Shown here in pieces: positions 1 to 64,000 of a stretch of 64,000 nt of DNA. Source of the stretch: Nitrospinia bacterium (lineage in GTDB: Bacteria; Nitrospinota; Nitrospinia; Nitrospinales; JAJDAT01); contig JAJDAT010000005.1 in assembly GCA_029261715.1 (NCBI GenBank), positions 192,487 to 256,486 on the forward strand, given 5' to 3'. How positions within the stretch are numbered: the stretch's first letter is position 1; every line of letters starts with the position of its first letter. Under the pieces are notes generated by a model. It did not search any database. It saw only the letters and a list, made by a program, of their open reading frames with translations, and had not been told where the DNA came from. The position numbers and the translations under genes are program-made.

Positions 1-1
1 T

Positions 2-523
2 TTAAAATCGCCTCATGCGACTCCTATTGAAATTTTAAATTTGGACTATACTCAAGTAGGGAATGGCGCATGTAGCGCTATTGCGGAAGCGACTCAATTA
101 AAGAATTTAAAAGAATTTCATTTAGAGCGAGGTTATGTCGACGATGAAGGACTTAAAAAGTTTCTTGAGTGGGAAGGATTAGAAAAATTAAGGACGTTAA
201 AGTTGCCTTCTAATAAATTGACGGACGAAGGTATTGAGGAGCTATCTAAGTCTTCGCGATTAAAATCTATTAAAGTCTTGGACCTTGGTTATAATCAAAT
301 TACGGATAAAGGATGTGAAGCTTTAGCTAATTCGACGATTATTGATAATTTAGAAGTTTTAACAGTCAGTAGAAATCCTTTTACTGAAGAAGGGGCAAAA
401 AAACTTAAAGACTTGAAAATTTCAGGAAGATTGAAAAACTTAATTTTATATGAAGGCGTTGATAATACGCCTAATTTAGTTAACTACTCTAGACCGGAGT
501 TGCTAAGGCCGGATGCTGAGTAG
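2..523 (+). CDS. RNI/GALA-type leucine-rich repeat protein, 5'-truncated by the window edge
   Basis: Repeats LxxLxLxxNxI/LTDEGxxxLA. The frame is open from base 2 (LKSPHATPIEILNLDYTQ...), so the TTG at 41 is probably not the true start. Confidence 0.85.
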   Translation, partial: LKSPHATPIEILNLDYTQVGNGACSAIAEATQLKNLKEFHLERGYVDDEGLKKFLEWEGLEKLRTLKLPSNKLTDEGIEELSKSSRLKSIKVLDLGYNQITDKGCEALANSTIIDNLEVLTVSRNPFTEEGAKKLKDLKISGRLKNLILYEGVDNTPNLVNYSRPELLRPDAE

Positions 524-551
524 TAACTTCTTCTAAATATATTTTGGGTTT

Positions 552-2348
552 TTAATAACTTAGTAAAACTTTTGATTTGTCGGCTGTTATAGTATTTCTC
601 AAACTGCCGTCTTCATTAAAGAAGAAGTAAAAGGATTTTTCCGCACCACTAACAACTCCGTAACTATGATTTATTCGATAAATTTTGGCGACTGTGGTTT
701 CGTCAATTTTGACCGAATATAAAGGCTTTAAACTCTCATCTAGTTCTAATAAATTAAGAAACTCATCAGAACTGAATCGTTTTTCTAACACGAACACATA
801 TCCCCTGAAATTGTATTTTTCCAAAGTGCCGTGAAAAGCTGAATTAGTTTCAAAATTCAGCGTAATAGGTTCTAGGGTAGGTTTTAGTTGGACCTTTTGT
901 AGGTCTTTTCTTAATAAAGCAGGTTCCATAACGTTGTAGTCAAAAAAATTTAATAACGTTATTTTAGAGTTTTCCGGCGCATTTCTATTGACCCACCTGA
1001 TTAATTGTCTCAAAGATGATTGCCAATAATCGTACGCATACATGAATCTGACTTTCCCTCCCTTTAGCCCACCTGTCATTTCGTTAAAATATAAAATTTC
1101 GTAGGGATGTATTTTGTAAATTGGATAAGCTAAGGAAAGAGTAATTAGAGAGACTCCGAAAACCACTAAAGATTTTGTTGCGAAGCTTGATTTGATAAGC
1201 GAACTAATGATTTCGAATAATCTGACGCTGCCCCAACCGGCTAAAATAACAACAGGAATGATGTAGTTCATGAAATGGCGAATCATCTCGTAGTTTTTAA
1301 TTCCTGGTAAACTGGATTTGAATATTGGAACTAGGATCCATAAAAAGAAAAGAATAAATCGAGTGTCTCTCTCTTTTATGAGTTTTTGAAAAGAAAAATA
1401 AATTCCAATAGGTAAGAAAATTAAGATTATTGTTGGGGTCGTTGCAAACGCTTGGTGAAAGACGCTTAGATTCCAGCCACCTTCGTAACCCACGACGCTC
1501 TCATTAAATAACATTGTGAAAATGTGAGAATGAATTTGCCGAGAAAAAAAATCTCCTAAGTTTTCCGCTGTCCAGAAATAAGGAAAGACGCTTAACCAAG
1601 ATAAATAAGCGATTAAGGGCGAGAAAAACCAAACTCTCTTTTCTTGTTTACTAAAAGAAAGTTTATTTAATGTTTTAAAAACCACATACCAGGGCAAAAG
1701 TATAAAAATTAAAAAAACGGAATTTAGCTTGGTTGCTACCGAAATTCCGAATAAACCGATTGCGACTACGAGTAGTTTTGAGTTTTGTCGGGTCACGGCT
1801 TGGTAAAAAACCATGATCGTGATTGAAAAGAAAATAACTAATGGGATGTCGCTCAGATTGTTATGAGAATGAGCTATAAGGCGCGGAAATAAACCATAAA
1901 ATAGAGCTGAAATAATTCCCACCCAAAATCCATAGAGAGATTTTGCAAATAGATAGACAACTCCTACGCTTATCGCAAACAAAATGATTATGATTGCGTT
2001 ATGAGCGTCAAAATAATTTAGCCAACCGAGCTTTTGATAAAAGAGATTACATGTTGCTGCAGAAAGAGCGTCGATTAGAGGAGAGTAATCTACGGGAGCG
2101 AAGCTGTCTTTTTCTAAAAACTTGTGTGTGTGTAATAACCCTGCTTCTTCAGCTAATTTTGGAGTGTTTTGAGGATCTAGATAAGCTTTGTTACCCGTGA
2201 TTAAAAAATAGTAGTTTCGAAAACCACTGGCAAACTTGATTGGAGCATCGTTCATTGATCCATATTCCGCAATTGTTGCGAAACCAAGACTTAGAGAAAA
2301 TAGTACAAAGGCAAAAAACGAGATCAAATCTCTATAACGAGCCCACAT
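552..2348 (-). CDS. Polytopic GT-C glycosyltransferase (PMT_2/ArnT-like, family 39/83)
   Basis: Many TM segments; motifs DAP..., PRLIAHSHNNLSDIP, GISVATKLN, RHF, YFNEMTGG...DYW. Confidence 0.75.
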   Translation of the reverse strand: MWARYRDLISFFAFVLFSLSLGFATIAEYGSMNDAPIKFASGFRNYYFLITGNKAYLDPQNTPKLAEEAGLLHTHKFLEKDSFAPVDYSPLIDALSAATCNLFYQKLGWLNYFDAHNAIIIILFAISVGVVYLFAKSLYGFWVGIISALFYGLFPRLIAHSHNNLSDIPLVIFFSITIMVFYQAVTRQNSKLLVVAIGLFGISVATKLNSVFLIFILLPWYVVFKTLNKLSFSKQEKRVWFFSPLIAYLSWLSVFPYFWTAENLGDFFSRQIHSHIFTMLFNESVVGYEGGWNLSVFHQAFATTPTIILIFLPIGIYFSFQKLIKERDTRFILFFLWILVPIFKSSLPGIKNYEMIRHFMNYIIPVVILAGWGSVRLFEIISSLIKSSFATKSLVVFGVSLITLSLAYPIYKIHPYEILYFNEMTGGLKGGKVRFMYAYDYWQSSLRQLIRWVNRNAPENSKITLLNFFDYNVMEPALLRKDLQKVQLKPTLEPITLNFETNSAFHGTLEKYNFRGYVFVLEKRFSSDEFLNLLELDESLKPLYSVKIDETTVAKIYRINHSYGVVSGAEKSFYFFFNEDGSLRNTITADKSKVLLSY

Positions 2349-2477
2349 TTAGGAAAAATAAAATTTAAGATTATAGGAAAGAAAAATAGGAGGAGCGTTT
2401 TTTAGTTAGTTTGAAAAATGGGACTGATTTCTTAATTATATGAAAAACTTTATTAATCTTAGATTGATGAAGAAACT

Positions 2478-3140
2478 TTAAAATATTTTTAAAGTTTCTA
2501 TCTTACTTAAGTTTTTACATTCTTTGACAGCTTGTTTGGTCTCTTTTAATTTTATCCTGTTACCGCCAAGATGAAGATAGGTCAAATTAGAGAAATTAGG
2601 AGAGTTTGCAATACACAAAGCGCCCTCGTCGCTTATTTTGTTGTCGACTAAATTTAAGCTTGTAACTTTAGTCAAATATTTTGATTCAGCTAAAGCTTTT
2701 GCTCCGGCAGGTTGAATCTTATTACACTCTAAATTCAAAAACTCAACATTGGCAAATAAGGGGGAGTTAGCAATTATCTTGGCTCCTTCGTCTCCAAGTT
2801 GATTGGATCCTAAATGTAGATAATCGATATTTTTAATGATAGGGGATTCAGCAAGGATAGCGACACCTTCGGGGCCTAGCTGGTTGTGAGTGATAATTAT
2901 AGAAGTCACATCCTTTAGAGGCTCGAAGTTTGCTAACAATTTAGCTAAATTAGGACCGTGATCTGGGTCTTTAATGTCGCCATTTTTTGAAAAAAGAAAA
3001 CCATCCTGAATTTTTAAAACAGTTTTATTCTTTATTGCCTCAACAATCGTTTTTTCAAGGGGCGTATAATTGGCGTCTCCATAATTATCGCCATCGTTGA
3101 TTAATTCCTCCCAATTTTTTATTTTTGGTTTTTGTGTCAT
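2478..3140 (-). CDS. RNI/GALA-type leucine-rich repeat protein
   Basis: Repeats such as YLHLGSNQLGDEGAKIIANS and SLNLVDNKISDEGALCIANS. Confidence 0.85.
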   Translation of the reverse strand: MTQKPKIKNWEELINDGDNYGDANYTPLEKTIVEAIKNKTVLKIQDGFLFSKNGDIKDPDHGPNLAKLLANFEPLKDVTSIIITHNQLGPEGVAILAESPIIKNIDYLHLGSNQLGDEGAKIIANSPLFANVEFLNLECNKIQPAGAKALAESKYLTKVTSLNLVDNKISDEGALCIANSPNFSNLTYLHLGGNRIKLKETKQAVKECKNLSKIETLKIF

Positions 3141-3162
3141 TTTTTATTATTGTGTATGAAAA

Positions 3163-3630
3163 TTATTTTCTTAAATGCGCCGCCCGATTGCAGCCAAATT
3201 GGTTTCCTAAATCACAAGAAACGTCAAACCATTTAATCGCTCTTTTTTGTCGGCCTTCTTTATATTTTATTGAGCCTAAATTGAAGCAAGCTTTATCATG
3301 TTTGTTTTCGCAAGCTGCTTTAAAGTATTTAGTCGCTTTCTTAAACTCTTTACTGTAAGGCGTTCCTTTTTTCATTAAAAGGATTCCAGCATGTGAACAG
3401 GCTGTGTAATGACCTCCTTTGCAGGCTTTTTCAAAAAATGGGAGAGCTTTTTTATCGTCTTTATCCAAGGTTCGATATTTTTCTCCAATTTTAAAACAGG
3501 AATGGGAAATGTCTTTGTTGCATAAGGGGGTAAGGGATTCTACCGTGTCCATGGCTGCATAAGCAAAGTTGACTAGCGTAAAAGTAGAAAGCATAAAAGA
3601 AGACAAGGTCAAAAATATGATTTTTCTCAC
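3163..3630 (-). CDS. Secreted Sel1-like repeat (Hcp-like, Cys-bridged) protein
   Basis: Signal peptide ending AYA; KACKGGHYTAC and AACENKHDKACFNLG repeats; GTG at 3630 preceded by GAAAGG taken as the start. Confidence 0.8.
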   Translation of the reverse strand: MRKIIFLTLSSFMLSTFTLVNFAYAAMDTVESLTPLCNKDISHSCFKIGEKYRTLDKDDKKALPFFEKACKGGHYTACSHAGILLMKKGTPYSKEFKKATKYFKAACENKHDKACFNLGSIKYKEGRQKRAIKWFDVSCDLGNQFGCNRAAHLRK

Positions 3631-3857
3631 GGTTTTACCTTTCGGAGAGGTTTTAAAGGTTTTAACGCAAACCAAGCTCAATATTTATCCATCGTATTAT
3701 TATTAAAGCAAATTTTTATGTATAAAGGCAGTTAAAAGAAAAAATTAAACGCTATTGGAGAGTTCTTAGGGAATAGTAAAAACTTAATGGTTTGATTGAT
3801 GAAAAATGTTGGATCGCTAAATATTAGAGAACTTGGGATTAGTTCTGGGGAAGAATC

Positions 3858-4265
3858 TTATTTTTTTTTCCTTTTTATCTCTTTATTTTCAAAATCAAGA
3901 AAGAATCCCTTGTTTACTAGAGAAGGGTACCGGGTTTTTCTTTTTAGATCGTTCCGAGCCCAAACCTTTTCTACATAATGGCATGTGCGACAATCTGAAG
4001 TTTTTCTGTAGAAGTTTTTTTTATAAGACTTTCGCTTTTTTAAGATGTGTGTTTCGGCTTGGAAGTCTCTATGCACATGGCAATTTAGGCAATAGTCGTT
4101 TATCACCTTATTATTTTTAGCTCTAGAGAAATCTCCGTTAAAAGCTTTTTCAACTTTTAAAGATGAGCAGCCACAAAAAACTAAAGTAAAAAAAAGGAAT
4201 AGCTTGCAGAGGCGAGTTAAACTTAAGTATGAAAACTTTAGGTCATAAAACCCAGTTGAGGGCAT
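3858..4265 (-). CDS. Putative di-heme c-type cytochrome lipoprotein
   Basis: Two CxxCH motifs (CLNCH, CRTCH); hydrophobic N-terminus with lipobox-like VFCGC. Confidence 0.65.
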   Translation of the reverse strand: MPSTGFYDLKFSYLSLTRLCKLFLFFTLVFCGCSSLKVEKAFNGDFSRAKNNKVINDYCLNCHVHRDFQAETHILKKRKSYKKNFYRKTSDCRTCHYVEKVWARNDLKRKTRYPSLVNKGFFLDFENKEIKRKKK

Positions 4266-4267
4266 GA

Positions 4268-4939
4268 TTAGATAGACCGCGCTTTAATCATATTATAATT
4301 TTTATATACCTTATTGGAATATTTTTTAGGACGAATTCCACGCTTCAAAAATTGTTTTAATTGGGTGGGGCCATGGTTGTAAGCCTCTAATGCCAACCTA
4401 AGATCTTGAAATCGTTTTAGCAGTTTATTTAAATAAAATGCGCCAAGAGCAATATTAACTTCTGGGTCATAAAGAGTTTTTTTACCCCGCCAGGCCATTT
4501 GGGTTTCCGTAGCTAAAGCCGATCCTGTCGCGGGCAAAATTTGCATTAAGCCTATAGCTCCTTGATGTGATTTTGCGCGGTTGTTGAAGGAACTCTCGGT
4601 AATAATTAAAGCGGTTAAGAAGAGTGGATCGTAGCCATATTTTTGGCTATATTCAAAGATATGTTCTGAGACTAATTCTAATTTACTTTTTTCAAAATTA
4701 GTCTGATATCGGTAAGCGATTTTCCGTATTTGTTTCTTTACCTCGTTTTTATATTTAAGCTTTTCTTTTTCCTCATATGCCGCTCTTTTGGAAAATACGG
4801 ATTCTTGAAAACTCCATTCTTTAACATAAGCTGGAGATATTCCATTTAAGTCAGAAGGCTTTTTTTCCGAAATAGGTAATATTAAACCAATTGAAATAAC
4901 GGCAGATAACCAAATTTTGTTGCTGCTAAAATATTTCAT
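4268..4939 (-). CDS. Lytic transglycosylase (SLT domain)
   Basis: ALIITESSFN, GAIGLMQI, AYNHG motifs. Confidence 0.9.
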   Translation of the reverse strand: MKYFSSNKIWLSAVISIGLILPISEKKPSDLNGISPAYVKEWSFQESVFSKRAAYEEKEKLKYKNEVKKQIRKIAYRYQTNFEKSKLELVSEHIFEYSQKYGYDPLFLTALIITESSFNNRAKSHQGAIGLMQILPATGSALATETQMAWRGKKTLYDPEVNIALGAFYLNKLLKRFQDLRLALEAYNHGPTQLKQFLKRGIRPKKYSNKVYKNYNMIKARSI

Positions 4940-5026
4940 TAGAAAAATAGATGTGGAAGAGATGAATCAGAGAAAAAACTTAATAAAGGTAAGAAATAAT
5001 CAATTTGGCAACTTTCTTGCTACAGA

Positions 5027-5056
5027 ATTATATTAAAAATTACCCTATATTGTCAA
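5027..5056 (-). promoter_or_regulatory. Sigma70-type promoter for the SLT-cytochrome operon
   Basis: Minus strand reads TTGACA-N18-TATAAT. Confidence 0.6.
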
Positions 5057-5194
5057 TAAAGGACGTTTTTTTTTGAATTTCAAGTTTCTTATCGGAATTC
5101 ATCATAAAATATTAAAAAAAACGTTTTTATTGTTCTTTCATTATATTGGATTTATAATTAGAAGTCCATATAACATATTGAAAAATAATTAGTT

Positions 5195-8100
5195 ATGAAT
5201 TTTAGTTGTCCGGAGTGTAAAACTGAAAACGAGATCGAATTTGTCGATCCGAATTCAGAAAACCAGAGTGTCGAATGCGTTGCATGTAAGGTTCAATTTG
5301 TAGCGGCAAAGGATGGAAGCTCTAGGGCCGAAGCTATTTCACAAGATATATCGGGAAGAGAAACGCTAACTGCAGACGTGGACATGGGGCAGGTTTCAGG
5401 TTTAGGGCAGGAGCAAGAAGTTTTTGAAGAAGAGCCTGAAAATGTTGATTCGAGCTTTGATCCTGACAATATTGAAAATATGCTGGATCAAATGCTTGAA
5501 GATGACGTTCCAGAAGTTGTTGCTGAACCCGCCGAAGATGCTGAAATTGGTTCTTCTGAAGCTGTTGGTCAAAATTTAGATGTAAGTACGGGAGATTTGA
5601 ACTCCGAAATAGAGGATGGCCCAGAGGTTGTTACCGGTCAAATAGAAGCTAACGATTCTGTTTCTGCTGTTCCAGTAGAGAATACTTTAGACGGAATGTT
5701 AGAAGATATGAGTTTTGGAGGTCTGGATAATGAGGTTGATGACTCTCCAGAGGTTATTATAGATCAAATAGAAGAAGATGCCGAGACACTTTCAGCTCCC
5801 TCAGGAGGAGATGATTTAGATAGTATTTTAGACGGAGTGTTAGGTGATACGAGTTTTGGAAGTCTGGATAATGAGGTTGATGACGCTCCAGAAGTTATTA
5901 CAGATCAAATAGAAGAAGATACCGAGACACTTTCAGCTCCCTCAGGAGGAGATGATTTAGATAGTATTTTAGACGGTGTGTTGACCGATACGGATTTTGG
6001 CGGATTAGATAGCGGGATGGAAGACGCTCCAGAGGTTATTGCCGACCCAAACCAAGAAGAGGTTGAAGAAGCCTTAGCGCAGCCGAGTGAAGAAGATTTA
6101 GATAATGTTCTAGATGGAATGTTGAATAATGATACAGAAAGCGCAGAAGTAGAAGATACCCCGGAAGTTGTCACTGATCCAAATCAAGAGGAGGTTGAAG
6201 AAGCCTTAACGGAGCCAAGCGAAGAAAATTTAGATAATGTTCTAGATGGAATGTTGAACAATGATACAGATTTAGAAGACATAACCACTCAAATAGAAGA
6301 GTCTCCAGAGGTTTTGCAAAACGACCAGCTAAATGAGGTGGTAACTGAGCCTTTATCGGAAAAAACTATAGAAACCGCTCAAAATTCCGATATGGAAACT
6401 ATTTCTCCTGAAATTTCAGAAGCAGTTGATAATATTAATGAGGATACTGAAGAACCTGAGGGGAATGAGGAATCAGAAGAAGATATTTTAAATTCGCTAA
6501 AAGAAGAAATGGGATTAGATGATTTATTTGGCGATGATGAAGATGATTTGGACGAACCAGAATCGAAACCTGATGAAAAAATAGATGAGAAAGCTGAGGC
6601 TGAACTTGAAAATACAGTTGAAGAGCCGGAATTACCAATTCCAGTTCCTGAATCAATTGAAGATGAGCAGCCGCAAGTAGAAGCAAAAAATGAAAGCTCA
6701 GAAGAAATTGCAGCTTCAGAAGATGTTCCAGAAGAGAGTGATGGACAAGATGAAATTGAACGAATGCTGGATGATGATATTCAAGGAGATGCAGAGATAA
6801 CGCAAGAAGCGTCGCAAGAATCAAAAGAAGAAAATGCAACAATTGAAGAAAAACTTGACGAAATTTGGGATGATACCGTTAATACTAGTAACGAAGTGAT
6901 TGAAGAGCCCAAAGAAAACTTAAAACCCAATTCAGAGGACCATACCGTGGCAGAAGAAAAACCGGAAGAATCCGAAGACGATCTTTGGGCGAAAGCATTT
7001 GCTGAACAGGACGACTTGAATAAAGATCAAGAAGCTCCGAAAGAAGAAGGTTCAGGAAAAGAAGAAGATTCAGGAACAGAAGGAAGCGATGATGACCTTT
7101 GGGCGCAAGCTTTTGCTGAGCAAGACGACCTGAATAAAGATCAAGAAGCTCCGAAAGAAGAAGATTCAGGAAAAGAAGAAGATTCAGGAGCAGAAGGCGG
7201 CGAAGAAGATCTTTGGGCGCAAGCTTTTGCCGAGCAAGACGAACTTAATAAAGACAAAGAGGCCCCTAAAGATGAAGGAGCAGGATCCGAGGAGTCGGAA
7301 GAAGATCTTTGGGCGCAAGCTTTTGCCGAGCAAGATGAACTTAATAAGGAAAAAGAACCTGAAGACTCAGAAGCAGTCGACTCTGTTGATACTGCTGAAG
7401 AAGATCATGAGCAAGTAGCCCCTGAAGAAGATGAAGCAGCGCTTGCAGTAGCCGCAGAAGAAGTGAACGCGTCCGAAGATGATATGGATGTGACGGGTGG
7501 CATTAAAGAAGAAGATTATGAGGATGAAGAAGACGAAGCTGATGCAGAGGGTGAGGAAGAGGAAGAGGCAGATGCTGGAGGCATTCGAGAAGAAGATTAT
7601 GAAGACGATGAAGATGAAGAAGAGGATGACTACGAGGAAGAAGACGAACCAAGAAGAAAAATAGGTCCCATTCCCATTCCAGCGAGCACCCTCGGCAAAG
7701 CCCTTATGGGAGCTAGCTTAGCCGCTGTTTTAATTACGGCTGGAGGGTTTTATTTTGGTATTCAAAAGTTCATGCCTGAGGAGGTAGCGAAATATATACC
7801 ATTTCTTAAAAAAGATGTTCCACCAGAAGAAGGCGTCGTTTCTAAAGAAGAAGGCATGGAAGGCGCCTCAGAGGCTGGAAAAGAAGAGGACCCGAATCAA
7901 ACTGAAGAAGCAAATCCAGACGCTCTAAATCTAGCAATGGAAGGAGAAGAGAGTGCGGAGCCTTCTAAAGAAGAGATGGCGAAGAAAGCGGAAAGCGGAG
8001 ATATAAAATCCGCAGAAACCCCAAAAGAAGCGGAATCGACTTCCGAAAAGCCCGCGCAACAAGAGCAAACAGAAAAATCCGCAACCGCGTCCGCTAATAC

Positions 8101-8620
8101 AGAAGAACAAGCAAAAGCTATGCAAGCGGAACAACCAGCTTCTGCAGAAACAGAAAAGCCTAAAGAAAAAGAGAAGCCCCTTATTTTAGGCTCTGAAGAG
8201 AAAGGATCGGAAGAAGCCAAAGATGTCACCAAAGCTTTGCAGGCTGCTTTAGGAGATAAAGGCGAGGCTTCAGTCGACCCTGATTCAGGATTACTAGCCG
8301 CTCTATCACCAACTGAAAAAACGATAATGTTTGGAACCATTATGCCCGTTGCTTATAACATTAACGATATCCGAGTTTTAAGCTTTGATTTACAGGTCGA
8401 ATTAGATAACGGCAAAACTGCAAAATTGATCAGAGAAGCCTTGCCGGTTTATGAAAAAATTATGGTCGATACGGTAGAAAAGTTTCTTGAGAAGAAATTT
8501 TATAACGACATTTTGTATGTAAAAGAAAAACTTCAAAAACAACTTCAGAAAAACTTCAATAAATCAATTAAGGGTGGTCGTGTAAAAAAAGCTAAATTCA
8601 AAGAGTTTACGATCCAATAA
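5195..8620 (+). CDS. Giant acidic protein: N-terminal zinc ribbon, repetitive D/E-rich region, single TM, C-terminal FliL-like domain
   Basis: CPEC...CVAC; TM LMGASLAAVLITAGGFYFGI; C-terminus RVLSFDLQVELDN...LP...KEKLQKQL...GRVKKAKFKEFTIQ fits the FliL pattern. Confidence 0.75.
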   Translation: MNFSCPECKTENEIEFVDPNSENQSVECVACKVQFVAAKDGSSRAEAISQDISGRETLTADVDMGQVSGLGQEQEVFEEEPENVDSSFDPDNIENMLDQMLEDDVPEVVAEPAEDAEIGSSEAVGQNLDVSTGDLNSEIEDGPEVVTGQIEANDSVSAVPVENTLDGMLEDMSFGGLDNEVDDSPEVIIDQIEEDAETLSAPSGGDDLDSILDGVLGDTSFGSLDNEVDDAPEVITDQIEEDTETLSAPSGGDDLDSILDGVLTDTDFGGLDSGMEDAPEVIADPNQEEVEEALAQPSEEDLDNVLDGMLNNDTESAEVEDTPEVVTDPNQEEVEEALTEPSEENLDNVLDGMLNNDTDLEDITTQIEESPEVLQNDQLNEVVTEPLSEKTIETAQNSDMETISPEISEAVDNINEDTEEPEGNEESEEDILNSLKEEMGLDDLFGDDEDDLDEPESKPDEKIDEKAEAELENTVEEPELPIPVPESIEDEQPQVEAKNESSEEIAASEDVPEESDGQDEIERMLDDDIQGDAEITQEASQESKEENATIEEKLDEIWDDTVNTSNEVIEEPKENLKPNSEDHTVAEEKPEESEDDLWAKAFAEQDDLNKDQEAPKEEGSGKEEDSGTEGSDDDLWAQAFAEQDDLNKDQEAPKEEDSGKEEDSGAEGGEEDLWAQAFAEQDELNKDKEAPKDEGAGSEESEEDLWAQAFAEQDELNKEKEPEDSEAVDSVDTAEEDHEQVAPEEDEAALAVAAEEVNASEDDMDVTGGIKEEDYEDEEDEADAEGEEEEEADAGGIREEDYEDDEDEEEDDYEEEDEPRRKIGPIPIPASTLGKALMGASLAAVLITAGGFYFGIQKFMPEEVAKYIPFLKKDVPPEEGVVSKEEGMEGASEAGKEEDPNQTEEANPDALNLAMEGEESAEPSKEEMAKKAESGDIKSAETPKEAESTSEKPAQQEQTEKSATASANTEEQAKAMQAEQPASAETEKPKEKEKPLILGSEEKGSEEAKDVTKALQAALGDKGEASVDPDSGLLAALSPTEKTIMFGTIMPVAYNINDIRVLSFDLQVELDNGKTAKLIREALPVYEKIMVDTVEKFLEKKFYNDILYVKEKLQKQLQKNFNKSIKGGRVKKAKFKEFTIQ
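5690..6270 (+). repeat. Intragenic tandem repeats (141-bp and 132-bp periods)
   Basis: GTCTGGATAATGAGG recurs at 5721 and 5862; GATAATGTTCTAGATGGAATGTTGAA recurs at 6101 and 6233. Confidence 0.85.
6970..7350 (+). repeat. Four intragenic repeats encoding DLWAxAFAEQDxLNK
   Basis: CTTTGGGCG at 6983, 7097, 7211 and 7307 (periods 114, 114, 96 bp). Confidence 0.9.
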
Positions 8621-8985
8621 AACGGTCCACCCGTAGTACCTTTACCTTCCTTTGCTTCCTAAAAATATTTTTGCGTTATTATTTACCCTTTTTTTACTAT
8701 CTGTTTCTAGCTTTTATCAAAAATTATGGCAAATAAACGTAATTTCTGGTTTTTAGCATAAGAAAACCAATTAAAACATTAATATATATAGTTTTATGTT
8801 TAATTTTAGTTAGTGATTTTTAGATAAAACTTTGCTGAATTAGTTGAATTTAGATGTTTTTTACTTAAATAAAGAAGAAATTTCTAAAATTAGTGAGATT
8901 TATTTTTTATCTTTTTGCAGAAATTGGTTATAATAAAAAAACCTCGAAATTAAAGAACAAATAGGTACCGATATTGAAAAAAGTG

Positions 8986-9015
8986 TTGACATTGTAAGGA
9001 CTTAGAGGATACGAT
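8986..9015 (+). promoter_or_regulatory. Sigma70-type promoter for the M23 gene
   Basis: TTGACA-N18-TACGAT. Confidence 0.5.
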
Positions 9016-9054
9016 TCTTTCGGAAAAATATTTGTGAATTTATAGGAGTACAGG

Positions 9055-9984
9055 GTGTCAAATAAACATTACAGAATTGTGGTATTTCCTGGCGACACGC
9101 TCAAGCCTAAAAAATATAAGTTACCAAAAGTTTTGATTCCAGTTTGCCTCTTCACAATGGCTTTATTTTTGGTAGGCATATCGGGAACCATCTATTATTT
9201 TTCTACGGGTTATTTTAAACTAAAATCTGATACGGCCCAGTTAGCGCAATTAAGAAGAGAGACCAAACTCCAAAAAATTCAGGTTGAACAGTTTTCGCAA
9301 CAAGTAAAAAACTTTGAAACGGAAATGTCGCGTTTAGCGCGATTTGAAAAAAAATTAAGAACCATAACAGCCTTAGAAAACTCTCCAAAATCGTTAGAAA
9401 AAAACTGGGGAGTTGGTGGGCCATATGGGTTGACTTCTCATAGTTTTGCGACTTCCCTTGAAAAAGAAGCTGGCGCGATGGTGAATCGGTTGTCTACCGA
9501 TCTAGATTTACTATCGAATCAAGCAAAAATTCAAAGCATTAGTTTCCAAGAGTTAGATGAATTTTTTAAAAATCAATCCTCCATGTTAGCGTCGATTCCA
9601 TCCGTTTGGCCTATCAGAGGATGGGTGACATCTGGTTTTGGTTTTAGAAAGTCTCCTTTCACTGGTTTAAGAGAAAAACACGAAGGATTAGATATTGCAG
9701 CTAGATCTGGATCTCCGGTAAGAACGCCGGCGGATGGTACTGTTGTTGTTGCTGGAAAAGAATATGGTTATGGGAATATGGTGGAAATCGATCACGGTTA
9801 TGGTTTTATTTCTAGATTTGGTCATAACTCAAAGCATTTGGTAAAGGTAGGCGACAAAGTTAGTCGAGGTCAAATTATTGCTCTCGTCGGCAACACTGGT
9901 AGAAGCACAGGGCCTCATTTGCATTATGAAGTAATCTTTAACGGGATTCCCGTTAACCCAAAGAATTATATTTTAGAAGAATAA
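9055..9984 (+). CDS. M23 family metallopeptidase (TM, coiled coil, LytM domain)
   Basis: HEGLD and STGPHLHYEV motifs; GGAG RBS before GTG. Confidence 0.92.
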   Translation: MSNKHYRIVVFPGDTLKPKKYKLPKVLIPVCLFTMALFLVGISGTIYYFSTGYFKLKSDTAQLAQLRRETKLQKIQVEQFSQQVKNFETEMSRLARFEKKLRTITALENSPKSLEKNWGVGGPYGLTSHSFATSLEKEAGAMVNRLSTDLDLLSNQAKIQSISFQELDEFFKNQSSMLASIPSVWPIRGWVTSGFGFRKSPFTGLREKHEGLDIAARSGSPVRTPADGTVVVAGKEYGYGNMVEIDHGYGFISRFGHNSKHLVKVGDKVSRGQIIALVGNTGRSTGPHLHYEVIFNGIPVNPKNYILEE

Positions 9985-10249
9985 TTCGTCGCAGCTTTAT
10001 CCGACGTTTTTTAGTGATTGTTTAATTCTCATTAAGCGGTCGAGATATGTTCCCAAAAACTGCGAAAGCTAGGCTCAATTCTTACCTATAAAACATCCAA
10101 TCGAAATTAAATCTGGCTCTCATTTCTGACTTACTTATTAAATGTCCAGGCGTCAAAAATGTTTTGGCGTTTTTCTTTTTTCAAGAAACAATAGATAACA
10201 AAATAAAAGCTATAAAGATTTTAACGATCTAAAAGCGCCGAGGTTAATA

Positions 10250-12799
10250 GTGTTTAACATTTTACAAAAAGTATTTGGAACCAAAAACGACCGAGAACTC
10301 TCTCGAATTCAGGCGTACGTCGAGCAAGTAAACGCTTTAGAAGAAGAGTTTCAAGCTTTATCAGATATAGATTTAAAAGCAAAGACGCCTTTTTTTAAAG
10401 AACGATTAGACCGTGGAGAAGATCTTGATAGTTTAATTCCTGAGGCGTTTGCTGCCGCTCGCGAAGCAAGTAAGAGGACGTTAGAAATGCGTCATTTTGA
10501 CGTTCAATTGATCGGTGGCATCGTTTTGCATGAAGGAAAAATTGCCGAAATGAAAACCGGAGAAGGCAAAACCTTGATGGCCACTCTACCTGTTTATTTG
10601 AATGCTTTGACTGGAAAAGGCGTTCATGTCGTCACGGTTAACGATTACTTAGCGAGTAGGGATAGCGAATGGATGGGAAATATTTATAACTTCCTTGGGT
10701 TATCGGTTGGAACTATTTACCACGATATGCCAGACGAAGAAAGAAAAGCCGCCTACCAAGCAGATATAACTTATGGAACAAACAACGAATACGGGTTTGA
10801 TTTTCTAAGAGATAACATGAAGTTTTCTCTAAGCGACTATGTGCAACGTGACTTAAATTTCGCGATAGTCGACGAAGTAGATAGTATTCTTATTGATGAA
10901 GCGAGAACTCCTTTAATCATTTCCGGTCCTTCGGAAGAGTCGACAGATAAATATTATTCTATTAATGGAATTATTCCGAAACTAAGACCCGAGCATTATT
11001 CCAAAGATGAAAAAGCCCGATCAGTTTCTTTGAACGATGAAGGCGTAGCGGAAGTGGAAAAGATTTTAAATTTAGACAACCTGTACGATCCTTCTAATAT
11101 TGAAACTCTGCATCACGTAAACCAGGGATTAAAAGCTCACGTCCTTTTCAAAAAAGAAGTTGATTATGTTGTAAACGATGGAGAAGTGGTAATTATCGAC
11201 GAGTTTACGGGAAGGATGATGTCAGGAAGGCGTTATAGCGACGGTCTTCATCAAGCTCTTGAAGCTAAAGAGAATGTAAATATAGAAAATGAAAACCAAA
11301 CATTAGCTAGCGTTACTTTTCAGAATTATTTTCGAATTTATAATAAATTAGCTGGTATGACCGGTACGGCTGATACCGAAGCGACAGAATTTCATTCGAT
11401 TTATAAATTGGAAGTTCTCGTAATTCCGACAAATCAAAAGATGGTCCGCGCAGACCATCCAGACGTGATTTATAGAACGGAAAAAGAAAAGTTCGATGCA
11501 GCAATTGATGAGATCAAAGAATGCAACAAATCTGGGCAACCGGTTTTAGTGGGCACTATATCGATTGAGAAATCCGAACTTTTAAGCAAATACCTCAAAA
11601 AACAGGGAATCAAACATCACGTATTGAATGCGAAGCAGCATGAGAGAGAAGCTGAAATAATTGCGGAAGCTGGCCAACATGGAGCGGTAACGATCGCCAC
11701 AAATATGGCGGGTCGGGGCACAGATATTGTTTTGGGTGAAGGAGTTGCAGATCTTGGAGGTCTCCATATCCTTGGTACGGAACGTCACGAAGCCCGTCGA
11801 ATTGATAATCAGTTAAGAGGACGATCAGGTAGGCAAGGAGACAACGGTTCTTCCAGGTTTTTTCTTTCTCTAGAAGACGACCTTCTAAGGATTTTTGGTT
11901 CCGATAAAATTTCAGGAATAATGGCAAAGCTTGGAATGGAAAACGGTCAACCGATAGAGCATTCGATGGTGACCAAAGCTGTAGCGAACGCTCAGCGCAA
12001 AGTAGAAGCCCATAATTTTGATATTCGTAAACATCTTTTAGAATACGACGATGTTATGAATAAGCAAAGAGAAGTCATCTACGCGTTGCGTAAAGAGATC
12101 TTGGCCACAGACCCTAAAGAAGTTCTTTTGGATATGGCTTTTGAAACCTCAGATGGGGAACTCGCCGAAATAGCAAGCGCAGATATTTATCCAGAGGAAT
12201 GGGATATTGGGCGATTGAATGATTACCTAGAGAGGCAGTTTTCGTACTCAATCAAAAAAGTAGATGATAAAGAGCTAGAAGGTACTGATGGTTCGCGACT
12301 GGTTTTAGAAGGATGTGATCGCATAAAACTTCACGACTTTATAATGGCAGGGGTTACTACAGAATATGCTAAGAAAGAAGAGTTAGTAGATATCGAGTTT
12401 TTTCGATTAAACGAGCGCATGATCATGTTGCAGGTTTTAGATGGTTTGTGGAGAGATCATTTGCTATCGATGGATCACCTTAAAGAAGGTATTGGGCTTA
12501 GAGGTTATGCTCAGAAAAATCCCTTAACGGAATATAAAAAAGAAGGATTTGATTTGTTTGCTAAAATGAATCATAGGATGAAGGAAGAAATCGTCCAATT
12601 CTTATTTAAAGTTCAAATCGTTGAAGGGGGAGAAGCCGTCGAGGCGAAGCAAAAACCGCGAAAAATGGTCGAACATCGGGGCGGAGATGACGATGCTACT
12701 AAACCCGTTACGGTTAAAAGAGAAGGGGACAAGGTTGGAAGAAATGACCCGTGTCCATGTGGTAGCGGTAAAAAATATAAAAAATGCCACGGGCAATAA
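10250..12799 (+). CDS. secA: Preprotein translocase ATPase SecA
   Basis: [39 protein letters not shown]-terminal SEC-C motif. Confidence 0.99.
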
Positions 12800-12855
12800 T
12801 TTAAGGAAGCTAGTAAAACAGTTTTCTCAAGTAAGATATAATCTTAGAACATGGC

Positions 12856-13740
12856 CTAAGATTTCTCCAAAAACTCCTGGCATTCCACGCAAAGCGTCGT
12901 CAACGGCATTATTTCAAGCCTTTTTAATCCAATAAACTGGCTGGGGTTACCCATAGGGCAATCGACACACATCCCGTAAGTTCCGTTTGCAATTCTAAAA
13001 AGAGCTTCGTCTATCAATTTAAGCTCGTTACGGTCCCTACTAGAGAGTGTAAAGGCCATCTCTCGACTTTCCAGGCTAGACGCTAAATCAATTTCATTAC
13101 TGAAATTAAGCTCTTCAGCATGTCTTTCCAAGTCTTTGGAGTTCTGCAAAATTTTGATTAACTCCGAACGTTCTGTGATGAGACGTTGCCTAATTTTTTG
13201 AAGAATAGGATCTAATTTCTTTTTTGAAATCGTTTTATGTAGATTCGCTACCTTTTTGGGTTTTTCTGTTTCGGTCAGAACCTCTTCAACTTTCACCTTA
13301 GCGACTTTTTTCTTTGGCGCTTTTGTTTTTTGAGGTTTGGTTTTAACGTTTTTTGTTGTTGAAGCGGGTTTCTTAGGCGCGGTTGTTTTCTTAGCAACCG
13401 GTTTTTTAGTTTTTGTTTTAGCGGCTACTTTTTTTGCAGGAGCTTTTTTCGCGGCGGTTTTTTTAACTTTCGTTTTAGTTGTTACTTTCTTAACGGAAGT
13501 TTTCTTCGCAACGGTCTTTTTAGCTTTCGTTTTAGTTGTTACTTTCTTAACGGAAGCTTTCTTCGCAACGGTCTTTTTAGCTTTTGTTTTTGGAGCCGCT
13601 TTTTTGACGGTAGCTTTTTTCGTGACCGTTTTTTTAGCTTTTGTTTTGGGTATTACTTTTTTCACGGCAGTTTTTTTAGCTTTTACTTTTGAGGCTGCTT
13701 TTTTTGCCGCTTTCTTTTTAGTTTTGTTTTTTGTCGCCAC
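12856..13740 (-). CDS. dksA: DksA/TraR C4 zinc-finger protein with a histone-H1-like K/A/T-rich N-terminus
   Basis: IDEALFRIANGTYGMCVDC...I...RLE..P.TTLCVECQ; NEIDLA at the coiled-coil tip; AAGGAG RBS before GTG at 13740. Confidence 0.8.
   Translation of the reverse strand: MATKNKTKKKAAKKAASKVKAKKTAVKKVIPKTKAKKTVTKKATVKKAAPKTKAKKTVAKKASVKKVTTKTKAKKTVAKKTSVKKVTTKTKVKKTAAKKAPAKKVAAKTKTKKPVAKKTTAPKKPASTTKNVKTKPQKTKAPKKKVAKVKVEEVLTETEKPKKVANLHKTISKKKLDPILQKIRQRLITERSELIKILQNSKDLERHAEELNFSNEIDLASSLESREMAFTLSSRDRNELKLIDEALFRIANGTYGMCVDCPMGNPSQFIGLKRLEIMPLTTLCVECQEFLEKS
13467..13580. repeat. Two tandem 57-bp near-identical repeats (19 aa KTKAKKTVAKKxSVKKVTT)
   Basis: Copies start at 13467 and 13524 and differ by one base. 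Confidence 0.9.
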
Positions 13741-13991
13741 TCCGCTTCTCCTTATTGATTTTGGTAAATAGAAAATCAATTTTGAAGTTCAAAAATATTC
13801 TCAATATTTTCCGACTAAGTTAAGGATAGCTATCTATTTCAGACTGGACCATTTTCAATTTTTTAAAATTGAAATCCGAAATTCTACCAAAATTTACACA
13901 AAGTTTCAAATTAGTTTGCAATTTTTTCAAAGTTTTTAAATGATTGTTTATTCTCTCATAATAGCTTTTTCTTGATAAAAATCAGTTTAAA

Positions 13992-14279
13992 TCAGTATTC
14001 GTAGTCAACCACAACTCGTTGCGAACAAAGCGCTTGCATAACTTCTACAACTGGTAGGTGATTAGGGTGTTTGGAGTAGGTTTCAAGGCCTTCTTTGTTG
14101 TCAAAATGAGTTGTTAGAGCGATATCATAAGATTTTTCGCTTTCTTTAAAGTCTATTCCGACTTCGATAGATTTTAGGGTCTCTATGCTTCCTTCCAGGC
14201 TTTTCAAAGAAGATACGGCTTTTTCTAAATTCTCAGAGTTTTTTTCGGATAACTTAAATAGAACGATATGCTTTACCAT
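13992..14279 (-). CDS. Dabb (stress-responsive A/B barrel) protein
   Basis: MVKHIVLFKL...YSKHPNH...VVVDY. Confidence 0.9.
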   Translation of the reverse strand: MVKHIVLFKLSEKNSENLEKAVSSLKSLEGSIETLKSIEVGIDFKESEKSYDIALTTHFDNKEGLETYSKHPNHLPVVEVMQALCSQRVVVDYEY

Positions 14280-14365
14280 GAAATTTCCTTTTCTATTTGC
14301 TTTGGATTATTTTAAAAGGAGTATTATATTATTATTTTTTTGATTTTTGTATGAATTGAGGAAAT

Positions 14366-15082
14366 ATGTCTTGGTTTATTGGCGCAGGTTTGGGGTTACT
14401 CCGTGGAGGACCATTAGGAGCTTTGGTAGGAGGGACGACGCAACACTTTTTTTCTAAACGACCCCAAAAGAAACTGCAAGGTATTTTAGATGAAACGGCG
14501 TTCTCAGCTTGCCTGGTTGGAGTTTTGACTAAAGTTTCCATAGCCGCCCAGGGTTTGTCCGCTGGCCAAGCCAGAGTAATACACAAGTTTTTTGCCAAAA
14601 ACCTTGGTTATGGAGCCGACGGACTCAAGATAATCAATGAAATGATTCGGGAAGTGCGAAGGGTAAATCCAGACATGCGCTACTTAGCGGAAAAGTTTTC
14701 GGAATCGACAGGCGGAAAATATCGTCTTTTGGCTTTGGCGTTGGCTTATCAAGTGAGCTTGGTAGATGGAAGAGAGAGGGAGGAAGCTCAAAATCAAATT
14801 GAAAGTTTAGCTGAATATTTAAAAATCGACCCGGATAAACATAATGAAGTGCGTTCAAAGTATTCTTTGGAAGAAATCAAAACGCCATATATGATTTTGG
14901 ATATTGATCCAGCCGCAGACGTTGATGAAATTAAAAAAGCCTACCGCCAAAAATTAAGAGAATTGCATCCAGATAGAGCGATTCATTTAGGCCCAGAAAA
15001 AGTGGAAGAGGCTCATATAAAATTTTTGGAAGCGCAATCAGCTTTTCAAGAGTTGCAGAATATTAAAGGAATTAAGATTTGA
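14366..15082 (+). CDS. DjlA-like co-chaperone (TerB-like domain plus J domain)
   Basis: N-terminal GGPLGALVG; C-terminal J domain PYMILDI...IKKAYR...LHPD. Confidence 0.85.
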   Translation: MSWFIGAGLGLLRGGPLGALVGGTTQHFFSKRPQKKLQGILDETAFSACLVGVLTKVSIAAQGLSAGQARVIHKFFAKNLGYGADGLKIINEMIREVRRVNPDMRYLAEKFSESTGGKYRLLALALAYQVSLVDGREREEAQNQIESLAEYLKIDPDKHNEVRSKYSLEEIKTPYMILDIDPAADVDEIKKAYRQKLRELHPDRAIHLGPEKVEEAHIKFLEAQSAFQELQNIKGIKI

Positions 15083-15109
15083 GTCGAAGGAAAGCCTAAA
15101 TTTATTCGG

Positions 15110-16390
15110 CTAATTTTCAGAAGATTCGTCGGAAGTTCCGTTCGAATGTTCGTTGGTTTTTACCACGATGATGGATTGAATCTTTCTTTTTCCAGACTCT
15201 TTCACGGTTAATCGGTAATCTGATTCTATGAGCTGATCTCCGGGACCCGGTATTCTTTCTAATCGATCAATCATTAACCCGCCTAATGTTTCAAAATCTC
15301 CTTGTGGCAAGTTTAAACTTAATTTTTCGTTGATCGCTTCTATATGGGCTTCGGCTTCAATCACAAATCCACCTCCCGAGTAATTTTCGTATTCTAATTC
15401 TTTCTCGTCAAACTCGTCTTCTATTTCACCAACAATTTCTTCCAATAAGTCTTCAATCGTTACAACACCAACGCAACCGCCAAATTCGTCCACAACAATC
15501 GCCATGTGCAATCCGCGATGTTGTAGCTCTTTCAATAAATCGTCGATTTTTTTGTTAGGAGGTACGTAGTAAGCGGGTCTAATCAGCGTCTTTGAAGAAA
15601 TAGGAGTTTTGTCTTTTGGTTCGTTAAGCAAGTCGAATGTATTTAAAATTCCAATAAGGTTAAACATGCGATGATGGAAAACTGGCAAACGCGAAAGCTC
15701 GGTTTCGTTAGCGATTAGATGAGCCTCTTCCAAAGTGGCGCTATCTTGAATCGCATGGATTTGAACAAGAGGAACCATGCATTGTTCAACCGTAATTTCT
15801 CCAAAATTAAAAATCCGGTGAATCAGTTTTTTTTCAGTCAGGTCCAAATCGGTTGGGCTATCAGGTTCCACGATTTTTTGAATTTGTTCTCTATTTGCCG
15901 CAAGCGCTGGTCCTTCTGGCAATTTCATTATTTTTTTAAATAAAATATTGGAGAAAAAAGTAAAGAACCAAACAATTGGAGAAAAAATTCTGTAAAAGAA
16001 TTTTAAAGGGCGAATGAAAGTTAAAATAAAAGAGTCTGGAGAGTTCTGACAAGCGATTTTAGGGATAATTTCTCCCAATACCAAAATGATAGGAGACAAA
16101 ATTAAAGTCGCCCATAAATCCCCTTTATTGCCGAACCGATCAACCATATAAGCGGTGACTAAAGAAGCGCTGGAAACAACAGCTAAATTAGTTCCCAAAG
16201 AGGTAGTGGTAAATAGGCGATCCGGTGATCGAAGTAATTCGGTGACAGATTTTGAAGCTTTATCTCCCTTATTAGCTAAGTTTTGGATTTTAATCCAATT
16301 TGAGGAAATAAGAGCAATTTCCGAACCTGAAAAAAAGGCTTCTAAAGCTATAAATAAACTAACTAAAATTAATAGGGAAGATAAGTCCAT
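15110..16390 (-). CDS. CNNM/TlyC/CorC family protein (DUF21-CBS-CorC)
   Basis: FFSGSEIA, GEIIPK, SRLPV, VVDEFGG...TIEDLLEEIVGEI. Confidence 0.92.
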   Translation of the reverse strand: MDLSSLLILVSLFIALEAFFSGSEIALISSNWIKIQNLANKGDKASKSVTELLRSPDRLFTTTSLGTNLAVVSSASLVTAYMVDRFGNKGDLWATLILSPIILVLGEIIPKIACQNSPDSFILTFIRPLKFFYRIFSPIVWFFTFFSNILFKKIMKLPEGPALAANREQIQKIVEPDSPTDLDLTEKKLIHRIFNFGEITVEQCMVPLVQIHAIQDSATLEEAHLIANETELSRLPVFHHRMFNLIGILNTFDLLNEPKDKTPISSKTLIRPAYYVPPNKKIDDLLKELQHRGLHMAIVVDEFGGCVGVVTIEDLLEEIVGEIEDEFDEKELEYENYSGGGFVIEAEAHIEAINEKLSLNLPQGDFETLGGLMIDRLERIPGPGDQLIESDYRLTVKESGKRKIQSIIVVKTNEHSNGTSDESSEN

Positions 16391-17700
16391 TAAGCTACTT
16401 TCTCATCAGGGATAGGACTGTCGTCATCTTTTTTAGGTTCTTGTTCCTTGATAGTAACGCCTAACTTTAGAATTCGTGATCCCTTCATTTTTTGAACGAC
16501 AAATTTAAAGTTTTCGAACTTAACCGACTCGCCAGATCTAGGCACTCGTCCAAATAGTCCAAATACCATACCTCCAATCGTGTCGAACTTTTGATCGGGT
16601 AATTGGCCTGGAAATATTTCGTTGCATTCATTAAGGGAAAGAGTTGCGACAACTTCATATTGGTTATGGTTAAGTTTTATGTAAGAACTTTCGTCCTGTC
16701 TCATTTCACTGTCAATTTCGCCGACCAATTGTTCCAAAATATCTTCTAACGTAATTAATCCGCAGACGCTTCCAAATTCATCCAACACAATAGCCATGTG
16801 TTTCTTCAGTTTTTTGAACTCTTGCAATAGTTCTTTAATATTTTTTGATTGTGGAACGAAATGCGGAGGATGCAGGCAGTTTTTGAGTTTGGCGTTTTCC
16901 GTTTGAGAGCTTTTTAGTTTGTTAATCTCTTTTGTAAATAAGATTCCAGCAATTTCTTCGCCTTCTTCTTCGTAAACGGGGACTCTTGAATAAAAATTTT
17001 CAATAATTTTTGGCAGAGCTTCTTCTAATGTTTCGCTTCCCTTTAGCGTAAACATCTCTATTTTGGGAGTCATTATTTCTTCGGCAGTCGTTTCGCCAAA
17101 ATTAATGACGTTTTGAATCATTCGGCTCTCTTCTGCTTCCAATCCGCCAGCTTCTTCGCCAATATCAACCATGACTTTAATTTCTTCGTCCGAGATCCTA
17201 TGATGGGCTTTTTCTTTCTCTTCCCAGCCACACATCTTCATCATAAACTCAGAAAATAGAACCAGGAACTTCTGAAGAGGTTGAACCAAAACGAAAAACA
17301 ATTTAAGGGGACGCGCGGCAAAAAGTACGTAAGATTCTGCAAAGTGCATCGATAATGTTTTAGGTATGATTTCGCCGAATAAGAGCAGCAGAAAGGTGGC
17401 CGCTCCGATAGCTAAACTAACGCCTATGTTGCCAAACGTCTGATAGGCGATAGAGGTCGCAATTGCGGAAATAGCGACGTTGACGATCTCATTTCCAATA
17501 TAAATAGAAACAAGAAGCCGTCTCGGCTCTTGCAGAAGAGAATAGACTAGTTTCCCTGTTTTCCCTTTTTCCTTAAGCGTTTCTAACTGAAGGGGATTAA
17601 GCGAGAAAAAAGCCGCTTCGCAAGCGGAAAAGAAACCGGAAAATCCAAGAAGAACAGCGCTAATAATAATTCGTATGAATGTCGAGTCGGATTCGTCCAA
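16390..17700 (-). CDS. CNNM/TlyC/CorC family protein, second tandem paralog
   Basis: FFSACEAAFFSL, GEIIPK, YSRVPVY, VLDEFGS...TLEDILEQLVGEI. Confidence 0.92.
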   Translation of the reverse strand: MDESDSTFIRIIISAVLLGFSGFFSACEAAFFSLNPLQLETLKEKGKTGKLVYSLLQEPRRLLVSIYIGNEIVNVAISAIATSIAYQTFGNIGVSLAIGAATFLLLLFGEIIPKTLSMHFAESYVLFAARPLKLFFVLVQPLQKFLVLFSEFMMKMCGWEEKEKAHHRISDEEIKVMVDIGEEAGGLEAEESRMIQNVINFGETTAEEIMTPKIEMFTLKGSETLEEALPKIIENFYSRVPVYEEEGEEIAGILFTKEINKLKSSQTENAKLKNCLHPPHFVPQSKNIKELLQEFKKLKKHMAIVLDEFGSVCGLITLEDILEQLVGEIDSEMRQDESSYIKLNHNQYEVVATLSLNECNEIFPGQLPDQKFDTIGGMVFGLFGRVPRSGESVKFENFKFVVQKMKGSRILKLGVTIKEQEPKKDDDSPIPDEKVA

Positions 17701-17790
17701 AACTTTTTCTGAAGATTTTTATTGCTGTCTCTTGCTAATGCTCAATGAGCGCTTAGAAAGTGAATTTTTAAAATCCCCAGATAATAAAAT

Positions 17791-18804
17791 TTAAAAATGG
17801 TTATAACCTTTGAAGCAAGATCCGTCTTCAATCTTGCCATTATTTGTTTCTAAGAGAATCTTTCCGGTTTGGGAAGTTATCTCTCCAATTTCTGCCAAAG
17901 GCATACCTCTTTTAAAGAATCGGCTTACTAAATTTTTAGCATTCTCCGGCCTTAAAGTAAATAGTAATTCATAATCTTCTCCACCGGAGAAGATTAGGGG
18001 ACGTTTTGCCAAATTGTTAGCTTTGCAAATTTTTGCCAATTCTAAGGAGGTTGGAACAGAATTTTCGTATATCTTTGCTCCAACTCCCGAAGTTTTTAAA
18101 ATATGTCTTAAGTCCTGTATTAAACCGTCGCTAACGTCAATTGCGGCAGTCACTTGTGCGTCAAATTTGACCAAAAAACAAGCTTCTTCAAGACGAGGAG
18201 TCGGGTTTTGGTGTCGTGCGATCAAATATTTTTGGGTTTTTAAGGGGCCGTTAAGTTTTTTTGGCGATTGTAAGATTTTTAGCCCCAAAGCGGAATCCCC
18301 AAGGCTGCCAGTAACAAAAATTTTATCTCCAGGTTTGGCCCCATCGCGAGAAAACCAACAGTTTTTTTGGGCTTCTCCCATAAGCGCTACGTTCACGAAA
18401 AAGTGCTTCGGAGAGCGAACGGTATCCCCGCCAACAATCGAAAAGCCGTATTTTTCCGAAGCCATATTCATTCCGGAATAAAATTTATCTAAAAACTTAG
18501 GTGGAAGATTAGGCGAAACACCCAAAGTAACTAAAGCAAATTTAGGTATACCGCCCATAGCGGCAATATCGCTTAAGTTTACGGCCATGGTTTTTTGGCC
18601 CAAAAGCTCTGGAGAAATGGTTTTTAAATCAAAATGGACAGTTTCGACAAGGGCGTCGCATGTCGCAATTAAATGAACGTCTTTGTTTGGCTTAAAAACG
18701 GAGCAATCGTCTCCTATACTTTTTAAGATTTGAGAAGACTGGTGTTTTAATTTGGATTGAAGTTTGGCTATTAATTCAAACTCGCCAAGATCCTTCGTTT
18801 TCAT
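17791..18804 (-). CDS. thiL: Thiamine-monophosphate kinase
   Basis: GEFELI, IGDDC, VNLSDIAAMGG, GGDT, IDVSDGL, GGEDYELLF. Confidence 0.97.
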   Translation of the reverse strand: MKTKDLGEFELIAKLQSKLKHQSSQILKSIGDDCSVFKPNKDVHLIATCDALVETVHFDLKTISPELLGQKTMAVNLSDIAAMGGIPKFALVTLGVSPNLPPKFLDKFYSGMNMASEKYGFSIVGGDTVRSPKHFFVNVALMGEAQKNCWFSRDGAKPGDKIFVTGSLGDSALGLKILQSPKKLNGPLKTQKYLIARHQNPTPRLEEACFLVKFDAQVTAAIDVSDGLIQDLRHILKTSGVGAKIYENSVPTSLELAKICKANNLAKRPLIFSGGEDYELLFTLRPENAKNLVSRFFKRGMPLAEIGEITSQTGKILLETNNGKIEDGSCFKGYNHF

Positions 18805-18915
18805 AAATTGGATAAGAACAAGTTTACAAAATGATCGTTAAGTTAAAGCTAAGTATAGTTTGCCTTCCTCTTTTTCGCCAGTTGCTCTGAGAAAAGTTTG
18901 TAATATTAAGAAAAC

Positions 18916-19146
18916 TTAAGGATTTTCAAAAAAGCTCGGCGTAATGGAATCAATATCAAAACTTTTTTCAATCTGAATATTAATTTTATCACCTTCTTTT
19001 AAACCAGCACGCTTCATCTCTTCTAAAAAAAGCGTTATTTCGACAGTTTCTTCAGTATGTGGAAACCAAATACTAACCGACCTAAACGTAGCCGCTCCAT
19101 TGGGAGGACAAGACGTTTCTGTTATTTCTCCTTCTAATCGTATCAT
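18916..19146 (-). CDS. Small hypothetical protein
   Basis: 76-aa ORF, AAGGG RBS, plausible composition (GLKEGDKINIQI). Confidence 0.6.
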   Translation of the reverse strand: MIRLEGEITETSCPPNGAATFRSVSIWFPHTEETVEITLFLEEMKRAGLKEGDKINIQIEKSFDIDSITPSFFENP

Positions 19147-19255
19147 TTTAGAGAACCCTTTCTATGTTTATACTCAAACGTAATGAAGTTGTTTTGAAGC
19201 AATATTAAGCTAGATTAAAAATAGTGCAGTTTTAATTAAAACGGTACAACTCAAT

Positions 19256-20740
19256 CTAAGCGGAGCAACTGGTTTGCGAACCTGCAAATTGCGTCGGACT
19301 ATCTGCAAAATAAATCTCAGGATCGATTTGTCTCTTTTCTAATAGTGTGTCGTCCTCTATAAAAGGATTTTGCGCTAAGAAAATAAGTTTGTCGATTTCG
19401 CTGTAATCGGAATCTTTAAGAGCCGACTCAATCGCTCTTTGCGCCAAATGATTTCTAAGAATGAATCTTGGATTAACTCGTTTCATTTCGTGTTGCCGGG
19501 TCAAGTCGTCGGAGTTTTCTTTGTTCAGAACCTCTCCATACTCATTGAACCATTTTTCTATATCAGTAGGATCTGCAAAACGATCTAAAATAGGTTGAAT
19601 ATCCCCATTTCTAAAACGAGATAACAATCTAAAAAAGTTTGTGTAATCAATTCGATGCCGGTAAAGGATTTCAAATAGGTTACCCGTCAGAGTTTTAAAA
19701 TCCGAATCTATTATTTTAATTCCCAGTTTTGCGGCCATAAGATTGCGATAAGTTAAATTAAAACATTCCTGATAGCGCGCTAATTCTCCGTTCAAGGCAT
19801 CGCCGTCGATCAGAGAAGTTAAAGTTAAAGCAAACTTTTCCAGGTTCCAAAAGCCAATTTCAGGTTGTTTGGAAAACGAGTACCGACCTTGTTTGTCGCT
19901 TGAGTTTGGAATGTAATGGGGATTAAACGAATCCATGAAACCGAAAGGGCCGTAGTCGAAACAAAGCCCGACAATGGACATATTATCGGTGTTCATAACG
20001 CCATGAACGAACCCAGTAGATTGCCAACCCGCAATAAGCGAAGCTGTTTTTTCGATAACGCTACGAAATAAAAGTCGATATTTATCCGACTCTTGCGTTA
20101 AATGAGGGTAGTGTCGCCAAATAACATAATTAGCTAGTTTTTCGATATGTTTCGTTTTTTTTGAATAGTGGAAAGCCTCAAAATTTCCAAACCGGACATG
20201 AGATTCCGCAACCCGTATTAATATAGCGGGAATTTCTGGCATTTGGCGAAAGATCAACTCTTTAAAGCCGATAATACCCAACGCTCGTGAGCTAGGAATC
20301 CTAAGGCCATGAACAGCTTCTCCTCCAAGATATTCGCGAATGGAAGCGCGTAAGGAGGCTCTACCGTCAAACCCTCTGGCAAAGCGGGTAGGGCCGGCTC
20401 CTTTTAAATGGATATCCCATTTAACGCCAGTGGAAGTTTCTATCTCTCCCAGCAAAATCCCTCGGCCATCTCCAATGTTTGGATTATAAGACCCGAACTG
20501 ATGGCCTGTGTAACGCATGGCTAAAGGTTGAGCGCCTGGGAATTCTTTATTACCTGAAAAATAATCCAGGAAAGCCGGATCGTTATCAGTATTTTCGGGG
20601 AGTTCTAATAAGCCCCCCACAGCCCGGTTGTAATGAACCAGAAAAGGTCCTTCAACCGGGTCGGGTGATTTTGCTTGGTAAAAGTCCGATCCTAAATCAA
20701 AAAAAGCGTTGTTAAACGGAAGTTTATCTAAACTTTTCAA
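19256..20740 (-). CDS. selO: Protein adenylyltransferase SelO/YdiU
   Basis: YTGHQFG, GDGRG, LKGAG, GFVHGVMNTDN, DYGPFGF; C-terminal TSCSA. Confidence 0.95.
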   Translation of the reverse strand: MKSLDKLPFNNAFFDLGSDFYQAKSPDPVEGPFLVHYNRAVGGLLELPENTDNDPAFLDYFSGNKEFPGAQPLAMRYTGHQFGSYNPNIGDGRGILLGEIETSTGVKWDIHLKGAGPTRFARGFDGRASLRASIREYLGGEAVHGLRIPSSRALGIIGFKELIFRQMPEIPAILIRVAESHVRFGNFEAFHYSKKTKHIEKLANYVIWRHYPHLTQESDKYRLLFRSVIEKTASLIAGWQSTGFVHGVMNTDNMSIVGLCFDYGPFGFMDSFNPHYIPNSSDKQGRYSFSKQPEIGFWNLEKFALTLTSLIDGDALNGELARYQECFNLTYRNLMAAKLGIKIIDSDFKTLTGNLFEILYRHRIDYTNFFRLLSRFRNGDIQPILDRFADPTDIEKWFNEYGEVLNKENSDDLTRQHEMKRVNPRFILRNHLAQRAIESALKDSDYSEIDKLIFLAQNPFIEDDTLLEKRQIDPEIYFADSPTQFAGSQTSCSA

Positions 20741-20757
20741 AGGTATCCTTTTGGGAA

Positions 20758-21150
20758 CTACTCCGTCATGCGGAAAGACTGGGCATAATAAGCCACCAAA
20801 TCGCGTACAGAAATAACCCCAATAATCTTTTCGGCTTCTGTCACGACCAAATGCCGAATCTTATTTTTTCTCATAAACTCATTTGCTTGGTCGATAGGCA
20901 TAAACCGATCCATAGTCAAAAGAGGAGACGTCATGATTTCGTGAATTTCGGTGGTATCAGGGTTTAATCCAGGGCTCAAAACTTTGCGAGTCAAATCGGT
21001 ATCGGTAACAATCCCGACGAATTCGTCAAATTTCTTTACCAATAAAGATCCAATATGGTTAGCCTGCATGTATTGCGCGGCTTCTTGAACAGAGGATTCG
21101 TGATCGATGCTTAAAATTGAGCTGTTCATATAATCGCCTAATTCGTCCAT
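20758..21150 (-). CDS. CBS-domain pair protein
   Basis: HIGSLLV...VGIVTDTDL and IRHLVV...IGVISVRDL; AGGAGG before ATG at 21150. Confidence 0.9.
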   Translation of the reverse strand: MDELGDYMNSSILSIDHESSVQEAAQYMQANHIGSLLVKKFDEFVGIVTDTDLTRKVLSPGLNPDTTEIHEIMTSPLLTMDRFMPIDQANEFMRKNKIRHLVVTEAEKIIGVISVRDLVAYYAQSFRMTE

Positions 21151-21503
21151 AGCCAACCTCCTAGTTTTTTGAATAGAAAGTAATAACGGTCCGAAATGAT
21201 ACTCAAAAGGAGTTCCGAGCTTTAAAGCCAGTTCCTTGTCGTAATCAAAATCAATTTTTAGGCGAAGCCGAAAGCTCCTTCAAATTCAATATTCTCATAA
21301 ACCCTGGTCGGAGAAAAGGGTTTATTGCGTGAATTGCTGCTTTCAAAAAATGGAGTTTGGGTTTTGATAGCAGACTTACGCAGTAGATAAGCTAAAGAAT
21401 AAAAAAAGATCCCAACTGATTGATAACAAAAGAAAAATACTTTTCCTTGAGTCGTTCAGGTTGGGATCGATTTAAAATGTTCGAGGGAAATGAAAAGAAG
21501 TTT

Positions 21504-22154
21504 TTACAAACTTTGCACCAGCCAAACGTGATAGATTTTTTTATTTTTAAACTGCCAAAAAAGCGCTCCAACGTTGAAATGGACCAACCAAACCGCGCCA
21601 GTGCCTTCCTGGCATATTTTTTTCTGGTAGCGGTCTGTGATGAAGGTGACTTTTTCGCAAGATGTTGTGGTCCAATAATGATGGCCGCGGCCGTCGTCGA
21701 ATAAAGGACTGACCCACGATTTCTTACCGCTAGCATTTATTACTCTTTCATGATGGAGAAGAGTATTTAACTCTGCAAGAGTTGGCAACCGCCATCCGGT
21801 TTTGTTCGCAGCTTTAGAAGATTCAGCAAGTCTTTCCGCATCTCTAAAGTCCATTTGTTGGAAATCGCCATCTTTGTTAATACCTTTTTTAATCCATAAT
21901 AACTTATTAGTTTTATCGGTAACGGTGCCGTCTCCATTATCGACAAACTCAGGGTCTGGCAGTTTTTCTAAAGGTAAATTTGCGATTTTTTTACATTCGA
22001 CGATGAGCGGACCGGCACTAGGACATTTGTCCAAAACAGAAAACGGGCTCATTTTTTTTATCATTTTGCACACGTCTTCTTTAGCGCATTGAGCGTTTGC
22101 TTGAGTGGCAAAAAATATTGAGAAAATTGAAACAAGAACGGCTATTCGCATCAA
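21504..22154 (-). CDS. Secreted DUF1566 (Lcl C-terminal) domain protein
   Basis: Signal peptide; FVDNGDGTVTDKTNKLLW and GWRLPTLAEL. Confidence 0.88.
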   Translation of the reverse strand: MMRIAVLVSIFSIFFATQANAQCAKEDVCKMIKKMSPFSVLDKCPSAGPLIVECKKIANLPLEKLPDPEFVDNGDGTVTDKTNKLLWIKKGINKDGDFQQMDFRDAERLAESSKAANKTGWRLPTLAELNTLLHHERVINASGKKSWVSPLFDDGRGHHYWTTTSCEKVTFITDRYQKKICQEGTGAVWLVHFNVGALFWQFKNKKIYHVWLVQSL

Positions 22155-22282
22155 GACCTCCCCCGAGATAAGGACATTTGAAATAAACCCACTAGTTTAT
22201 CGAGTTTGAATTTTAAAAGGATACCAAATTTTATGAGCGGATAATATGATAAATTCGAATCTCATTAAACCCATCAACTATT

Positions 22283-23101
22283 TCAATCCAATGCAGCGTC
22301 TAGTTTAACAAACGCTTCTTCGCTTTTTAGTTCCAAAAAATAAGGCGTTTCGACAATTCGGTTTGTGGAAGGATCGGGATTGATGTTGATAACTTTAGTT
22401 TCTCTGTCTTGAAGACCTAAGGCGATGTAATCGTTGGTTGGAACTGAGCCAGAGCTTCCTACCATAATAACTAAATCCGGTAGTTCCTGTAGGAATATAG
22501 CAAAGTTCTCTTCTTGTTCTGGGTGCCCCACATATTCACCGTCCCCAAACATAAGGATATGTGGACGCGCAATTCCTCGACATTGCCAGCAAGAAGGATA
22601 ATTAGACGCTTTCATGGTGTCGTAATCTAAATCGCAAAGAGGAACGGCTGGTTCGTCCCAAAAACCGTAAGAACAAGTATCCAGACATTGTAACCGCCAC
22701 ATAGAACCGTGAACTTCTTTCACTTTATTTTCCGGCGCGCCCGATTTAATGTGAAACCCGTCCGTGTTTGTCGTGTGAATAAAGCTGTCATGAAAACGGG
22801 ATTCCATCCATTCGTTAACGATATGGTAGCCTTCATGTGGTTGGTTTTCCTCCGCGTTGCGGCGACGCCATTCATAAAAAGCCCAGGCGTGTTGCAATTC
22901 GTTACGAAAAGCCCACGGACTGGCCAAGTCTTGCGCTTCCAGGTTTTTTTCTTTAAATGGAGGGAAGTTATTCCAGTAACCTTCTTTATCGCGAAAAGTA
23001 GGAATGTTCGAATCCGCGCTCATTCCTGCGCTGGTTAAAAACAACACGCGACGCGCGTTAGAAATCAAAGCAGCCGCTTCTTGAATTTTTGAATCAGGCA
23101 T
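22283..23101 (-). CDS. Sir2/CobB-type NAD-dependent deacylase
   Basis: SAGMSADSNIPTFR, TNTDGFH, EVHGS, CxxxC/CxxC zinc site, RPHILMFG, GSS, ININP. Confidence 0.9.
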   Translation of the reverse strand: MPDSKIQEAAALISNARRVLFLTSAGMSADSNIPTFRDKEGYWNNFPPFKEKNLEAQDLASPWAFRNELQHAWAFYEWRRRNAEENQPHEGYHIVNEWMESRFHDSFIHTTNTDGFHIKSGAPENKVKEVHGSMWRLQCLDTCSYGFWDEPAVPLCDLDYDTMKASNYPSCWQCRGIARPHILMFGDGEYVGHPEQEENFAIFLQELPDLVIMVGSSGSVPTNDYIALGLQDRETKVININPDPSTNRIVETPYFLELKSEEAFVKLDAALD

Positions 23102-23750
23102 GACCGTCCCACTCCTTTAGAAAACGATCCACATACTCTTGCATATATTGATGCCGTTCTTCGGCGATCCTTTTCCCTGTATCCGTGTTCATGCGATCTT
23201 TCAATAATAAAAGTTTCTCGTAAAAATGATTGATCGTATGCCCTTTATTTTTTTTATAGGCCTCAAAGCTATCGTGCATCACTGGCGGTTCGTCAGGATG
23301 ATACATCAACCGATTTTTGTTGCCGCCATACGAAAATGCGCGTCCAATACCAACCGCGCCAATAGCGTCCAATCGATCCGCATCCTGCACCGCTTTACCT
23401 TCCAATGAATTCATAGGAGTGGCAACACCTGCTCCTTTGTAAGATATGGTAGCTACGATATCTTTAACCTGGTCGATAGTGGATTGATCCGCACCTATGC
23501 TATTCAACCATTCTTCTGCCTTTTTAGGACCAATAGTGTCGTCGCCATCGTGGAACTTCCAGTCGGCAATGTCATGGAGTAAAGCGCCCAGTTCCGCGAC
23601 CGTTTTGTTAGCGCCTTCATCTTCGGCGATACGTTGCGACATTTTCCAGACACGGTAGATATGTTGATAATCGTGACCCGACCCTTCGCCTTCGAAAAGG
23701 TGTTCAACGTGGTCGCGAGTTTTTTCGATCCATTCATCGTGAGAAGCCAT
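23094..23750 (-). CDS. HD-domain phosphohydrolase (YedJ/YpgQ-like)
   Basis: GHDYQHIYRV, LLHDIAD, VQDADRLDAIGA, HFYEKLL; overlaps the Sir2 start. Confidence 0.92.
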   Translation of the reverse strand: MASHDEWIEKTRDHVEHLFEGEGSGHDYQHIYRVWKMSQRIAEDEGANKTVAELGALLHDIADWKFHDGDDTIGPKKAEEWLNSIGADQSTIDQVKDIVATISYKGAGVATPMNSLEGKAVQDADRLDAIGAVGIGRAFSYGGNKNRLMYHPDEPPVMHDSFEAYKKNKGHTINHFYEKLLLLKDRMNTDTGKRIAEERHQYMQEYVDRFLKEWDGHA

Positions 23751-23882
23751 TTATTTGAAAAATCCTTCATTCTATAGAGTCATTTGATGACGCTATTATA
23801 AACTGTTAATACCAATTTACCGATAGCATTTGTCGAAAGATTTATATTTAGATATTTTGGGTAAAATTAATTCTCAGCTTTA

Positions 23883-24061
23883 CCGCAAAGGCGCAAAGAG
23901 CGCAAAGGATTTAAGTCAAAGGTAATTTTCTCTAAGGCTCCTACATTACGTGCAAGAATATTTGCACGTCATTCTGGAGGAGCCCTAGAAGGGCGACGAA
24001 GAATCTAGGTATTATTCTTCCTCCTGTGTTTTTCGGAGCTTGTGCTGAGCTTGCCGAAGTA
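23883..24061. repeat. Cluster of short intergenic repeat motifs at the island boundary
   Basis: CCGCAAAGGCGCAAAGAGCGCAAAG (23883-23907); GTCATTCTGGAGG...GACGAAGAATCT (23968-24006); GCTGAGCTTGCCGAAG (about 24045-24060). Confidence 0.55.
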
Positions 24062-24153
24062 TCTTCTATGGCCGCTCTTGATTTCTTTTTAATCTTTCCG
24101 TATTGTAGGTCGATTCTGAAGGCAAAAAAATATTTCCAAATACCAAAGACTCT

Positions 24154-26145
24154 ATGAAAGTATTTATCAGCTACACTTACGATGACGAAAAGCATAGTGA
24201 TCGAGTTTTAGCTCTTTCCAACCAACTACGCGAGGATGGAGTAGATTGCTGGATAGATCAATATGAAAAAGGACTTCCAAAAAAAGATTGGCCTCTCTGG
24301 ATGGAAGAAAAAGTTGAAGAATCGCGATATACCTTGGTTGTTTGTACCGCAATCTACCATAAAAGGTTTTATCGAAGAGAAGATTCAGGAAAGGGGAAAG
24401 GAGCGACTTGGGAAGGAGCAATTATTACGAATCAAATTTATAATTCCTATTGCCAAAACACTAAATTTATACCAGTTGTATTTTCTGAAGATGATTTAGA
24501 TAAAATACCGACGATTCTAAAAGGCACTACTAATTTTATACTGAAAAAGAAATATGAAGATCTTTTGCGGTTGTTGACAGGACAACCGAAAGCTGAACCT
24601 AAACCTGTTGGATCGATTAAAAAGTTATCTAAAAAAAATGAGAAAATATTGGAATTAGATCCTGAAGATCCTTTTGAAGAATTTATCCAAGATCGTATTA
24701 AGCAGTTCATTCCCTGTGAATATTTTTTAGATGAAATTCAAAATTTTATTGAGAGACAAGAAAAAGGATTTGTGTCTATTGAAGGGAAAGGGGGAATTGG
24801 TAAAAGCGCTCTTCTTTCATATTACATTAAAACAATTAATAAAGATTGTATCTATCACTTTAATTTTTATAAAGATGGGATTAGTACTCCGGAATATTTT
24901 ATGAGATCAATTAGTGAAAAGTTGATTGATAAATATGAGATTGAATACCAAATTCCTGAAAACTTATCAGAGAACGTAGATTTATTTTATTCTTTATTGA
25001 GACAAGCTGGCAAAAAAGCCTTAGCCAATGGGAAGAAGTTAGTCATAGTAATAGATGCATTAGACGAAGTTAATACAGAGAAGGAAAACGACCTTTCGAA
25101 TAATTTAAGGCTTCCTACTAATAAGCTTCCCAAGGGAGTTTTTTTCGTATTGACCTCTCGCGGAATAAAATATTTACCTAATGATTCTTTATTATTGTCT
25201 ATGGATAATAAAAATAAAGAACTTAAAGAAACCATTAGAAAGTATATTGAATATGCGGATAAAAATAATGAGGAAGTCCATCAATGGAGGCTAGAGCAAA
25301 ACCTAGGGCTTGAAGAGTTCACAAATAAACTTGAAGTGAAAAGTGAACATAACTTTATGTATTTATGTCACGTTTTTGGAGATTTGAAAGCTTTTAGACT
25401 TAATGAACTTCCAAAAGGACTAGAGAGTTATTACAACCAACAAGTTGACCGAATGGAAATCCAAGGCGAAGAAGGAGAAAAAAAAACAAAAATTCTTTCG
25501 TGTTTGGCGGCGTTTTCTAGAGAAATCTCCATATTTCGTATATCGCAGCTTACAGGTTTTGGTTTATATGAAATCAATCGAGCTATTAGTGGTTGGTGTA
25601 GACAAAAAATATTGACGGAAATCAAAATCAATGGAGAAACCTTTTTGAAGGTTTATCACAAAGCATTTAATGATTTTCTTCTTACTTCTTACGAGTTAAG
25701 ACATGCTTCAAAAGAGAGGGAGTTGATAGAGTATTCTCAGAAACTATTTGGGGAAGATGATTGGGAGTATGGCTTTACGGGGCAAATTAAAGGACTTCCT
25801 GAAGTTCTTCAAAAAGAATATCTAGAACTGCTTACTTTTTCACTTATCGAAGCTAAGAAAAAAACGGAAATTCTTAAAGTACTTAAAAGTAAAGTGTTTC
25901 TGCTTGCTAAATTAAAACTATGTTATCACGGAAATTTAATAGACGACATAAGGGGAGCTAATAGTCTACTAAGTAATAGTGATGAGCTTTGTAGAGAAGA
26001 TCTCGCAAAAACTTTATTTGATCTAGTTGAATTAAAAGATAATGAAATAACTTTTGAAACGATAAGGCATTCATTGGAAGGTTTTGATGATGATCTATTG
26101 GGTGCTTTTATTTTAATCAAGTCGAGAATCCAAAATGAGTTTTAA
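24154..26145 (+). CDS. SEFIR/TIR domain fused to a STAND-like (NACHT/AAA_16) P-loop ATPase
   Basis: KVFISY...LREDGVDCWIDQY...W..WM...LVVC...GKGATWEG...KFIPV (SEFIR); Walker A GKGGIGKS; Walker B LVIVIDALDE; ...NFMYL...LPKGLESYY helical region. Confidence 0.85.
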   Translation: MKVFISYTYDDEKHSDRVLALSNQLREDGVDCWIDQYEKGLPKKDWPLWMEEKVEESRYTLVVCTAIYHKRFYRREDSGKGKGATWEGAIITNQIYNSYCQNTKFIPVVFSEDDLDKIPTILKGTTNFILKKKYEDLLRLLTGQPKAEPKPVGSIKKLSKKNEKILELDPEDPFEEFIQDRIKQFIPCEYFLDEIQNFIERQEKGFVSIEGKGGIGKSALLSYYIKTINKDCIYHFNFYKDGISTPEYFMRSISEKLIDKYEIEYQIPENLSENVDLFYSLLRQAGKKALANGKKLVIVIDALDEVNTEKENDLSNNLRLPTNKLPKGVFFVLTSRGIKYLPNDSLLLSMDNKNKELKETIRKYIEYADKNNEEVHQWRLEQNLGLEEFTNKLEVKSEHNFMYLCHVFGDLKAFRLNELPKGLESYYNQQVDRMEIQGEEGEKKTKILSCLAAFSREISIFRISQLTGFGLYEINRAISGWCRQKILTEIKINGETFLKVYHKAFNDFLLTSYELRHASKERELIEYSQKLFGEDDWEYGFTGQIKGLPEVLQKEYLELLTFSLIEAKKKTEILKVLKSKVFLLAKLKLCYHGNLIDDIRGANSLLSNSDELCREDLAKTLFDLVELKDNEITFETIRHSLEGFDDDLLGAFILIKSRIQNEF

Positions 26146-26159
26146 TTTGGGAGGGTTTT

Positions 26160-27032
26160 TTGCAAAATTTAGATGATCTAGATGAGAGTATTTTGAAAAG
26201 TTTAGGCGAGTTAGAGATTATTGCTAAATCTTTAAGAAATAAAGGAGATTTAAAGGAAAGTGAAAAAATATTTCGATGGATTTTAAGTCAGTATGACAAA
26301 AATAATGTTAAACATTATCTTGATATTTCAAGGAACCTTTATGAAATTGCTTTTATATACAGGACTCAGGGGAAATATGCTGATGGAGCAGCTTATTTTA
26401 ATAAAAGCGCACATTATTCAAAACTTGCTGACGATCAGGTCGGAGATTTAATAGCGCAGTTTTGGATATTATTTACGGAGTTTCATGGATATTTGACAGA
26501 AGCGTCTAAGGTAATATATTTGGGAGGCGAAATATGTCATCAACTTGAAGCTATGGTTCAAGGAAAACGCTTAGAAAGATCAACGTACAATATTATTATT
26601 CACCTTTTTCAAGTTTGTGTTGAAGATGGCAACAAAACTGAGGCAGAAAGATATTTTCTAAAATATATTGATCATTCGTTTCACAAAGAAATAGAAAATT
26701 ACGATTCAGAAAAAATCATGAAACTTGGGATTGAAGGGCAGTTTGCTTTTGTTAAAGGAAATTGGGAAGAGGTGATTAATTGTTTGGGCCGATTTTTGAA
26801 CATTGACATAGGCGTTGAGCAAGAGATCAGTTTGGTGAAAATTTCTGATTCGATTCATGAAATGGCGAGAGAATATTGGTATTTAGGAAGAGCATTAGAA
26901 GAAATGGAGAGAAAAGATCAGGCAATACAGTCATTTAATTTAGGGTTAGATCTCCCTGATGATTTACGCAATCGATATTTTAAGGAAAAAATACGAAAAG
27001 AATTAAAACGATTGAATAGATTTTATCGATGA
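26160..27032 (+). CDS. TPR-repeat protein, paralog A
   Basis: TPR-like helices (LYEIAFIYRTQGKYADGAAYFNKS; YWYLGRALEEMERKDQAIQSFNLGL); GGGAGG RBS; starts 14 nt after the ATPase stop. Confidence 0.8.
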   Translation: MQNLDDLDESILKSLGELEIIAKSLRNKGDLKESEKIFRWILSQYDKNNVKHYLDISRNLYEIAFIYRTQGKYADGAAYFNKSAHYSKLADDQVGDLIAQFWILFTEFHGYLTEASKVIYLGGEICHQLEAMVQGKRLERSTYNIIIHLFQVCVEDGNKTEAERYFLKYIDHSFHKEIENYDSEKIMKLGIEGQFAFVKGNWEEVINCLGRFLNIDIGVEQEISLVKISDSIHEMAREYWYLGRALEEMERKDQAIQSFNLGLDLPDDLRNRYFKEKIRKELKRLNRFYR

Positions 27033-27087
27033 TTTTTTTTCTAAATTTATTATCGTTTTTAAATTTGGATTTCAGGAATTAGATCTA

Positions 27088-27945
27088 GTGGAAATTGATA
27101 TGAATCCCGTGTGGAAAGATTTGGATGATCTAGAAATTATCGCGAAATCCCTGAGAAATAAAGGGAATTTAAAAGAAAGTGAAAAGATTTTTTGGTGGAT
27201 TTTGAATCAATATGACAAAGAGGATTCTAAGTATTTTCGGAGTATTTCTAGAAACCTTTTTGAAATTGCTTATATACATGTAGTTCATGGTCAATATGAA
27301 GAAGGGGCAAATTTTTTTGAAAAGAGTGTCGATTACTCAAAACGAATAAACGACCAGATAGGTGAATTGATTGGAAGGTTTTGGGAGTTTTTTTCAAAAT
27401 TTCTTGGAAAATTAAAAACGGCCTCAGAAGTTAGAGCTTTTGGTGAACAGATTTGTGAAAAATTTGAAGCTTTAAGTAATCAAAAGCTTTCTGAAAGATG
27501 GACATATAATATTATCGATCATTTGTTTCAGATTAGCGCGGAAGAAAATAATAAAACTGAAACGAAAAAGTATTTTAATCGATATGTAAATAATTCGTTC
27601 TACCAGGAAAGAAAAAATAATGAAATTGAAAGAATTAGAGCTCTTTCAAAGAAAGGCCAACTAGCTTTTGTTAATGAAGATTTGGGTGAGGCAATTAAAT
27701 ATTTTGGTAAATTTTTAAATATCAATATCAATGTAAATGTAGAAAAAGACCTCAGCTTAATTAAAGTTTCCGACTCGGTTCATGAGATCTCGAGGGAATA
27801 CTGGTATTTAGGAAGATCCTTAGAAAAGCTTGGCAATAGAAAGTTGGCATTGGAAGCTTTTGATTTAGGATTGGCGCGTCCTTATGAATTACAAAACTTT
27901 TACTACATTGAGAAAATTCGAGAAGAGTTAAAAAAAATAAAATAA
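27088..27945 (+). CDS. TPR-repeat protein, paralog B
   Basis: Collinear homolog of paralog A (shared LEIIAKSLRNKG, ISRNL, REYWYLGR). Confidence 0.8.
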   Translation: MEIDMNPVWKDLDDLEIIAKSLRNKGNLKESEKIFWWILNQYDKEDSKYFRSISRNLFEIAYIHVVHGQYEEGANFFEKSVDYSKRINDQIGELIGRFWEFFSKFLGKLKTASEVRAFGEQICEKFEALSNQKLSERWTYNIIDHLFQISAEENNKTETKKYFNRYVNNSFYQERKNNEIERIRALSKKGQLAFVNEDLGEAIKYFGKFLNININVNVEKDLSLIKVSDSVHEISREYWYLGRSLEKLGNRKLALEAFDLGLARPYELQNFYYIEKIREELKKIK

Positions 27946-27960
27946 AAAAAGAAAAAGTAG

Positions 27961-28201
27961 TATTTCCCCAGTGTTCACATTGAAACTTCTTATAAAAAGT
28001 TTTTTGGATCGATTTTCACTTCTTGGACAATTATAAATAATTGTCTATGGCTTCTTCAAAGCATTGACGCAACCCCTCAACGTCGGTTCCTTTGAAAGTT
28101 GCTAAGCTTCGAATAAACTCAATTTTCCCGTGGAATACCTCGTCTTCTCCATTGTAATGGACCGAACCAAAATAGTCTTTGTATTCCATCATATCTTTCA
28201 T
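27961..28201 (-). pseudogene. hicB: HicB-family antitoxin remnant
   Basis: MKDMMEYKDYFGSVHY...FHGKI...FEEAIDNYL then TAA; a shifted frame continues KKLFIRSFNVNTG, resembling HicB KPFKGSFNVR; no hicA seen. Confidence 0.7.
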
Positions 28202-28299
28202 AGAAATTTCTTTCCTATTAAGCCTCACATAAAGTAAGACTAGAAACTGATATCGAAAAACATGTTAAAATAACCTAAAAGTTTTTACGAGATATTTTT

Positions 28300-28545
28300 A
28301 TGCAAGAAAAGATCACAATAGATTTGCCGGAAGGCGTTCAGCTTCCTTCTGGAATCAACATAGATCAAAATACGCTTCGCTATGCTCTAGCGGGTGTTTT
28401 ATATACTAAGGGCATACTTTCTGGAAAAGAAGCGCGTGAGATTACGGGGGACCCTAGGCGAAAGTTTGAAGAAACAATGAATGAGTTGGGGTTTTGTCTA
28501 ATGCCTGGTAGACAGAAAGATATTGATTCCGAACTAAATGCCTGA
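28300..28545 (+). CDS. UPF0175 family putative antitoxin
   Basis: LAGVLYTKGILSGKEAREITG..RRKFEE; overlaps the PIN gene. Confidence 0.8.
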   Translation: MQEKITIDLPEGVQLPSGINIDQNTLRYALAGVLYTKGILSGKEAREITGDPRRKFEETMNELGFCLMPGRQKDIDSELNA

Positions 28546-29047
28546 GCCATCCAGCAAAACCTCTGGCCAAAGAAGTGTTGTTAGTAATACAGGGCCTTTC
28601 ATTTCTCTCGAAAAAATCACTGACGGTTTTTCTTTACTCCGTAGTTTATATGATCAAGTTTTTATTCCACCTCAAGTACTTTCTGAATTAAGTCCAGCTC
28701 AAAGTTATCTAAAAGATCGAGATCTTGAAAACTTGGTGATAATTGAGACGGTTGTTTTGCCTGAAGATTCCGACCTAGCCCTTTTGGATGCTGGAGAACA
28801 ATACGCTATTGCCCTAGCAATGAAAAAACAACTTCCTCTGTTAATTGAAGAACGCTTGGGACGAGATATTGCCGGAAGTAAGGGGCTAAAAGTTTCTGGA
28901 ATTGGAGGATAAATCGCAAAGGCTAAAGAAATGGACATCCTGGATTTAAATGAAGCTCACGAAAAATTGAAAGAACTGTGGGAAAAAAATCGGATTAATA
29001 CTGCTGTTTATGAACAGCTGAAGTTGAAAATAAATCAATTAAGCTAA
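28538..29047 (+). pseudogene. DUF3368 PIN-domain toxin with an in-frame premature stop
   Basis: VVSNTGPFI, IPPQVLSEL, LDAGEQYAIALA; TAA at 28910-28912, then the frame continues IAKAKEMDIL...RINTAVYEQL to TAA at 29047. Confidence 0.75.
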
Positions 29048-29073
29048 TGGTTTTTATTTAAAGAGGATATTCT

Positions 29074-29349
29074 GTGAGCAAAACTTGTCAAAGTTGTAGT
29101 ATGCCAATGGAGAAAGATCCAGGCGCTGGCGGTACAAATTTAGATGGTAGTAAAAGCGATGATTATTGCAGCTACTGTTTCGAAGAAGGAGAATTTACTG
29201 AACCAGACTTTACCGCGAAGGATATGCAAAAGTTCTGTACCGAAAAGATGAATGATATGGGAATCCCCGGCCTGTTTAGTTGGATGCTCACTAGAAAAAT
29301 TCCTAAATTGAAACGTTGGAGTTCACCGCCCTCATCTACAGAAATATGA
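29074..29349 (+). CDS. Zinc-ribbon protein (Zn_ribbon_2 type)
   Basis: CQSCSMPM...GTNLDGSKSDDYCSYCF...IPKLKRW. Confidence 0.88.
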   Translation: MSKTCQSCSMPMEKDPGAGGTNLDGSKSDDYCSYCFEEGEFTEPDFTAKDMQKFCTEKMNDMGIPGLFSWMLTRKIPKLKRWSSPPSSTEI

Positions 29350-29367
29350 AAAGCGCTCCCACCATTG

Positions 29368-30015
29368 TTATGTATCCTGCCTTAGATCGGCTTCGTTGAT
29401 TGCAGTGGTTTCTTCTAATTTCTTCATGATCTCTTTTAATTGATCCACTTCGCCCTTGGCCTTGGTTTCATTACTCCATGATCTGTGTAGTTTGTCGGCG
29501 AGTGCTTTACCAATAAGTTTCCAGAACATACCGCCAATGATTGGCACTTCAAATATCGAAGAAACAACTTCGACAATAGTGACGCTATTATGACGGGCTC
29601 GGATATCGGCGGTGCGAGGGCTTAAATTGACAATTGCTATTTCTCCACACCAACTCCCTGGTCCCAGGATGGCGCAAACATGACCTTCTCTGACGACTTC
29701 TGCTTCTCCCTCAATAATGCCTATGAAGCATTGATCAAACTGCCCCGAAGTGATGATAAGATCTCCAGGCTTGAATCGCTTGATTATTAAGGCGGGAATA
29801 CCGCCATCTCCACTTATATCCGTTATAAGCTCTCTTAGCGCAGCATCAGCTTCTTTTTTCTCGGTTCCCGCTAGCATTTCATCGACGACGAAACAATCCT
29901 CCCAGTATTTCATCGATTTAAGTAAATCTGGATCTATCCGTTCGCCTTTGTTGGATCCAAGCAAACCGCATTCATCTAAGATTTTTTTGATGATTGGGAT
30001 ATTGAGTTTAATCAT
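29368..30015 (-). CDS. Cyclic-nucleotide-binding domain protein
   Basis: FKPGDLII, IIEGEAEV, GSWCGEIAIVNLSPRTADIRA. Confidence 0.8.
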   Translation of the reverse strand: MIKLNIPIIKKILDECGLLGSNKGERIDPDLLKSMKYWEDCFVVDEMLAGTEKKEADAALRELITDISGDGGIPALIIKRFKPGDLIITSGQFDQCFIGIIEGEAEVVREGHVCAILGPGSWCGEIAIVNLSPRTADIRARHNSVTIVEVVSSIFEVPIIGGMFWKLIGKALADKLHRSWSNETKAKGEVDQLKEIMKKLEETTAINEADLRQDT

Positions 30016-30302
30016 TTTATGGCCATAGTTTTTGTTATTGAAACAAAAGTGAATTGACGGAATTATATGTGAGTTTTTTATCCCGATTTATCAAAGTTAA
30101 TTTTAATTATATATCTGTATTTAAAGAGATTATATTAGCATAAATAGACGTTAACGCTAAAGAAGAGCTTTGTCTGTCTTCCGAAATTAAAAGATGTTAA
30201 GGAGTTGGTAGTTCGATTAGCAAAAAGCATATTTAGGAGTTGATGATATAATTTACTAGAAACGGTTTATTGCCCTCTAACTACTAAATTAAATAAACAG
30301 TC

Positions 30303-30746
30303 ATGGATAAAATTCGCCATCGTGTTGGAATTAAGGCAAACGTTCAAGACGTTTACGAGGCAGTGCATCACCCAAGTAAATTAATGGGGTGGTGGGCAAC
30401 AAAAGCTACTGGAGGCACAGACCTTGGTTCACAGGTTGAGTTAGAGTTTCGGGGGTATCCGGAATTTGTGTGGGAAATTGCCGATCTGTTGGTGAATGAA
30501 AGAGTTCGTTTGAACTTACTAGAGGGGCCTGAGCCGTGGAGTGGTTCACAGTTGATTTTCGAACTTGATGAGACGGAAGCCCAGGTCTTTGTCACGTTAA
30601 CCCATGTAACAAAATCGAAAACGCCAAAAGATGCGTTTCAGTTTTTTTGCACAAAATGGCCTTTATTCCTTGTGAGTCTCAAGGAGTTTTTGGAGACAGG
30701 GCAGGGGAAACCGTATCCTAATGATATTAGGATTCAGCACGACTAA
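30303..30746 (+). CDS. SRPBCC/AHSA1 domain protein
   Basis: IRHRVGIKA...VYEAV...GWW...CTKWPLFLVSLKEFLETGQGKPYP. Confidence 0.88.
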   Translation: MDKIRHRVGIKANVQDVYEAVHHPSKLMGWWATKATGGTDLGSQVELEFRGYPEFVWEIADLLVNERVRLNLLEGPEPWSGSQLIFELDETEAQVFVTLTHVTKSKTPKDAFQFFCTKWPLFLVSLKEFLETGQGKPYPNDIRIQHD

Positions 30747-30852
30747 ATAAAACAAAGACAAAAAATTGGGGTTGGCTTTTAGAAATTGCCCACCAGCGCC
30801 GCTATCAAACATAGCGAGTGTTGAGCCTTACTGGTTGAACGCCGTTGCGATT

Positions 30853-31050
30853 CTAGAAAGAAATCGAACGGCGATTTGCAGCTTTTCTCTTCTTTTTGGC
30901 TTCTTTAATCTTCAGTTTTTTCTTGAGGGAAGGCTTCATGTAAAAACGTCTACGTTTAAGCTCTTTGAATAAACCTTCCTTGCTGATTTGGCGTTTTAAA
31001 ATTTTTAACGCCCTATCTACCTGATTCTGATAAACGAGTACTTGTAAAAT
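30853..31050 (-). CDS. rpsU: 30S ribosomal protein S21 with a non-canonical (ATT) start; absent from the ORF track
   Basis: Manual translation (I)LQVLVYQNQVDRALKILKRQISKEGLFKELKRRRFYMKPSLKKKLKIKEAKKKRK...; GGAG five nt before ATT; in-frame TAA six codons upstream. Confidence 0.88.
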   Translation of the reverse strand: MLQVLVYQNQVDRALKILKRQISKEGLFKELKRRRFYMKPSLKKKLKIKEAKKKRKAANRRSISF

Positions 31051-31070
31051 GAGATCTCCAGACTTTTAGT

Positions 31071-31250
31071 TTATTGGGTTTCAGATTTTTCCGATTCTTC
31101 AGACGGCTTTTCAGCGGGTTTTCCCGTTTTTTTATTTTTCATAAAAAGAGAAGGGGACTCCAACTGCTGTTTAGATCGGATGTTTAATTTTTTTACCGAA
31201 ATAACTTCTTTCAAGTTTCCGGAACCGTCGTATACTTTAACTTCATGCAT
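31071..31250 (-). CDS. 59-aa hypothetical protein upstream of rpsU; absent from the ORF track
   Basis: MHEVKVYDGSGNLKEVISVKKLNIRSKQQLESPSLFMKNKKTGKPAEKPSEESEKSETQ; stop 20 nt before the rpsU start. Confidence 0.7.
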   Translation of the reverse strand: MHEVKVYDGSGNLKEVISVKKLNIRSKQQLESPSLFMKNKKTGKPAEKPSEESEKSETQ

Positions 31251-31291
31251 AAAATTTCGCTTTAACCTGTTTACTTACCGACGTTATTGAC

Positions 31292-31322
31292 AAAAAAATA
31301 GCCTCTCCAAAAAGGAGTGGCA
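31292..31322 (-). terminator. Intrinsic terminator-like hairpin
   Basis: Minus strand GCCACTCC-TTTTT-GGAGAGGC followed by TATTTTTTT. Confidence 0.5.
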
Positions 31323-31506
31323 CAAATATAAGTTCCTTTAGGATTATTAAACCTTGCCTCAAGTGAGTGAACTGGAGGGAAACAGTGAGAGAATACCATG
31401 TGTGGTAAAAATTACAAAGAGATTTAAGCTATTAATTTTCAATAATTCTCTAATTTATAAGAGAAAAGATGGCTTTACCCTGAAAAAAAGGTGATTTTTC
31501 AGATAA

Positions 31507-33882
31507 TTAGTCATTTTCTTCCACAGATCGTACTTGGTTTAGGGCTTCTAAAACCTTTTGGTAATCGTATTTTTGAGAAAATACCTTTAAATGATTAGCT
31601 AAATTCAACCCTTTTTCGCCATTTTGGCTCAACTCTTCCAAAGCTTTTGAAAGCTCCGTTATATTATAGCTTTGTGCGCCATCTTTTAGTCTATAAAGCA
31701 GGTTTTCTTGCAGTTCAAACTTAGAAAAGTCTAATTGTGAACTTTTTTGAGCTGAGAATTGCTCCGAAACAGGGGGGGCTACTTCAAATTCAATGCCTAA
31801 AAGTTCCACTAAACATTCAAATATTTTGTCTGTTTTGAATGGTTTTAATAAAAATTTATCGCAATTGTAATCTTCAATTTTATTTCCTCCTTCCTCAAAA
31901 ACAGAGGCAGTGAGCATCACCATTTTGGGAGAGGTGGAGGAGGATTCTTTTTTTATAATTTCTATAGTTTCGGATCCGTTCAACCCGGGCATTTGAAAAT
32001 CCATAAATACGATATCGAATAGGCAATCTCTGGTTTTTGCTATAGCTTCTTTTCCGTCTTCTGCAACGGATACTTCTACGTCTATACTTTCCAAAAAGTT
32101 TTTCAATACGTCTCTGTTTGTTAAGTTATCGTCCACTACCAAAGCTTGGATTCTCTTTTCACTTTTTATTTTTTTCACATTCTCAAAGCGTGATTTATTA
32201 TTTGTTTCAGTATTTTCTATTGAAGGAGGAAGTTTAAGAGTGAAGAAAAAAGTAGAACCTTTTCCTAATTCGGATTCTACTTTTAATGTTCCTCCCATTA
32301 GCTCTACTTGTTTTAGAGAAATAGCCAAACCCAGACCAGTGCCTCCTTTATTGATGCCTTCTTTACCTTGCATGAAAGTTTCAAAAAGGTTTTCCTGCCC
32401 CTCATTAGAGATGCCTTTACCTGTATCTATTGTCTCAAAACGATAATGATTGTCTGGTTCGGAAAGCATTCGGAGTTTAACCTCGCCAGAGTCGGCAAAC
32501 TTAACGGCATTACCTAATAAATTAATTAAGACCTGACGTAGTTTTGTTTCGTCTCCAACTACCCAAATTGAGTCGTTTCCATAAGCTTCATTGACCCAGT
32601 CTAAAGATTTAGCGTTACACCGAAATTCAAACATATTTGACATTTCTCTGACCAAATCGTTCAAATCGAAATCTGAAGGGTTTAATTCCATCTTTCCCGC
32701 TTCGATTTTAGACAAATCAAGGATCTCATCAATTAGGTTCAGTAGGTGGTTTCCGCTATTCAATATATTTTGAACAAACACTTTGCTTTCTTGATCCAGG
32801 TCATGGTTTCTTTCAAGGATTTGGGCATAGCCTAAGACTGCATTCATTGGCGTTCGAATTTCATGGCTCATATTTGCTAAAAAAATACTTTTAGCGGCAT
32901 TAGCTCCTTCCGCAACATTTCTAGCTTCGGCCAATTCAGCCGTTCTACTTTTAACTTGTTTTACAAGCGTTTTGTTCCATATCAAAATGATTACCACGCC
33001 AAATAGAACTAATATCCCAAAGAAGACCATTAAAATATTTTTTAAAGAAACCAAGCCTTCAAGTTTGACTCCAGCCCACTTGCGGTAAATTTGTTTTCTT
33101 TCTTCTGGATTAATTTGGGCTAATCCCTTTTCCAATATTGAATTTAATATTGGCCAATCTTTTCTTGATGCGATGCCCCATTTATAAATAAAACCTGACT
33201 CGCCGCCAATTCTCAAATTGGTAATGCCGCCTTCCTCAATGTAGTGAGTTGCTAGCGCAACATTAACAATCATGGCGTCTACGAGTCCAAACGAGACTTT
33301 CTTCAATCCTGTTTGAATGTCTGGAATGGGATCCAGCTCCAAGTCGGGATACTTATTAGATAAATAATCATGCACGCCATATCCGGATAAAACGGCGACG
33401 CGCATCCCTTTCAGATCGTCGATATTATTCAGGAGTTTATTAACGCTTTTTCTAACTAGAATGACGGCTGGAAGCTCAATGAAAGGTTTGGTAAACAGCA
33501 TATACTCCATGCGCTGGGGTGTAGGAGTGGCTGCGCCCCACATATCGTTTTTTTTCTCTTTCGTTTTTTGAAGAACGTCGTCCCAATTCTTCAACGATAG
33601 AATATTGAATTTAACTTTTAATTTTTTTTCCAAAAGATGAATGTAGTCGGCGGCAATGCCTTTATAGTTCCCCTGTCCGTCAATATACTCGATAGGAAGA
33701 AACTCTGGGTCTGGAGCAAGATTGATTGAAGGGTGCTCAGATAACCACTTTTTTTCTTTTTTAGAAAGAAATTCAGGAAATGTTTTTTTAGCGGGTTTTG
33801 AAAGACAAACTTCGGCAAAAAAACTCAAAAATAGCGTAAGAGATATTAATATAATAAACGCTCTTTTGCTTACAGAAATCAT
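31507..33882 (-). CDS. Hybrid sensor histidine kinase (periplasmic SBP_bac_3, HisKA, HATPase, REC)
   Basis: FLANMSHEIRTPMN, LINLLGNAVKF, GGTGLGL, LVVDD...FMDFQMPGLNG. Confidence 0.95.
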   Translation of the reverse strand: MISVSKRAFIILISLTLFLSFFAEVCLSKPAKKTFPEFLSKKEKKWLSEHPSINLAPDPEFLPIEYIDGQGNYKGIAADYIHLLEKKLKVKFNILSLKNWDDVLQKTKEKKNDMWGAATPTPQRMEYMLFTKPFIELPAVILVRKSVNKLLNNIDDLKGMRVAVLSGYGVHDYLSNKYPDLELDPIPDIQTGLKKVSFGLVDAMIVNVALATHYIEEGGITNLRIGGESGFIYKWGIASRKDWPILNSILEKGLAQINPEERKQIYRKWAGVKLEGLVSLKNILMVFFGILVLFGVVIILIWNKTLVKQVKSRTAELAEARNVAEGANAAKSIFLANMSHEIRTPMNAVLGYAQILERNHDLDQESKVFVQNILNSGNHLLNLIDEILDLSKIEAGKMELNPSDFDLNDLVREMSNMFEFRCNAKSLDWVNEAYGNDSIWVVGDETKLRQVLINLLGNAVKFADSGEVKLRMLSEPDNHYRFETIDTGKGISNEGQENLFETFMQGKEGINKGGTGLGLAISLKQVELMGGTLKVESELGKGSTFFFTLKLPPSIENTETNNKSRFENVKKIKSEKRIQALVVDDNLTNRDVLKNFLESIDVEVSVAEDGKEAIAKTRDCLFDIVFMDFQMPGLNGSETIEIIKKESSSTSPKMVMLTASVFEEGGNKIEDYNCDKFLLKPFKTDKIFECLVELLGIEFEVAPPVSEQFSAQKSSQLDFSKFELQENLLYRLKDGAQSYNITELSKALEELSQNGEKGLNLANHLKVFSQKYDYQKVLEALNQVRSVEEND

Positions 33883-34088
33883 AGTGTCGAATCTTTTTTA
33901 AGCGTGAGGTATTGACCCTTTCAAAATGAAGAGGCGAAATCATTCTATATCAATAAACTGATCTGGCAAACTCGATGAAAGATATTTTCTATAATTATCG
34001 ACGCTGTTGAGCTGGCGAGGTAGGAAATGCCAGAGTTGGGCCACAGAATGCACAGAAAAACACAGAAGTAGAAAAGTTTTCTCTACAC

Positions 34089-34141
34089 GTCATCCAGAGG
34101 CGATATGAAATATCGGCGAAGGATCTCGCCTCGATTTAATA
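34089..34141 (+). repeat. Left imperfect inverted repeat of a gene cassette
   Basis: GTCATCCAGAGGCGATATGAAATATCGGCGAAGGATCTCGCCTCGATTTAATA. Confidence 0.7.
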
Positions 34142-34218
34142 AAGTTTCATTTCGTAAAACAAAATCGAAATAGTATAATTATGGCTTGCAAAAAGACTAA
34201 TTTCCGAAGGATATCAAA

Positions 34219-35538
34219 TTGAATATTGTTGATTGGGCAACTATTATTGCGGCGGTATTTACTTGTCTTGGTTTTTGTCTTGCAGTTTTTACGTTGGCAT
34301 ATAACAAGATATTCCAAGACACGGGTTCGCGCGCTCGGATGGCAGAATGGCTTCAAAACGATTCTTGGGGAGAAGGCTATCGAAGCTTGCTCGGAGGAGC
34401 ACTCAATTGGCTAGAAAGTAAGATAGATGAAAAACCTCTTCCTCCAATAAACTCCAATTTGAAAACCCAGGGTAAATACTTTTTGAGAGGGAAAGTGTTT
34501 ACTTGGTGGTTCCCGTTTTCTGTTATTTATCCATTAGTCTTAATACTTTTAGAGTGGGTTTTAAGTGGTCAATCGGGATTGATTAGCGACTTGCCAAATG
34601 TGTCAATAGAGAATCGCTGTTTAGCGATCTTAGGTTATTTATTTCTCTTTTATTTATATTTTTTTATTCTAAAAAGTAGAAGAATAATCTATTCCTTTCT
34701 TATTTTTATCCTCATTTCCGCTATCTTTATCAAAATTAACAGTATTATCGCTTTTTCCATATCTTCCGTTCTTTATGTAGCTGCCAATGGCTTTATTCAA
34801 CCGGTTGCCGCTCTTGTTGGGGCTTCTTTTTATGCTGTGCCTATCGTTCTAATTGTTACTTTTGGAGAATTGAAAGGCAAGTTTAATTTGCTTTATGGTG
34901 TTTTTATTTTATTGATTTTTCCTTATCTAAATTGTTTTTTCGATTATTTGTCTTGGGGGGCTAGTCGTTGGTTATTGCATCGAATTGCTAAGAAGGAAAA
35001 TTTTTGGTGGACTTTTTTTTACGGGACTTTTGATTTATTTATTGGAGTGCTATGTCTTTTAGGACTCGCTTTTTGTCTGCCTTTGGCGATTCAATTTTTT
35101 ATTTCATTGATTGGCCCTTCTGTGATTGATCTAAAAAACTATTTAGAAATGATGATACAAGATCCTTTTGGAAGAGGACTGGGCATTACGGGTATGCTTT
35201 TTACGACTTTCATTCCTACGATAATTCATCTGGTTATTGCTCTTATTGCTTTATGTTTGCCTGGTGTTCCTTGGAGAGAAAGTACTGCGGAACGATTAGC
35301 TGTAAAACCCGATAATTTCTTCAATTGCGCTGGGGATATGGTGCGTGTTTTTGGGATCATGTTTATTCCTCCTATTATGGCGATAGTGTTGAGTGTGGTC
35401 ATCTATTTCAATGTTACTTTTATTCGCGAAGGTGTTGGGTGGTTTGGAGGAAAGCTTTATAACATACTATATATGCTATTGGGTTGGTGGGGTAGTGGCC
35501 ACAGAAAAATAGATCGTCTTTCATCATTGCAGAGTTAG
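34219..35538 (+). CDS. Polytopic membrane protein of unknown function
   Basis: 439-aa ORF with about ten hydrophobic segments; motifs NCFFDYLSWGASRWLL and MLFTTFIPTIIH. Confidence 0.75.
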   Translation: MNIVDWATIIAAVFTCLGFCLAVFTLAYNKIFQDTGSRARMAEWLQNDSWGEGYRSLLGGALNWLESKIDEKPLPPINSNLKTQGKYFLRGKVFTWWFPFSVIYPLVLILLEWVLSGQSGLISDLPNVSIENRCLAILGYLFLFYLYFFILKSRRIIYSFLIFILISAIFIKINSIIAFSISSVLYVAANGFIQPVAALVGASFYAVPIVLIVTFGELKGKFNLLYGVFILLIFPYLNCFFDYLSWGASRWLLHRIAKKENFWWTFFYGTFDLFIGVLCLLGLAFCLPLAIQFFISLIGPSVIDLKNYLEMMIQDPFGRGLGITGMLFTTFIPTIIHLVIALIALCLPGVPWRESTAERLAVKPDNFFNCAGDMVRVFGIMFIPPIMAIVLSVVIYFNVTFIREGVGWFGGKLYNILYMLLGWWGSGHRKIDRLSSLQS

Positions 35539-35578
35539 TGAGTTGTTGTCGGCCTTCGAGAGCCTCAGGCTGACATTC

Positions 35579-35632
35579 TATTGAGTCGAGGTGAGATCCT
35601 TCACCTATACTAGCGTATAGCTTCAGGATGAC
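35579..35632 (-). repeat. Right imperfect inverted repeat of a gene cassette
   Basis: Reverse complement GTCATCCTGAAGCTATACGCTAGTATAGGTGAAGGATCTCACCTCGACTCAATA matches 34089-34141. Confidence 0.7.
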
Positions 35633-35697
35633 ACGCAATAAAAACTGTGTAATGCCAGTTTCTTGAAAGTGATGATTGATGGTCTAATCACAAAATA

Positions 35698-35732
35698 AAA
35701 AACCCGCAGAGCAAAATGCCCTGCGGGTTTTT
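35698..35732. terminator. Bidirectional intrinsic terminator
   Basis: AAAAACCCGCAG-AGCAAAATGCC-CTGCGGGTTTTT between convergent genes. Confidence 0.8.
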
Positions 35733-35756
35733 GTATTTCTAAGCGAATAGAACTGT

Positions 35757-38015
35757 TTAGCCTTTTTGTTGCGCTCCAACATGGTTTAATGCGGAACCAG
35801 CTTTGAACCATTCGATTTCTTGTGAATTCAAAGTGTGCTTGAGCTCAATCGAATCTTCGCTACCATCTTGATGACTTACTTTCATGATAACGTTTTTGCC
35901 TGGAGTGATTTGATCTAACCCATCGAAACTGATTTTGTCATTTGCTTTAACTTTTCCATAATCGTCTTTATTGATTAAATGAAAAGGTAAAACAGCTTGT
36001 TTCTTGAGGTTAGCTTCGAAAATCCGTGCGTAAGATTTGGAAATGAAAGCCAAACAACCCATGTGCCGAGGCTCCATAGCTGCATGTTCACGACTGGAAC
36101 CTTCGCCGATATTTTCGTCGCCAAACGCTACCCATCCTTTACCTTGGCTTTTGTAGTGTCGAGCAATTTTGTTCAACTCTTCAGCAGCGCCAGTATCTGG
36201 ATGAATGCCTTTTCCGGTTTCGTCGCAGAACTCGTGATTAGCGCCCAAGAACATATTGTTACTGATATTGTCCAAATGTCCTCGATATTTCAACCACGGA
36301 CCGGCTTGAGAAATGTGATCGGTGGTACATTTTCCTGCCGCTTTGAGCAGTACTGGCAAATCTTTGTAATCCGCAACTGGATCTTGTTTTGGAAATGCGT
36401 CTAAGATTGCCAAACGTTCGCTACTTGGATCGACTACCACTTCGCCGGAATTAGTTGGGGATTCGTAGCCGCTATCTTTAGATGCATAACCTTGGGAAGG
36501 ATAAACATCACCTTGAGGCGGTTCAAACCTAAAGTCTTTTCCATCTTCAGTCTTAATAGTATCCGTTAATGGATTGAAGTCGAAGGTTCCGCCAAAAGCC
36601 ATAGCAATAACGGTTTCAGGGCTACTGATGAAACTAAGCGTTTCTGGGTTACCGTCGTTTCTCTTAGCAAAGTTCCGGTTGTAAGAACTGATGATGCTGT
36701 TCTTATCGCCTTTTTTAATATCGTCTCGTTTCCATTGTCCGATACAAGGTCCGCAAGCGTTTGCTAAAACGGTTCCACCAACGTCTTCAAAATCTTTCAA
36801 GATTCCGTCGCGTTTGATTGTTTCAAAAATTCTTTCGGAACCTGGGGTGATCAACAAGTTACATTTTACTTTGAGACCGGCGCTCTTAGCTTGTCTTACT
36901 AAACTAACTGAGCGGGTCAAGTCTTCGTAACTGGAGTTGGTACAAGAACCGATAAGAGCTGCGCTGACTTTTTTAGGATAATCGTTCTTTTCGCAGTCGG
37001 CTTTCATCTCAGAAACGGTGCGTCCCAAGTCTGGGGTGTGCGGTCCAACAAGATGTGGCTCCAAAGTGGAAAGATCGATCTCGTGAACTTCGTCGTAGTA
37101 TTTTTCTGGGTTGGCTTCGCAGTCTGCGTCGGAAACCAATACGTCTTTGTACTTTTGACAAAGTTCGGCGAATGGAGCTCTTTCGGTCATTTTCAAGAAC
37201 TCGTCCATTGAATCGTCATATGCAAAGATAGAAGTTGTGGCTCCTAATTCCGCGCCCATATTGGTTACGGTACCTTTACTGGTTGCGCTTAAGGAACGCG
37301 CGCCTTCGCCAAAGTACTCTACTATTTTACCGGTACCGCCTTTTGCGGTAAGCATGGTAGCGACTTTTAAGATAATGTCTTTTGCAGCGGTCCAACCATT
37401 GAGTTTGCCAGTTAGTTTAATGCCGACAAGTTTAGGCATCTTGGTTGTGAAAGGTTGACCGGTCATTACGTCAACTGCGTCTGCTCCGCCAACTCCGATT
37501 GCTACCATTCCTAATCCGCCAGCGTTTGGAGTGTGCGAGTCGGTGCCAATCATCATGGTGCCTGGCAACGCATAATTTTCAATCACCACTTGGTGAATAA
37601 TTCCTGAACCTGGTTTCCAAAAACCCATTCCATACTTCATAGAGGCTGAGCGAAGGAAGTCGTAAACTTCTTTATTCAAATCAACCGCAGCTTTAAGGTC
37701 TTCCGCGCTTCCGGTATAAGCTTGAATCAAGTGATCACAGTGAACGGTTGTTGGTGCGCATACTTGAGGAATACCTGCCGACATAAACTGAAGAATAGCC
37801 ATTTGTGCGGTTGCGTCTTGCATTGCAACCCGGTCGGCTTTCAATTTAATATCGTCGGATCCTCTGACCAATTTAGAATAATCCACTGGGTCCATGTGAG
37901 AATAAAGAATTTTTTCGACAACGGTCAAATCCCTGCCTAAGTTTTTTCGAGCGTTATCATGAATTTCTTTCATCGATTGAAAAAGTTTTTCAATCGGGTC
38001 GACGTCCATTAACAT
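35757..38015 (-). CDS. acnA: Aconitate hydratase (mitochondrial-type subfamily)
   Basis: DRVAMQDATAQMA, HCDHLI, GTDSHTPN, IGSCTNSSYED, NACGPCIGQW, TTDHIS, GEGSSREHAA. Confidence 0.95.
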   Translation of the reverse strand: MLMDVDPIEKLFQSMKEIHDNARKNLGRDLTVVEKILYSHMDPVDYSKLVRGSDDIKLKADRVAMQDATAQMAILQFMSAGIPQVCAPTTVHCDHLIQAYTGSAEDLKAAVDLNKEVYDFLRSASMKYGMGFWKPGSGIIHQVVIENYALPGTMMIGTDSHTPNAGGLGMVAIGVGGADAVDVMTGQPFTTKMPKLVGIKLTGKLNGWTAAKDIILKVATMLTAKGGTGKIVEYFGEGARSLSATSKGTVTNMGAELGATTSIFAYDDSMDEFLKMTERAPFAELCQKYKDVLVSDADCEANPEKYYDEVHEIDLSTLEPHLVGPHTPDLGRTVSEMKADCEKNDYPKKVSAALIGSCTNSSYEDLTRSVSLVRQAKSAGLKVKCNLLITPGSERIFETIKRDGILKDFEDVGGTVLANACGPCIGQWKRDDIKKGDKNSIISSYNRNFAKRNDGNPETLSFISSPETVIAMAFGGTFDFNPLTDTIKTEDGKDFRFEPPQGDVYPSQGYASKDSGYESPTNSGEVVVDPSSERLAILDAFPKQDPVADYKDLPVLLKAAGKCTTDHISQAGPWLKYRGHLDNISNNMFLGANHEFCDETGKGIHPDTGAAEELNKIARHYKSQGKGWVAFGDENIGEGSSREHAAMEPRHMGCLAFISKSYARIFEANLKKQAVLPFHLINKDDYGKVKANDKISFDGLDQITPGKNVIMKVSHQDGSEDSIELKHTLNSQEIEWFKAGSALNHVGAQQKG

Positions 38016-38215
38016 TGAAATCTCCTTAAGTTAAAAAATGCAAAATAATAAAGATGGATTTTGCTTTAATGTTATATATTAGAAACTATTTCGTAATAAT
38101 ATTGTGATATGGGTTTTCTAGGCGGGTATTTTACATGATATACGTTTGACTGCAAAAGTTTTTTGAGCGTTTCCAGTTGTAAAACTTGATACTTATTAAT
38201 TTTCGAACCATATGA

Positions 38216-38989
38216 ATGAATTTTAAAATGGATTCAATTTTCGATTCAACGGCATTTAACCAAAACCTTTTTTTCCCTAGGCCCGATTATTCCAGTCCAC
38301 CAGGAAATGCTGAGGAAATATATATAGAAGTAGAGCCTGAGATAAAGGTTCACGCCAGAAAGTTTCCGGCTTCATCGGCGAGATTTAGCTTGATTTATTT
38401 TCACGGGAATGGAGAAGTTGTTTCTGATTACAACGACTTAGCTCAGGTGTTTGGAGCGATTGGCGGAGAGTTGGTTGCCGTCGACTATCGAGGTTATGGC
38501 AAGAGTACGGGATCTCCTTCTTTAAGAACGGTGTTGAATGACGCTTGTTCTATTTTTGAGTATTTGACGAAAAATAAGATAGTGCGTTCAGATATTTGTA
38601 TTATGGGTAGGTCTTTAGGAAGCGCATCGGCGATAGAGCTTGGAGTGAAGTATCCTGAAATCAACGCCTGCGTTATTGAAAGTGGCTATGCTGATCCTAT
38701 ACCTTTAGTAGAAAGACGCGGTTTGCGGGTAGATTCTATTACTCCAGAAGAAAACGCTGTGTTTAATAATAGCCAAAAAATCAAAAAGATAACGTCTCCT
38801 TTGTTAATCATGCATGGTAAAGAAGACATGATTATTTCTTACGCCGAGGCGGAGCTCAATTTTAAAAACGCGAGTTCTAAAGTTAAAGAATTGGAGTTGA
38901 TAGATGGGGTGGGGCATAACGATATTCTATTAGCCCCAAATAATAAGTATTTCGGGACCCTTGAAAAGTTTTTTTCAAAAGTATTTTAA
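38216..38989 (+). CDS. Alpha/beta hydrolase (BEM46/ABHD-like)
   Basis: YFHGNGE, DYRGYG, GRSLG, HGKED, GHND. Confidence 0.92.
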   Translation: MNFKMDSIFDSTAFNQNLFFPRPDYSSPPGNAEEIYIEVEPEIKVHARKFPASSARFSLIYFHGNGEVVSDYNDLAQVFGAIGGELVAVDYRGYGKSTGSPSLRTVLNDACSIFEYLTKNKIVRSDICIMGRSLGSASAIELGVKYPEINACVIESGYADPIPLVERRGLRVDSITPEENAVFNNSQKIKKITSPLLIMHGKEDMIISYAEAELNFKNASSKVKELELIDGVGHNDILLAPNNKYFGTLEKFFSKVF

Positions 38990-39078
38990 AAGTATCCTTG
39001 AGACTGAGAACTGCTTGCGTTTAGGTCCTTTATAATAGATATTAGTGAAAATTTAAATTCTGAAACTCAGGAATACCA

Positions 39079-40287
39079 ATGTTAAAAAAGTTTTATAATA
39101 TTGAAGGTATTGTCCGAAATGGTTACAAATTAAGCAGGGATTACCACACCCTTGATTTTTATTTTACAAAACTAGGAGATGCCGGGGTACAGGCTTTAGC
39201 TAAGTCTAGGTCGGTTAAAGAATTAAGAAGATTGATCTTAACCACGAATAAGCTAGGCCCGGATGCGATGCAAGCGCTTGCCGAGTCAAAAAGTCTTCCT
39301 AACTTACTTTCTCTTAAATTATACAAAAATAAAGTTGGCGACGAGGGCGTTAAGTTTTTGGCCGAATCTGAAAATCTTCCAGCGCTAAGATTTTTGCGTT
39401 TAGGTTGGAATCATATTTCCGCAAAAGGAGCCAAGTATTTAGCTGAATCTGAAAATTTGTCCAATCTGACAGCGTTGACGCTGGCTGATAACGAAATTGG
39501 TGACGAAGGCTTGAAAAGTATTGCGGCGACTAAAACTATGGTTAATTTGGAATCGCTGGATTTGAGAAATACGGGTATTACGGATGAAGGTGTATTGGCT
39601 TTGACACAAACCAAAACATTTAGAAACCTTCAAAACATTGATCTCACTAAAAATAATTTGACCGATAAGGGAAAAGACGCCGTTAAATTGTTTTTAATTG
39701 CCAACATGATCCGAAACCAACTGAGCGAAGATGGAAAAATCTTGGATTTAAGCGACAAAACTTTGGGCGATTTTCAAGTCAAAGCCGTTGCCGAATGCGA
39801 AGATATTGCCGGTATCGAACAGTTATTTTTAGAGCTGAATTATATAACTGCGGAAGGAGTTCGCAGTTTAGCTAATTCCCCAAATCTAACTAATTTGAAA
39901 CTACTTTCTTTAGATCGTAATCAAATTGGCGATGAAGGTGTCAAAGTGATTGCCGAATCGGAAACATTTTCTAATTTAACCGACTTGCTGGTCGAAAACG
40001 TTCAAATGGGCGATGAAGGTCTTGTGGCTATTGCAGAATCTGAGTTCATGGCAAATCTGATCAGATTGTATCTCGAAGGAAATAATTTTGGCGAAGTAGG
40101 AGAAGAAGCCCTCAAAGATTCTGAAATTTTAGAAAACCTTGAATTCCCAGAGTTTGAGGTTGAAGAAGAGGAAGAAGAGGAAGACGACGAGGAGGAGGAC
40201 GAAGATGAGGACGATGAGGACGATGAGGATGATGATGAAGAAGAGGATCTGGAAGACGAAAAAGAAGAGAATTCTCCCGAAGTTTAG
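39079..40287 (+). CDS. RNI/GALA-type LRR protein with a poly-acidic C-terminal tail
   Basis: About eleven LxLxxNxIGDEGxxxLAxS repeats; E/D-rich tail. Confidence 0.9.
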   Translation: MLKKFYNIEGIVRNGYKLSRDYHTLDFYFTKLGDAGVQALAKSRSVKELRRLILTTNKLGPDAMQALAESKSLPNLLSLKLYKNKVGDEGVKFLAESENLPALRFLRLGWNHISAKGAKYLAESENLSNLTALTLADNEIGDEGLKSIAATKTMVNLESLDLRNTGITDEGVLALTQTKTFRNLQNIDLTKNNLTDKGKDAVKLFLIANMIRNQLSEDGKILDLSDKTLGDFQVKAVAECEDIAGIEQLFLELNYITAEGVRSLANSPNLTNLKLLSLDRNQIGDEGVKVIAESETFSNLTDLLVENVQMGDEGLVAIAESEFMANLIRLYLEGNNFGEVGEEALKDSEILENLEFPEFEVEEEEEEEDDEEEDEDEDDEDDEDDDEEEDLEDEKEENSPEV

Positions 40288-40403
40288 ACGCTGAAATTCT
40301 AAGTCGTTGATTTTGGTTCGTAAATTGATTAAAATCAATAGGATAATGCCATAAAAGTAAAATTCTTAGATTTTGAAGATTTATTGTCGACCGAAAGGTT
40401 TAG

Positions 40404-41111
40404 ATGCTGAGCGTTTTCAAGAAAATAAAAGAGGACGTAGAAGTCGCTCTTGAAAAAGATCCCGCTTCCAGAAACTTTTTAGAAGTTTTAGTTTGTTATC
40501 CCGGTGTCCATGCCCTGATTATTTATCGATTTAGTCATTGGTTTTGGAAATATGGTTTTAGGTTCTTAGCGAGAGCTGTTTCTTACTTTGCGAGATGGCT
40601 GACTGGAATCGAAATCCACCCGGCAGCGATAATCGGTAAGAGATTATTTATCGATCACGGGATGGGAGTCGTTATTGGCGAGACATCCGAAGTTGGCGAT
40701 AACGTTTTTATGTACCATGGCGTTACTCTAGGCGGCTTGAGCATGAAGAAGGGAAAACGTCATCCCACCATTCACAGTAACGTTATGTTGGGCGCTGGAG
40801 CGCAGGTTTTAGGTCCTATTGAAATAGGAAGCCATACCAAGATAGGTAGCGGCTCTGTTGTAGTTGAATCTGTTCCCGAATATTCGACAGTTATTGGAGT
40901 TCCGGGGCGAGTCGTTTTTTCTGGAGTTTCTTCAGAACTTGAATACGACGAAGGGTTGCAAACGTTTCCAGACCCTATGGCTCGGGCTATTGAGTGCATG
41001 TTGGATCGTATTCCCCAAATGGAAAAAGAAATTAGGATTTTAAAAGAGACGGTAGCAAATTACCAAGAACGCGAAAACAAACTTCCTAAAACGGGAACAG
41101 ACAGTCCTTAA
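40404..41111 (+). CDS. cysE: Serine O-acetyltransferase
   Basis: DPA, YPGVHA, GIEIHPAA, FIDHGMGVVIGET, KRHPT. Confidence 0.97.
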   Translation: MLSVFKKIKEDVEVALEKDPASRNFLEVLVCYPGVHALIIYRFSHWFWKYGFRFLARAVSYFARWLTGIEIHPAAIIGKRLFIDHGMGVVIGETSEVGDNVFMYHGVTLGGLSMKKGKRHPTIHSNVMLGAGAQVLGPIEIGSHTKIGSGSVVVESVPEYSTVIGVPGRVVFSGVSSELEYDEGLQTFPDPMARAIECMLDRIPQMEKEIRILKETVANYQERENKLPKTGTDSP

Positions 41112-41268
41112 AGCCGAAAGTTAAACGATAGCAAACCGGTAAAGTTACAATTATTAGAGACTTCCTTAAACTTCTTATTACGATTCAAGCTCTCCTTCTA
41201 TTTCCATTAAAACTAAAAATCTTCTCTTAATTCCAATTCATAATGCCAAGTAAATGGCAAAGTTATAA

Positions 41269-42447
41269 TTGAGTAAAAACTTCGTGCAAAATATATTTTT
41301 GGATCATAATTCGACGACGCCGTTAGATAAGCTAGCATACCAAGAAATGATCCCATTTTTAGAACAAAACTTTGGCAACCCATCTAGCATTCACGGGTTT
41401 GGCAGAGCGGCTCGAGTTAAAATTGACGAATCGCGAGAAATCATTGCGCAAGCGCTAGGGATTCATCCTAGAGAGTTTGTTTTTACTAGCGGAGGCACAG
41501 AGTCGGATAATTTTGCAATCTTAGGTGTGGCGTTAAGTCGGCAATCGACAGGTAAACATATAATTACGTGTCAAATTGAGCATCCGGCAATTTTAAATCC
41601 CTGCAAAGCTCTCGAAAGTCAGGGTTTTAGCGTTGATTATTTACCGGTGGATAGTCGCGGAATTTTAGATTTAGAGCGCTTAAAATCGGCTATAAAAGAC
41701 GATACTATTTTGATAAGCATTCAACATGCTAACAGCGAAATCGGAACTATTCACGATATCGAAAAAATTGGTCAGATAGCTAAAGAGAATGGAATCTTAT
41801 TTCATACTGACGCCGTTCAAACCTTTGGGAAATTGCCATTAAATTTGGAAAAGATGCCAGTGGACTTAGCTTCAGTTTCCTCTCATAAATTATACGGCCC
41901 TAAAGGGGTAGGAGGACTATTTATAAAAAGAGGAACTTCCCCCTTGTTTCCGATTTTAAATGGAGGAAACCAGGAATTTAAAAGAAGAGGGGGAACTGAA
42001 AATGTTGCAGGTATTGCAGGTTTTGGGAAAGCGGCAGAATTGGCTTGCTCAGAATTGGAAAACAATGCCAATCATATGAGTCAGTTGAAAAAAAGATTGA
42101 TTCAACATACTAGCGAAAAATTGGATGAACTTGAACTTTTCGGCGATTTGGAAAAACAATTGCCAAATACGGTTAATTTAGGTTTTAAAGGAGTGAGAGG
42201 GGAAGACTTGCTAATTGCTTTAGATATTGCAGGTTTTGCAGTTTCAACGGGTTCGGCTTGCAGTTCCGGTTCCCAATTGCCTTCTCATGTTTTATCGGCA
42301 ATTAAAGTTCCGCTAGAACTTGTCGATAGTTCAATAAGAATCAGTTTAGGAAGAGATAACACCACAGAAGAGATTGATAAATTTGGGGTTAAACTCGTAG
42401 AATTGGTTAATGAAATGCGTGCGAATAGCCGCAAAGGAGTTAATTAA
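41269..42447 (+). CDS. iscS: Cysteine desulfurase (IscS/NifS group)
   Basis: LDHNSTTP, FTSGGTE, HTDAVQ, SSHKLYGPKG, STGSACSS; the start may be GTG at 41284. Confidence 0.92.
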   Translation: MSKNFVQNIFLDHNSTTPLDKLAYQEMIPFLEQNFGNPSSIHGFGRAARVKIDESREIIAQALGIHPREFVFTSGGTESDNFAILGVALSRQSTGKHIITCQIEHPAILNPCKALESQGFSVDYLPVDSRGILDLERLKSAIKDDTILISIQHANSEIGTIHDIEKIGQIAKENGILFHTDAVQTFGKLPLNLEKMPVDLASVSSHKLYGPKGVGGLFIKRGTSPLFPILNGGNQEFKRRGGTENVAGIAGFGKAAELACSELENNANHMSQLKKRLIQHTSEKLDELELFGDLEKQLPNTVNLGFKGVRGEDLLIALDIAGFAVSTGSACSSGSQLPSHVLSAIKVPLELVDSSIRISLGRDNTTEEIDKFGVKLVELVNEMRANSRKGVN

Positions 42448-42589
42448 CCAAATATTGTTATTTTTAGTTGAGTAAAGCTTTAAAACCCGATAACTATCAA
42501 TGAGTTATGGTTTTAAGCGATTTTGGGGAAGAATTGATTTTAAATGCCCTCAAATGCGCTATTTAATAAAGTAATACTTTGAATTCTTG

Positions 42590-42619
42590 TTGACAACTAT
42601 GGGAATGATTCCTTATAAT
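42590..42619 (+). promoter_or_regulatory. Sigma70-type promoter
   Basis: TTGACA-N18-TATAAT. Confidence 0.65.
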
Positions 42620-42655
42620 TCTTTGATAATAAAGGAGTAATACTCATTTCCGATT

Positions 42656-43642
42656 ATGGAGAACACCATGCCTTCAACAAATTTATTATCCCGCCTTTTG
42701 CTAATATTTGTCCTTTCTATAAGTTTAGCCGTCTCCGGTTGTAGTTATATCCCTTGGATGGGTGATGAGGAAGAGGAAGAAACTTTAGGTTTTGATGACG
42801 AAATCCCATTCGAAGATCCTGACGAGGAACTGAGTAATGTTTCTGAAAATGATTTCTTTGGAGAAGAACCCGCTTCGAATGATGATGACGGATTTGACGA
42901 AGGTTTGAACGATGGGTTTGCGAGTATTGACCAACCAACCGATTCTGGTGAAATGAAGGTAGATCTTGAAAATTTACAAGATCAGCAAGAAAATCTAAAC
43001 GCTAAGGTTAGAGAGTTGCAAGAGATAATCAGCGCCTTGGAACCTAAAATTTCAGCTACTCAAGAGCAATTACAAGGTAATTTAGGAAATATCTCGCAAA
43101 AAGCCGACTTTCTAGAACCGGAAGTTAATGAATTAAAACTCCAAATGGCCCAACTCAAAGAAGAATTAGCTATGTTGAAGATGAAGGGTAATTCTGGCTC
43201 CCGGATGATGAAGTCTTCGCATAACAGCGGCCGTATGATGCATAAAAAAATGAGCGGCCGGGTTCCTCATAGTTTTAAAATGAAATACGATCAAGCGTTA
43301 TCCGCGTATAGAGGCGGTCAATTTGACGAGTCTATCCTGCTTTTCCAAAACTTAGCGGTTATGAATCCTCCGATGAGTTATCAGGATAATATCCATTACT
43401 GGATTGGTAGTAACTTCGTTAAGCTGGAAATGTTTGACGATGCTATTAAACACTTTGAAACAGTTTTGGATAAATTTCCACGTGGCAATAAAGTTCACGA
43501 TTCTCGGTTTATGCTAGGAGTTAGTTATCATAAAAAAGGCGAATCAAGCCGAGCAATAGATATTTTGCAATCTGCTTTACGTAGCAACCCCACTCCAGAA
43601 GTTAGGGCAAAAATCGAAAAGGAATTGAGCCAAATCCAATAA
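42656..43642 (+). CDS. Lipoprotein with acidic region, coiled coil and C-terminal TPR (CpoB/YbgF-like)
   Basis: Lipobox VSGC; YDQALSAY...YWIG...FPRGNKVHDSRFMLG. Confidence 0.75.
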   Translation: MENTMPSTNLLSRLLLIFVLSISLAVSGCSYIPWMGDEEEEETLGFDDEIPFEDPDEELSNVSENDFFGEEPASNDDDGFDEGLNDGFASIDQPTDSGEMKVDLENLQDQQENLNAKVRELQEIISALEPKISATQEQLQGNLGNISQKADFLEPEVNELKLQMAQLKEELAMLKMKGNSGSRMMKSSHNSGRMMHKKMSGRVPHSFKMKYDQALSAYRGGQFDESILLFQNLAVMNPPMSYQDNIHYWIGSNFVKLEMFDDAIKHFETVLDKFPRGNKVHDSRFMLGVSYHKKGESSRAIDILQSALRSNPTPEVRAKIEKELSQIQ

Positions 43643-43666
43643 ACGCGTACAATACCTTCCTTTTGA

Positions 43667-43700
43667 ATTAAGCGAGACGATATTCCTCGTCTCGCTTAAT
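43667..43700 (+). terminator. Perfect 14-bp hairpin after the CpoB-like gene
   Basis: ATTAAGCGAGACGA-TATTCC-TCGTCTCGCTTAAT. Confidence 0.65.
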
Positions 43701-43752
43701 ATTATAGGCCGTTGCCAGTTTGGTAACGGCAATTCAGACTTGCCAACCACCC

Positions 43753-44907
43753 ATGAAAATCGCAATTATCCACGATTGGTTGACCGGTATGCGTGGCGGG
43801 GAAAAATGTTTGGAAGTTTTTTGCCGTTTATTGCCAGAAGCCGATCTTTTTACCCTCATTCATGTTCCAGGTAGCGTTTCGCCCGTAATCGAAAAGATGC
43901 GGCCGAATACGTCTTTTTTGCAATATCTTCCATTTGCGAAGCAAAAGTACCGATATTACCTTCCCATAATGCCTCTGGCAGTTGAATTTCTAGATCTCAG
44001 AGAATACGATTTAATCCTTAGCAGCAGTCATTGCGTGGCAAAAGGCGTCCTGAAAAAGAGTACTGCCGCCCATTTATGTTACTGCTATACTCCTATGCGG
44101 TATATTTGGGACCAATACGACCAATATTTCGGGGGAGATAATTCGAATTCTTTAGCGTCAAAAGTTATGCCGCATTTGGTTCCGATATTGCGTCGCTGGG
44201 ATGTAAGGGCAAGCCGAAGGGTTGATAGGTTTTACGCGATATCGGAACATGTAAAAAAGCGAATTAATAAATATTACAATCGTGAAGCCAAAGTAATTTA
44301 TCCGCCAGTAGACACTAATTTTTATTCACCGACAGGAGAAAAACCAAAAGATTATTTTCTAATGGTATCCGCTTTTGCGCCTTATAAACGGCTAGATTTA
44401 GCTGTTGAAGCGTTTAATAAATTGGGGTATCCTTTGAAAATCATCGGCGAAGGTCAAGATAGCTTGAAGTTAAAGCGATTGGCTGGGCCCAATATCGAGT
44501 TCTTAGGTTGGTTGCCAGACCGTTCCATTCGATCACACTATGCCCGTTGTCGCGCCTTTATTTTTCCAGGCGAAGAGGATTTTGGAATAACGCCTCTCGA
44601 AGCTCAAGCTATGGGTAGACCTGTTATTGCCTACGGTAAGGGTGGCGCTTTGGAAACGGTAATTCCCGACAGTTCCACTTGGAAACCGGAATACAACATT
44701 CCCAAGGAAGCGACTGAAGGACCAACTGGGATCTTTTTTGCAGAACAAACGGTGACTGGATTGATTTCTGCGGTTAAACATTTCGAATCGGTTGAAGATT
44801 GTTTTAGACCTAAGGCTGCGCGCCAAAACGCATTAAATTTCGACACCGATATTTTTACTCAACAGATTCAAGCTGAAATTACTCTTCACAAGTTTCTGCA
44901 ATGTTGA
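43753..44907 (+). CDS. GT4 family glycosyltransferase (WbaZ/mannosyltransferase-like)
   Basis: MKIAIIHDWLTGMRGGEK, EEDFGITPLEAQAMG. Confidence 0.92.
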   Translation: MKIAIIHDWLTGMRGGEKCLEVFCRLLPEADLFTLIHVPGSVSPVIEKMRPNTSFLQYLPFAKQKYRYYLPIMPLAVEFLDLREYDLILSSSHCVAKGVLKKSTAAHLCYCYTPMRYIWDQYDQYFGGDNSNSLASKVMPHLVPILRRWDVRASRRVDRFYAISEHVKKRINKYYNREAKVIYPPVDTNFYSPTGEKPKDYFLMVSAFAPYKRLDLAVEAFNKLGYPLKIIGEGQDSLKLKRLAGPNIEFLGWLPDRSIRSHYARCRAFIFPGEEDFGITPLEAQAMGRPVIAYGKGGALETVIPDSSTWKPEYNIPKEATEGPTGIFFAEQTVTGLISAVKHFESVEDCFRPKAARQNALNFDTDIFTQQIQAEITLHKFLQC

Positions 44908-46304
44908 AAAAATACGGTCAATTTTTTGCTTCCATCCTTTTTATTTCCGATAGCTTAACTGTCTTTTTTTCCTGGGTAGGCGCTTACTCAATTCGTTTTC
45001 AATGGGGCCTTTTCTCGTCTCCTCAAGGAGTGCCGCCTTTTGACGTTTATTTGTTAACGAGCATTCCTATCTGGATCATTTTTTCTTTAAATATAAAATG
45101 GTTCAACCTTTACGAACCTCTTCGCGGAAAATCTGCCGCATTTGAATATTTCTCAATAATAAAAGTCGCTTCGGTTTCGGTTTTGATGTTGACGGCAGTT
45201 TCTTTCTTTTATCGCGGAGTTTCTTATTCGCGATTAACGGTAATCATATTTTGGGCAGTTGTTTCAGTTTTGATGATTATCACCCATGCGCTTTTAAGGC
45301 GTGGGCTCATGCAAATGAGAAAAAAAGGAATCAATTTGCGACAAGTGTTGATTGTAGGTTCTGGCGATTTGGGGGAATCCGTTGCCGATAAGATCGATTT
45401 GCATCCAGAGATCGGATTTAAGATAGTTGGGTTTTTGAGTCATATCCCAGAAGACGTTGGGAAAAAACTTGGGAAATATGAAGTTCTTGGGGACGTAAAA
45501 GAAGTTCCTAAGTTTTTAGAGGAAAAAAAGATAGATCAATTATTTATTGCCCTTCCTCTAAACGCTCCGGATTGTTTAGAAGATGTCTTAAAGGATTTAC
45601 GAGAAGAAAAGGTTGATATTCAGGTAGTGCCTGATTTGATGAAGTTTATGAACTTATCTTCGGGCATTGAAGATTTTGACGGATTGCCCATAGTGAACTT
45701 AACGGGTACTCCTCTTTATGGTTGGAACATAATTGTAAAACGTATTACGGATATTATGTGCGCTGGTATTGGTTTGGTTGTGCTGGGTCCATTCATGGCC
45801 CTCATTGCGTTGTTAATCCGCTTAGAGTCAAAAGGTAAAGTGATTTATAGCCAAGAAAGAGTAGGGTTGGACGGTCAAGTTTTTTCCATGATGAAATTTA
45901 GATCTATGTTAGAAGGCGCTGAACAACAATCTGGACCTGTTTGGGCTAGCGCAAATGATGATAGGAAAACGCGAATAGGAAATATCTTAAGAAAAACCAG
46001 TCTGGATGAGTTGCCTCAGCTATTTAATATTCTTAAGGGAGAAATGAGCTTAGTCGGACCAAGGCCTGAGCGCCCCCATTTTGTCGAAAACTTTAAGAAG
46101 TCGATTCCGTCTTATATGTTGCGTTTAAAGATGAAAGCTGGCCTAACAGGATGGGCTCAGGTGAATGGATGGAGAGGGAATACATCCCTTGAAAAAAGAA
46201 TTGAATACGATTTGTATTACATAAAACATTGGTCATTCTGGTTTGATATAAAAATTATGATAATGACTTTTTGGAAGGGACTCATAAATAAACATGCCTA
46301 CTGA
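44901..46304 (+). CDS. wcaJ: Undecaprenyl-phosphate glucose phosphotransferase (WcaJ-like)
   Basis: N-terminal TMs, VLIVGSG, KFRSM, SLDELPQLFN, GEMSLVGPRPE, GLTGWAQVNG. Confidence 0.9.
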   Translation: MLKKYGQFFASILFISDSLTVFFSWVGAYSIRFQWGLFSSPQGVPPFDVYLLTSIPIWIIFSLNIKWFNLYEPLRGKSAAFEYFSIIKVASVSVLMLTAVSFFYRGVSYSRLTVIIFWAVVSVLMIITHALLRRGLMQMRKKGINLRQVLIVGSGDLGESVADKIDLHPEIGFKIVGFLSHIPEDVGKKLGKYEVLGDVKEVPKFLEEKKIDQLFIALPLNAPDCLEDVLKDLREEKVDIQVVPDLMKFMNLSSGIEDFDGLPIVNLTGTPLYGWNIIVKRITDIMCAGIGLVVLGPFMALIALLIRLESKGKVIYSQERVGLDGQVFSMMKFRSMLEGAEQQSGPVWASANDDRKTRIGNILRKTSLDELPQLFNILKGEMSLVGPRPERPHFVENFKKSIPSYMLRLKMKAGLTGWAQVNGWRGNTSLEKRIEYDLYYIKHWSFWFDIKIMIMTFWKGLINKHAY

Positions 46305-47082
46305 ATTGAAGGCGGTTGTTATTATTCCAGCGCGATGGGGATCGACCCGGTTTCCAGGAAAACCATTAGAAAAGATTGGCGGGAAACCGATGATCCAATG
46401 GGTTGTTGAACGGGCTCAAAACGCTGAATCCATTTCAGAAGTTATTGTGGCTACGGACGATAAGAGAATTTTGAAAGCGGTTGAAAGTTTTGGCGGCAAA
46501 TCGGTTTTAACTTCTAGCGCTCATGTTTCGGGGACGGACAGAATTGCAGAGGCTGCAAAAGACTTAGATTGTGATATTGTTATAAATGTTCAAGGCGACG
46601 AGCCTCTCATTCCTTCGGCAAACATCGATTTGCTGGTAAAGCCTTTTTTGGAAGATGAGTCTATTAAAGTAACAACCTTAAAATCCAAAATTTTAGATGG
46701 TGATGAAATATTCGATCCCAATGTAGTTAAGGTTACGTCTTCTAACGCAGGGTTTGCGCTTTATTTTTCTAGGTCTCCCATTCCGTATTTAAGAGATAAA
46801 TGGACAAATGAAGAACAGGTTTTTTTGAGCGAGACTGAAAGTGATAAAGTTTTTTATAAGCACATAGGCGCTTATGGATTTAAGAAAAACTTTTTAATGG
46901 AATATACGGAAATGCCAGAGTCTCTTCTGGAAAAAACGGAAAAGTTGGAGCAACTAAGAATTTTAGAGAATGGAATACCCATCTATGTAGTTGAAACAAT
47001 TTTGGGGTCTATTGGAGTGGATTGTAAGGAAGATTTAGCAAAAGTCGAAGAGTTGTTGAACCAAGTTGAGCGGATAAATTAA
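46294..47082 (+). CDS. kdsB: 3-deoxy-manno-octulosonate cytidylyltransferase
   Basis: IPARWGSTRFPGKPL, SGTDR, NVQGDEP, YFSRSPIP, EKLEQLRILE. Confidence 0.97.
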   Translation: MPTELKAVVIIPARWGSTRFPGKPLEKIGGKPMIQWVVERAQNAESISEVIVATDDKRILKAVESFGGKSVLTSSAHVSGTDRIAEAAKDLDCDIVINVQGDEPLIPSANIDLLVKPFLEDESIKVTTLKSKILDGDEIFDPNVVKVTSSNAGFALYFSRSPIPYLRDKWTNEEQVFLSETESDKVFYKHIGAYGFKKNFLMEYTEMPESLLEKTEKLEQLRILENGIPIYVVETILGSIGVDCKEDLAKVEELLNQVERIN

Positions 47083-47143
47083 GAGGACTTCTAAAAATTA
47101 GAATTTGCCATTAAGTTTTTTTAAGTTCCATTAGGAGATTCCA

Positions 47144-48772
47144 TTGAAAAAGAAAAATAGCAAGAGCAAGGTTAAATTTATTTTCGTAACGGGCGGAGTT
47201 TTGTCTTCGCTGGGCAAAGGAATCGCAGCGGCTTCTATGGGAGCGTTGTTGGAAAGCTATGGCCTTAAAGTTACTTTGATGAAACTAGACCCTTACATCA
47301 ATGTTGATCCTGGAACAATGAATCCCCTCCAACATGGCGAAGTTTATGTAACTGATGATGGAGCGGAAACAGACCTTGATTTAGGACATTACGAGCGATT
47401 TACGCACGCGCAAATGCGCAAAACCAATAATGTCACTGCGGGCAAAATTTATCACGACGTCATACAAAAAGAAAGAAAAGGCGAATTCTTAGGAAAGACG
47501 GTCCAGGTCATTCCTCATATTACCGATGAGATTAAAAATAGAATCTTGTTGGTTGCGGAAGGCGTTGACTTTGTAATTTGCGAAGTTGGTGGAACTGTAG
47601 GCGATATTGAGAGTTTACCGTTTTTAGAAGCTATAAGACAATTTCGATTCGACATAAACCCAAAAAATGTTATTTACGTTCATTTAACTTTAGTTCCTTA
47701 TATTAAAACCGCTGGCGAATTAAAAACAAAACCTACTCAGCACAGCGTTCAAAAGTTAAGAGAAATTGGTATCCAGCCCGATATCTTACTTTGCAGAACA
47801 GAACAAAAACTTTCTAAAGACATTAAAAAGAAAATCGCTCTGTTTTGTAGCGTTGAACCTCAATCGGTTATAACGGCTCAAGACGTAGATTCTATTTATC
47901 AAGTTCCTTTAGCGCTTCATGACGAAGGACTCGATAAAATCATACTTCGTAAATTTGGGATTAAAGATAAAGCCCCGAATCTTTCAAAATGGCAAGATAT
48001 TAACGTCAAAATTCAAAAGCCAAAACACGAAGTGGAGATCGCCATTGTTGGAAAATATTTAGATCTTAAAGAGTCCTATAAGAGTTTAGTGGAAGCCCTT
48101 TACCATGGCGGAATTGGAAACAATGCCAAAGTTAATTTGAATTGGGTGGACGCAGAGTTATTAGAAGGTAACGAAAACGGTTCCGACTTGTTTAAAAACA
48201 GTAGCGGCGTTTTAGTTCCTGGAGGTTTTGGCGATAGGGGAATTGAAGGAAAAATTAGAGCGGTTACTTATGCGAGGGTTAATAAAGTTCCCTTCTTTGG
48301 CATTTGTTTAGGAATGCATTGCGCCGTTATTGAATACGCTCGTAGCGTTGTCAATTTGAAGAACGCTCATAGCTCGGAGATTACTTCAAACGCTCCATAC
48401 CTCATTATTGATTTACTTCCCGACCAGGATGTAAAAGGCAATAAAGGCGGCACCATGAGGCTGGGCGAGTACCCTTGTCAGCTTAGAAAAAACTCATTTG
48501 CTTACGAGGCTTATGGTACGACAGAAGTGTATGAAAGACATCGCCATCGATATGAGTTTAATAATAAGTATCGATTGCGTTTAGAAGATGCCGGTCTTAA
48601 GATTAGCGGCATTTCCCCAAATGGAAACTTGGTAGAAATCGTAGAGATTGAAGACCATCCCTGGTTTTTAGCGGGACAATTCCATCCAGAGTTTAAATCT
48701 TCCCCTATGGAACCCCATCCACTTTTTCAGAACTTTATATCCTCGTCTCTATCCTACAAAGAAAAAAACTAA
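47144..48772 (+). CDS. pyrG: CTP synthase
   Basis: [51 protein letters not shown]. Confidence 0.99.
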
Positions 48773-48977
48773 ACGATTCCAACATAAAATTGAACGGTAA
48801 AATCTAGCGGCCTTCACTGAAACCCGCTAAGCCAAAACCATCGCGTTACTTTCAATAAAGTATTTCTTAGATAACCTTAAATAGTATAACTATTGAAAGT
48901 TCTTGGAACCCACCGCAACGGCATGTTCATTAGATGGTATTTTGAAAATTAAAATATTTTTTTAAGGGATTAGATAA

Positions 48978-49259
48978 GAAGCGATAATACCTAAAACGAG
49001 GCGGCCATATTATGCAGATACTCTCACAGAACATTTTAGAAGAGCGGCTAGAAAGCTAGGTTTGAATGATATTTGCTTTCACACTATAAGACATACGTTT
49101 TGTTCAAGGTTGGCCATTGAGGGAGCTAATCCTTTAGATATAGCGTCAGTGGCTGGTCATGCTGATTTGAAGTCAACGCAAAGATATACACACCTAAACC
49201 AAACTAGGAAACGCGAAATTATTAGTAAATTGGATGCTGAGGGAGAGGGAGGTGGGTAA
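48978..49259 (+). pseudogene. Tyrosine integrase C-terminal remnant
   Basis: FHTIRHTFCSRL...AGHADLKSTQRYTH (HxxR, H, Y); frame closed upstream by TAA at 48975; N-terminal domains absent. Confidence 0.85.
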
Positions 49260-49430
49260 CAATTATTGAGACATTATCCTACAATCAAAAAAATCATTGT
49301 TACTCCTTGTTTTAGAAAAGGAACTTTTTAGATTGTTTTTCTTTTGATTTCTTATCGAGTAGCGGGAGGATGATTTAATTCAATTAGAGGCGATCAATAA
49401 ATTTTGAACAATAAGGGGCTTCTCAAGATT

Positions 49431-50861
49431 TTAATTCTTAGAAAAAGGTTTCCCTGGGAAATTTGGAGTGTTATTAAAAGCCGTATAAGCAGTTTCAAGA
49501 ACGTAAACAATTTCTCTCAACCTTTGGTAAAGGAAGAATTTCTCAATTGATCGAATAGAATAATGGGAAATAAAATAGACTAAAGCTGGACCGGCAAATA
49601 CATTAAAATAAACAAATACGGAGAGAAATTCATGAGAAAGGTTTAGATATGCGAATAATCCAATTATGCAAATTATAAAACCAATGTCAGATAATACTAA
49701 AAGGATTTTAGCGACATACCATGCGGTTGAGGCAAGACGAATGTGAGCTTCGTTACGAATAATGTTTCCAATTCTTTCAGATTGGTTAAACATTAAGCGC
49801 ATTTTTAGAATATTGATGTAGGTTTTACTCCTAAAACTTTTGTTTTCTTCCCAGTTCACAAAAATTAAAAGATAATCCAGACCCCTTTTTTTCAAATAAT
49901 CCCCAAGATATATATATGGGTATTCGACTTCATCCTCATCATCACTTCCAAAATTACTTCTTAATAGTTGCTTTATTTTTTCAATAATACCAAATTCAAT
50001 AAGCAGGTTCGTTTTTTCAGACCATTCTTTTGCATTGTTTTCATTTATCCATTCTTTAATAGTTGGATCGTTAATCATTCCCCTAAAGGTGGTCAAATCG
50101 TCAGAACTTTTTAATAGTTTGTTACGTATAGTTTCAATAAATTTTTTATTTAATTTTTCCTTATTTAAATCTATTTTTTCAGATATATTTTTTATGAAAA
50201 TACCTTCTGAAGAAAATTTTTCTATAAATATTTGGAAAAACCTTTTTTGATTGTGAATTTTTGAATCTTCTTTTAAGAAAATTTTGACTCCCTTTTCTAT
50301 TTCCTCTATCAAATTTTTATTGAAATCTCGTTCTTCAAAAAGTTCCCATATGGTTTTAAAGAACCTGAAGAGAGGAATATAATTTAATTTTTTGCTAATA
50401 GAACCGGGCATGGGTTCTCTAAAAAATTTATCCATAATAAATTTAAAACTTTCTATATCAACATCTTTTGGATCTCTTCTAAAAAAAGTTAGGCCTAGAA
50501 AATAAGCTAGGATGAAGAATAGAATCAGCAAACCAAACCAAATGATTCCTGGGGTACCCTTAACAGAATTAAGGAAATTAGTAAAATCGTCTAAGAAATA
50601 ATAAATTACCTTAGGACTTTTAATTTCTGATTGGTCGGAAAATGATTTTTCTGATTGTTCAAGATTCTTGACTTCCAACTGATTTGAAAAAGTTAAATGC
50701 AGAGAATGAGTCGGCGCAATTAGTGCGGTAAATGCGCCAACCAAAAATAAAACCCCTGGAAGAAGGCCACCTAAAAAATCAATAAGGAATCCTTCTGATC
50801 GAAATTTAGAATTTAGAGTGCGTTGAAGAGTCGGATTGAAATTTGTAGATTCAAATGGCAT
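49431..50861 (-). CDS. Hypothetical membrane protein (about 2+2 TM with a large soluble middle)
   Basis: 476-aa AT-rich ORF; DFLGGLLPG near the N-terminus, RNEAHIRLAS near the C-terminus. Confidence 0.7.
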   Translation of the reverse strand: MPFESTNFNPTLQRTLNSKFRSEGFLIDFLGGLLPGVLFLVGAFTALIAPTHSLHLTFSNQLEVKNLEQSEKSFSDQSEIKSPKVIYYFLDDFTNFLNSVKGTPGIIWFGLLILFFILAYFLGLTFFRRDPKDVDIESFKFIMDKFFREPMPGSISKKLNYIPLFRFFKTIWELFEERDFNKNLIEEIEKGVKIFLKEDSKIHNQKRFFQIFIEKFSSEGIFIKNISEKIDLNKEKLNKKFIETIRNKLLKSSDDLTTFRGMINDPTIKEWINENNAKEWSEKTNLLIEFGIIEKIKQLLRSNFGSDDEDEVEYPYIYLGDYLKKRGLDYLLIFVNWEENKSFRSKTYINILKMRLMFNQSERIGNIIRNEAHIRLASTAWYVAKILLVLSDIGFIICIIGLFAYLNLSHEFLSVFVYFNVFAGPALVYFISHYSIRSIEKFFLYQRLREIVYVLETAYTAFNNTPNFPGKPFSKN

Positions 50862-51233
50862 TTGATTATTTCATTTAAGGTTTTTTCAAGCTTCTGCGAA
50901 AGAACATATTTTCCGCAACTTAATTCTCATAAAAAAATAACATCAAAAGTTTCGTATACAAAATAGCTTAAAAGTATGGTATTTACAATAGGATTCCACA
51001 TTACCGATCCTATGAGGCCGCATGAAAAAGCTAGCCATTGTTTTAATTCATTTCCGCCACTATCGTTTGCCCATCCTGGCATAGCTTCAAGAAAAAGACG
51101 GAACGCCAAAGGGATTGGCAACAGGCAAATGTTTAGGATGTGGGGAAGAGTCCAGGCCTATTACAGAAAAAAAAATTGAGCTATATTATTTTTTAGATCA
51201 AACCTTACCCCTCCCTTAATAATTGGAGCAAAA

Positions 51234-51586
51234 ATGGGATTATATGACGACCTTAAGCAAGTATTAGAAGTTATACAAAAAAGCGACAATATCGACCTCA
51301 TAAAAAAAAAAAGGCACTTGATATCCAAAAACAAGCAATGGATTTAATGGAAGAAAATAGGAGGCTAAAAGAAGAAATTAATTCCATTAAAGAAAATTAT
51401 AAATTAGGGAAAAAACTAGTTATTGAGAAAAGTGCTTATTGGGAAATAAACGGAAATGAAAAAAATGGGCCGTTTTGCTCTGGTTGCTGGGATAACAATA
51501 ATAAGCTTATTCGCATTCAAAAAAAACCTACAGCTGTTCGTATTAACATATGTCCAGTTTGCGGAGCCACCACAAAATCTGAATAA
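51234..51586 (+). pseudogene. Phage-like coiled-coil/zinc-ribbon protein split by an A11 tract
   Basis: GGAG RBS; MGLYDDLKQVLEVIQKSDNIDLIKK then shift at A11 (51302-51312) to ALDIQKQAMDLMEEN...GPFCSGCWD...CPVC. Confidence 0.7.
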
Positions 51587-51662
51587 GGGGAAAGCTAGGT
51601 AATAACATCGACCTCGAAATTTCAATAGTTACAAAGAAATACCTTAGATAGTACCTTTCCTA

Positions 51663-51848
51663 GGATTAACGCTGGTTGAAGTAGCTGGAAAGATCAAGGT
51701 AACGATAGGACCACTATCAGAAGTGGAAAGCGGTAAAGGGATGTCATCTATTGAAACAGTCGCCAAGTTTCAGAAGAAGACAAATTTAAATATTATGTGG
51801 TTGTTGTTTAATGAGAGAGAGATGTTGAAGGAAAAGAGGAAGGACTAG
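51663..51848 (+). pseudogene. XRE-family HTH regulator remnant; absent from the ORF track
   Basis: GLTLVEVAGKIKVTIGPLSEVESGKGMSSIETVAKFQKKTNLNIMWLLFNEREM; no start codon, TAG just upstream. Confidence 0.7.
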
Positions 51849-51877
51849 AGAATAAGGTGAGATATCGGCAGTTAAGG

Positions 51878-52793
51878 TTAAAAAAAACTAAGTAGATATC
51901 TGGGGTTAAATAACCAAATCATAAAAGCAATATAGGCTATAACTATGTAAATCATGAAACCAAGTTCCAATATTTTAATGAATAAACTTTCTGGTTCCGA
52001 TCCCTTACTTCCTTTTTCAAGAATTACTTCTCCTGTAAATAGTGAAAACGCCCAAAATGCTAAACCAGTATAAAATCTTATTAAAAAGTCTGTTACCTCC
52101 TTTTTAATAAAATCCCAAAAACCTTCAATAGGTGTTATTAATTGAAACTCAGGGACCCAGGAAATGGTAATCAAAAGATAAAATGAAACGATAAAGATAT
52201 AGAATTTAAAACCATCAAAGCCTCTGGCTTTTAATTGAGGCAACATTGCCGCAAATATAAGGAATAATAGATATTGTCAGCCCCTTACCCAAAAAACGAA
52301 TCCATAAAGCATGAAGAACTATTGGGCCAAGAGCAAAAATAATAAATAAGAAAATTGAACGAGCAGAGTTAAAGAATTTAGAACCAGGTCCCAAAATTTT
52401 TTGATTGTATTTTTTTAAAGTACTATTTTTGCGATCTGGAAAGGTTAGTACCCATGGGAAAAGTAATATACGAGGATCCTGAATTTTTATATGACAATTA
52501 ACATTCAATTCGTCAAAAGTTGTTAGTCTATAGTTTAAGTCAGTTATATAAATATTCAGATACCAATGGATGCTAAGAATTACAAGGGGGCTAATTGCTA
52601 GGAAAGTCTCAATGGGAACCTCGCCTGGAATTATTGGTAGCTTTAGTTTCCCGTTGGTCTCACTGGCAAATGCTGTAATTAAAATATAGATAGAGGTAAC
52701 AACTAAAAGAAATAACAAATTCCGGGCATGTTTTGAAGCCTCTTCAATCGACTTGACTAGCAGATCAAATCCTTTTTCATCCGTTATCAGCAT
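51878..52793 (-). pseudogene. Frameshifted membrane protein gene (two overlapping ORFs)
   Basis: ORFs 52215-52793 and 51878-52246 overlap; the hydrophobic segment ISIIPYI continues as AAMLPQ in the shifted frame. Confidence 0.55.
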
Positions 52794-53163
52794 TGTTCCC
52801 TTGAGTTGTTGGCATGTAGATTAGCTACTCTCACACTTTTCGCATGCCAAAATCAAGTTAAACTTTTAAAGGTTGAAAAAGAGTAGCAATGATTGCAATT
52901 AGCTATGAAAAATATAATGAATATTCCTAAAAGAGAACGCTACAAGGTGAGAGAGGTGGCATTATGTTTGTCTAAAGTAGACAAAAGTAGAGAGGATTAG
53001 CAACTTTAGCAATGCTTCAAGTATTCATATTTCGATTTACCGCGAAAAAATTAGCAAGACTAGCGGGATTAGCATCTCTACATGGCTATTAAAAGTTGTT
53101 ATCTCTTTCGCTTTTTAGAAAAAAAGAATAGGGATGTATTTACTATAATTGTGAAGGGATATT

Positions 53164-53190
53164 TTGCCAACGGTGGCAAGGGGGTGGCAA
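53164..53190. repeat. Putative integrase arm-type binding repeats
   Basis: GGTGGCAA twice (53172, 53183) plus inverted TTGCCA (53164), about 60 nt from the tRNA 3' end. Confidence 0.5.
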
Positions 53191-53248
53191 ATATGAACTA
53201 GAAACAAAAAAGACCTAAGGGTTTATTTCCTTAAGTCATTGAAAGAAT

Positions 53249-53325
<77 letters not shown>

Positions 53326-53476
53326 ACATTGTTCAATCTCGAATGGGATGCCATTGTTGATCGAATCATAAAATTTGTCAAGCGTTGTAATTTTTTTTCT
53401 TCGGAAAGCCTTATAGAAGGCCTTGAAATGGACTTCAAAAAGAAGAAAGAAATTTGAAAACCCGAAAAAACTCAGC

Positions 53477-53509
53477 AAAACCCGAACTAAAAAGTTTAGT
53501 TCGGGTTTT
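53477..53509 (-). terminator. Intrinsic terminator of the ferredoxin gene
   Basis: AAAACCCGAACTAAA-AAG-TTTAGTTCGGGTTTT. Confidence 0.85.
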
Positions 53510-53516
53510 AACTGAA

Positions 53517-53855
<339 letters not shown>

Positions 53856-54175
53856 TCATAACGAAAGGTTTAAAAAAATTCCTATCTTGGGACATCACTC
53901 CCTAAAAGAGAATATTAATTCAAATAGAAATCTGTCCCTGCGGACAGGTCATTTTCTCATTAAGATAGAACCGGGCGAGGAAGTGCAAATCGCTCGCTAC
54001 TAATAAAAATTACTTGGGGAATTACCCCCTTAGATCAAAGCTATAACGTACAATTAATATTTAAGTCAAGAAAAATTTTAACCTTAATTGTTCGAAACAG
54101 CTCTTTAATCCCCTATAAGTTATAATATAGTAAATTAAAGAATTTTTCAGGTAAATTTTTTAACAGAAAATCACA

Positions 54176-56293
54176 ATGATTACAAAGCGTTTTCTTATTT
54201 TTACTCCTATTGGGGTTGCTTTCTTTTTATTCCAATCTTTATTTTGGGCGCCGACCTATGATGGGCAGGCCCAAAAAAACCCAAATAGGTTATTGCAATA
54301 TATACAAGGCTCTATTGGTGATGCCGAGATTTTAAATCCTATTCTGAGCGCGGATTCCGCAAGTAGTCAAATCAATGATTTGGTTTTCGATGGATTGATC
54401 GATCTAGACGATAATTTAAATTACAGACCTAGGTTGGCTAAAAGTTGGAAAGAATATGAAGAAGTTTTTTTAGCGTTGGATTTTGATTTCGAATTTCACG
54501 GAGAAAAAATTAGAAACGGCGACGATTGGAAGACATTCATTTTGGATAAATTAAAAGACAACGTCACGTGGTCTAAAAATATTGAAAAAATAGAAATACT
54601 GCAAGAAAAGAAGAAGTTAGATGAGTTCGTTGTTAAACCCAAAAGTAAAGATGCTTCTGGATCAAAAGTTTCTTATTCTATGACTATGCCTGTTAGGTTG
54701 AAGTTTACGTTGAAAAAAGTAGATCAAGACTTTTTTAAACCTATCTGGAAAGTTATAGGCGAAAACTATAGAACCAATTTCCCGTATACAAAGTTTATTA
54801 AGTTTGAGGACAAGAACAGAGAACATTTTTCTAAAGAAAAATTAAAAGGCATTTTGTCTGTAGCCGAACACAATCCAGTGATTGTGTTTGATTTGAAACA
54901 AGGGATAAAGTTTCACGATGGAACAGAACTTGACTCAAACGACGTTTTGTTCACTTATCAAGCCATAATGGACCCTATTAATATTTCTCCAAGAAGATCC
55001 GATTACGAACCAGTCAAGCAAGCTCAAGTTTTAGGTAAATACAAGATTCAATTTATTTATAAAAGGCTGTTTTCTTCGGCGTTAAACTCTTGGGCTATGG
55101 GGATTTTACCCGAGCATCTGTTGAATAAGCAGGCGCTTAAAAAAGAGTTTTCGAAAAAAGAAATAGCAGGCGAAAAAACGAAGAAGGTGTCTATTCGCGA
55201 TAGCTCTTTTAATCGAAAGCCAATTGGAACGGGGCCTTTTGTATTTAAAGAATGGCGTGGCGATGAACTGATTCGTCTAGGAAAGAACGAAAATTATTGG
55301 GAAAGACCGCCGGAGTACGACGAATTTGTTTTAAGAATTATTCCAGATACATTGACGCAAGAAATGGAGTTTTATTCGGCGGCTGTTGATTATTACAAAG
55401 CGGAACCTCATCAGGTAGCAAGGTTTAAAAAACAAGAAAAATTCCATTGGGTTTCCAGTGTGGGAAATTCCTATAGCTACATTGGTTATAACTTACGCAA
55501 TCCACTTTTTAAATCTAAAGAAATTCGCGCCGCTCTTGGTATGGCAATTAACGTCGACGAAATCATTAAATACATACTCTATGGAGAAGGGGAAAGAGTC
55601 ACCGGTCCTTTTGCAAAAAATACGAATTGGTATGACAAATCGATTAAATCTTTGCCCTATGATCCTGAAGGGGCGTTGAAGATTTTTGAGAAATTGGGAT
55701 GGAAGAAGAATGAGGATGGTTATTTGGAAAAGGACGGCAAGATTTTCGAATTTAATTTGATCACTAATAATGGGAATGCAGTACGAAAAAATATTTTGAC
55801 CATCGCCCAAAACAATTGGAAAAAAATAGGGATTAAGTGCACGACTCAACTCTTTGAATGGGCTGTTTTTTTGAAAGATTTTGTTAACCCCGGAAAGTTT
55901 GACGCTCTAGTTCTTGGTTGGAGCGTTGGAATAGACCCTGATCAATACCAAATTTGGCATTCTAGCCAAACGAATCCAAGGCAATTGAATTTTGTGGGAT
56001 ACAAAAATGAAGATGCGGATCGCTTAATAATTCGCATTAGACAGGAATACGATATGGATCGACAGATAGAATTGACCCATGCTTTGCACAAAGTCATTGC
56101 CGATGATCAGCCATATACTTTTTTATTTGTGAATAGATCGACTTTATTACTGGATAAGAAAATTGTCATTGTTGATCGTAATGAAAACGGCGAAGAAACC
56201 TACAAAAAAATATATCCTACAAAAGATGGAAACGTTAAATACTACTTTAATAAATGGAGAAAGCTTTCAGAAGCTTCTTTAGTTCCTGGTTAA
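54176..56293 (+). CDS. ABC transporter peptide-binding protein (SBP_bac_5) with a large insertion
   Basis: LNPIL, FDGL, PRLAKSW...FDLKQGIKFHDG, PIGTGPF, YIGYNL. Confidence 0.9.
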   Translation: MITKRFLIFTPIGVAFFLFQSLFWAPTYDGQAQKNPNRLLQYIQGSIGDAEILNPILSADSASSQINDLVFDGLIDLDDNLNYRPRLAKSWKEYEEVFLALDFDFEFHGEKIRNGDDWKTFILDKLKDNVTWSKNIEKIEILQEKKKLDEFVVKPKSKDASGSKVSYSMTMPVRLKFTLKKVDQDFFKPIWKVIGENYRTNFPYTKFIKFEDKNREHFSKEKLKGILSVAEHNPVIVFDLKQGIKFHDGTELDSNDVLFTYQAIMDPINISPRRSDYEPVKQAQVLGKYKIQFIYKRLFSSALNSWAMGILPEHLLNKQALKKEFSKKEIAGEKTKKVSIRDSSFNRKPIGTGPFVFKEWRGDELIRLGKNENYWERPPEYDEFVLRIIPDTLTQEMEFYSAAVDYYKAEPHQVARFKKQEKFHWVSSVGNSYSYIGYNLRNPLFKSKEIRAALGMAINVDEIIKYILYGEGERVTGPFAKNTNWYDKSIKSLPYDPEGALKIFEKLGWKKNEDGYLEKDGKIFEFNLITNNGNAVRKNILTIAQNNWKKIGIKCTTQLFEWAVFLKDFVNPGKFDALVLGWSVGIDPDQYQIWHSSQTNPRQLNFVGYKNEDADRLIIRIRQEYDMDRQIELTHALHKVIADDQPYTFLFVNRSTLLLDKKIVIVDRNENGEETYKKIYPTKDGNVKYYFNKWRKLSEASLVPG

Positions 56294-56339
56294 TAATAAG
56301 AGGAAGTCTAAATAGGTAACTATTTTCAGTATCTTGTTA

Positions 56340-57533
56340 TTAGTTCGTAGGTTTAGAGGAAGAGGCGCCGGGGAGAAATTTTCTTCCTAAATAGATTTCT
56401 ACAATATTTTTTGCCGCGCTGGATACTGCAATATCTGTTTTACCGTCTTTATTATAGTCTGCGCTTGTGATAGCCAGAGGCGTTCCACCTTCTACGATAT
56501 AATCCCGAGGTGGATGTCTAAAGCCCCCTTGAGGCGTTCTAAAAACTACCGAAAACGAACTACTTCTTCCGTTCGCCACCGCCACATCGTTTAAATTGTC
56601 GTTATCGAATTGCCCAATAGTTAAAGCCGCTGGACCGCCTCCAGCAGAAAAAGCCACAGGCTCGGCAAACTTCCCATTCTTAGTCGATTTTAGCAGGTAC
56701 ATATTATCGCCTTGAGCCGATGCCGCTACCAAGTCTTGCCAACCGTCTTCATTCATATCGGCTTTAGCCAGTATGAAAAGGGATTTTCCTTTTGCGGATT
56801 TTTCCGCTAAAGAAAAAGAGCCGTCTCCATGACCTTCAAGAATTCTAAGTGAACTGGAGCTTGAGCTATTCGAAGCAATCGCAATGTCTCTGAAGTTATC
56901 TTTATTAAAGTCGCCAGAAACGATAGAACGCGCCCTTGACCCCGTTGGATAATCCTTCCCTTTTTTAAACTGACCGTTTCCGTTCCCAATATAGATTTCA
57001 AGTTTATTGAAGGTTAAAGAGACGGCGATATCAAGATGAGAGTCGTTATTAAAGTCGTCTAGTATTACCGTCAAAGGGACTCGACCGGTTGCGAGTTTTT
57101 TGGCGGGTCTGAAGTTTCCGTTTCCATAACCTAAAAGAATTGATAGACCGTTTGCGCCTTTACTGTTTAAGACTATATCTGGAAACCCATCTTTGTTTAA
57201 ATCTCCCGTAGCTGCATACGATGGCTCTGGCAATACTTTTAAGTTGCGAGCGGGGCGAAATGTTCCGTCTCCCATGCCAATGAAAAGAGTGGCGGTGTGG
57301 TCGTTCCCATTTGCGCACAAAAGGTCGGGGAAACCGTCTAGGTTAAAATCTGAGGAAAGTAAATAAACGGGACCTGAGCCAACCTTTAGAACATTATATT
57401 TATAAAATAAATCGGGAGCGGGGGGCGGCAATTTAAATTCGCAGGCGTTGCCAAAGAGAACCGCCAATAGAAAAAGTAAAATAAAAGTGGTTTGTTTTAT
57501 AGCGTGTTCTAATTTTTGAAAGCTCGAAGTCAT
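56340..57533 (-). CDS. FG-GAP/VCBS repeat lipoprotein
   Basis: Repeated DFNxDGxxD and GxGDGTF motifs; signal peptide ending in Cys. Confidence 0.9.
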   Translation of the reverse strand: MTSSFQKLEHAIKQTTFILLFLLAVLFGNACEFKLPPPAPDLFYKYNVLKVGSGPVYLLSSDFNLDGFPDLLCANGNDHTATLFIGMGDGTFRPARNLKVLPEPSYAATGDLNKDGFPDIVLNSKGANGLSILLGYGNGNFRPAKKLATGRVPLTVILDDFNNDSHLDIAVSLTFNKLEIYIGNGNGQFKKGKDYPTGSRARSIVSGDFNKDNFRDIAIASNSSSSSSLRILEGHGDGSFSLAEKSAKGKSLFILAKADMNEDGWQDLVAASAQGDNMYLLKSTKNGKFAEPVAFSAGGGPAALTIGQFDNDNLNDVAVANGRSSSFSVVFRTPQGGFRHPPRDYIVEGGTPLAITSADYNKDGKTDIAVSSAAKNIVEIYLGRKFLPGASSSKPTN

Positions 57534-57923
57534 TTAGACCTTAAGAAAATCAATATAATCACATTCTAAAATATGGGTTTATACCTGGTAATTATTTTCC
57601 AAACTTTCGAATCCTGTAAACTTTTTGAATGAAAAAGTAAGATTCTTAAATTTTAATGTGAATTTAAGCAAAGTACCAGATTGGTTTAGTTTTAGCGAAT
57701 GAAACGGTGGTAAAAAAACGAATGTTTTATTAATTGTAAACTTTTGTCACAATTGAATGAAATCCTTTAAGAAATCTGTTATTTTGTTATAAATATATTA
57801 GATTTACCAAGAATATTTATTTGATTGAGTCTATAGGGAATTAGTATTGTTGTCCCAATTAGTTTCTCAATTTATTAGACTGGTAATGTTTTATTTTTTC
57901 TAATTTTATTAAAAGGTTTTTAT

Positions 57924-59405
57924 ATGACCGAAATAAAAAATGAAAAATTTAGTGAACTAAAAATGTTGATCGTCGACGACTCAAAAACGTTGGGAATGAT
58001 CATTAAAGATATTTTGATGACGTTAGGTTTTAATCGGGAAAATATTGAACAGGTTGGCAACGCATACGATGCGCTTAATATTTTAGAATCTCAAAAATTT
58101 GATTTAATGAGTTCTAACCTCTGGATGCCTTCGTCGCTCAATGGGCTGGAGTTGTTAGAGAAAATTAGAGCGCACAAAAACCAAGATATTAAAGATCTTC
58201 CTTTTATTCTCATTACAGGGGAGACAAGCGAAAAATTTGTAAGCATGGCTTTTGAAAAGGGAGCAAACTCTTATCTTACAAAGCCGTTTAATATAGAAAA
58301 TTTCAAAGACGAACTGGAAAAAATATTTTGTCCTCAGGAAGAGGAGGAGAAAGAAGTTGAAGAAGAAAAAACCGATACTTCGCCAATTAGAGAAAATAGT
58401 AAACCCATAACGTTAGGACAAGAGCCAGACCCTCAATTAAAAGGTATGAAGCTTTTGATTGTGGATGATTCTGCCACGAACGTTACGATTTTGAGGAATA
58501 CGCTGAAAAATCAGGGATATGAGCTTATGGAAGCTCCTTCGGGAGAGATAGCCATAAAAATGTTGTTTGGAGCTCTTCCAGATTTAATTTTATTGGACGT
58601 CACGATGGCTGGAATTGATGGTTATGAAACGTGCCGAAGGATAAAAAGCGATGAATCTACAAAAAATATTCCCGTGATTTTTATTTCATCGATGAACGAA
58701 ACGGAAAATATTATTCGAGGTTTTGACGCAGGCGGTAGCGATTATATAAGCAAGCCTTTCAGGGTAGAGGAAGTTGTATCGCGAGTTAAGAGCCAATTAC
58801 AGCTAAGAAAAACAGTCAAAGATAAAGAGATATTAATCGAAGAAATATTAGATTCGAAGGAAAAGAAAGATTTATTAATTAAAGAATTGTTGATTCTAAA
58901 AGAACAATTAGAATCGGCTTCAAAAACCGACGCTTTGACCGAATTGCCCAACCGCAGAGGTCTAAACGAAAACTTAGACAATGAGAAGCTGCGTTTTGAG
59001 CGTAACAAAAAAGCTTTTTCCATAGTTTTATGCGATATCGATTTCTTTAAAAAGATAAATGATGAATTTGGGCACGATGCAGGCGACTTTGTGCTTGCTG
59101 AAGTAGCCAAGGTTATTAAAACTGTAGCGCGTAAGCAAGATATTGTGGGTAGATGGGGAGCTCAGGAGTTTTTAGCTCTATTGCCTGAGACCGAAGGCGA
59201 AGGAGGAATAAAACTCGCTGAAAAACTCCAAGGAAAAATAGAAAATCACAAGTTTCAGTTTAACCAACAGTCAATTTCAATAACCATGAGTTTTGGAGTT
59301 ACTGAGTATAATTCAGATGAAAAAGATATAGATAGTTGTATTAGTAAGGTCGATTCACTTTTACATAAGGCAAAGGAAGCGGGTAGAAATATGGTAGTGT
59401 CTTAA
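57924..59405 (+). CDS. REC-REC-GGDEF (PleD-like) protein with a degenerate active site
   Basis: Two receiver domains; DALTELPNRR, DIDFFKKIND, RKQD I-site, GAQEF in place of GG(D/E)EF. Confidence 0.9.
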   Translation: MTEIKNEKFSELKMLIVDDSKTLGMIIKDILMTLGFNRENIEQVGNAYDALNILESQKFDLMSSNLWMPSSLNGLELLEKIRAHKNQDIKDLPFILITGETSEKFVSMAFEKGANSYLTKPFNIENFKDELEKIFCPQEEEEKEVEEEKTDTSPIRENSKPITLGQEPDPQLKGMKLLIVDDSATNVTILRNTLKNQGYELMEAPSGEIAIKMLFGALPDLILLDVTMAGIDGYETCRRIKSDESTKNIPVIFISSMNETENIIRGFDAGGSDYISKPFRVEEVVSRVKSQLQLRKTVKDKEILIEEILDSKEKKDLLIKELLILKEQLESASKTDALTELPNRRGLNENLDNEKLRFERNKKAFSIVLCDIDFFKKINDEFGHDAGDFVLAEVAKVIKTVARKQDIVGRWGAQEFLALLPETEGEGGIKLAEKLQGKIENHKFQFNQQSISITMSFGVTEYNSDEKDIDSCISKVDSLLHKAKEAGRNMVVS

Positions 59406-59615
59406 AACATGTAGATAAAACACGGAATTAATTTCTAAATTCGATTTTAGTAAGCTTTTATAGTATTGATGGATATGGCAATCCTTCTTCTTGTTTTTGA
59501 AACCTCCCTCCTTTTCTTTCTTCTTGATAATAATCTTTAGAAATTTTAAATTACTTGTTCGGGAAACCCCGATAGTCGCTATTAATTTATTCACTGAAAA
59601 TAAACGGAATTGGCA

Positions 59616-60299
59616 ATGAATTCGTTGGACCCTGAACAAAGAAAAGCTCGAATAGAAGAATTAAAAAAAGAGCTACTAGATTTGAAAGAAAATACGGAAG
59701 AGAACTTCCTGAAAAGGAAGGGGATTATTATACAAGACCTGTCTAATTTGAAAATCAATTTCCCTGATTTAGATGGTTACGAATTGTCCACAACAGATTT
59801 ATGTGGCGTAGATTTAAGCGAAACTGTTTTAAGCGACTCAAAATTTAATAAAACTTTGCTTATTGGAGCGGATTTAAGCAGTTGTGATTTTGAAGATAGC
59901 TCGTTCGTAGAAGCAAATTTAGGCGGGTCTAATCTTTTCGCAAGCGATTTAACAAATGCAGATTGTAGAAAAGCTAATTTTGCTAAAGTAGATTTAGGAG
60001 AAGCAATTCTTTGTGGGGCAGATCTCACTGGAGTTGATTTAAGCTGTCAATCGAATTTAGCTGACGCTGATTTTAAAGGCGCTAATTTGTCAAAAGCAAA
60101 TTTGAAGGAAGCAAACGTTTCTGGAGCGGACTTTTCTGGCGCAAATTTAAGAGGGGCAAGCTTGCTATTAGCGGAAAGTTTGACCTGCGAACAAATCAAA
60201 TCCTCAGAGATTGATCGTGACACTAAATTCCCAAGCTATATTAAAGTAGTCTGGGTAGACGATGGAAATTACGAATGTGACATTATCCCAGAAGGTTAA
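59616..60299 (+). CDS. Pentapeptide repeat protein
   Basis: A(D/N)LxG repeats (GADLTG, GANLSK, GANLRG). Confidence 0.9.
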   Translation: MNSLDPEQRKARIEELKKELLDLKENTEENFLKRKGIIIQDLSNLKINFPDLDGYELSTTDLCGVDLSETVLSDSKFNKTLLIGADLSSCDFEDSSFVEANLGGSNLFASDLTNADCRKANFAKVDLGEAILCGADLTGVDLSCQSNLADADFKGANLSKANLKEANVSGADFSGANLRGASLLLAESLTCEQIKSSEIDRDTKFPSYIKVVWVDDGNYECDIIPEG

Positions 60300-61130
60300 A
60301 AACTTTTATTATTTTTTGAATTGTCTTTAGAAATCTCTCTAAATTTTCCTATAGAATCTATAGGTGACACTTTCATGATAAGTTTATATGAAATGTGAAA
60401 GAAATATATTTTCTCTCCTCTAATTCATCTCATATTAGTTCATTGTGTTTTTGCTCTAATCCCCCTCGATAGGTTGTTCGGTTTTTCTAATAAATGTCTA
60501 GATTTATTCGAGTTTCGGAATTAATTGATTCAAAATATTCTCAATATTGCTTCGATTAAGCGTAGCTGTATTCAGTTATGGGAAGTTGAAAAATAACTCT
60601 TGAATTCTAATACTAGGTGGAAAAAGTTTAGTATTAGCTTTTTCATTTATAAGATTGAACTTACTTATTTAGTCAGAGTTATAAAAAATGTCGATATTTT
60701 ATTACTCAATCAATAATTTCTTGAAATTGCTAATTAAAGGATATTATTGAATAAAACAAAGGTTTTGTTCTAAAATAAACTCTGCAAAATAAAAAATGTT
60801 TGAAAGGCTCAGGAAAGTTTTTTATTACGCAAAAAAATGTACTCAAACTTTTCATCGTAAACTTCTTTTCGTAATTTTTTCGCTTATTTTTGACAACATA
60901 ATTTTTGTGTATGATTTTTGTCTGTAAAAATCTATTTTTTGATTAAATAGCTGTTTCGGTTATTCGAATAAATATGTATGGGTTAATCTTAATTATGGAA
61001 AAAAATATTAACCCATGCCTAAGTTTTCTTTGTCTCGATAGCTTTTCTAGCAGATGAATTATTTTTTTCTGTTAATGATAGTTATTTAAGCGCTCGTTAT
61101 AGGGAAGCTATTTTTAAAGTTTAAGATCCC

Positions 61131-61955
61131 ATGGACCGAATCGGAAATAATAAAGAAGAAAAAGACTTGTTGAAAACTGTTATGGATCCACCTCGAAGAA
61201 AATTTAAAGAGAATAAAATTATAATCATTGAAGACGATGTGGATTTTGCCAATTCACTTAAAGTTGTTTTAGATAATTATGGTTATGATGTTTTCATAGC
61301 GGTTGACAGAGCGGAAGCTATTGAAAGAGTGAAAGAGGTTCAACCTCATATCGCTTTTGTCGACGTCCGTCTGGGGCGAGCTTCGGGATTTAGCTTACTT
61401 GCCGAGTTCAAAGACTTATACCCTAATATGCTATGCGTTATTATTACAGCTTACCCAGAAAAAAATACAGCATTAAGGGCGTTGGAAGAAGGTGCTTACG
61501 ATTTTCTTATTAAGCCTTTCCATCCTTTGGAAATTTTAAGCGCAATTGATCGATGCTTAGAAAAAATCCAATTGGAAAAACAAAGTTCCGCTCTCGAAGC
61601 GGCTTTGATGGATGCATGTAAAATTTTGGGCCTTGATATTAAGAATCTACCCGTTCAAAGCGTAATCGATCAATCTCCTGAAGCTAAAGAAAGCCTTGAA
61701 GAGATAAAGAAAATCAATCAACATCTTAATAACGATAAGAATCAGAGAATAGGAAACTTTTTGGAAAAAGGAGGATTGACCAAAAGGGAATGTCAAATTG
61801 CGATTGAGTTGCCGCAGGAGTATGATTTAGAAAAAATTGCTCAAAAATTAAATATCAGTATTCATACCTTGAGAACTCATTTAAAGAAGATATATAAGAA
61901 ATTAAAAATAAACAGTCGTAAGGATTTAATCAACATTTTGAACCGAATTCCTTAA
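61131..61955 (+). CDS. Response regulator (REC plus LuxR-type HTH)
   Basis: IIEDD...FVDVRL...GAYDFLIKP; GLTKRECQI...IAQKLNISIHTLRTHLKKIYKKLKINSR. Confidence 0.92.
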   Translation: MDRIGNNKEEKDLLKTVMDPPRRKFKENKIIIIEDDVDFANSLKVVLDNYGYDVFIAVDRAEAIERVKEVQPHIAFVDVRLGRASGFSLLAEFKDLYPNMLCVIITAYPEKNTALRALEEGAYDFLIKPFHPLEILSAIDRCLEKIQLEKQSSALEAALMDACKILGLDIKNLPVQSVIDQSPEAKESLEEIKKINQHLNNDKNQRIGNFLEKGGLTKRECQIAIELPQEYDLEKIAQKLNISIHTLRTHLKKIYKKLKINSRKDLINILNRIP

Positions 61956-62083
61956 ACCTGCCAAATTCGCGTTTTCCTTTCTCCTCGAAAAGGATATAAT
62001 CTAATCTTTTCAGCTAAACTTAGAGTTTTGCCCGCATGCGCAAAATTTTCTCGCATAGAATTTTTTATCAAGGAAGTATATTC

Positions 62084-62920
62084 ATGGAATTAAAAAGGAA
62101 TCGTTTTTCCTTCATTTTTTTGTTTGCTATAGGAATCGTGTTTTTGTCTGCTTGTCAAGAGTCTGAAGTGAAGCCTCAAAAACCCTTGACTCTAAATATG
62201 GACGTGCCAAAACCAGTTTTGGTTAAAAAATCTAAAGTAAAACCAAAAAATATTCCAGAAATCCAGAAATCCGATCTTAAATTTCAGGTGGCCAACGCGG
62301 CGATTAAAAAAGATTTATCTGAAAGGCCTATAAAAGACAGAAAAAACTGTAACCTTAGGGTCGATGAAATTGAAAAAGAAAAAAACAAGGTCCAAACGGC
62401 TGGCGGGTTTTGGGGGAGAATAGAAAGTACAAAAGATTTTAAAGACTATTCGCCAATTGGTGTGAAGATAGACGCTAAATTTAATCAGCTTATTTTTGGG
62501 TTGCGTCATTTATGCGATACCGCTATGGGATTGGATCTTACACACGTTGCGAAAGAGTTAATTAAAGAGTCTAAAGGAAGAAGTACAGAAGAACTGGTGA
62601 AGATGTTAGAGTCAACAGGTAAGGCTAAAGCGGATATTGAGATATATCTTAAATACGTAGAGTTTGCTAAAAGATCCCAAAATAGATTACTTGAATACTC
62701 TTCGATCCAGGAGACCCTTTTGTGGGTTGATATGTTTGTCGATCAATATAGTAAGTTTTTTAATGGAAAGTTAGCGGATAAAGAGCGCATAGATCAAGCA
62801 ATGCCCGATGTACTCGCTTTTAAAGATGCCTTAGAGCGTTTCTCTGTTGAGAATGAAAATATTAAAATCGCTATTATGGAAGATTTTCAAGTCCCATATT
62901 TCTACGTAACGGAAATGTAG
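62084..62920 (+). CDS. Hypothetical lipoprotein
   Basis: Lipobox FLSAC; AGGAAG before ATG at 62084. Confidence 0.7.
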   Translation: MELKRNRFSFIFLFAIGIVFLSACQESEVKPQKPLTLNMDVPKPVLVKKSKVKPKNIPEIQKSDLKFQVANAAIKKDLSERPIKDRKNCNLRVDEIEKEKNKVQTAGGFWGRIESTKDFKDYSPIGVKIDAKFNQLIFGLRHLCDTAMGLDLTHVAKELIKESKGRSTEELVKMLESTGKAKADIEIYLKYVEFAKRSQNRLLEYSSIQETLLWVDMFVDQYSKFFNGKLADKERIDQAMPDVLAFKDALERFSVENENIKIAIMEDFQVPYFYVTEM

Positions 62921-62998
62921 GGAAGTTTTAATTACAACTCATCAAGCGTCTTTCCACTTTCGATTTTCCCATAATCTTTTAATAGCCATCAAACATTT

Positions 62999-63511
62999 AT
63001 GAACGATTGCCCTTGCGGTTCAAACTCTACTTACACAGATTGCTGTGGAATGCTTATTAATGGAACCTGTTTGCCTGATTCAGCAGAAGATTTAATGAGA
63101 TCCCGGTATTCTGCATTTGTTTTTAAAGAATGGGATTATCTCGAAAAAACTGCGATAGTGAAGAAATCGCATCAGTCTTTGATTTCGAACGAAGAAGTAA
63201 CTTGGACAAAGTTGGAGATTTTAGGAAGCAAGCAAGGTCAACGCGATGATTCGCAAGGCGAAGTAAACTTTGCAGCCTACTTTACAGATAATGGCGAAGA
63301 AAAAGTCCTCAGAGAAGACTCGAAATTTCAAAAAATAGACGGCCGGTGGCTTTACGACGAACTAAACTCTTCCATCCAAAAGTCCGAACCCAAATCTGAA
63401 CCACAACCCCAAAAAAGTGGACCTGTTGTAAGAGATAAACCCAAAGTGGGCAGAAACGATCCTTGTTCCTGCGGTAGTGGGAAAAAATTTAAGAAGTGTT
63501 GCGGTAAATAG
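62999..63511 (+). CDS. YchJ family protein with SEC-C motifs
   Basis: CPCGS...[12 protein letters not shown]...W..LEI...E.S.F...GRWLY...[18 protein letters not shown]. Confidence 0.93.
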
Positions 63512-63517
63512 AGAAGG

Positions 63518-63787
63518 TTAGCGTTTTTTTTCAGGAACGTTTGTTTTTTTCGAGTTATCCGGCTTAGAGTCTTCCTCGGAAGTTTTTGGACTATCAATCT
63601 TGTCGCCGTATGAAATTGTTCTTGCGACTCCGCGATCAAATGGCATTGCATGCCTTTGACCCAACCTTGGAGCTAACCTGGACATTTGAGATTTTTTGTC
63701 GTTTGCCTCCACGCATTTAGGGCAAACTTCTTTTTGGGTTTCAGATGTAGGGGGAAACTTTTCTTTGCATATTGAGCAAGGGATCAT
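63518..63787 (-). CDS. Small CxxC...CxxC hypothetical protein
   Basis: CSIC and CPKC; AAAGG RBS. Confidence 0.6.
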   Translation of the reverse strand: MIPCSICKEKFPPTSETQKEVCPKCVEANDKKSQMSRLAPRLGQRHAMPFDRGVARTISYGDKIDSPKTSEEDSKPDNSKKTNVPEKKR

Positions 63788-63937
63788 AAAATACCTTTAA
63801 GAGGATCACCAAATAGGAGACATTAAGCGATCAAGACCTTTCTATTTAAAGCTTTTTCTCCTTGGGATGTTTTTAGGTTGTGGTCGTCTATTTAAATGCT
63901 GAGTCAATAAGAGTTTGTTCAAAGTTTTTGGAATAGT

Positions 63938-64000
63938 TTAAAACCTTCCCAAAGAATTAGCAATTGCAATGTCCACGCAAACCGTTCCGTTAAATTCATT
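63938..64000 (-). CDS. Possible 3' end of a gene entering from beyond the window
   Basis: Open frame NEFNGTVCVDIAIANSLGRF then TAA; too short to identify. Confidence 0.3.
   Translation of the reverse strand, partial: NEFNGTVCVDIAIANSLGRF

Follow-up and report, generated by a model that had tools for sequence, protein, structure and literature searches.

A candidate split NLR-like operon in a Nitrospinia bacterium: a SEFIR-NACHT ATPase followed by two stand-alone TPR proteins

Closest described systems

In the papers surveyed, the characterized bacterial NLR-like receptors carry their sensor on the same chain. Avs (AVAST) proteins, including Avs2 and Avs7 (PMC13581612) and NIR-Avs2 (10.64898/2026.09.04.749371), are single chains with an effector-STAND-TPR logic, a NADase effector with a catalytic Glu and a winged-helix domain (WHD) His that latches on ADP. 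Bacterial NACHT proteins (bNACHTs) are reported to be tripartite single chains that rarely occur in operons (10.1101/2022.07.19.500537); the word "split" occurs 0 times in the text of that paper. The SEFIR defense system (PADLOC bSEFIR) is a single protein that is reported to defend against phi29 and to deplete NAD+ (10.1101/2022.05.11.491447). Multi-gene operons around a STAND ATPase include CARD-NLR/LypABC, in which LypB holds ATPase and TPR in one chain (PMC13236601), and a two-gene nSTAND2 system, in which both genes encode STAND modules (PMC8195603); neither has a detached TPR-only sensor.

Here we describe a three-gene operon within a 64,000-nucleotide stretch of DNA from a Nitrospinia bacterium (the window; GCA_029261715.1, contig JAJDAT010000005.1, positions 192,487 to 256,486). 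It shares with Avs proteins the order of parts, the WHD His and, as predicted from sequence, the NADase Glu, but its sensor is separate and duplicated: gene 1 stops before the sensor, and genes 2 and 3 encode TPRs in separate reading frames. With the TEP1/NWD/NPHP3-like branch of bNACHTs, gene 1 has in common the D[GAS]hDE signature, an NPHP3_N match above the cut-off, a WHD (by alignment) and a putative APAF1_C-like HD2 (below the Pfam cut-off on gene 1). As in the SEFIR system, its N-terminal SEFIR domain scores above TIR, but here the domain belongs to a three-gene unit whose other members share homology with the sensor of the fused proteins. Pfam gave neither a TPR within the ATPase chain nor any CARD or protease match in the operon. 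The partners of CARD-NLRs are CARD and protease proteins. A search of openly readable papers and supplements found no report of a NACHT whose TPR-only sensor is encoded by a gene of its own. We put at roughly 55% the probability that the operon is a fissioned bacterial NLR with two TPR sensors acting in trans, which would deplete NAD+ in abortive antiphage defense.

Operon layout and predicted domains

The preliminary description placed a compact, same-strand operon, AT-richer than its neighbors, between repeats and decayed toxin-antitoxin (TA) genes, and all of this was confirmed (Table 1). The intergenic gaps are 14 nt (genes 1 and 2) and 55 nt (genes 2 and 3). The operon has a GC content of 31.9%; its two flanks have 42.0% and 41.0%, and the genome has 38.7%. 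Values as low occur in 0.7% of 5163 genome segments of operon size. An alternative ATG start of gene 3 at 27100 (the database call) gives 281 aa. No Shine-Dalgarno sequence was found within 25 nt upstream of gene 1, and scans for promoters and terminators gave no more than chance would (16 versus 17.9 expected). In 4/4 runs, Logan contigs span all three genes without any difference or gap (0 of each); the four runs come from one study, are not independent and may be source data of this DNA. An assembly error at the junction was not seen in any of these four non-independent assemblies.

Table 1. Features of the operon and its flanks (positions in the window)
Feature	Position	Strand	Remarks
Patchwork of short dispersed repeats	23879..24072		Left edge of variable slot; many genome-wide matches
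Gene 1	24154..26145	+	663 aa; SEFIR - NACHT NBD - HD1 - WHD - HD2, predicted, without repeat sensor
SEFIR domain and linker, aa 1-165	24154..24648	+	GATWEG with Glu87 at 24412-24414
Walker A GKGGIGKS, aa 211-218	24784..24807	+	Sequence motif
Walker B DALDE, aa 301-305	25054..25068	+	Within IVIDALDE; NACHT D[GAS]hDE signature
HD2, APAF1_C-like helical domain, ~aa 522-637	25717..26064	+	Weak Pfam match and alignment to relatives
GGAGG Shine-Dalgarno sequence	26150..26154	+	5 nt upstream of gene 2 TTG (sequence)
Gene 2, stand-alone TPR sensor 1 (TPR1)	26160..27032	+	290 aa, TTG start; Pfam, model, family homologues
TPR1 aa 15-47	26202..26300	+	85% identical to TPR2, synonymous sites saturated; candidate shared docking helices
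Gene 3, stand-alone TPR sensor 2 (TPR2)	27088..27945	+	285 aa from GTG
hicB remnant, 3'-truncated, abutting operon end	28031..28228	-	83% DNA identity to intact HicB of relative G012
UPF0175 antitoxin-like gene and PIN-like gene	28300..29044	+	In-frame stop 28910-28912 in PIN-like gene

Gene 1 is a predicted chain of SEFIR, NACHT (NPHP3/TEP1-like), winged helix and HD2. Pfam matched SEFIR at aa 1-139 (60.6 bits; cut-off 23), above TIR_2 (48.5 bits), and NPHP3_N at aa 190-336 (47.9 bits; cut-off 24.8). E87 is aligned with the Glu of the Bacillus cereus SEFIR domain 5Y8E, and its putative catalytic role is drawn from TIR domains. G214, G216 and K217 of Walker A are invariant among 54 aligned relatives, and the Walker B motif carries the signature that defines the NACHT clade (D[GAS]hDE; 10.1101/2022.07.19.500537). 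By alignment, the winged helix that follows the AAA+ core is colinear with relatives through the invariant H502. APAF1_C matched HD2 weakly (13.3 bits; cut-off 22.8), and the equivalent aligned region of a fused relative (P0190) scored 24.2 bits, above the cut-off. Gene 1 runs colinear with fused relatives as far as the linker that leads into their TPR domain and ends within it, with its stop at 26143-26145; no TPR, WD40 or LRR match was found on it (Pfam). The effector and nucleotide-binding motifs, the length and the missing recognizable sensor were thus as first described. Position 188 is Cys in gene 1, where at least 90% of relatives, including the four nearest, have Arg; the loss of this conserved residue near the nucleotide site counts against the preferred reading given below.

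Genes 2 and 3, previously described as paralogous TPR proteins, indeed both match TPR models and share 52% identity across 278 aa; neither has an NTPase domain (Pfam). NAIP/NLRC4 and plant sensor/helper partners are complete NLRs with their own NTPase. The analogy to these pairs drawn in the preliminary description therefore fails, and the likeness is that of several sensors to one executioner. The model of TPR1 is an all-helical, 15-helix superhelix (pLDDT 95.3). Its second-best fold match was the sensor domain of the regulator MalT (Z 18.2, rmsd 3.8, 265 residues aligned), and all of the matches listed were generic superhelices (LGN, KLC, APPBP2, MalT III and Rap). Avs chains were absent among the matches listed, which excludes nothing, and the ESM Atlas likewise returned generic TPR clusters.

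The two proteins are most alike at aa 15-47 (permutation p 0.003), with 42-56% identity outside this segment. The segment is no more conserved across the TPR family than others (0.30 versus 0.25-0.34), and other family pairs reach high identity in windows at other positions (e.g., 25/33 residues in a pair with 49% identity). These first helices are likely the docking surface. Recent gene conversion behind the N-terminal similarity is unlikely, as pS is 0.92 there, at only 17 sites. Over the whole pair, pS is 0.74, pN is 0.25 and dN/dS is ~0.13 (range 0.07-0.21 in the 280/500 bootstraps that were not saturated). These values indicate that both paralogues are under purifying selection and that the duplication is old, with synonymous sites saturated.

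Genomic slot and fused and split relatives

The operon occupies a variable genomic slot. The same slot is empty in relative G015, holds TA pairs in G012, including an intact HicB of 112 aa, and holds a single-chain SEFIR-NB-ARC-TPR gene in G014. The fragment near 28910, which we take to be PIN-like, had no Pfam match, and no terminal repeats of a mobile element were found at the locus.

The TPR family of genes 2 and 3 is the C-terminal domain of single-chain NPHP3_N-NACHT proteins (7/37 rows of the TPR set, plus one further protein), three of which carry DUF4062/NIR, reported as an antiphage NADase and also carried by TEP1 and NWD1/2. At both other stand-alone TPR loci with readable context (2/2), one from Nitrosomonas and one from Pseudomonadaceae, the TPR reading frame overlaps the end of that of a sensor-less NACHT from the same clade. 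These neighborhoods, the fused homologues and the purifying selection on both paralogues support the earlier proposal that the TPRs represent the sensor of this ATPase family, detached from its chain. Both loci lie on mobile islands and adjoin TraG/T4CP genes, with a serine recombinase at one and type I restriction-modification (R-M) genes at the other. Contexts were readable at three split loci; 19/21 other short homologues have no context, and some may be contig fragments. Of these three, the present locus alone combines SEFIR with two sensors; sensor duplication (1/3 loci) does not stand as a family trait. The decay of the neighboring TA genes, the lack of a Shine-Dalgarno match upstream of gene 1 and this single duplication count against the preferred reading given below.

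In the ATPase tree, gene 1, the two other split ATPases and two fused proteins group together (support 95/96), the fused pair branching from within the split clade. Monophyly of the split proteins alone is rejected by the AU test (p 2e-5), in a tree affected by long branches. The same branching order recurs in the TPR tree, where support for the joining node is weaker (86/84). Because both other readable stand-alone TPRs are placed behind a sensor-less NACHT of this clade and the fused pair is nested, the split layout is, on this comparative evidence, not a local accident. Six genome surveys gave 1/190, 1/251, 1/120, 1/401, 2/401 and 1/128, each match being the genome at the center of the survey except G1288; they scored the best 5-20 candidates per genome, and the counts are not absences. 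Scans with narrow patterns confirmed 2/14 genome and 1/174 metagenome candidates. TPR-family relatives made up 0/127 pattern matches in viral contigs, and none was found in the plasmids searched.

The SEFIR domain apparently was grafted from a resident SEFIR-NB-ARC-TPR family. Over aa 1-165, 109/165 residues are identical to a paralogue on another contig (C39), and DNA identity is 73% over 519 nt, with ~60 nt of upstream sequence included. The genome carries six further genes of this family, one without the Glu and syntenic in G012. The N-terminal domains of the two related split ATPases are unrelated to SEFIR and to each other, and one gave a weak HTH-like lead (score 0.84), so the output of the split family need not be a NADase.

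Proposed mechanism and alternatives

In the preferred reading, gene 1 would supply switch and effector, and genes 2 and 3 would supply its sensor domain as separate, anciently duplicated chains. The first helices of each TPR may dock on the HD2 of gene 1, which would restore the arrangement of the single-chain proteins. The resting NACHT would be locked with ADP, the WHD His502 being retained. By analogy with Avs7, a phage protein in the TPR groove would release the lock, ATP would be bound and the ATPase would oligomerize; as suggested by Avs7 and SEFIR proteins, the clustered SEFIR domains would then cleave NAD+ via Glu87, and the infected cell would be arrested. Since the two TPRs share the predicted dock and differ elsewhere, they probably widen the range of triggers.

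The same parts could be wired in the opposite sense, with the TPRs as guards or antitoxins that mainly keep an otherwise auto-active SEFIR-NACHT silent; defense would fire once they are removed, whether by a phage protein or through host shut-off. Instead of adding a second specificity, the second TPR would then serve as a decoy or back-up, or would form an obligate pair with the first. In apo Avs7 the TPR C-lobe keeps the NTPase closed (PMC13581612), and an inhibitor on a separate chain could be titrated away or lost. The common N-terminal segment suits any model with both TPRs on gene 1, but the divergence over the remaining superhelix suits different ligands better than pure redundancy, and fused relatives of the same clade cannot lose their sensor. 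We consider this wiring unlikely. Slightly less likely still is a split STAND switch outside antiphage defense, either a mobile-island regulator or a member of the SEFIR-STAND-TPR signaling family, expanded in this genus, that senses a cellular ligand. The non-enzymatic-looking N-termini of related split ATPases, the six resident paralogues and the MalT match point this way; Glu87 is nevertheless retained, the TPR fold matches are generic, the slots are variable and hold TA and R-M genes, and the family is very patchy, with one new match over six surveys of 120-401 genomes each.

The locus might also lack a working trans system and be a single-chain SEFIR-NACHT-TPR gene that is decaying or was frameshifted recently, the TPR duplicate being incidental. 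The reading frames of genes 1 and 2 are offset by one base, the two genes match the order of fused relatives roughly colinearly, Arg188 is lost and the neighbors are pseudogenes. The same split nevertheless recurs in two unrelated genomes, the three reading frames are intact, gene 2 has its own GGAGG, the four assemblies (of one study) agree, no canonical slippery heptamer was seen by eye upstream of the gene 1 stop, and the duplicates have diverged for long enough that synonymous sites are saturated, at a dN/dS of ~0.13. We regard decay as the most improbable of these alternatives.

The preliminary description had not recognized the operon as a named system. This stood in part: PADLOC bSEFIR does match gene 1 (E 1e-46), but the model does not define the operon, because single-chain NB-ARC paralogues in the genome reach scores no lower than that of gene 1 (160.8 and 172.1 bits versus 158.4 bits). 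Avs models match the NTPase core only (NCBIfam Avs1b, 16.6 bits against a cut-off of 1500; PADLOC Avs1b, NTPase only, in a 2023 set without Avs7-24). The largest survey, that of Avs sensors, took C-terminal regions of 400 aa or more on the same chain (PMC13581612), and the present layout would therefore fall outside it. Accession stems of the relatives had no match in the seven readable supplements of that paper (589 STAND clades, 90 sensor clusters).

If the preferred reading is correct, ligand binding can pass to a NACHT switch across a noncovalent interface, and current detectors have missed a receptor class. The role of the sensor as activator or inhibitor would be directly testable, as the sensor is cleanly deletable, and the operon would be a natural case of one executioner with exchangeable sensors. 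More tentatively, and with doubt outweighing confidence, the NACHT clade may alternate between fused and split forms, the split being old, with sensors duplicated or swapped on the HD2 dock and effectors swapped N-terminally; here a host-derived SEFIR NADase would serve two TPRs for two phage proteins. If so, this would be multi-input NLR signaling without sensor NTPases.

Domains of the ATPase and its separate TPR proteins

The three ORFs lie on the same strand with gaps of 14 nt (genes 1 and 2) and 55 nt (genes 2 and 3), and showed zero differences in contigs from 4/4 runs of a single study, possibly itself the source of the assembly. These results upheld the compact operon of the preliminary description, as well as its AT richness: GC was 31.9%, versus ~41 to 42% in the flanks and 38.7% in the whole genome, and fell among the lowest 0.7% of 5163 genome windows.

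Pfam placed a SEFIR domain (aa 1-139, 60.6 bits) and a NACHT-type NTPase (NPHP3_N, aa 190-336, 47.9 bits) in gene 1 and matched no repeat sensor there, as expected of the proposed SEFIR-STAND ATPase lacking its own sensor. In alignment with the Bacillus cereus SEFIR structure 5Y8E, Glu87 matches its Glu and, by analogy with TIR domains, is presumably catalytic. Walker A, Walker B DALDE (the NACHT signature as defined in 10.1101/2022.07.19.500537), Arg336, and His502 are kept across 54 aligned relatives. Gene 1 departs from a conserved position at Cys188, where at least 90% of relatives, including 4/4 nearest, have Arg. An APAF1_C-like helical domain (HD2; weak match on gene 1 itself) follows the winged helix, and gene 1 is colinear to about residue 658 with fused relatives, whose sensor lies in the ATPase chain.

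Genes 2 and 3 (TPR1 and TPR2) both matched TPR and are 52% identical, confirming that they are paralogs. A TPR1 query against 1.84 billion representatives gave 340 matches, and most of the 150 listed cover only a generic TPR stretch. With a family profile (>170 positions), 37 distinct rows were obtained among the proteins fetched: 23 short (TPR1 and TPR2 included), 7 NACHT fused, and 7 intermediate. The fused members are NPHP3_N-NACHT-HD2-TPR chains; three carry DUF4062, described in a 2026 preprint as an anti-phage NADase present too in TEP1 and NWD1/2 (10.64898/2026.09.04.749371). The TPR1 structure model is a 15-helix superhelix (pLDDT, 95.3) with generic fold matches, MalT domain III among them (Z, 18.2). 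An eighth fused NACHT-TPR form was found in a surveyed genome, with an N-terminus that we take to be SAM-like. Judged by homology, the TPRs are the sensor domain of gene 1's ATPase family.

Recurrence of the split

The TPR profile was positive in 1/190, 1/251, 1/120, 1/401, 2/401, and 1/128 genomes in six surveys, all centre genomes but one. This rare and patchy distribution fits mobile defence cargo and confines the neighbourhood statistics to three loci. Context was readable for two other stand-alone TPR homologues; the remaining 19 short ones, some of which may be fragments, lie outside the count. In Nitrosomonas aestuarii Nm36, a 716-aa NACHT gene extends into the 5' end of the TPR gene, and in a Pseudomonadaceae MAG (L005) a 660-aa NACHT gene overlaps it by ATGA. 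Both NACHTs stop shortly past HD2, as gene 1 does, and neither carries SEFIR. Together with the fused homologues, these loci (2/2 split) bear out a sensor encoded apart from the ATPase. The expectation of an adjacent TPR gene held at both, with one TPR copy in each genome.

Both two-gene modules reside in small integrative elements with conjugation-like genes; TraG/T4CP genes adjoin both, with a serine recombinase at one locus and a type I R-M system at the other. A 185-aa gene follows the L005 module; its RxxxxH motif suggests a HEPN RNase, and it had no Pfam or PADLOC match. Its product may act in trans as the effector of this split module.

In a 13-row ATPase tree, gene 1, the two other split ATPases, and two fused relatives formed a clade (95/96), the two fused proteins branching from within it. 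Split-only monophyly was rejected (p-AU, 2e-5; long branches present), and a 40-row quick tree was concordant. In the TPR tree, TPR1 and TPR2 grouped together (100/100), sister to a clade of the sensors of those four relatives (86/84). Even shorter chains are common in the wider ATPase family. In three of six plasmid matches the chain stops at the winged helix and a separate gene comes next, encoding a WD40/propeller protein in H2 and H4 and a long, helical-looking one in H3; the others were fused, fragmented, or cut at the record end (one each). An HD2 profile hit the partner's N-terminus in H2 (E, 1e-6) but in neither H3 nor H4. These patterns suggest a NACHT branch that breaks at either of two linkers and can fuse again. 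A caspase-family gene adjoins plasmid locus L032, and in L034 the WD40 gene is followed by another small ATPase of this type.

Features of the operon, its surroundings, and related loci
Feature	Location	Strand	Remark
Gene 1	window 24154-26145	same as genes 2, 3	SEFIR-NACHT ORF
Gene 2	window 26160-27032	same as genes 1, 3	TPR1 ORF
Gene 3	window 27088-27945	same as genes 1, 2	TPR2 ORF
Variable slot	window 23828-29021		between HD-domain gene and small Cys-rich gene
Sir2-family and HD-domain genes	window 22283-23750	-	genes overlap; beside slot
1141-aa ORF	window 5195-8620	+	strong purine skew; no Pfam match
Four ORFs, 192-476 aa	window 34219-35538, 49431-50861, 52215-52793, 62036-62920		no Pfam match at E 0.001
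Six single-chain SEFIR-NB-ARC-TPR genes	source genome (G000) C5:284386, C39:7274, C48:14079, C48:16447, C2:2630, C20:20750	last two -	
Plasmid relatives	L032:3666-8380, L033:4197-8862, L034:4818-10034		split after winged helix; WD40 or helical partner downstream
185-aa gene	L005:8936-9493	+	23 nt past TPR gene

Apparent SEFIR graft and sensor duplication

Residues 1-165 of gene 1 are identical at 109/165 positions to a resident single-chain SEFIR-NB-ARC-TPR gene (contig C39), with 73% DNA identity reaching about 60 nt upstream; past them, similarity falls to the level between STAND clades. The simplest history is recombination of an arriving NACHT//TPR cassette with a SEFIR already in the genome. 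The six single-chain copies represent a lineage-specific expansion, also seen in relatives G012 and G014. In the C20 copy, the Glu of SEFIR and the N-terminal portion of the ATPase are lost, but its synteny is retained in G012; one C48 copy stops early. Slot contents differ in four same-genus genomes, being TA pairs (TumE-type, HicAB, PemK, UPF0175/PIN) or STAND genes: G014 carries a SEFIR-NB-ARC-TPR gene, its halves joined by us across a contig break, and there are TA pairs in G012 and about 156 bp in G015. Being conserved in same-genus genomes, the Sir2/HD pair probably serves a housekeeping role outside the system.

Between TPR1 and TPR2, pS was 0.74 (synonymous sites saturated) and pN was 0.25 (dN/dS, about 0.13), values by which the duplication is old and under selection. 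Residues 15-47 are 85% identical, versus 42 to 56% elsewhere (permutation p, 0.003). The wider family is not more conserved there, and clumped conservation occurs elsewhere in other family pairs. Since these residues correspond to the helices after HD2 in fused chains, the natural reading is a candidate dock shared by both TPRs. Of the three loci, this one alone has two sensors.

Proposed mechanism and known systems

In the model that we favour (probability about 0.55 as a whole), the TPRs would dock on HD2 of gene 1, a phage protein in the TPR groove would unlock the ADP-held state, the NACHT would oligomerise, and SEFIR would cleave NAD+, aborting infection. The switch follows Avs7 as described in PMC13581612, and the output follows accounts of SEFIR (10.1101/2022.05.11.491447, 10.1101/2024.02.11.579819). 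The TPRs might instead act as inhibitors that can be removed, as decoys, or as an obligate pair, which is unlikely, and a non-defence signalling switch is somewhat less likely again. Least probable is a decaying gene.

The proposed switch would work like the Avs and bNACHT receptors, but their single-chain feature is missing here, and Avs models scored far below cut-off on the operon. The suggested likeness to NAIP/NLRC4 or plant sensor/helper pairs was not borne out: those sensors have their own NTPase, which the TPRs lack. The layout also differs from those described for LypABC and for nSTAND2 (PMC7159879). No account of such a layout was found in the literature searched, although the large supplementary tables of PMC13581612 may list the clade; that study clustered sensors from regions of at least 400 aa within the same chain, and its text has "split" one time, in the methods, for Avs7-sensor proteins. 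The preliminary view of an unnamed system needs qualifying for gene 1: the PADLOC bSEFIR model matches it (E, 1e-46) and scores the single-chain paralogues just as well. Since no PADLOC model matches the TPRs, automated tools may label the operon "SEFIR" and miss them. On the sequence evidence, the operon encodes a putative NACHT receptor in separate chains, a split that is also seen at other loci; here it comes with an apparently grafted SEFIR and with a sensor duplication that is old and under selection.
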